In this document: one piece after another, positions 1 through 24,258 of the stretch | Layout: the number at the start of each line of letters is the position of its first letter | Numbering within the stretch: the stretch's first letter is position 1 | The notes under the pieces: generated by a model | What the model was told of the DNA's origin: nothing | The model's database searches: none | What the model saw: the letters and a program-made list of their open reading frames with translations, nothing else | DNA from: Nitrospinota bacterium | GTDB taxonomy: Bacteria; UBA8248 | DNA length: 24,258 bases | NCBI GenBank assembly: GCA_046581755.1 | Contig: JAYGFR010000093.1 | Location: 1 to 24,258 of the forward strand | Direction: 5' to 3' | Program-made: the position numbers and the translations under genes

Positions 1-612
1 GTCGTCCCCGATATCGTCACCCCGGACGGCGTCCCCGTCGGCAAGGACGGCGGCGGGCTGCTCGTCATCCGGAAGCCCTGGCCCTCGATGCTGCGCACGA
101 TCTGGGGCGACGACGCGCGCTACCGCGAGACCTACTGGAGCGACATCAAGGGCTGCTACCTCACAGGCGACGGCGCGCGCCGGGACAAGGACGGATATAT
201 ATGGATCATGGGCCGGGTGGACGACGTGATTAACATCGCGGGCCACCGCCTGGGCACGATGGAGGTCGAGAGCGCCCTTGTCGCGCATCCCGGCGTGGCC
301 GAGGCCGCCTGCGTCGGCGTCCCGCACGAAATCAAGGGCGAATCCATCGCCGCCTTCGTCACCATGAAGGGCGAGAACACCAAGAACGCCGCCCTCGAAA
401 AAGAGCTGGCCACCTGGGTGGTCAAGCAGATCGGCGCCATCGCGCGCCCCGACTACTTCCGTTTTACGGGCGCGCTGCCCAAAACCCGGAGCGGCAAGAT
501 CATGCGGCGGCTTCTCCGCGACATCGCCTCGGGCTCCGGGAAGGTGGGCGACACCACCACGCTCGAAGACATCTCGGTCCTTCAGAGCCTCCAGGAGTAC
601 CAGGACGAGTAG
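1..612 (+). CDS. acs: Acetyl-CoA synthetase, C-terminal part (5' end lies outside the window)
   Basis: Frame is open from base 1 ([10 protein letters not shown]...[18 protein letters not shown]). Acs motifs [55 protein letters not shown] and [11 protein letters not shown] at 610-612. Confidence 0.95.
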
Positions 613-637
613 GTTTTTATTCGGCGAGTACCGGGCG

Positions 638-667
638 GGGGCGGCCTTCGGGCCGCCCCTTTTTTTT
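638..667 (+). terminator. Rho-independent terminator of acs
   Basis: Perfect 9-bp stem GGGGCGGCC (638-646) / GGCCGCCCC (651-659), TTCG tetraloop, followed by 8 T (660-667). Confidence 0.92.
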
Positions 668-732
668 GCGCCCGGCCGGGAAACGCGGGGTGGGCCGTGG
701 ATTGCTTGAACCGGAGGTTCCCCCGCCCGGCA

Positions 733-1257
733 TCAACGCCGGACTTGAAACGAAGCGGCTATCCGCTCAAAGGTGTGTTCGAGCGCATCCCACGAGCGGG
801 TATAGGTTTCGGAGTCGATAACGAAAACGTATTTTTCCGCCAGGGCGATCACCTTTCGCGAGGTCCCTCCGCCTCTGGGTCCCATACGGTGCATGACCTC
901 CACCACCGCCATGCCGCTCGGGAGCGTCCTCCTTCGCCGGGAGAGAGTCACCACCCGCTTTCTGAAGTTCTTCTTCCATCCGGCCAGAAATTTATCGGCG
1001 GCCTCATCCAAGGATTTGGCGGTTAACCTGTCGGTGGAGTGGATACCCATCAGGCCGAAGGCGGCCTTCCGGGGCGGTTTGAATTTCACGTAACCGGGGT
1101 CCCCGTCGTCCACGGTCCAACCTTCGGGGAAAGAGACGGATCATCCGTAGACCGGATTGGTGTACACCCCCTTTTCGCCGGTCTGCCGGGCCGCTCCCGG
1201 TGCGGCGCAGCCCGATAAAAAGAGTGTGAAAACGAGCCCCCAAAATAAACTCCTCAT
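733..1257 (-). pseudogene. PsbP/DcrB-like lipoprotein gene interrupted by a single in-frame TGA at 1143-1141
   Basis: AAGGAGG Shine-Dalgarno, then ATG at 1257: MRSLFWGLVFTLFLSGC (lipobox LSGC) AAPGAARQTGEKGVYTNPVYG*SVSFPEGWTV. This continues in the same frame into ORF 733..1113, ending ...FERIAASFQVRR. The YxNxxYGxSxxxPxGW and FxxIxxSF patterns resemble PsbP-like folds. Confidence 0.7.
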
Positions 1258-1495
1258 GCGAGCCTCCTTGAAATGGATCCGGAGAATTTATTGTAATCTC
1301 TTTGAGCAGGAGCATCGTAGCAAGAAGAGCCTCCCTTTTTGTGATTGAACGGGGGGAGGTTGCTCGGGGCGCTGGGGCGGGACGCTTCGGCCTCTGTCCT
1401 CAGCTACGAAGGAATCTTCGGCGTCGGCTCGCCGATCGTCCGGTTCGAGCGACAGGTGCCGGTGAGGTAGTCCGGCCGCGGAATCCCCGGCGCGG

Positions 1496-2638
1496 TTATT
1501 TTTTGCACCCTTTGCCGCGCGGCGGGATCTTGAATATCTCGGCCGTGGCGAGCACCTCCTGGTCCGACGCCCCCCCGGCGATGAGGACGCGCCCCGCATC
1601 CAGGAGCGTTGCCGTGTGGAGCCTCCGCTCGTAGCGCATGGGCGAGGCCAGGGGGATGAAGCACTCTCCCAGGGGGTCGAATATCTCCCCGCTTGCCAGG
1701 GACTTTCCGGCTCCCCATCCGCCGATCAGGAGCACCCGCCCGTCCGGGAGGAGGGTGGCGGTGTGCTGCTGGCGCGGGGCGATCATTTTATTTTTCAGCA
1801 GACGGACCGTTCCGGTAGCCGGGTCGTAAAGCTCGGCGGCGGCCAGCGTTCCCTTGGGCCCGAGCCCGCCCGCGAGCAGAATCCGCCCGCCGGAGATGCC
1901 GGCGCCGGCGGGGATAAAGGTGGCCGTGTGGCGGTTTCTCGGAAGAAAGCGCGCCCGCACCAGGGCCGTAAGGCGCTTGGCCGGATCGTAAATTTCGGCG
2001 TAGCGCTCGCCCTCGCCCCGGCCCCCTCCGGCGATGAGCACCCGCCCGTCCGGGAGGAGGGTGGCGGTGTGCTGCTGGCGGGCGAGGTACATGGGCCGGG
2101 CGGCGGGGGCGAAGGATTTCGAGCGCGGCGAGAAAATCTCGACGCCGCGAATCGCGCGCTTGCCGTCGTTGCCCCCGGTGACGAGAACGCTCCCGCTCTT
2201 GAGGAGCGTGACCGCATGATCGTAGCGGGCGGCGGCCATGTCGATCCGGGTGAGCGCGCCCCCCGCGGGGGGAATGATCGCCGCCTCGCGGATCGCCTTG
2301 TTAGGCTGGGTCCATCCGCCAGTGAGGAGGACGCTCCCGTCCCCCAGGCGGACGGCGCGGTGCCATCCCCGGGAGCGGAGCCCCGGCGCGGGAAGGGCCA
2401 TGAATCTCCCCTCGGCGGTCCCGTAAAACTCGATGGTGCCCAGCGGATCGGTTTTCGTCAGCCCGGCGGCGATGAGGATTCGCCCCGCGCCCAGATCGGT
2501 AGCGGTGTGGCCGTGGCGGGGGCCGGTCATGGGGCCGGTATTCGTAAAGTCGCCATCGTCCGAGCATCCCGCAGCCGCGAGCGCTATGAAAAAGACGAGC
2601 GGAGCGGCTCTCGGCGCACCGGCGCGAAACGATCTCAT
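1496..2638 (-). CDS. Kelch-repeat (beta-propeller) lipoprotein
   Basis: Signal peptide with lipobox (LVFFIALAAAGC). Seven repeats of RxxHTATLLxDGRVLIxGG...E-x-Y/F-DP. The ATG overlaps the MOSC stop codon (ATGA). Confidence 0.88.
   Translation of the reverse strand: MRSFRAGAPRAAPLVFFIALAAAGCSDDGDFTNTGPMTGPRHGHTATDLGAGRILIAAGLTKTDPLGTIEFYGTAEGRFMALPAPGLRSRGWHRAVRLGDGSVLLTGGWTQPNKAIREAAIIPPAGGALTRIDMAAARYDHAVTLLKSGSVLVTGGNDGKRAIRGVEIFSPRSKSFAPAARPMYLARQQHTATLLPDGRVLIAGGGRGEGERYAEIYDPAKRLTALVRARFLPRNRHTATFIPAGAGISGGRILLAGGLGPKGTLAAAELYDPATGTVRLLKNKMIAPRQQHTATLLPDGRVLLIGGWGAGKSLASGEIFDPLGECFIPLASPMRYERRLHTATLLDAGRVLIAGGASDQEVLATAEIFKIPPRGKGCKK
1730..2080. repeat. Exact 45-bp direct repeat inside the Kelch gene (1730-1774 and 2036-2080)
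   Basis: GAGCACCCGCCCGTCCGGGAGGAGGGTGGCGGTGTGCTGCTGGCG occurs twice, 306 bp apart. Both copies encode RQQHTATLLPDGRVL. Confidence 0.9.
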
Positions 2639-3300
2639 TGTGCCTCCCCCGGCGGGAGGCCGGCCTTTTCCAGCCGCCGCTCAAGCGCCTGGCGGATCTC
2701 GGGGGCCAGCGCCGGGATGCGGAGCGCCCTGCGCGCCGTTTCGAGGTCGTCCTCGCCGAAGTTCTGGAGGCGGGCCAGTTCCAGGACACTGATCCCCTCG
2801 GGGCCGGGCTCGATCCGCTCGATGGGATCGCCCGCGCCGATCTCTCCCTCCTCCAGGACGCGCATGTAGATTCCCAGCCGCCCGCTCTCGAGAAACCGCT
2901 GGACGAAGGCCTGGGAGCCCATCTTGATCCCGAGCTTGTAGCAGGGATTTCTCGGCTGGCTGACCTCGGCCACCGCCCCTCCAATCCGGAAGATGTCCCC
3001 GATGCAGACCGCCTCCTCGGTCATCCCCTCGGCGGTGAGATTTTCGCCGAACTGGCCGGGGGCGAGATCCTCCCGCCTGAGTTCCTTTTTCCAGTATTCG
3101 TAGTTTTCGGCGGCATAGGCATAGACGGCCTTGTGGATGCCCCCGTGGTTCGTCAGGTCCGCCTGGGCATCGCCCTCGATGTTGAGCGTTCGTATCATGA
3201 CGCGGCCCTGGACGGGGGTTTTAAAAATTCCGGTGCGGATGACCCGGCCCCGATGCACGGCGGAGCGGGGCCCGGAGACGTTGACCGAGAGCAGTTTCAT
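2635..3300 (-). CDS. MOSC domain-containing protein (YiiM-like, with C-terminal 3-alpha region)
   Basis: ATG at 3300 overlaps the recN TGA. MKLLSVNVS...TGIFK...GDAQADLTNHGGIHKAVYAY...PGQFGENL...IGDIFRIG...EVSQPRNPCYKL...GRLGIYMRVLEEGEI are YiiM/MOSC motifs. The longer ORF extending to 4089 is an overlap artefact. Confidence 0.92.
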   Translation of the reverse strand: MKLLSVNVSGPRSAVHRGRVIRTGIFKTPVQGRVMIRTLNIEGDAQADLTNHGGIHKAVYAYAAENYEYWKKELRREDLAPGQFGENLTAEGMTEEAVCIGDIFRIGGAVAEVSQPRNPCYKLGIKMGSQAFVQRFLESGRLGIYMRVLEEGEIGAGDPIERIEPGPEGISVLELARLQNFGEDDLETARRALRIPALAPEIRQALERRLEKAGLPPGEAQ

Positions 3301-5063
3301 CGCGGGGCCGCTTTGGGCCGCTTGGCGGAGGCGCGCCGGGAGGTTTTTCTTTTCCCGGCTTCGAGCATTTCGGCGGCGTGTTTTTTGGCCGCCTCGGTGA
3401 CTTCGAGTCCGGCGCCCATGCGGGCGATCTCCTCGATTCGCGCGCCACCCTCGATGGGTTCGATGGCGGTGAAGGTGCGCCCGGCGGCGGTACGCTTGTC
3501 GATTCGGAAATGGCGGTTGCCCAGGCAGGCGACCTGGGGCAGGTGGGTGATGACGAGCACCTGGTGATTGCCCGATACCTCCTGGAGCTTGCGGCCAACG
3601 ACCTCGGCCACCCCGCCGCCGATGCCGGCGTCCACCTCGTCGAAGACGAGGGTGGGGATCAGGTCCCCGCGCCGGAGGACGGATTCGAGGGCGAGCATGA
3701 GGCGGGAAAGCTCCCCGCCCGATGCGATGCGGGCCAGGGGCCGGGGCGGCTCGCCGGTATTTGGCGAGAAGTAAAACTCGCAGGCGTCGATTCCGTCCGA
3801 GCGAAGCTGGACCTTTTCTCCATCGATCTCGATAAAGCCCGCCGGATCGGGGCGGCGCTCCACCCTCGTTTCGAGCACGGCTCCCTCGAGCCCCAGCTCG
3901 GCCAGGTTGTCCCGCATTCCCGCGTCGAACTCCCGGGATGCCTCCCGCCGCCGGTTCGAGAGGACGATGGAGCGGCGGGCGACTTCTTCCCGGAGGCTCC
4001 GGGCGGTCTCCTCGAGGCGGGATTCGGTCCCCCCCTCGTCCGAGAGGGCATCGAGTTCGGAGCGGACCCGGCCGAGGCAGGCGAGGCACTCGGCCTCGTC
4101 GTTACCGTACTTGCGCAAGATCTCGCGTAAGAGCGCGCGCCGCGCTTCGAGTTCCTCCAGGCGTTCCGGGTCCATCTCGATTCCGCCGAAATAATCCCGG
4201 ACCGAATCGGCCAGCGATTCCACCTCGGCGCAGGCGGAGGACGCCTGCTCCGCCAGGGGGGACTGGGAGGGGTCCAGTTCGATCAGCCGCTCGAGGTTGC
4301 GGAGGCACTCGCCCAGTTGTTCGATCACCGAGCCCTCGGCCCCGTAAAGCGCCTCGTAGACTCCTCGGCCCAGCGCGCCCAGGCGCTCGACGTTGCGCAG
4401 TCGCGGAAGTTCGGCCTCGATGGATTCGGCCTCGCCCGGCGAGAGGGCAGCGCGCTCGAGTTCCCCGGCCTGGAATCTCAGGAGATCGGCGCGCTGGGCG
4501 CGCTCGCGTGCGCCCGTGCGGTGGGCTTCGAGTTCCTCCGCGGCCGCCCGGAGCTCGGAGACGAGATGGCCCAGGGCAGTGCGCTCATCGCCCAGCCCGG
4601 CGAAATCGTCGAGCAGGCCCATGTGCGCCGAGGGCTTGAGGAGGGTCTGCTGGGCGTGCTGGCCGTGAATGTTAACCAGGGCGTCCGCGATGGAGGCGAG
4701 GGTGGCGGCGGTGGAGAGCGCCCCGTTCAGGTAGATGCGGCTGCGCCCCGAGGCCGAGATGCGCCGCCGGACGATGAGTTCCCCGTCGGGGGGGACATCG
4801 ACGCCCGCGCTTTCGAGCGTAGCCCGTGCGGCCCGGCCGCCGGGTGTGGAGGGCAGCTCGAAGAGGCTTTCGACGGTGGCGTCCTTCGCCCCGGATCGGA
4901 CGAGCCCCGCGCTCGCGCGGCCGCCCAGGGTGAGGTGAAGGGCCTCGAAGATGATCGATTTTCCGGCGCCGGTTTCGCCCGTCAGCACGTTCAGCCCGGG
5001 CCTGAAGGCCACTTCGAGCGAATCGATGATGGCGAAATCGGAGATGCGCATCAGGCGGAGCAT
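3297..5063 (-). CDS. recN: DNA repair protein RecN
   Basis: Walker A in LNVLTGETGAGKSII, IHGQH, central coiled coil, IASGGELSR, Walker B LVFDEVDAGIGG, QVLVITHLPQVA. Directly downstream of nadK, the usual context. Confidence 0.97.
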   Translation of the reverse strand: MLRLMRISDFAIIDSLEVAFRPGLNVLTGETGAGKSIIFEALHLTLGGRASAGLVRSGAKDATVESLFELPSTPGGRAARATLESAGVDVPPDGELIVRRRISASGRSRIYLNGALSTAATLASIADALVNIHGQHAQQTLLKPSAHMGLLDDFAGLGDERTALGHLVSELRAAAEELEAHRTGARERAQRADLLRFQAGELERAALSPGEAESIEAELPRLRNVERLGALGRGVYEALYGAEGSVIEQLGECLRNLERLIELDPSQSPLAEQASSACAEVESLADSVRDYFGGIEMDPERLEELEARRALLREILRKYGNDEAECLACLGRVRSELDALSDEGGTESRLEETARSLREEVARRSIVLSNRRREASREFDAGMRDNLAELGLEGAVLETRVERRPDPAGFIEIDGEKVQLRSDGIDACEFYFSPNTGEPPRPLARIASGGELSRLMLALESVLRRGDLIPTLVFDEVDAGIGGGVAEVVGRKLQEVSGNHQVLVITHLPQVACLGNRHFRIDKRTAAGRTFTAIEPIEGGARIEEIARMGAGLEVTEAAKKHAAEMLEAGKRKTSRRASAKRPKAAPR

Positions 5064-5070
5064 GGCGGTC

Positions 5071-5973
5071 TCAGTCGCTTTTCGTGCCGCGGGGGTGCGT
5101 CTCCCATAGGAGCTTCTCTCGCAGGATCTGGAAAAAGTCGGTGCCGACGGGGCGCACCAGGCGGACGGGGGCGGGGCTCAGCCCGACGCGCAGGTGGTCG
5201 TTGGTGTTGAGTTCGCACCCGGGCTGCCCGTCGATGGTGAGGAGGAGGCTCCGGTCCTCGGCCTCGTAATCGGTGAAGAGCATGACGTCCACCGTCGCCT
5301 CGGCCGGAATGACGAGCGGGCGGTTGCTCAGCGTATGCGGGCAGATCGGATTGATGAGCATGACGTTCAGGTCGGGCATGAGGAGCGGGCCCCCCGCCGA
5401 AAGGGAGTAGGCGGTCGAGCCGGTGGGGGTGGCGATGATCAGCCCATCGGCCCGGAAGATGCCCACCATGCGGCCCTCTATCGACACCTGGAACTCCACC
5501 ATCCGGGCGAGCGGCCCGGAGGTCAGGACGACATCGTTGAGCACGTCGGTGAGCGGGATGTTTTCCCCGTTTTTTTGCGCCGAGGGGCGGAGCCGCATCC
5601 GGGATTCGACGGTGTACTCCCCCTTGAGGAGGATTCGCTCGAGCGCCGGGATGACCCCGGTTGCGGGGATATCGGCGAGAAAGCCCAGATGGCCGGTATT
5701 CACGCCCAAAAGCGGAGGTGCATTTTCGCCCAGAAGCTGGGCTGTCCTTAGCATGGACCCGTCGCCTCCGATGACGATCACCAGGTCGGCGCCGACGACC
5801 GCCGCCTCGCGGGCCATGCCGCCGGGAAGACCGGCCCCCTCGGCGGCACCCTTGTCCAGGGCGGTTTCGAAGCCGTTGTCCTGGAGCCATTTCGCCAGGG
5901 CGCTCAGGTTCATCTCCGCACTCTGCCCGGTGGGCCATGTCGCGAGGGCAATTTTTTGAAATGGAGCGGGCAC
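5071..5973 (-). CDS. nadK: NAD(+)/NADH kinase
   Basis: GGDGSML, GVNTGHLGFL, LNDVV, ADGLIIATPTGSTAYSLSAGGP, PICPHTLSNRPLV. GTG start with AAGGAG SD at 5989-5984. Confidence 0.97.
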   Translation of the reverse strand: MPAPFQKIALATWPTGQSAEMNLSALAKWLQDNGFETALDKGAAEGAGLPGGMAREAAVVGADLVIVIGGDGSMLRTAQLLGENAPPLLGVNTGHLGFLADIPATGVIPALERILLKGEYTVESRMRLRPSAQKNGENIPLTDVLNDVVLTSGPLARMVEFQVSIEGRMVGIFRADGLIIATPTGSTAYSLSAGGPLLMPDLNVMLINPICPHTLSNRPLVIPAEATVDVMLFTDYEAEDRSLLLTIDGQPGCELNTNDHLRVGLSPAPVRLVRPVGTDFFQILREKLLWETHPRGTKSD

Positions 5974-5993
5974 GGTTCGATTTCTCCTTTATT

Positions 5994-6109
5994 CAGCCGA
6001 ACGGGAAGGTAAGTATCCCAAGGCCCAAGGTGGGCCGCAACCGGCTCCCGGGCCGGGTTCCATCTCCAGGCCAGGTTCTACTCCCAGGCCGGGAGCTACC
6101 CCCCGGCTG
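5994..6109 (-). other. Putative structured intergenic element in the nadK leader, containing three degenerate 18-bp repeats
   Basis: Outer stem CAGCCG/CGGCTG (6109-6104 with 5999-5994) extended by G-U-rich pairs on the minus strand. Inner stem GCTCCCGG/CCGGGAGC (6096-6089 with 6051-6044). Hairpin GGCCCA-3nt-TGGGCC (6022-6036). Confidence 0.4.
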
Positions 6110-6113
6110 GGAT

Positions 6114-7046
6114 CTAGAAAGTCTCGCCGCGCTGGGATGCCGCCTGCGCCAGGGCGGCGCGCTTTTTCTTTTTCGGAACCTTCCGCCAGTGGCGGCAGAT
6201 GTCCTGAAGGGGGCAGCCGGCGCAGAGAAGGATGTCCGGCCGCCTCGGGCAGTGGCCCAGGATGCCGAGCCGCGATATGGCGAAGTCGTAGGCGGCGGGG
6301 TCGTCCGGGTTGAGCAGCTTGAGCGAGGCGGTGATCTCCTCGGCCATTCGCCGGTCCGGCGTCCGGCGGTCCGTCAATCCCAGCAGGCCCCCGATCCGGG
6401 CAATGTGTGTGTCCAGGGGGATCACGAGCTGGTCCGGGCGGGGGGTCCGCCAGAGGCCAAGATCCACGCCGTCGTCGCGGCGCACCATCCATTTCAAAAA
6501 AAGATGAAGCCGCTTGCACGCGCCCTGGCCCGAGGGGTCGGGCATGAGATAGTCGAAGCCGTCCGGTTTTTTCGCGGCGCTCCCCGGCGCGAGGGCGTGA
6601 AGGCGGCCGCGAAAAGCGGCCAGGGCGCCGGTCAGGGTGGCCGCGCCGGGATCGTAATCGAGCATGAACGCGGCCTCGAGGGAGCCGAACTCCCGCAGCG
6701 CAGCGCCCGTCATGTGGGCGAAGCGGGCGAGGCCGGCCGATCCGACCCAGCGGTGGACGATGCCGTTGAACAATTTTCCGTCTTTTTTTATTTCGAACCC
6801 AAGAAGGGTTTCGGCCGGGCGCCCGCCCAGGCGGTCGAGTACCCGGCGAAGGCTGGCCCGTACGGCCTTGGCGTTTCCGAAGGCCAGGGCGGCGGCGAAA
6901 AAAGCGGCGGCCTCGCGGTCCTCCCGGCGGGGGTAGGCGTGGACCAGCCCGAGCGGGTCCGAGTCGAGGTGGGCCGGCCCATAGGCCCTCATCAGCCGGT
7001 CAAGGCTGGATTTTACGAGCGTCGCGTCCCCGGGCGCGAGCGCCAT
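6114..7046 (-). CDS. TIGR02757/DUF2400 family protein (HhH-GPD glycosylase-related) with C-terminal 4-Cys cluster
   Basis: DSDPL..VH.Y...DREAAAFFAAALAFG, ACKRLHLFLKWMVR, VDLGLW, LVIPLDTHI, DPAAYDFAI. C-terminal Cx8Cx2Cx5C. Start overlaps the dtd stop. Confidence 0.88.
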   Translation of the reverse strand: MALAPGDATLVKSSLDRLMRAYGPAHLDSDPLGLVHAYPRREDREAAAFFAAALAFGNAKAVRASLRRVLDRLGGRPAETLLGFEIKKDGKLFNGIVHRWVGSAGLARFAHMTGAALREFGSLEAAFMLDYDPGAATLTGALAAFRGRLHALAPGSAAKKPDGFDYLMPDPSGQGACKRLHLFLKWMVRRDDGVDLGLWRTPRPDQLVIPLDTHIARIGGLLGLTDRRTPDRRMAEEITASLKLLNPDDPAAYDFAISRLGILGHCPRRPDILLCAGCPLQDICRHWRKVPKKKKRAALAQAASQRGETF

Positions 7047-7495
7047 CAGAGGGCCCCCCCGGTGTCTAGAATCAGGGTGACCGGGCCATCGCTGATCAGC
7101 TCAACCTCCATCATGGCGCCGAATTCTCCTGCCGCGGCGGGCACGCCGTATCCCTCGACCGCGCGGATAAATTTCAGGATGAGATCTTTGGCCAAACCGG
7201 GGGCGGCGGCCCCGGTGAAGGAGGGGCGTCTTCCCCTCCGGCAGTCCCCGTAGAGAGTGAACTGGCTGATGATGAGCATCTCCCCCCCGGTGTCCAGGAG
7301 GGAGCGGTTCATTTTTCCGGTCTCGTCGGCGAAAATTCGAAGATGCACAATTTTCTCCGCCATATACAGCACCTCTCGATCCGAATCCCCGGGACCCACA
7401 GCAATGAGGGCCAGAATCCCGGCACCGATTTCGCCGACGGATTGCCCGTCCACGCTCACGCTGGATTTTTTGACCCGCTGGATAACGGCGCGCAT
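7046..7495 (-). CDS. dtd: D-aminoacyl-tRNA deacylase
   Basis: MRAVIQRV, LRIF..GKMNRS, SQFTLYGD, GRRPSF, GEFGAMMEV, DGPVT (cis Gly-Pro motif). Confidence 0.97.
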   Translation of the reverse strand: MRAVIQRVKKSSVSVDGQSVGEIGAGILALIAVGPGDSDREVLYMAEKIVHLRIFADETGKMNRSLLDTGGEMLIISQFTLYGDCRRGRRPSFTGAAAPGLAKDLILKFIRAVEGYGVPAAAGEFGAMMEVELISDGPVTLILDTGGAL

Positions 7496-7810
7496 CCGTG
7501 CTTTCCTATGAATAACGATGATTCCTTGATACAGGACCGGAAGTGTTCGGGCGCCTTGGATTTTATCAAATTTGCCCGTTGATTAGGAGGCTTGCCCCGG
7601 GATGCGGATGGAACCCCTTCGGGCGCGATGCGAAAAAAGGAAGAAAGTCCGAAATGTTGAATTATTATTAATATTTATATTTCTCCTCCAAATTGCAGTC
7701 TTCCACTTGTAAATTTTGGGCACCATCATGTAGATTAAAAATTTGGAAAACCATGATATTGAAGCAGTTTCCGGATTGTTGGATGGCTTATTCTTTTTTC
7801 ATGGTATTTA
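7496..7810. promoter_or_regulatory. AT-rich divergent promoter region between dtd and the response regulator
   Basis: Sharp drop in GC (e.g. TTGAATTATTATTAATATTTATATTT). Candidate sigma70 pair TTGTAA (7707-7712) N18 TAGATT (7731-7736) on +. Exact promoter uncertain. Confidence 0.45.
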
Positions 7811-8446
7811 GTGGCTTCTCCTGGGAGCTTGGCTTTGGTAGTTCCGAAAAACCCCGCCCCAAAAAAGGCATTTACGACATTCGAAGTAGCGGATATCTGT
7901 GATGTGACCCCGGTGACGATTCAAAACTGGATCGATAAGGGATGGCTGCGGGCCTACAGGACGCCCGGCGGGCATCGCCGGGTTCTCCGGGATGATCTTC
8001 TGTCCTTTCTCGATTCCAGGAACATTCCTCATATTTTCAATGAGCGCATTGGGCCGCCTCAGATTCTCATCGTTGACGATGAGAAGAATTTCACCGAGTT
8101 GATGCGCGATATTCTTCTCTTGGACAATCCCGACTACGAAATCGAAATCGCGCACGACGGATTCCGGGCGGGCCTGCTCTACGGGAACAACAGGCCGGAT
8201 GTGGTGCTGCTCGACCTGATGCTTCCGGGCGTGGATGGTTTCGAGGTTTGCCGCCAGATCAAGCAGAGCACGGGCGGCGGCGATACCGTGGTCATAGCGG
8301 TGACCGGTCTGGACGATCCCTCGCATGAGGAGCGGATCATGAGCCTTGGCGCCTCCTACTTCATTCAGAAGCCGGCCGACACGGCGCATATCCGAGACCT
8401 TGTGCGCCAGACCATCGATGCGAAGGGCGCGCGCAACCCCTCCTGA
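7811..8446 (+). CDS. Response regulator: N-terminal excisionase/MerR-like HTH plus C-terminal receiver domain
   Basis: FTTFEVADICDVTPVTIQNWIDKGWLRAYRTPGGHRRV (HTH); ILIVDDE, PDVVLLDLMLPGVDGFEVC, VTG, QKP (receiver). Start may instead be TTG at 7835, after GGGAG. Confidence 0.92.
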   Translation: MASPGSLALVVPKNPAPKKAFTTFEVADICDVTPVTIQNWIDKGWLRAYRTPGGHRRVLRDDLLSFLDSRNIPHIFNERIGPPQILIVDDEKNFTELMRDILLLDNPDYEIEIAHDGFRAGLLYGNNRPDVVLLDLMLPGVDGFEVCRQIKQSTGGGDTVVIAVTGLDDPSHEERIMSLGASYFIQKPADTAHIRDLVRQTIDAKGARNPS

Positions 8447-8665
8447 GCCGGTTCGATTCCAAGCCCAGCCCACGGTTTTTTCCCGGGGGTATTTTTTTCA
8501 TTTTAAATGGGAAGGAAAATTTTCGCCGCGCCTGTCTATCGGGGCGCCCGCGGATCGGAAGGCGGACCGCTCCGGCGAGTCGCTCCGGCCATGAGCGCGC
8601 GGGGGTGTCATGGGTCATGAGTATGAGATGAGGGGAGTGAAAGATGAGCCGGGGCGAGGCGGCTC

Positions 8666-9550
8666 TCAGGAATCCGCGTCACCGTTATTGCCGCGCTCCC
8701 GCTCGCGGAGGAAACGCTCGACTTCCCGGGCCACATCCTCGCCCGAGGGCAAACCGCCCGATTCTTCCTCCTCTTCTGTCTCGCTCCGGTGTTTGAGCTC
8801 CTCGACATATTCCTTGACCGCCTTGTTCGACTCCAGGGCCTGATCGACCTTGTCGTCGAAATCGGTCGAGCCGGTTTCCAGCTCGGAGACGTTCACGTCG
8901 ATCATGAGAAATTCCGAAAGCCGCCGGACCAGGGCGAGGGCGGCCTTGGGGTTGGGCGTTACGTTGACGTAATGGGGGACGTTCGCCCAGATGCTGACGG
9001 CGGGCAGGCTCTGGTCCTTGAACAGGTTGTTCAGGATTCCGACGATGCCCGTGGGGCCCTCGTATCCGGAGCGCTTCAGGCCCAGGCGCTCGGCCAGCTC
9101 CAGATTCGTGGAGGAGCCGGTAATCCGAACGGCGCTCCTGTGGTAGACGTCGGCAAGCAAGGCCCCCAGCGTGACCGCCATCCGCACGCCGCATTTTTGC
9201 GCGAGCGAGTAAATGATTTGGGTGAATTGCTTCCACTGGAGGTGGGGCTCGACCCCGACGAAAAGGATCAGGTCGTGGTCGTTATGGGGTGTCCGGCAGG
9301 CGTAAAAGGTGTTGCACGGCCAGGCGATCTGGCGCTGACCCTCCTCGTCCAGGCTGACGAGCGGCCGCGTGTCCTGAAAATTATAGAATATGTCGGATTC
9401 GATCGAGGCGAATTCCGAGCCGCCGAGCTCTTCGCGAATAAAGCTGGCGGCGGTGGTGGCCGCGTTGCTGGCATCGTTCCATCCCGAAAAAGCGAGCAAA
9501 AGGGTGGGACTCCGAAGATCGGGCATTTCCGTGATATGGATATAATCCAT
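8666..9550 (-). CDS. PAC2 family protein (proteasome assembly chaperone-like)
   Basis: ATG at 9550: MDYIHITEMPDLRSPTLLLAFSGWNDASNAAT...FYNFQDTRP...GVEPHLQW...TLGALLADVYH...YEGPTGIVG...WANVPHYV..PNPKA...LPSGEDVAREVERFLRE, the pattern of bacterial PAC2 proteins. Confidence 0.9.
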   Translation of the reverse strand: MDYIHITEMPDLRSPTLLLAFSGWNDASNAATTAASFIREELGGSEFASIESDIFYNFQDTRPLVSLDEEGQRQIAWPCNTFYACRTPHNDHDLILFVGVEPHLQWKQFTQIIYSLAQKCGVRMAVTLGALLADVYHRSAVRITGSSTNLELAERLGLKRSGYEGPTGIVGILNNLFKDQSLPAVSIWANVPHYVNVTPNPKAALALVRRLSEFLMIDVNVSELETGSTDFDDKVDQALESNKAVKEYVEELKHRSETEEEEESGGLPSGEDVAREVERFLRERERGNNGDADS

Positions 9551-9714
9551 CCCTTTGCCCCCTGTGGCCGGAAAGTTCCGGTGGAAGTAAAAAATATCGG
9601 CGGTGGAGTTTATTCTAAGCCCGGCGGGAAAAAGATTCAAAGCATAAAAAAAGGGGGCGCCCGAATCCCAGCGGGGGCACGGGTATCCGCGCGATCCGCC
9701 GCGGCGGCCCAATA

Positions 9715-9745
9715 TTGATAGGCGCGCGCGCGGATGCTATAAACT
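9715..9745 (+). promoter_or_regulatory. Candidate sigma70 promoter for the FAS/PKS cluster
   Basis: TTGATA (9715-9720), 17-bp spacer ending in TGC, then TATAAA (9738-9743), giving an extended -10 TGn. Alternative -10 TAAACT (9740-9745). Confidence 0.55.
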
Positions 9746-9862
9746 GAGCGGCTGGTCCGGTGGGTGGCAGAGTCCCCGCCAGGCGCACCGCGGGCCCGCC
9801 GCGTGCGGTCTCCCGCCTCAACCGCCCGGATAGGGCACTCTCTGAATAAGGCTAGGTTTCGG

Positions 9863-10657
9863 GTGGATCCCTCAAACGGCTCCGAATCTCATTATCAGGG
9901 CAAGACCGCTTTAATCACGGGTGCGTCCCGGGGCATCGGCGGCGCCGTGGCGCGCCGCCTGGCCCGCGCGGGGGCGAATCTGGTGATCAATCACCGCGAG
10001 GCCCGTGGGCGTTCGGGGAAACTTGCCGAGGCCCTGTGCGCCGAGGCCGAGGCGGCGGGTGTGCGTGCGATATCGGTTCCGGCCGACATCGGCAAAAAAA
10101 AAGAGGTCGAGGCTCTTTTCTCGAAGGCGGAAGAGGCGTTCGGCCGGCTGGATTTTTTGGTGCTCAACGCCGCCCGGGCGCCGTTCAAGCCCTGGGAGAA
10201 GCTGCTCGAGCGCGACCTTCGCCAGTTGGTGGAGACGAACTACCTGGGCAACGTCTTTTGCATGCAGCAGGCTCTCGCGCCGCTTGCCCGCCAAGGAGGA
10301 GCGGTCGTTTTTTTGTCGAGCCTGGGCAGCCGCTTCGCCAACCCGGACTATCCCCTCGGGACGATGAAGGCCGCGATGGAGACTGCCGTGAAATACTGGG
10401 CGGAGGATTTCGGCGGCCGGGGAATTTCGGTGAACGCGGTGTGCGCGGGACTCGTAAAGACGGATTCGTTCAAGACGCTCCGGTTGGTCAACCCGGACCT
10501 GGATAATCTGCCCGAGCGGTTTTTCCTCTCCCCCGAGGAGGTGGCCGATGTCGTCCACTACCTCCTGGGCCCGGCGGGCCAGGTTATCCGGGGCCAAACG
10601 ATCGTGGCCGACAAGGGCGCGAGCAACCGCCTGCACTGGTCAACCCCGCCCGGATGA
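9863..10657 (+). CDS. SDR oxidoreductase, FabL-like enoyl-ACP reductase
   Basis: TGASRGIG, GRLDFLVLNAA, VFLSSLGS...Y-PLGTM-KAA, VNAVCAGLVKTDS. SSLGS and the long Tyr-Lys spacing resemble FabL rather than FabG. Start GTG 9863 preferred over 9764, but uncertain. Confidence 0.75.
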   Translation: MDPSNGSESHYQGKTALITGASRGIGGAVARRLARAGANLVINHREARGRSGKLAEALCAEAEAAGVRAISVPADIGKKKEVEALFSKAEEAFGRLDFLVLNAARAPFKPWEKLLERDLRQLVETNYLGNVFCMQQALAPLARQGGAVVFLSSLGSRFANPDYPLGTMKAAMETAVKYWAEDFGGRGISVNAVCAGLVKTDSFKTLRLVNPDLDNLPERFFLSPEEVADVVHYLLGPAGQVIRGQTIVADKGASNRLHWSTPPG

Positions 10658-10859
10658 TGCATTCTGAGCCGCGCATTTCAGGCGGCCGCGGAAGAAAAGA
10701 GGGTCCGGCCCCATTCGGAGCCTTTGGCCGGATCGGTTGGCCGGATCGTTTGAAATATTTCGAAGGGTTCCGGGATTTGCTATGGCATGAGCCGCCCCGG
10801 CCCTCCCAAAAGCCCGGACAATAGAGCCCGGAAGATGAAAGGTGTGCGAGGAGAATTAC

Positions 10860-11438
10860 ATGGAGCAGAACATAATCGGCGGCGATCGGATTATGCAGGA
10901 GGTCATGGACGCGATCGTCCATGCGACCGGAATCGACAAGGATTCCATCACCCCCGATAGCTCGCTGGTGGACGATTTGGACGTGCTGTCCCTGGATTTT
11001 CTGGACATGAATTTTCGGATCGAGCAGGTGTTCGGTGTGAAAATGGCGCGGAGCTTTGTCCTCGAGCACGTCGAGGAGATGTACGGCGAGGGGGTGGCCA
11101 TCGATGAGAATAACGAGGTGACCGAAAAGGGCGTGGAGATTCTTAGATTGCGCTTGAGCGAATCGGCGGACGGTCTCGAGGCGGGGACGCCCATGGACGA
11201 GCTTCCGGTCCTCGTCACCCCCCGGACGCTTTCCTCGGCGGTGAACGATATATTCGACAATCTTCCGGAAAAGAGCCCGGCCGGGGCGGATTGGAAAACC
11301 GAGGACGGCACCCATGTTGTCTGCTCCGAGACCGGCCAGTCCGCCGTATTGCCGAGCGGCGATGAGGTGGTTCAAAACTGGCTGGAGGCTCTCCAGGAAG
11401 AAAAGCAAATCTTTGGATCCCCATTTCCGCCCCCGTAG
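10860..11438 (+). CDS. Atypical long acyl carrier protein (192 aa), AcpXL-like core with insertion and C-terminal extension
   Basis: GAGGAG SD, ATG 10860. ITPDSSLVDDLDVLSLDFLDMNFRIEQVFGVKM, with the predicted phosphopantetheine Ser codon at 10989-10991. Very acidic. Confidence 0.85.
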   Translation: MEQNIIGGDRIMQEVMDAIVHATGIDKDSITPDSSLVDDLDVLSLDFLDMNFRIEQVFGVKMARSFVLEHVEEMYGEGVAIDENNEVTEKGVEILRLRLSESADGLEAGTPMDELPVLVTPRTLSSAVNDIFDNLPEKSPAGADWKTEDGTHVVCSETGQSAVLPSGDEVVQNWLEALQEEKQIFGSPFPPP

Positions 11439-11551
11439 TTCAAGACAGTAGTTCAAGACGGTAGATCAAGACCGTTTTTATAAGACAATATTTCTTGACG
11501 GTATTTTAAGGGGGTTATCAGGCCCGTATTTCAGGACGGTCGTTCAGGCCG
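11435..11551 (+). repeat. Degenerate 13-bp tandem array, 9 units
   Basis: GTAGTTCAAGACA GTAGTTCAAGACG GTAGATCAAGACC GTTTTTATAAGACA ATATTTCTTGACG GTATTTTAAGGGG GTTATCAGGCCC GTATTTCAGGACG GTCGTTCAGGCCG (117 bp = 9 x 13). Confidence 0.85.
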
Positions 11552-11587
11552 GTATCGCGCGCGAATTTTCCTCTGGAGCTTCGTCCC

Positions 11588-12898
11588 ATGGCCCGGCCCA
11601 CCAAACGCGTCGTCGTGACAGGCTATGGGATGATGACCCCGCTGGGCGGAGATGTCGCCACCACCTTCGAGGCGGCGCGCGAGGGCAAGTCCGGCATCGA
11701 TACCATCCGCCTGTTTGACCCCGAGAACCTCCCCTGCCGGATCGGCGGCGAGGTGGACGACGCCTGGATCGAGGCGCGCGAGGAATCCGCCCGGCGAAGG
11801 CTTCTCAAGTTCGCCTCGCGCGGGGTCCGCATGATGCTCATCGCCGCCGCAGAGGCCGCCGGGAGCGCCCGGTTGGACGAGGTGGCGGGTCGCGCGCGCG
11901 TCGGCGTCTCGGTCGGCTCGCACGGCGAGCACCCCGGCATCCCCCAAATGACCCAGCTCTTCCGCCAGTGGCGCCCCGGCGGAAACGGCCCCTGGGAGGG
12001 CAGGTGGGATTTCAGAGAGCTCTTCCGATCCGGAGGGTATGATTTTCTCCAGTTCTACCGGCGGAAAATCGATATAGCGGCATCGGTCGTCGCCACGGAG
12101 TTCGACGCGCAGGGCCCCTCCGTTTCGGTCTGCTCGGCCTGCTCGGCAGGGGGGCAGGCCGTGGGCGAGGCGCTCCGCCTCATCCGGGACGGAAAGGCCG
12201 ACGCGATGATCGCGGGCGGCTGCGATTCGGAGATCTCCTATGGCGGTTTTATGGGGTTTGTCCTGCTGACGGCGCTCTCCGAAAAATACGAGAGCCCGCA
12301 GAAAGCCTCGCGCCCCTTCGACCGGAGGCGCAACGGGTTCGTCATGTCCGAGGGGGCGGGCGCGCTCGTGCTCGAGGAGCTGGATCACGCGCTGGCGCGC
12401 AAGGCGCCGATCCTGGGCGAGGTGCTGGGCTACGGCGATTCGGCCGATGCCTTCCGCATCACCGATATGCACCCCAAGGGGGTCGGCGCCGTTCTTTCGA
12501 TGAGGCGTGCGCTGGAGGACGCCGGGGTCCAGGCGGCGGATGTGGACTACATCAACGCGCACGGCACATCCACGCCCAAGAACGACGTCACCGAGACCCT
12601 GGCAATCAAGGAGGTGTTCGGGGACCGGGCCGGCCGGGTTCCGATCAGCTCGAACAAATCCATGCTCGGCCACACCATCGGCGCGGCGGGGGCCATCGAG
12701 GCGGTGTTGTCGCTCGAGGGGATGCGCCGCTCGGAAATCCTCCCCACCATCAACTACGAGAACCCGGACCCAAAGTGCGATCTGGATTACGTGCCTAACG
12801 AGACGCGGGCCGCCGAACACAGGATCGTCCTCTCGAACAGCTTCGGATTCGGCGGGCAAAACGCCACGCTCTGCCTCGGCCGATACGAGGGAGAGTGA
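11588..12898 (+). CDS. Beta-ketoacyl-ACP synthase (FabF-like KS1, catalytically intact)
   Basis: RVVVTGYG, SAC*SAG (Cys codon 12140-12142), SRPFDRRRNGFVMSEGAG, YINAHGTST, SNKSMLGHTIGAAG, SNSFGFGGQN. Confidence 0.93.
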   Translation: MARPTKRVVVTGYGMMTPLGGDVATTFEAAREGKSGIDTIRLFDPENLPCRIGGEVDDAWIEAREESARRRLLKFASRGVRMMLIAAAEAAGSARLDEVAGRARVGVSVGSHGEHPGIPQMTQLFRQWRPGGNGPWEGRWDFRELFRSGGYDFLQFYRRKIDIAASVVATEFDAQGPSVSVCSACSAGGQAVGEALRLIRDGKADAMIAGGCDSEISYGGFMGFVLLTALSEKYESPQKASRPFDRRRNGFVMSEGAGALVLEELDHALARKAPILGEVLGYGDSADAFRITDMHPKGVGAVLSMRRALEDAGVQAADVDYINAHGTSTPKNDVTETLAIKEVFGDRAGRVPISSNKSMLGHTIGAAGAIEAVLSLEGMRRSEILPTINYENPDPKCDLDYVPNETRAAEHRIVLSNSFGFGGQNATLCLGRYEGE

Positions 12899-12902
12899 GG
12901 CG

Positions 12903-14183
12903 ATGCCCGCCGCTCTCGCCGTCACCGGGTCCGGCATGGTTACGGCGGCCGGAAGAGAGGTGGACGCAACCTGGAATGCGCTATGCGCCCGAAGGGGGTT
13001 TCTCGTCCCGGACGCCGATCCGGAGCTAGAGGGATTCTCGCCGATCGCCACGGCGCGGTGCGCCCCGATGGACCCGGAGTCGCTCGGCCTGGACCGCCGC
13101 GCGGCCCGCATCGCCGGGCACCCCACCCACCTTCTTCTCGCGGCGGTATCGGACGCGCTCCGGGAGGCCGGGATTGCCCCGGGGGCGGGGGCCGGCCTCG
13201 AAGATGCCAGCCTCGAAGATGAAGATACGGCTTTTTTCGCCGCGTTGGATTCGGTGGACCCCGGGGGCGGGGATCTGGTGTCCGCCGTCCAGGCCATGCG
13301 CCGGGCGGGCGGCGGGGAGGATTTCGGCGGATTCTTCTCGGAGGGCATGGCGCAGATTCCCCCGCTCTGGCCGCTCGCGATGCTGAACCCGATCGGGTTT
13401 TGCCAGGTCTCGATCCAGCTCGGTCTCCGGGGGGAGAACGGCCTTTTCAGTCCGGGTCCCGAGGCGGGCGCCCAGGCGATCATCGAGGCGGCCGAGGCGG
13501 TTCGCGAGGGAAAGGCCCGCGCGGCCGTGGCCGCCGGCGTGGGGACCGCCATTTCGGCCCGGTCGGTGGCCCGCTACCGGAAACAAAAATTGTTGCGAAA
13601 GGCCGAGGGGCCCGAAGCGGAATGGCCCCGGCCCTTTTCCGGGCGCGGCGCCGCCGCGCTGGGCGAGGGAGCGGGCGCCGCCGTCCTCGAGCCCCTCGAA
13701 GCCGCCCGGTCGGCGGGCAAACCGATTCAGGGTGCATTGACGGGGTGGGGCCGGGCCACCGCGTTGGAGGGCGCGGGTGGGCTCTCGGGAGCTATCCGGG
13801 AGGCGGCCCGCCGCGCGATGGAGGCGGTGGAGATCGGGCCGGGCCGGGTGTGCCTGGTCGTGACCCATGGCGCGGGAACGCCGGCGGAGGATGAGGCAGA
13901 GGCCGAGGCGCTCTCGGCCGTTTTGGAGGGGCATCGCCCCCGCGCCCTTGCGACAAAGGGCGCATTCGGCCACCTTTTGGGTGCGTCTCCGATTGTGGAT
14001 TTGCTGCTGGCGCTCCGGGCCCTGGCCGAGGGGGAGGTTCCGCCGAGCCCGGGGGCGGGATCGGCAGCGCGCGAGGTGATGGATTTTTCCCAAGGCCCGG
14101 TGGCCGCCGGAACGGGAGCGGCCCTGGTTTTGTCCCAGGGGTTCGGGGGAGCCTGCGCGGCGTTCGCCGCCGAGGCCCTCTGA
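12903..14183 (+). CDS. Ketosynthase-like protein lacking the catalytic Cys (KS2, chain-length-factor-like)
   Basis: ATG 12903 after GAGG. AVTGSG, PPLWPLAMLNP, GPEAGAQA (Pro at the Cys position, 13458-13460), RPF, LGEGAG, THGAGT, KGAFGHLLGA, QGFGG. Confidence 0.85.
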   Translation: MPAALAVTGSGMVTAAGREVDATWNALCARRGFLVPDADPELEGFSPIATARCAPMDPESLGLDRRAARIAGHPTHLLLAAVSDALREAGIAPGAGAGLEDASLEDEDTAFFAALDSVDPGGGDLVSAVQAMRRAGGGEDFGGFFSEGMAQIPPLWPLAMLNPIGFCQVSIQLGLRGENGLFSPGPEAGAQAIIEAAEAVREGKARAAVAAGVGTAISARSVARYRKQKLLRKAEGPEAEWPRPFSGRGAAALGEGAGAAVLEPLEAARSAGKPIQGALTGWGRATALEGAGGLSGAIREAARRAMEAVEIGPGRVCLVVTHGAGTPAEDEAEAEALSAVLEGHRPRALATKGAFGHLLGASPIVDLLLALRALAEGEVPPSPGAGSAAREVMDFSQGPVAAGTGAALVLSQGFGGACAAFAAEAL

Positions 14184-14209
14184 GCCGGTGCCGCCGGAGG
14201 GAGAGGATT

Positions 14210-14671
14210 TTGCGCTATCTATACATTGACCGCGTTACGGAAATCGAGAGCGGAAAGCGCATTTGCGGGGTCAAGACGTTTCCCCTCTCCGAGGCTTATT
14301 TCAAGGGGCATTTCTCGAAGGCGCCGCTGGTTCCGGGGTCGATCCTGATCGAGGCCATGTCCCAGATCACGGGCTGGCTGGTGGTCTACACCCACCGGTG
14401 CGAGACCTTTTGCGCGATCTCGATGATCCAAAATGCCACGCTGCCAACCGACCTCCGGGCGGGGACGACGGTCGAGCTCCACGGTGAATTGATGGACACC
14501 GACAAGAACTGGAGCCATTGCCGGGCCTGGGTGGAGCGGGACGGAGAGCGGATCGCGAGCGCGGATCGGTTCCTGTTCCCCCATTTCAAGGAGCAACGCC
14601 CCGAGGAAACCGCACAGTTCTACCGCGACATCGGCTGGCTCGAGCCCCGGTGGGACTGGAGGGCATCCTGA
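14210..14671 (+). CDS. FabZ/FabA-like 3-hydroxyacyl-ACP dehydratase (DH1)
   Basis: TTG start after a purine-rich SD. YIDRV, YFKGHFSKAPLVPGSILIEAMSQ (His/Glu dyad), hotdog-fold size. Stop overlaps the KS3 ATG (TGATG). Confidence 0.88.
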   Translation: MRYLYIDRVTEIESGKRICGVKTFPLSEAYFKGHFSKAPLVPGSILIEAMSQITGWLVVYTHRCETFCAISMIQNATLPTDLRAGTTVELHGELMDTDKNWSHCRAWVERDGERIASADRFLFPHFKEQRPEETAQFYRDIGWLEPRWDWRAS

Positions 14672-15945
14672 TGCCCCGCGAGGTTTGGATTACCGGAATG
14701 GGCATGGTGACGGCGCTGGGTGCGGATTTGAATACCTCTTGGAGCCGCGCCCTGGCGGGCAAGTCGGGGATTCGGGCCATATCCTCCTTCGAGGCGGATG
14801 AGATGCCCGTCGCGGGGGCCGGCGAGGTGGAGGACAGTGAACTCGAGTCCCTGCGCGAGCGGCTTCCCGGGGATCTGGCGGCCGAGCGGGAGCGGCGGGT
14901 GCTCTTCGCGCTCGACGCCGCCCGGAGCGCCCTCGCCGATGCGGGCCTGGCGCCGGGGGAGAGCGATCCTGCGCGCTCGGGCGTCGTCATGGGAGCCGGG
15001 TTGAGCACCTACCGGCTCGAGGATTTCGCGGCCTGGATTCCCCCGGGCGGCGGCTTCGAGGCGGCCCGGTTCGCGGCCGAGCTTGAGAAGACCCACCCGG
15101 GGGGATATTTTCAGAATCCGCCCGAGCGGGCGACATCGCTCATTTCGAAGTGGGCGGAATTTTCGGGGCCCTCGGCCACCCTGACCTCGGCGTGCGCGGC
15201 CGCGGGCCAGGCCATTGGATTGGGAATGCGGATGATCCGCCGGGGAGAGGCGGATCTCGTCCTCTGCGGCGGGGCGGACTCGATGATCAACCCGGTCGGG
15301 ATGGCGATCTTTTTGCTGCTCGGCGCGGCCTCCACGGCGGCGGTGGAGTCGGCGGCGCTGTGCCGCCCGTTCGACCGGCGGCGCTCGGGGCTCGTGGTCG
15401 GAGAGGGGGCGGGGATGCTGGTTTTGGAGTCGGCCGATCGCGCCGCCCGGCGCGGGGCGCGCGTCCATGCCCGGCTTCTGGGCTATGGTTCGAGCATGGA
15501 CGCCTACCGGGTGACGGCGCCGGACCCGGCGGGCCGGGGGGCCGTCCGCTCGATGCGCGGGGCGCTCCGGGATGCCGGGATGGCGCCCGAGGAGATCGCC
15601 TATGTCAACGCACACGGGACGGGGACCCGGCTGAACGATCCGGCCGAGACGCGGGCGATCAAGGAGGTGTTCGGGGAATCGGGGGCCCGGCTCGCCGTGA
15701 GCTCGACGAAGCCGTTGATCGGCCACCTGATAGCCGCCTGCGGCGCCCCCGAGTTGATTTTCACGGCGCTCAGCGTGGCCCGCGATGAGGTGCATCCCAC
15801 CCTGAATTTGGAGAATCCCGATCCCGGGTGCGATCTGGATTATGTTTCGGGCGAGGCGCGGAAAATGGCGGTGCCCGCCGCGATTTCCAATTCGTTCGGG
15901 TTCGGCGGTCAAAACGCAACCCTTGTCGTGGGAAAGGCGGCCTAG
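14671..15945 (+). CDS. Beta-ketoacyl-ACP synthase (FabF-like KS3, catalytically intact)
   Basis: ATG 14671. VWITGMG, TSAC*AAAGQA (Cys codon 15193-15195), CRPFDRRRSGLVVGEGAG, YVNAHGTGT, STKPLIGHL, SNSFGFGGQN. Confidence 0.93.
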   Translation: MPREVWITGMGMVTALGADLNTSWSRALAGKSGIRAISSFEADEMPVAGAGEVEDSELESLRERLPGDLAAERERRVLFALDAARSALADAGLAPGESDPARSGVVMGAGLSTYRLEDFAAWIPPGGGFEAARFAAELEKTHPGGYFQNPPERATSLISKWAEFSGPSATLTSACAAAGQAIGLGMRMIRRGEADLVLCGGADSMINPVGMAIFLLLGAASTAAVESAALCRPFDRRRSGLVVGEGAGMLVLESADRAARRGARVHARLLGYGSSMDAYRVTAPDPAGRGAVRSMRGALRDAGMAPEEIAYVNAHGTGTRLNDPAETRAIKEVFGESGARLAVSSTKPLIGHLIAACGAPELIFTALSVARDEVHPTLNLENPDPGCDLDYVSGEARKMAVPAAISNSFGFGGQNATLVVGKAA

Positions 15946-16698
15946 ATGAACATCGATTTGAGCGGAAAGGTGGCGCTCGTCACCGGGGGCGGCCGGGGCA
16001 TCGGCCGGGCCTGCTGTCTCGCCCTGGCCGAGGCCGGCGCGGCGGTGGCGATCAACTACAGCGCCTCGGAGGAGGCGGCGGAGGAGGTGCGGGCCGCCAT
16101 CGAAGAGGGCGGCGGCCGGGCCGCAACCTACCGGGCGGACGTTTCCTCTTTCGAGCTGGTCGGGTCGATGTTCGAGGCGCTGAAGGAAGACTTCGCTGCC
16201 CTGGACATCCTCGTGAACAACGCGGGCGTCATCAAGGACACCCTTCTTTTCCGGATGAAGCCGGCCGACTGGGACAAGGTCATCGGGGTGAGCCTGAACG
16301 GCGTCTACAACTGCACGAAGATGGCGGCCGAGATCATGATGCGCGCGCGCACCGGGTGTGTGATCAATATCGCCTCGGTGATCGGACTCATGGGCGGCGC
16401 GGGGCAGACCAACTACGCCGCCGCCAAGGCCGGGGTCATCTCGTTCACCCGCGCCTGCGCGGCCGAGATGAGCGGGCGCGGGATCCGCTTCAACGCGGTT
16501 TTGCCTGGGATGATCGAAACGGACATGAGCAAGGCTGTCCGCAGGCGTGCGAGCGATAAGGTCTTGGAGCGGATTCCCTCGAAGCGCTTCGGCCAGCCGG
16601 AGGATGTGGCGGGCGTGGTGGTTTTTCTGGCTTCTCCCGCCGCCAGCTATATCAACGGCGAGGCCATCGCCGTGGACGGGGGCATGCATATCGGCTAG
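15946..16698 (+). CDS. fabG: 3-oxoacyl-ACP reductase
   Basis: TGGGRGIG, ILVNNAGVIKD, NIASVIG, GQTNYAAAKAG (YxxxK), PGMIETDM, VDGG. Starts immediately after the KS3 stop. Confidence 0.92.
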   Translation: MNIDLSGKVALVTGGGRGIGRACCLALAEAGAAVAINYSASEEAAEEVRAAIEEGGGRAATYRADVSSFELVGSMFEALKEDFAALDILVNNAGVIKDTLLFRMKPADWDKVIGVSLNGVYNCTKMAAEIMMRARTGCVINIASVIGLMGGAGQTNYAAAKAGVISFTRACAAEMSGRGIRFNAVLPGMIETDMSKAVRRRASDKVLERIPSKRFGQPEDVAGVVVFLASPAASYINGEAIAVDGGMHIG

Positions 16699-16714
16699 TC
16701 GCCGGGGAGCGGGC

Positions 16715-17122
16715 GTGCGGATATACCAGGGCGTTGATTTGATCGAGATTGACCGGCTCCGGGCGGCCTATGATCGCCAGGAGGCGTTCGGACGGGACAT
16801 CTACACCGAGGCCGAGCTGGCCTACTGCACCGCCCGGCCCGATCCCTATCCGCATCTTGCCGGGCGGTTCGCCGCCAAGGAGGCATGCCTGAAAGCCTTC
16901 GGCGTGGGGATGGGCGGGTTCGGGGCCACCGGGCGTTTCCGGGAGATCGAGATCGAGTCCACCCCCTCGGGAAAGCCCGTCCTCCAGCTGCACGGGTCGA
17001 TGGAAAAAATGGGCCGGAGGCTGAAAATCCGGCAGATGACCGTTTCGATTAGCCATGCCGACAGTTTTGCCGTCGCCATGGTCATTCTCATGGGCGAGGC
17101 CACGGCCGGAGAGGAAGAATAG
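16715..17122 (+). CDS. acpS: Holo-ACP synthase (AcpS-type phosphopantetheinyl transferase)
   Basis: GTG 16715 after GGGGAG. GVDLIEIDR, LAGRFAAKEACLKAFG, SGKP, VSISH. Confidence 0.93.
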   Translation: MRIYQGVDLIEIDRLRAAYDRQEAFGRDIYTEAELAYCTARPDPYPHLAGRFAAKEACLKAFGVGMGGFGATGRFREIEIESTPSGKPVLQLHGSMEKMGRRLKIRQMTVSISHADSFAVAMVILMGEATAGEEE

Positions 17123-17131
17123 AGGAGCCGC

Positions 17132-17584
17132 ATGCGCTATTTGATGGTGGACCGGGTGACATCGTGGGAGAGCGGAAAGTCCATGGAAGGGGTGAAGAAC
17201 GTCACCCTGAGCGAGGATTATCTCGAATTTCATTTTCCCCGGTTTCCGGTCATGCCTGGCTCGATGATCCTCGAGGCGCTCATCCAGCTCTCGGGGTGGC
17301 TCGAGGCCGCGAGCTCGGGGTTTTCGCGCTGGTTCCTGCTCGATCAGGTCCGGAGCGTCAAGTATTACGGCTTCGCCCTTCCGGGAGATCAGATCGAACT
17401 CCGGGTCGAGGCGGCCGGAGAAGAAGAGGGCCGACGCCTCTACAAGGGGCTCGCCTCCATCGGGGGCGAGCGCAATGTGGCCGTGGACTTCGCGGGCCGG
17501 GTGGCGGACCTGGCCGGCTATGAGGACCCCGGGGAGCAGGAGCGCCTTTTTCAAATCCTCACGCGCGCCATCACGCTGTCTTGA
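17132..17584 (+). CDS. FabZ-like 3-hydroxyacyl-ACP dehydratase (DH2)
   Basis: AGGAG SD. MVDRV, KNVTLSEDYLEFHFPRFPVMPGSMILEALIQ (His/Glu dyad), PGDQI. Confidence 0.9.
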   Translation: MRYLMVDRVTSWESGKSMEGVKNVTLSEDYLEFHFPRFPVMPGSMILEALIQLSGWLEAASSGFSRWFLLDQVRSVKYYGFALPGDQIELRVEAAGEEEGRRLYKGLASIGGERNVAVDFAGRVADLAGYEDPGEQERLFQILTRAITLS

Positions 17585-17594
17585 GCGGGTAGCC

Positions 17595-18896
17595 ATGACC
17601 GAAGGCAGGGAAGTCTGGATCACGGGCGCCGGGATGCTTTCCCCGATCGGGAGCGGTGTGGATGCGAACTGGGAGGCCGTCCGCGGCGGCGGGTGCGGGG
17701 TCGAGCGCCATCCCCAGGGGGAGGGGCCGCCGCTTCCGGAGAATTTCCTTTACTTCGGCGCCGTCGAGGGATACGGGGAGCCCCCCGTCGTTCCTCCCAA
17801 GCTGAACAGCCAGCGCAAATTCCTGAACCGCTCCTCGATTCTCGGCCTGCACGCCGTCCAGGAGGCGGTCGAGAGTTCGGGAGCCGACCTTTTCGACATT
17901 CCCGCCGGCCGGAAGGCCCTGTATGTCGGTTCGGGCGATTTTACGCGGATCGAGTACCTCGATTTTTACTCCGCCTTCGCCCAAAGTTCGGGCCCCGATC
18001 TCGCGCCCACCGATCCCGGGGTCTTGAACGAAAAGGCGCTCTACCAGGTGAACCCGTTCTACCTTCTCGAGGGCCTGACGAACAATATGTTCAGCTTCCT
18101 CTCGGCGCGCTACGAGATCATGGGAACGAACGGCTCCCTGACGAGCCTGTCCTCGTGCGGGGCGCAGGCGCTGGAGATGTGCGACCGGGCCATCCGCTGG
18201 AACAAGGCGGATTTGGGCCTCGTGGTGAGCTGCGGGTCCTGGATCGGCGAGTTGATCCGCTTCGAGCTGGACGGGCTGGGGATTCTCTCCCGCGCCTCCG
18301 CCGGGGCCGATTCGTTCCGCCCCCTCGACCGTCGGCGGGACGGATTTTTTCCGGCCGAGGGGGCGGCGGTTCTCGTCCTCGAGGCGGCGGATTCCGCCCG
18401 GGCGCGCGGGGCGCGGCCGATGGGGCGGGTTCGGGGAACGGGGAATTTCCAGGAAGTCGTCTCGCGGAGCCATATCGCGGTTCCCTTCGAAGCGGTGGCC
18501 AGGGCCTGCCGCTCGGCGATGAGCGAGGCGGAAATGGAAACCTCCGCTCTCTCGTTCGTCCTCCCCCACGGGAGCGGGACGAAAATGGGCGACCGCCTGG
18601 AGATGCGGGCGGTGAAGGATTTCCTGGGCGACGGCGCGGACAAGGTGCCCCTGGCCGCCTGGAAGCCCTATACCGGCCACATGGGTTCGGCGAGCGACAT
18701 CGGCGAAATCATCCTCGGGCTCCGCGCCCTCGCGGAGGGGGTGCTCCCGCCCACGCCGGGGTTCGAGCGGGCCGAAGCCGAATTCGAGGTTCTCGATGTC
18801 GTGGCCTCGGAGCGCCCGGTGGGGGGAGAGGCCTTCCTCTCGCTGAGCCACGGCCTCGGGGGCCAGGCCTCCGCCACTCTCCTTTCGGCGCCGTGA
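17595..18896 (+). CDS. Ketosynthase-like protein with Ser at the catalytic Cys position (KS4)
   Basis: ATG 17595. VWITGAG, NPFYLLEGLTNNM, SLS*SCGAQA (Ser codon 18150-18152), FRPLDRRRDGFFPAEGAA, PHGSGT, KPYTGHMG, HGLGGQ. Confidence 0.87.
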   Translation: MTEGREVWITGAGMLSPIGSGVDANWEAVRGGGCGVERHPQGEGPPLPENFLYFGAVEGYGEPPVVPPKLNSQRKFLNRSSILGLHAVQEAVESSGADLFDIPAGRKALYVGSGDFTRIEYLDFYSAFAQSSGPDLAPTDPGVLNEKALYQVNPFYLLEGLTNNMFSFLSARYEIMGTNGSLTSLSSCGAQALEMCDRAIRWNKADLGLVVSCGSWIGELIRFELDGLGILSRASAGADSFRPLDRRRDGFFPAEGAAVLVLEAADSARARGARPMGRVRGTGNFQEVVSRSHIAVPFEAVARACRSAMSEAEMETSALSFVLPHGSGTKMGDRLEMRAVKDFLGDGADKVPLAAWKPYTGHMGSASDIGEIILGLRALAEGVLPPTPGFERAEAEFEVLDVVASERPVGGEAFLSLSHGLGGQASATLLSAP

Positions 18897-19933
18897 GCCC
18901 TTCCGCGTGGCGGGGCCCCCGCTCCCGCGAAAAACGCCGCCGCAGCAAGGACAAAATCCCCCTCCGCCAGACGGCCGAATTTTTCCTCGTCTACTCTTTC
19001 CTTTCCCTCGTCCGGTGGATGCCGTTTTGGCTGTGCCGGGGGGTGGCCCGGGCCGCCGGCGCCGCGCTCTTCTGGTTCGTGCCGCGCCGCCGCCGCGTTT
19101 TGATGATGAATCTCGGGATCGCGTTTCCCGAAATGAGCGAAGCCGGGCGGGGCCGGATGGCGCGGGCGAGCTGCGAGTCGTTCATTTTGACCGGAATAGA
19201 GAGCGTGAAGTATCTCTACCGGTTCCGGATGGAAAAAGCGGCGGATGAGGTCCGCCGGATGGTCGAGGGGGTGGACACCCTCCTGGCGCGCGCCCGCCGG
19301 GTCCACGATGAATCGGGCGGGTGTATCTTCGTGGTGCCTCACCTGGGGAACTGGGAGATCATCACCCACGGCGCCGCGGCCGCCGGGATCCCGGTGACGG
19401 TCGTCGTGCGCCCCCTCGACAACCCCAAGCTCGAAAAGCACCTTTTCGCGATGCGCTCGGAAACGGGTATGGAGATTCTCGCCAAGCGAAACGCGGTGTT
19501 CCACCTGCGTACGGCGCTCCGCAAGGGCCGCTCGGTCGGCCTTTTGGCCGATCAGCACGCCGGGATGAAGGGCATCGATGTCCCGTTTTTCGGAAAACCC
19601 GCCAGCACGACGACGGGCCCGGCGGTCCTGGCCCTCACGTTCGGCCGCCCGATCATGCTGGTCAGCTGCATCCGGCGCATCGCCGGGCGGAAATACGAGG
19701 TGCTTCTGGGCGATCCGATTTTCCCGGACACCGGGGCGGATTCGGTGGAGGAGATCGAGCGGCTCACCGCGCTCATGAACCGCGGGATTGAAAATCTCGT
19801 CCGACAGTGCCCGGACCAGTATCTCTGGCTGCATGACCGCTGGAAGCTGACCAAGCTCTGGGGCCGCTCGGAGTCGTTCCTGGTCGAAAAGGAAAAAGAA
19901 GAGGAAGCGAAGAAAAACGCGCCGGAGGACTAG
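18893..19933 (+). CDS. LpxL/HtrB-family (lipid A late acyltransferase-like) acyltransferase
   Basis: GTG at 18893 overlaps the KS4 TGA. N-terminal hydrophobic helix, NLGIAFPE, PHLGNWE (H-x4-E), RPLDNP, LLADQ, VPFFG, PDQYLWLHDRWK. Confidence 0.9.
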   Translation: MSPSAWRGPRSREKRRRSKDKIPLRQTAEFFLVYSFLSLVRWMPFWLCRGVARAAGAALFWFVPRRRRVLMMNLGIAFPEMSEAGRGRMARASCESFILTGIESVKYLYRFRMEKAADEVRRMVEGVDTLLARARRVHDESGGCIFVVPHLGNWEIITHGAAAAGIPVTVVVRPLDNPKLEKHLFAMRSETGMEILAKRNAVFHLRTALRKGRSVGLLADQHAGMKGIDVPFFGKPASTTTGPAVLALTFGRPIMLVSCIRRIAGRKYEVLLGDPIFPDTGADSVEEIERLTALMNRGIENLVRQCPDQYLWLHDRWKLTKLWGRSESFLVEKEKEEEAKKNAPED

Positions 19934-20328
19934 GCGGAGGTTTTCGCGGATCTCTCGAGCGCGGCGAAGAAGCGCCCGCCTATGCGCTCCAGCTTGGCTT
20001 TGAGTTTTTCGGTGCAATCGCAATCGCCGCAGAAAGGATAGCCCTCGCATTTTTCGAGCGTCGTCGTATAGCGGATGTCGATGTCCTCGAAAAACTCCCG
20101 CCAGTAAGGCAGCTCCTCGAGAAGCTCCCCGCCCGGGCCGAAGGCCTCGCGACGATAGCAGACCTCGATCCAGCGCACCTGGCCACCCTCGAGGAGGCGC
20201 GCGCCGCGCATGCATTTCTCGTAGGTGGGATAGGCGATCGAACCGCGCCCGAGGGAGCCGGATTCGATCGCTTCGAGCAGCGCGTGCTCTTTACCCGCTT
20301 TCACGCGGGCCCGGACCAGATAGCGCAT
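19930..20328 (-). CDS. Hypothetical protein with C-terminal Cys cluster
   Basis: GGAG SD, ATG 20328: MRYLVRARVK...LGRGSIA...WIEVCY...LPYWREFF...CEGYPFCGDCDCT. Protein-like composition. Convergent CTAG overlap with the acyltransferase stop. Confidence 0.75.
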   Translation of the reverse strand: MRYLVRARVKAGKEHALLEAIESGSLGRGSIAYPTYEKCMRGARLLEGGQVRWIEVCYRREAFGPGGELLEELPYWREFFEDIDIRYTTTLEKCEGYPFCGDCDCTEKLKAKLERIGGRFFAALERSAKTSA

Positions 20329-20462
20329 GGGAGGGTCTCCAAAACGGGGGCCGACCAATCCCGGCCCCGGCAGAATTGGGGCCATCGGTTCCGGCCCCCG
20401 CGTATACCCTGCGCGCCCATTCTACCATGGAACGGCGCCGGGCCGGCGAAGGAGGCAAGCCG

Positions 20463-21974
20463 TTGGATATCGGCGAGATCAGACGAAAGGTGGAGTCTTT
20501 TCGCGGCGAGGCCGGGATGGAGTGGTACCGGGGCGGCGCGGGGCTCAAGGACCGGGTCGATATGGCCGCTGTCTTCGGGCGGCACCCCGGCCTGTTCAGC
20601 CGCGAGTCGGTGGACACCGCCGCCTCGGCGCTGGCCGCATCGGAGGATGCGGGCGATGCCGGCCCGGGCGAGGGGCGGAGGCTGCGCCAGCTCCGGGGGT
20701 TCCTGACGGTGGGTTTCATCCGCGAGGCGCTCAAGGAGCTTTCCGATGCGGCGGTCAATTTCGAGATGGCGGCGCGTGTCCGGGTGCCTGGCGGTGGGAA
20801 AATCTCCTACCGGCAGAGCCAAGCCGCGCTCCTCAACGAAGCGGACCGCGGGCGCCGCGCCGCGCTGGAATTGGCGCGGATGGAAGTCGTCGCCCGGAAG
20901 AGCGAATTTCTCGTCCCCATTCACGAGCGAACCCACGAGATGGCGGCCGGGCTCGGCTTTGCGGACTACCTGGGCATGATGGGGGAGTTGAAGAGTTTTC
21001 CCCTCGCGCCCGTCCGGGATGAGATGCGGGCCTTTCTCGCAGATACGCGCGGGCTCTATGAAGAAAAGCTGTCCGAGGCGCTGGAGGCGGGGTTGGGGAT
21101 TTCCCTGGCCGGTGCGCGGCGGCACGATCTCCAGCGCCTATTCCGGGGGGGAGAGCACGACGCGCTCTTTCCGGCAGAGCGCATGGTCCCGGCGGCCCGT
21201 GAATTTTGCGCCTCCATGGGCCTCGACCTGGAGGCGGGGGGCAAGGTGCGCCTCGACATCGAAGCGCGCCCCCGAAAAAGCCCGCGCGCCTTCTGCTCGG
21301 CGGTCCGGGTTCCAGGCGAGGTGTATCTGGTCATCTCCCCGCGCGGGGGGCACGACGACTACCGCGCGTTCCTGCACGAACTGGGCCACGCCCTCCACTA
21401 CGCGGGGGTGGACCCCGGCGCGCCCTTGGAGGCGAAGCGGCTGGGGGACAACTCGGTGACCGAGGCGTTCGCCATGCTCTTCGATCATCTTTTGCTCAAC
21501 CCGTCCTGGCTGGCCGGCCATCTGGGCGGGAGCGGCGCGGATTACGCCGGGTTCCTGAGGGCACACGCCCTCTTCGAGCTTTTTATGCTCCGGCGCTACG
21601 CCGCCAAGATCGGCTACGAACTCGGGCTGCACGACGGCGCCTCCCTGGAAGGGGAGCCCGCCCGCTACGCCCGCGCGCTGGGCGAGGCCACGCTGGCGGC
21701 CACCCCCGGGGAAAGTTATCTCGACGACGTGGACCCGTTTTTTTACTGCGCCAGCTACCTCCGGGCCTGGATGCTTCAGGCGCAGCTCGCCGAGCGCCTC
21801 CGGGAGCGGTTCGGAGCCGAATGGTGGCGCTCCAGGGAGAGCGGGGAATTTCTCGCCGGGCTCTGGCGGGCGGGGCAGGCCGAAGACGGAGATGCGCTCT
21901 CGCGCCGCCTGGGTTTCGAGCGCCTCAGCGCAAAGCCCCTGGCCGAGGAAATCGAGGGGCTGATCCGGGCCTGA
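20463..21974 (+). CDS. Zinc metallopeptidase, gluzincin (M3/M32-like)
   Basis: KSPRAFC, FLHELGHALHY (HExxH), downstream EAFAMLF (third ligand). TTG 20463 has a GGAGG SD 7 nt upstream; alternative start ATG 20427. Confidence 0.82.
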   Translation: MDIGEIRRKVESFRGEAGMEWYRGGAGLKDRVDMAAVFGRHPGLFSRESVDTAASALAASEDAGDAGPGEGRRLRQLRGFLTVGFIREALKELSDAAVNFEMAARVRVPGGGKISYRQSQAALLNEADRGRRAALELARMEVVARKSEFLVPIHERTHEMAAGLGFADYLGMMGELKSFPLAPVRDEMRAFLADTRGLYEEKLSEALEAGLGISLAGARRHDLQRLFRGGEHDALFPAERMVPAAREFCASMGLDLEAGGKVRLDIEARPRKSPRAFCSAVRVPGEVYLVISPRGGHDDYRAFLHELGHALHYAGVDPGAPLEAKRLGDNSVTEAFAMLFDHLLLNPSWLAGHLGGSGADYAGFLRAHALFELFMLRRYAAKIGYELGLHDGASLEGEPARYARALGEATLAATPGESYLDDVDPFFYCASYLRAWMLQAQLAERLRERFGAEWWRSRESGEFLAGLWRAGQAEDGDALSRRLGFERLSAKPLAEEIEGLIRA

Positions 21975-22128
21975 GCGTCCGTTTTTTGCTAGAATATTTC
22001 TATTGCCAATTTATCGCTACCGAACCGGCATCACCGGATGGGCGGATACCCGCCGACGAATCCGGATCGTGCGCGCGGACCTGTTCCGCCGGTTCGGTCC
22101 TGTTCCGCCTTTTCGAGGGAGGCGCATC

Positions 22129-23754
22129 ATGCCCGATCGTTCCGTCAATTTTTCTCCCCTGAGCCCACTGGGTTTTTTAGAGCGCAACAGTTGGGTCTAC
22201 AAGGAAAAGGAAGCGGTGGTCTACGGGGCGCGCCGCTTTACCTACGGAGAGTTCGCCGGCCGGGTCCAGGCCTGCGCGGCGGCCCTGAAGGCGGCGGGGG
22301 TGGGGCCGGGGGACCGGGTCGCTTATCTTTCGCCCAACATTCCGCCCATGCTCGAGGCGCACTTTGCGGTTCCCCTCATCGGGGCCGTTCTGGTGGCCAT
22401 CAACATCCGCCTCTCGCCGGACGAGATCGCCTACATCTGCTCCCATTCGGGGGCCAAGGTGCTCGCCGCCGACGCCGAGTGGGCCACGCCGCTGGCCGCC
22501 CATGCCGGCAAGTTCCCTAAAATCGAGAAGTTCGTGAACATCCTCGATGCGGAGGCCGGATTCGGGCCCGGAGACGGCGCCTTCGACGGCCCCGGTTACG
22601 AGGAGTTCATCGCCTCGCCGGGAGGCGGGGACCTGCCCTGGAAAACCGGGGACGAGCTCTCGCCCATTTCGATCAACTACACCAGCGGGACGACGGGCCG
22701 CCCCAAGGGGGTGGTCTACACCCACCGGGGGGCCTACCTGAACGCCCTGGGCGAAATGATCGAGGTGGGCGGCTCGGTCTACATGAACTACCTCTGGACG
22801 CTGCCAATGTTTCACTGCAACGGCTGGTGCTACACCTGGGGGGTGACGGCCCTCGGGGGGCGGCACGTGTGTCTCCGCGCCAACCAGCCGGCCGAAATTT
22901 TTCGGCTCATCCGGGAGGAGAAAATATCCCATTTCTGCGCCGCGCCCACCGTCCTCATCGGCCTGGCGAACGATCCGGCGGCGAAAGAGGGCCCCTTTCC
23001 CCAGCCTGTCACTATCATGACGGCGGGCGCTCCGCCCTCGCCGACCATCATCTCGGCCATGGAGGAGGAGCTCGGGGCCACGGTCGTCCACGGCTACGGC
23101 CTCACCGAGACCTACGGTCCCCACACCGTTTGCGCCTGGCATCCCGAGTGGGACGATCTGCCCGCGGGTGAGCGGGCCCGCCTCAAGGCCCGCCAGGGGG
23201 TTCCCTTCGTGATGACCGGCGAGTGCGAGGTGAAGGACAAGGACATGGCCGGGACGCCCTGGGACGGCAAGACCCAGGGCGAGGTCATGATGCGCGGAAA
23301 CAACGTGATGGCCTCCTACTTCGATAACCCCGAGGCCACCCTGGAGGCCTTCGAGGGAGGCTGGTTCCACAGCGGGGACATCGGCGTCGCGCACGCGGAC
23401 GGCTACATCGACCTGAAGGACCGGGCGAAGGACATCATCATCTCGGGGGGCGAGAACATCTCCACCATCGAGGTCGAAAAGGCCATTGCCTCGCACGAGT
23501 CCGTCCTCGAGGTGGCCGTGGTCGCCGTGCCGGACGAGAAGTGGGGGGAGGTTCCCAAGGCGTTCGTCGTCAAAAAACAGGGGGCCGACGTGAGCGGGGA
23601 TGACCTCATCGAATACGTCAAGGGCCGGATCGCACGCTTCAAGGCCCCCAAATATGTCGAGTTCGGCGACCTTCCCAAGACGGCCACCGGGAAGATTCAA
23701 AAATTCAAGCTCCGCGAGAAGGAATGGGCCGGCCGGGAAAAACGCGTGAATTAG
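22129..23754 (+). CDS. Acyl-CoA synthetase / AMP-binding ligase
   Basis: GAGGGAGG SD, ATG 22129. INYTSGTTGRPKGV, WTLPMFHCNGW, HGYGLTETYGP, GWFHSGD, DRAKDIIISGGENISTIEVE, LPKTATGKIQK. Confidence 0.95.
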   Translation: MPDRSVNFSPLSPLGFLERNSWVYKEKEAVVYGARRFTYGEFAGRVQACAAALKAAGVGPGDRVAYLSPNIPPMLEAHFAVPLIGAVLVAINIRLSPDEIAYICSHSGAKVLAADAEWATPLAAHAGKFPKIEKFVNILDAEAGFGPGDGAFDGPGYEEFIASPGGGDLPWKTGDELSPISINYTSGTTGRPKGVVYTHRGAYLNALGEMIEVGGSVYMNYLWTLPMFHCNGWCYTWGVTALGGRHVCLRANQPAEIFRLIREEKISHFCAAPTVLIGLANDPAAKEGPFPQPVTIMTAGAPPSPTIISAMEEELGATVVHGYGLTETYGPHTVCAWHPEWDDLPAGERARLKARQGVPFVMTGECEVKDKDMAGTPWDGKTQGEVMMRGNNVMASYFDNPEATLEAFEGGWFHSGDIGVAHADGYIDLKDRAKDIIISGGENISTIEVEKAIASHESVLEVAVVAVPDEKWGEVPKAFVVKKQGADVSGDDLIEYVKGRIARFKAPKYVEFGDLPKTATGKIQKFKLREKEWAGREKRVN

Positions 23755-23817
23755 GCCGGCCGCGCGCGGTGCCCGGGCCGGATGCCGCCGCCCTTCTCAG
23801 GCGCCCTCTCTCCGGCC

Positions 23818-24105
23818 TCAGGCGCCCTCGAGAAGAATCAGGGTGGAATCCGCCGTGGCCAGACGGATGGATTTGATTTCCTCGTATTCGGGCGAGTCGT
23901 ACCACCGGCGCGCGTCCTCGGCGGAAGGAAATTCGAGGATGATGGTTCTCGGGTAGGCGATCTCGCCCTCGAGAATTTTCATATTGCCGCCCCGGACCAG
24001 AAACCGGCCCCCGAATTTTTCGACGAGTTCCGTATTTTTCCTGACGTACTCCTTATAAGGTTCGGGATCGTTGATCTTGATTTGGGCGATGATGTATCCG
24101 GGCAT
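23818..24105 (-). CDS. DUF1330 domain-containing protein
   Basis: GGGGAG SD, ATG 24105: MPGYIIAQIKINDPEPYKEY...GGRFLVRGG...LEG...IILEFPSAEDARRWYDSPEY...R...LEG. Confidence 0.92.
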   Translation of the reverse strand: MPGYIIAQIKINDPEPYKEYVRKNTELVEKFGGRFLVRGGNMKILEGEIAYPRTIILEFPSAEDARRWYDSPEYEEIKSIRLATADSTLILLEGA

Positions 24106-24258
24106 TTTTGTCTCCCCCGCGCATCGGGTTGAATGTCGATTGCCGAAAAATTTCCAAAGGCAAACCTTACGCATTTGAACCGGCCCCGGCAAATTTCATC
24201 ATCGCCGCCGGACCCGCCCGCTATCCGCCGCCGGTGGGCGCGGCCTCCCGCCTGCTGG

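Follow-up and report, generated by a model that had tools for sequence, protein, structure and literature searches.

A candidate accessory type II fatty acid synthase operon with an oversized acyl carrier protein and an LpxL-family acyltransferase

Introduction

Acylation of lipid A with very long chains has been described for the rhizobial acpXL genes, where the cluster is acpXL-fabZXL-fabF2XL-fabF1XL-adhA2XL-lpxXL (PMC11901934, PMC5613085, PMC4402001). The rhizobial cluster supplies lipid A with an (omega-1)-hydroxy chain of C26-C30. In acpXL mutants, LpxXL is presumed to transfer C16/C18 in its place (PMC5613085), and the explanation offered for AcpXL is an enlarged ACP cavity (PMC4402001). 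Anammox cluster I comprises amxACP, amxFabZ, and the pair amxFabF2/amxFabFmut (bioRxiv 10.64898/2026.05.19.726425; PMC2649909), and the active/inactive FabF heterodimer is reported there to decarboxylate malonyl-ACP (bioRxiv 10.64898/2026.05.19.726425). Aryl-polyene machinery has been described with an ApeO-ApeC heterodimer, ApeR, a two-gene dehydratase, and ApeQ (PMC8358021). Our search of the open-access literature, judged by titles and abstract starts and with most subscription journals outside its scope, returned no publication on the 11-gene cluster analyzed here or on its long ACP.

Results

The window, meaning the whole 24,258-nucleotide stretch analyzed, carries 11 intact plus-strand ORFs at 9863-19933, and each one matched its expected Pfam family, in the order SDR, PP-binding, KS, KS, FabA/Z, KS, SDR, ACPS, FabA/Z, KS, and Lip_A_acyltrans (Table 1). 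DH1 and KS2 overlap by 1 nt (TGATG), KS2 and KR abut, and KS*2 and LpxL overlap by 4 nt (GTGA); the wider gaps are ER-ACP (202 nt) and ACP-KS1 (149 nt), and the remaining ones measure 4-26 nt. The ORF, Pfam, and junction checks thus bear out the first-pass annotation, which had described 11 co-oriented genes in this order with overlapping or abutting junctions. It had also listed FabH, FabD, PlsX, thioesterase, cyclase, radical SAM, and methyltransferase genes as absent, and the Pfam scan found none of these families among the 25 window proteins. The operon does not include the AMP-ligase gene at 22003-23754, whose neighborhood with the cluster is not conserved. Promoter and terminator scanning gave chance-level counts (2 versus 1.1 expected and 11 versus 9.6 expected). 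Three marine metatranscriptome runs, each from a different study, gave contigs (165-299 nt, 0-5 differences) that fell on cluster genes and flanks alike, and the shares of words in common with metatranscriptome runs were 0.08-0.32; because DNA carry-over is possible, we do not take these contigs as evidence of transcription.

Table 1. Features of the operon, with positions in the window
Feature	Coordinates	Strand	Basis or remark
ER, FabL-like SDR	9863..10657	+	NCBIfam FabL, PDB 3oic
ACP, 192 aa	10860..11438	+	PF00550, NCBIfam AcpXL, PDB 2kw2
KS1, active FabF-like ketosynthase (predicted)	11588..12898	+	Cys-His-Lys-His, own clade
KS*1, Cys-less KS, Pro at catalytic Cys	12903..14183	+	keeps His-Lys-His
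DH1, FabZ-type dehydratase	14210..14671	+	PF07977
KS2, active FabF-like ketosynthase (predicted)	14671..15945	+	Cys-His-Lys-His, own clade
KR, FabG-type	15946..16698	+	TIGR01830
AcpS, phosphopantetheinyl transferase	16715..17122	+	sole match in genome
DH2, FabZ-type dehydratase	17132..17584	+	FabA/Z Pfam family; 32% identity to DH1
KS*2, Cys-to-Ser KS	17595..18896	+	keeps His-Lys-His
LpxL-family acyltransferase	18893..19933	+	PF03279; NCBIfam LpxXL top match

Judged by family matches, the nearest analogy is the rhizobial acpXL system, as the first-pass annotation had proposed: AcpXL and LpxXL are the top NCBIfam matches of the ACP and the acyltransferase. Both clusters have an ACP of their own, with the serine motif in common, a FabZ-type dehydratase, active and inactive FabF proteins, and a reductase, and both end in an LpxL-family enzyme; both lack FabH and FabD; and here, as in rhizobia, the dedicated ACP, dehydratase, KS/KS* pair, and LpxL-family gene share one operon in a lipid A-making genome. 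However, the rhizobial family cut-offs for ACP, KS, KS*, and LpxL, which a Shinella cluster passes, are all four missed here. Unlike the rhizobial cluster, this operon has an ACP of 192 rather than 93 aa, four KSs and two DHs, a reductase of the SDR type where rhizobia have the alcohol-dehydrogenase-type AdhA2XL, and its own KR and AcpS. Anammox cluster I likewise has a special ACP, FabZ, an active/inactive FabF pair, and no FabH in the cluster, but the operon ends in LpxL and has two KS pairs, and the scan of the 25 window proteins turned up neither radical SAM nor phytoene-dehydrogenase-like genes. The usual aryl-polyene gene set includes two ACPs, a half-size CLF, a starter ligase, a thioesterase, and LolA/MMPL export genes. 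Aryl-polyene and other highly reducing type II PKS systems share with the operon a KS with an inactive partner, two dehydratase genes, a KR, and more than one active KS; the operon differs in its enoyl-reductase-like gene, its single ACP, and its full-length KS* proteins (426 aa for KS*1 and 433 aa for KS*2; ApeC is about half size).

The carrier protein, whose size the first-pass annotation missed, is more than twice as long as a normal ACP. It combines an AcpXL-like serine motif with an insertion of about 50 aa ahead of the last core helix and a zinc-ribbon-derived C-terminal tail whose cysteines have been lost in the source genome's family (CxxC counts). It scored 48.2 bits against AcpXL (PRK06508), below the cut-off of 83 (Shinella AcpXL, as reference, 190 bits), yet this was still its top NCBIfam family, and it shares 45% identity over 51 aa with Shinella AcpXL versus 22% with AcpP of its own genome. 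The top PDB matches were AcpXL and AcpM, both of which carry very long chains. The model of the window's own ACP was poor (pLDDT 63.8) and had no Foldseek match at E <= 0.001; a relative, P0038 (model pLDDT 93), was used for structure comparison instead. The P0038 model matched AcpXL with a Z of 9.8, a tie with other ACPs that include the anammox ACP (Z 10.1), and amxACP (89 residues in 7auf) matched the long-ACP core only. An ESM Atlas search returned unnamed PP-binding clusters only.

As the first-pass annotation had claimed, the ketosynthases comprise two predicted active enzymes and two KS* proteins. Cys-His-Lys-His is present in 62/62 homologs of KS1 and 48/48 of KS2 (own clades; SH-aLRT 100 and 98, respectively). 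KS*1 has Pro in place of the catalytic Cys, and in KS*2 homologs Ser at this position and both His residues each occur in 48/49. The retained His-Lys-His sets both KS* proteins apart from rhizobial FabF2XL, which is without those residues. KS1 and KS2 scored 360 and 281 bits against FabF1XL (PRK06501; cut-off 629), KS*1 and KS*2 30 and 41 bits against FabF2XL (PRK06519; cut-off 320), and in the KS tree the four proteins form four separate old clades with no supported grouping with FabF1XL/FabF2XL. (The KS and LpxL trees are quick trees with SH-aLRT support only.) The missed cut-offs, the four old clades, and the retained histidines speak against the earlier description of the operon as a doubled version of the rhizobial cluster. 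Rokubacteria-type clusters lack KS2 and KS*1 together and keep KS1 and KS*2 together, and among 31 genomes residual co-variation was highest for KS2/KS*1 (r 0.49, jackknife 0.45-0.56). Since the pairs depend on one another and KS1/KS*2 (0.22) lies below KS2/KS*2 (0.30), only the KS2/KS*1 link stands out; co-occurrence and co-variation together suggest KS2/KS*1 and KS1/KS*2 as the likely partner pairs. The Cys-to-Ser exchange had brought up beta-branching, which was rejected because the window showed neither an HMG-CoA synthase nor an enoyl-CoA hydratase family. No close copy of KS*2 or LpxL turned up in plasmid searches.

The FabL-like label of the ER survived comparison: FabL (PRK08063) was the best NCBIfam match, although at 178 bits against a cut-off of 328, and 3oic was the best PDB match (E 2e-37). 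The motif Y-x5-K was found in 62/64 homologs and the FabL-type Y-x6-K in 0/64. Because of the missed cut-off and this motif, its role as a dedicated enoyl-ACP reductase is put forward as a prediction. No FabI was found in the genome; the FabV search gave no match in any control. Both dehydratases retain His and Glu (DH1, 51/51 homologs; DH2, 52/52). The first-pass annotation had proposed two stages of synthesis for a cluster with two KS/KS* pairs and two DHs; the two DHs do not mark two stages, because Rokubacteria-type clusters keep both with a single KS/KS* pair. That same persistence, the atypical ER motif, and the resemblance of the KS/KS* pairs, two FabZ-type DHs, and KR to ApeO-ApeC and the two-gene dehydratase (PMC8358021) would fit a chain on lipid A that is special in chemistry rather than length, i.e., an unsaturated, polyene, or hydroxylated medium chain made in the style of a highly reducing type II PKS in which the FabL-like enzyme works in some cycles only. 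We consider this unlikely: ER sits directly 5' of ACP in 67/68 loci and was not found in 5/5 genomes that have lost the pathway, which fits regular use in the cycle, and the operon has no aryl-starter ligase or thioesterase and the window no LolA or MMPL.

The housekeeping fab operon, plsX-fabH-fabD-acpP-fabF, lies on contig C179 and FabZ on C344; thus, the cluster is an accessory pathway and not the genome's only FAS locus, the case against which the first-pass annotation had wished its proposal checked. A role of the cluster as ordinary fatty-acid synthase of the cell is very improbable, with AcpP, FabF, FabH, FabD, PlsX, and FabZ encoded elsewhere and eight of the 11 genes gone from five relatives, and holds for KR and AcpS only. 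KR is the genome's best TIGR01830 match (295 bits versus 235 for the next), fabG is missing from the housekeeping operon, and KR is kept in 5/5 deletion genomes; it is therefore likely also the housekeeping FabG in the source genome's family. AcpS is the sole phosphopantetheinyl transferase found in the genome (1 match) and in 5/5 deletion genomes. KR, AcpS, and LpxL are the cell's only clear FabG, PPTase, and late acyltransferase and likely do double duty in ordinary lipid synthesis. Since FabD also lies outside, the term self-contained used in the first-pass annotation is not supported.

A search for related loci via the ACP yielded 68, of which 28, in several phyla, have all 11 genes in the same order, and 20 more keep the order until a contig edge; the cluster is therefore not a chance assembly. 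Carriers belong to Nitrospirota, Methylomirabilota, Desulfobacterota, and a lineage labeled Nitrospinota/Tectomicrobia, nearly all as uncultured genomes. The cluster occurs in two parts, interleaved with lpx genes, in 14 Nitrospirota genomes: lpxB lies 3' of LpxL on the same strand at 0.1-3.1 kb in 9 of the 13 genomes in which KS*2 was found, and the ER-ACP-KS1 half follows one gene after gnnA-gnnB in 8/14, with the whole lpxD-fabZ-lpxA-lpxI block visible in four of those 8. Ca. Magnetominusculus has its LpxL ortholog on a separate contig. Five family genomes (90-98% complete) are without ACP, ER, and all four KSs and keep KR-AcpS-LpxL between the same flanks; of the eight missing genes, one of these genomes retains just a DH2/KS*2 fusion remnant.

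LpxL is the only PF03279 gene found in the source genome (96.5% complete, with the Raetz pathway) and is single-copy in 10/10 further family-type genomes; the Raetz genes lie on C344 (lpxD-fabZ-lpxA-gnnA-lpxI-lpxB-kdtA-lpxK). It scored 137.6 bits against LpxXL (PRK06553), missing the cut-off of 273 though this remained its top family, and is 30% identical to Shinella LpxXL. Cluster-type LpxLs of several phyla group in a single clade (SH-aLRT 99-100), sister to LpxXL under LG+G4 (support 82) but not under LG+C20; 9 near-duplicate rows were left out of the LG+C20 tree and 9 more out of the LG+G4 tree. The LpxLs of sister families are distinct from this clade and stand beside the lpx operon in three of them. 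The Raetz genes, the sole LpxL, and the lpx linkage in Nitrospirota point to lipid A as the likely acceptor, which narrows the earlier proposal of loading onto lipid A or another glycolipid. Because five genomes keep LpxL after losing the special ACP, its operon position does not prove special-chain use. The loss pattern in these genomes also speaks for the rhizobial analogy, as it parallels the acpXL mutants (PMC5613085).

The retention of LpxL after loss of the module would also be expected if the ACP/KS module served another acceptor (an amino-lipid, a glycolipid, or an exported metabolite) and LpxL, KR, and AcpS were housekeeping genes in the operon, LpxL using ordinary acyl-AcpP. Five Rokubacteria/Methylomirabilota-type clusters fit as well, with no LpxL found alongside (four seen past KS*2, one ended by a contig edge), LpxL-family genes elsewhere in the genome and outside the cluster clade, and a GNAT-family gene upstream in the three loci scanned. 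Further members of the long-ACP family come from Nocardia, from Pseudomonas, and from a Photobacterium cluster resembling a metabolite pathway; the stretch in Photobacterium DA100 has an ACP-KS-KS*-KS-KS* set, an aminotransferase, and an MMPL exporter, and no LpxL was found in it. Yet across phyla LpxL accompanies the module and forms a separate clade, apart from sister-family LpxL, the split cluster has both halves beside lpx genes, and the operon holds no other release enzyme; hence we give this reading a low probability.

Discussion

On balance, we modestly favor the view that the operon is an accessory type II FAS that would build a special chain on the oversized ACP, probably very long and for the most part reduced, and pass it through the sole LpxL to lipid A. 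AcpS would prime the long ACP, and malonyl would be loaded by FabD of the housekeeping operon. Elongation could then run in relay through two KS/KS* heterodimers, for which KS1/KS*2 and KS2/KS*1 are the likely pairings. The Cys-less His-Lys-His subunits would shape the chain tunnel and may, as reported for the anammox FabF heterodimer (bioRxiv 10.64898/2026.05.19.726425), decarboxylate malonyl-ACP, which would provide a starter without FabH. Every cycle would be reduced by KR, the dehydratases DH1 and DH2 (which may form a single heteromeric enzyme), and the FabL-like protein, and LpxL would attach the chain as a secondary acyl group on a diamino-glucose lipid A. In the source family, KR, AcpS, and LpxL likely serve ordinary lipid synthesis as well.

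A bolder proposal, which we regard as speculative, is that the zinc-ribbon ACP and four KSs represent an undescribed type II synthase class, in which the Cys-less, His-keeping subunits would be catalytic decarboxylases and not passive chain-length factors, and a chain of new chemistry (longer than C30, or with regular hydroxylation or unsaturation) would go to lipid A in deep-branching bacteria and to exported amines in Photobacterium-type clusters.

If the favored reading is true, the operon would be a second, more elaborate route to very-long-chain lipid A acylation besides rhizobial acpXL. The new ACP architecture and the Cys-less KSs with intact histidines offer material for studying FabH-free chain initiation, and natural deletions in an accessory operon taking on FabG, AcpS, and LpxL duties separate essential from dispensable genes. 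The reading also predicts a lipid A structure not yet known, which could be a biomarker of the lineage.

Organization and distribution of the operon

The 11 genes of the operon are all intact and lie in one orientation, and profile families bore out the gene families listed in the first-pass annotation. DH1 and KS2 overlap by 1 nt, KS2 and KR abut, and KS*2 and LpxL overlap by 4 nt, KS* denoting a Cys-less ketosynthase. Labels of close homologs include Nitrospinota and Ca. Tectomicrobia, the lineage probably being UBA8248 in GTDB. To survey the cluster, the ACP was aligned, which retained 68 loci out of 168 pattern matches. All 11 genes occur in order in 28 of the 68 loci, and another 20 show the same order interrupted by a contig end; 13 contain ER-ACP-KS1 only, two have no AcpS (one of these also has no KR), and five, of a Rokubacteria/Methylomirabilota type, read ER-ACP-KS1-DH1-KR(-DH2-KS*2). 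The taxa given in the titles of these records are Nitrospinota/Tectomicrobia, Nitrospirota, NC10/Rokubacteria, Desulfobacterota, and Acidobacteriota. Within the window's phylum, the ACP is present in 36 of 51 genomes, including 35/41 other members of the window's family and 0/9 genomes outside it. Features in and around the clusters are compiled in the table.

Coordinates of the operon, its flanks, and features of related loci
Feature	Location	Strand	Context
11-gene operon	window 9863-19933	+	ER(FabL-like)-ACP-KS1-KS*1-DH1-KS2-KR-AcpS-DH2-KS*2-LpxL
Excisionase-type HTH fused to response-regulator receiver	window 7811-8446	+	upstream of PAC2, conserved in family
PAC2-family gene (proteasome assembly chaperone-like)	window 8666-9712	-	divergent from operon; adjoins operon in 27/68 loci
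Protein without Pfam or NCBIfam match	window 19930-20385	-	convergent on lpxL; same place in 24/68 loci and 5/5 deletion genomes
13-nt tandem repeat, 2.9 copies	window 11435-11472		begins at ACP stop codon
26-nt insertion in related run	near window 11517
Condensation-domain protein	L041:19224-20546		candidate additional acyltransferase, downstream of LpxL in a single NC10 locus
GNAT-family gene and NAD-dependent epimerase	L063:7943-9085, L064:1946-3070, L065:7943-9067		before ER in Rokubacteria-type clusters without LpxL
Photobacterium sp. DA100 cluster, unannotated	L075:14971-29078		insertion-type ACP, four KS-like genes, 978-aa class III aminotransferase, two SDRs, LolA-like, MMPL
Streptomyces sp. 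NBC_01003 plasmid cluster	L077:5690-13786		137-aa insertion-type ACP, AcpS, two KS, KS-KS didomain, KS III

Accessory and housekeeping genes

The window's genome, 96.5% complete, carries a housekeeping operon, plsX-fabH-fabD-acpP-fabF, on contig C179 and a bamA-lpxD-fabZ-lpxA-gnnA-lpxI-lpxB-kdtA-lpxK block on contig C344. Because these two loci are separate from it, the 11-gene cluster is accessory. GnnA, judged by known pathways, points to a diamino-glucose lipid A. The earlier description of the cluster as self-contained did not hold: its KR, AcpS, and LpxL have no other copy in the genome, and fabD sits in the housekeeping operon. LpxL is the sole PF03279 match and AcpS the sole PPTase found, while KR is the top FabG at 295 bits (next, 235; cut-off, 298). 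The fab operon contains no fabG, which is likewise absent from 7/7 further family fab operons retrieved and precedes acpP in 10/10 outgroup operons; its absence is a family trait. In each of 10 family-type genomes, no gene besides the cluster KR matches at E <= 1e-78 and the cluster LpxL is the sole PF03279 gene, and in seven of the 10 the cluster AcpS is the sole PPTase; a separate FabG above the cut-off occurs in 22/24 other cluster-bearing genomes. FabI was found neither in 34 cluster genomes nor in five family genomes devoid of the ACP (G068 and G077 to G080; here, deletion genomes), where the best E was 1e-18; FabK-like matches, all below the cut-off, occur in 9/22 genomes, and the deletion genomes also have no FabL-like gene. 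Thus, no housekeeping enoyl-ACP reductase is evident in the window's genome and its relatives, a gap that may be explained by uptake of fatty acids or by a reductase that escaped recognition. The KR, as top FabG, and the sole AcpS would suit a cluster that is itself the housekeeping FAS; given the complement on C179, we regard that reading as highly improbable.

ACP, ketosynthases, and dehydratases

The window ACP, 192 aa long, has an AcpXL-type serine motif and an insertion of ~50 aa, and it is 45% identical to Shinella AcpXL over 51 aa versus 22% to its own AcpP. Its tail carries two CxxC motifs in 30/33 homologs outside the family versus 0/34 of the family type, and a wider profile search recovered a four-cysteine tail in 37/51 matches of 170 to 215 aa, including Nocardia and Pseudomonas proteins. 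Zinc-ribbon ACPs in cultured bacteria include P0063 (Nocardia brasiliensis) and the P0085 cluster (Pseudomonas spp.). The model of P0038, an ACP relative (pLDDT 93), has an interrupted ACP fold; AcpXL gave the longest structural alignment (97 residues; Z 9.8; rmsd 3.5), yet it tied with other ACPs.

The Cys-His-Lys-His residues are retained in 62/62 KS1 and 48/48 KS2 sequences. KS*1 has Ala, Pro, or Ser at the Cys position and keeps the two His residues in 43/46 and 40/46 sequences, and KS*2 has Ser there in 48/49 and both His in 48/49; Shinella FabF2XL, by contrast, is without these His residues. Both DH1 and DH2 retain His and Glu. KS1, KS2, KS*1, and KS*2 form four distinct clades (support 100, 98, 94, and 100, respectively), those of KS1 and KS2 lying outside housekeeping FabF. 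In the five Rokubacteria genomes searched, KS*1 was not found, and Rokubacteria genomes yielded no clear KS2 ortholog (best, 44%, within another cluster). This absence pattern, together with a co-variation test, suggests that KS2 may pair with KS*1 and KS1 with KS*2, rather than each with its adjacent gene.

Comparison with known systems

Family models were validated on a Shinella acpXL cluster, which passed all four cut-offs; the window's proteins passed none. The operon works like the rhizobial acpXL-lpxXL system, yet it is not a member. LpxL trees neither support nor contradict a distant common ancestry of LpxL and ACP with their rhizobial counterparts. Unlike the anammox and aryl-polyene clusters, the window's cluster contains none of their marker genes. 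The gene order ACP-KS-KS*-KS-KS*, as in the window, also occurs on a chromosome-sized replicon of Photobacterium sp. DA100 (NZ_CP119424.1), whose second KS groups with KS2 (support 97). Since this cluster pairs the chassis with aminotransferase, KR, LolA-like, and MMPL genes, the chassis also serves other ends. A literature search, with subscription journals mostly outside its reach, found no published description of the operon or the ACP.

Probable link to lipid A

To follow the split clusters, we searched 14 Nitrospirota genomes, each with ER-ACP-KS1 alone in its locus. KS*2 lies elsewhere in 13 of them, the second half being KS*1-DH1-KS2-KR-AcpS-DH2-KS*2-LpxL or part of it. LpxL is followed by lpxB on the same strand, 0.1 to 3.1 kb away, in 9/13 genomes and by an lpxB fragment in a tenth, a single chromosome; as these genomes are kin, the linkage represents few events, not nine. 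G003:C1 has two such sites, near 595,000 and 1,019,200: at one, a full lpxL precedes an lpxB fragment, and at the other, an lpxL C-terminal fragment precedes a full lpxB; these fragments are likely a rearrangement scar. Furthermore, the ER-ACP-KS1 half lies one gene downstream of gnnA-gnnB in 8/14 genomes, four of which show the whole lpxD-fabZ-lpxA-lpxI block. Across phyla, the cluster LpxLs form a single clade (SH-aLRT 99 to 100), separate from the LpxLs of sister families. Against the link, the Ca. Magnetominusculus LpxL ortholog is on a different contig and Rokubacteria-type clusters have no LpxL alongside, as would fit a special chain bound for another acceptor, with LpxL merely a housekeeping neighbor. 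We consider that alternative unlikely and lipid A the probable acceptor.

Proposed pathway

In the pathway that we favor, if only modestly, two heterodimers would work in relay to build a long, mostly reduced chain on the enlarged ACP, KR, DH1/DH2, and the FabL-like enzyme would carry out the reduction of each cycle, and LpxL would transfer the chain to lipid A; all of the enzymatic steps are inferred. Priming without FabH could draw its starter from decarboxylation by a KS/KS* pair, an activity shown for the anammox heterodimer in a preprint (bioRxiv 10.64898/2026.05.19.726425). Great chain length is less assured than lipid A as acceptor. We consider it unlikely that lipid A instead receives a chain of the unsaturated or hydroxylated kind.

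Natural deletions of the module

Six family genomes have no ACP. One is only 67% complete and contains the other cluster genes; the five deletion genomes (90 to 98% complete) retain KR-AcpS-LpxL, flanked as in the window, hold 183 to 323 bp in place of its 6.4 kb, and keep lpxB. They yielded no ER ortholog and one KS apiece. In G068, the DH2 start is joined in frame to approximately the last 20 residues of KS*2 (matched by eye), directly before LpxL, and this fusion is a deletion scar. Because the LpxL tree places G068 apart from the genus to which the other four belong, the module was probably lost twice. In the window's family, KR, AcpS, and LpxL would be essential housekeeping genes and the other eight a dispensable module, and LpxL would be able to function without the special chain. 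Rhizobial acpXL mutants behave alike (PMC5613085; PMC11901934).
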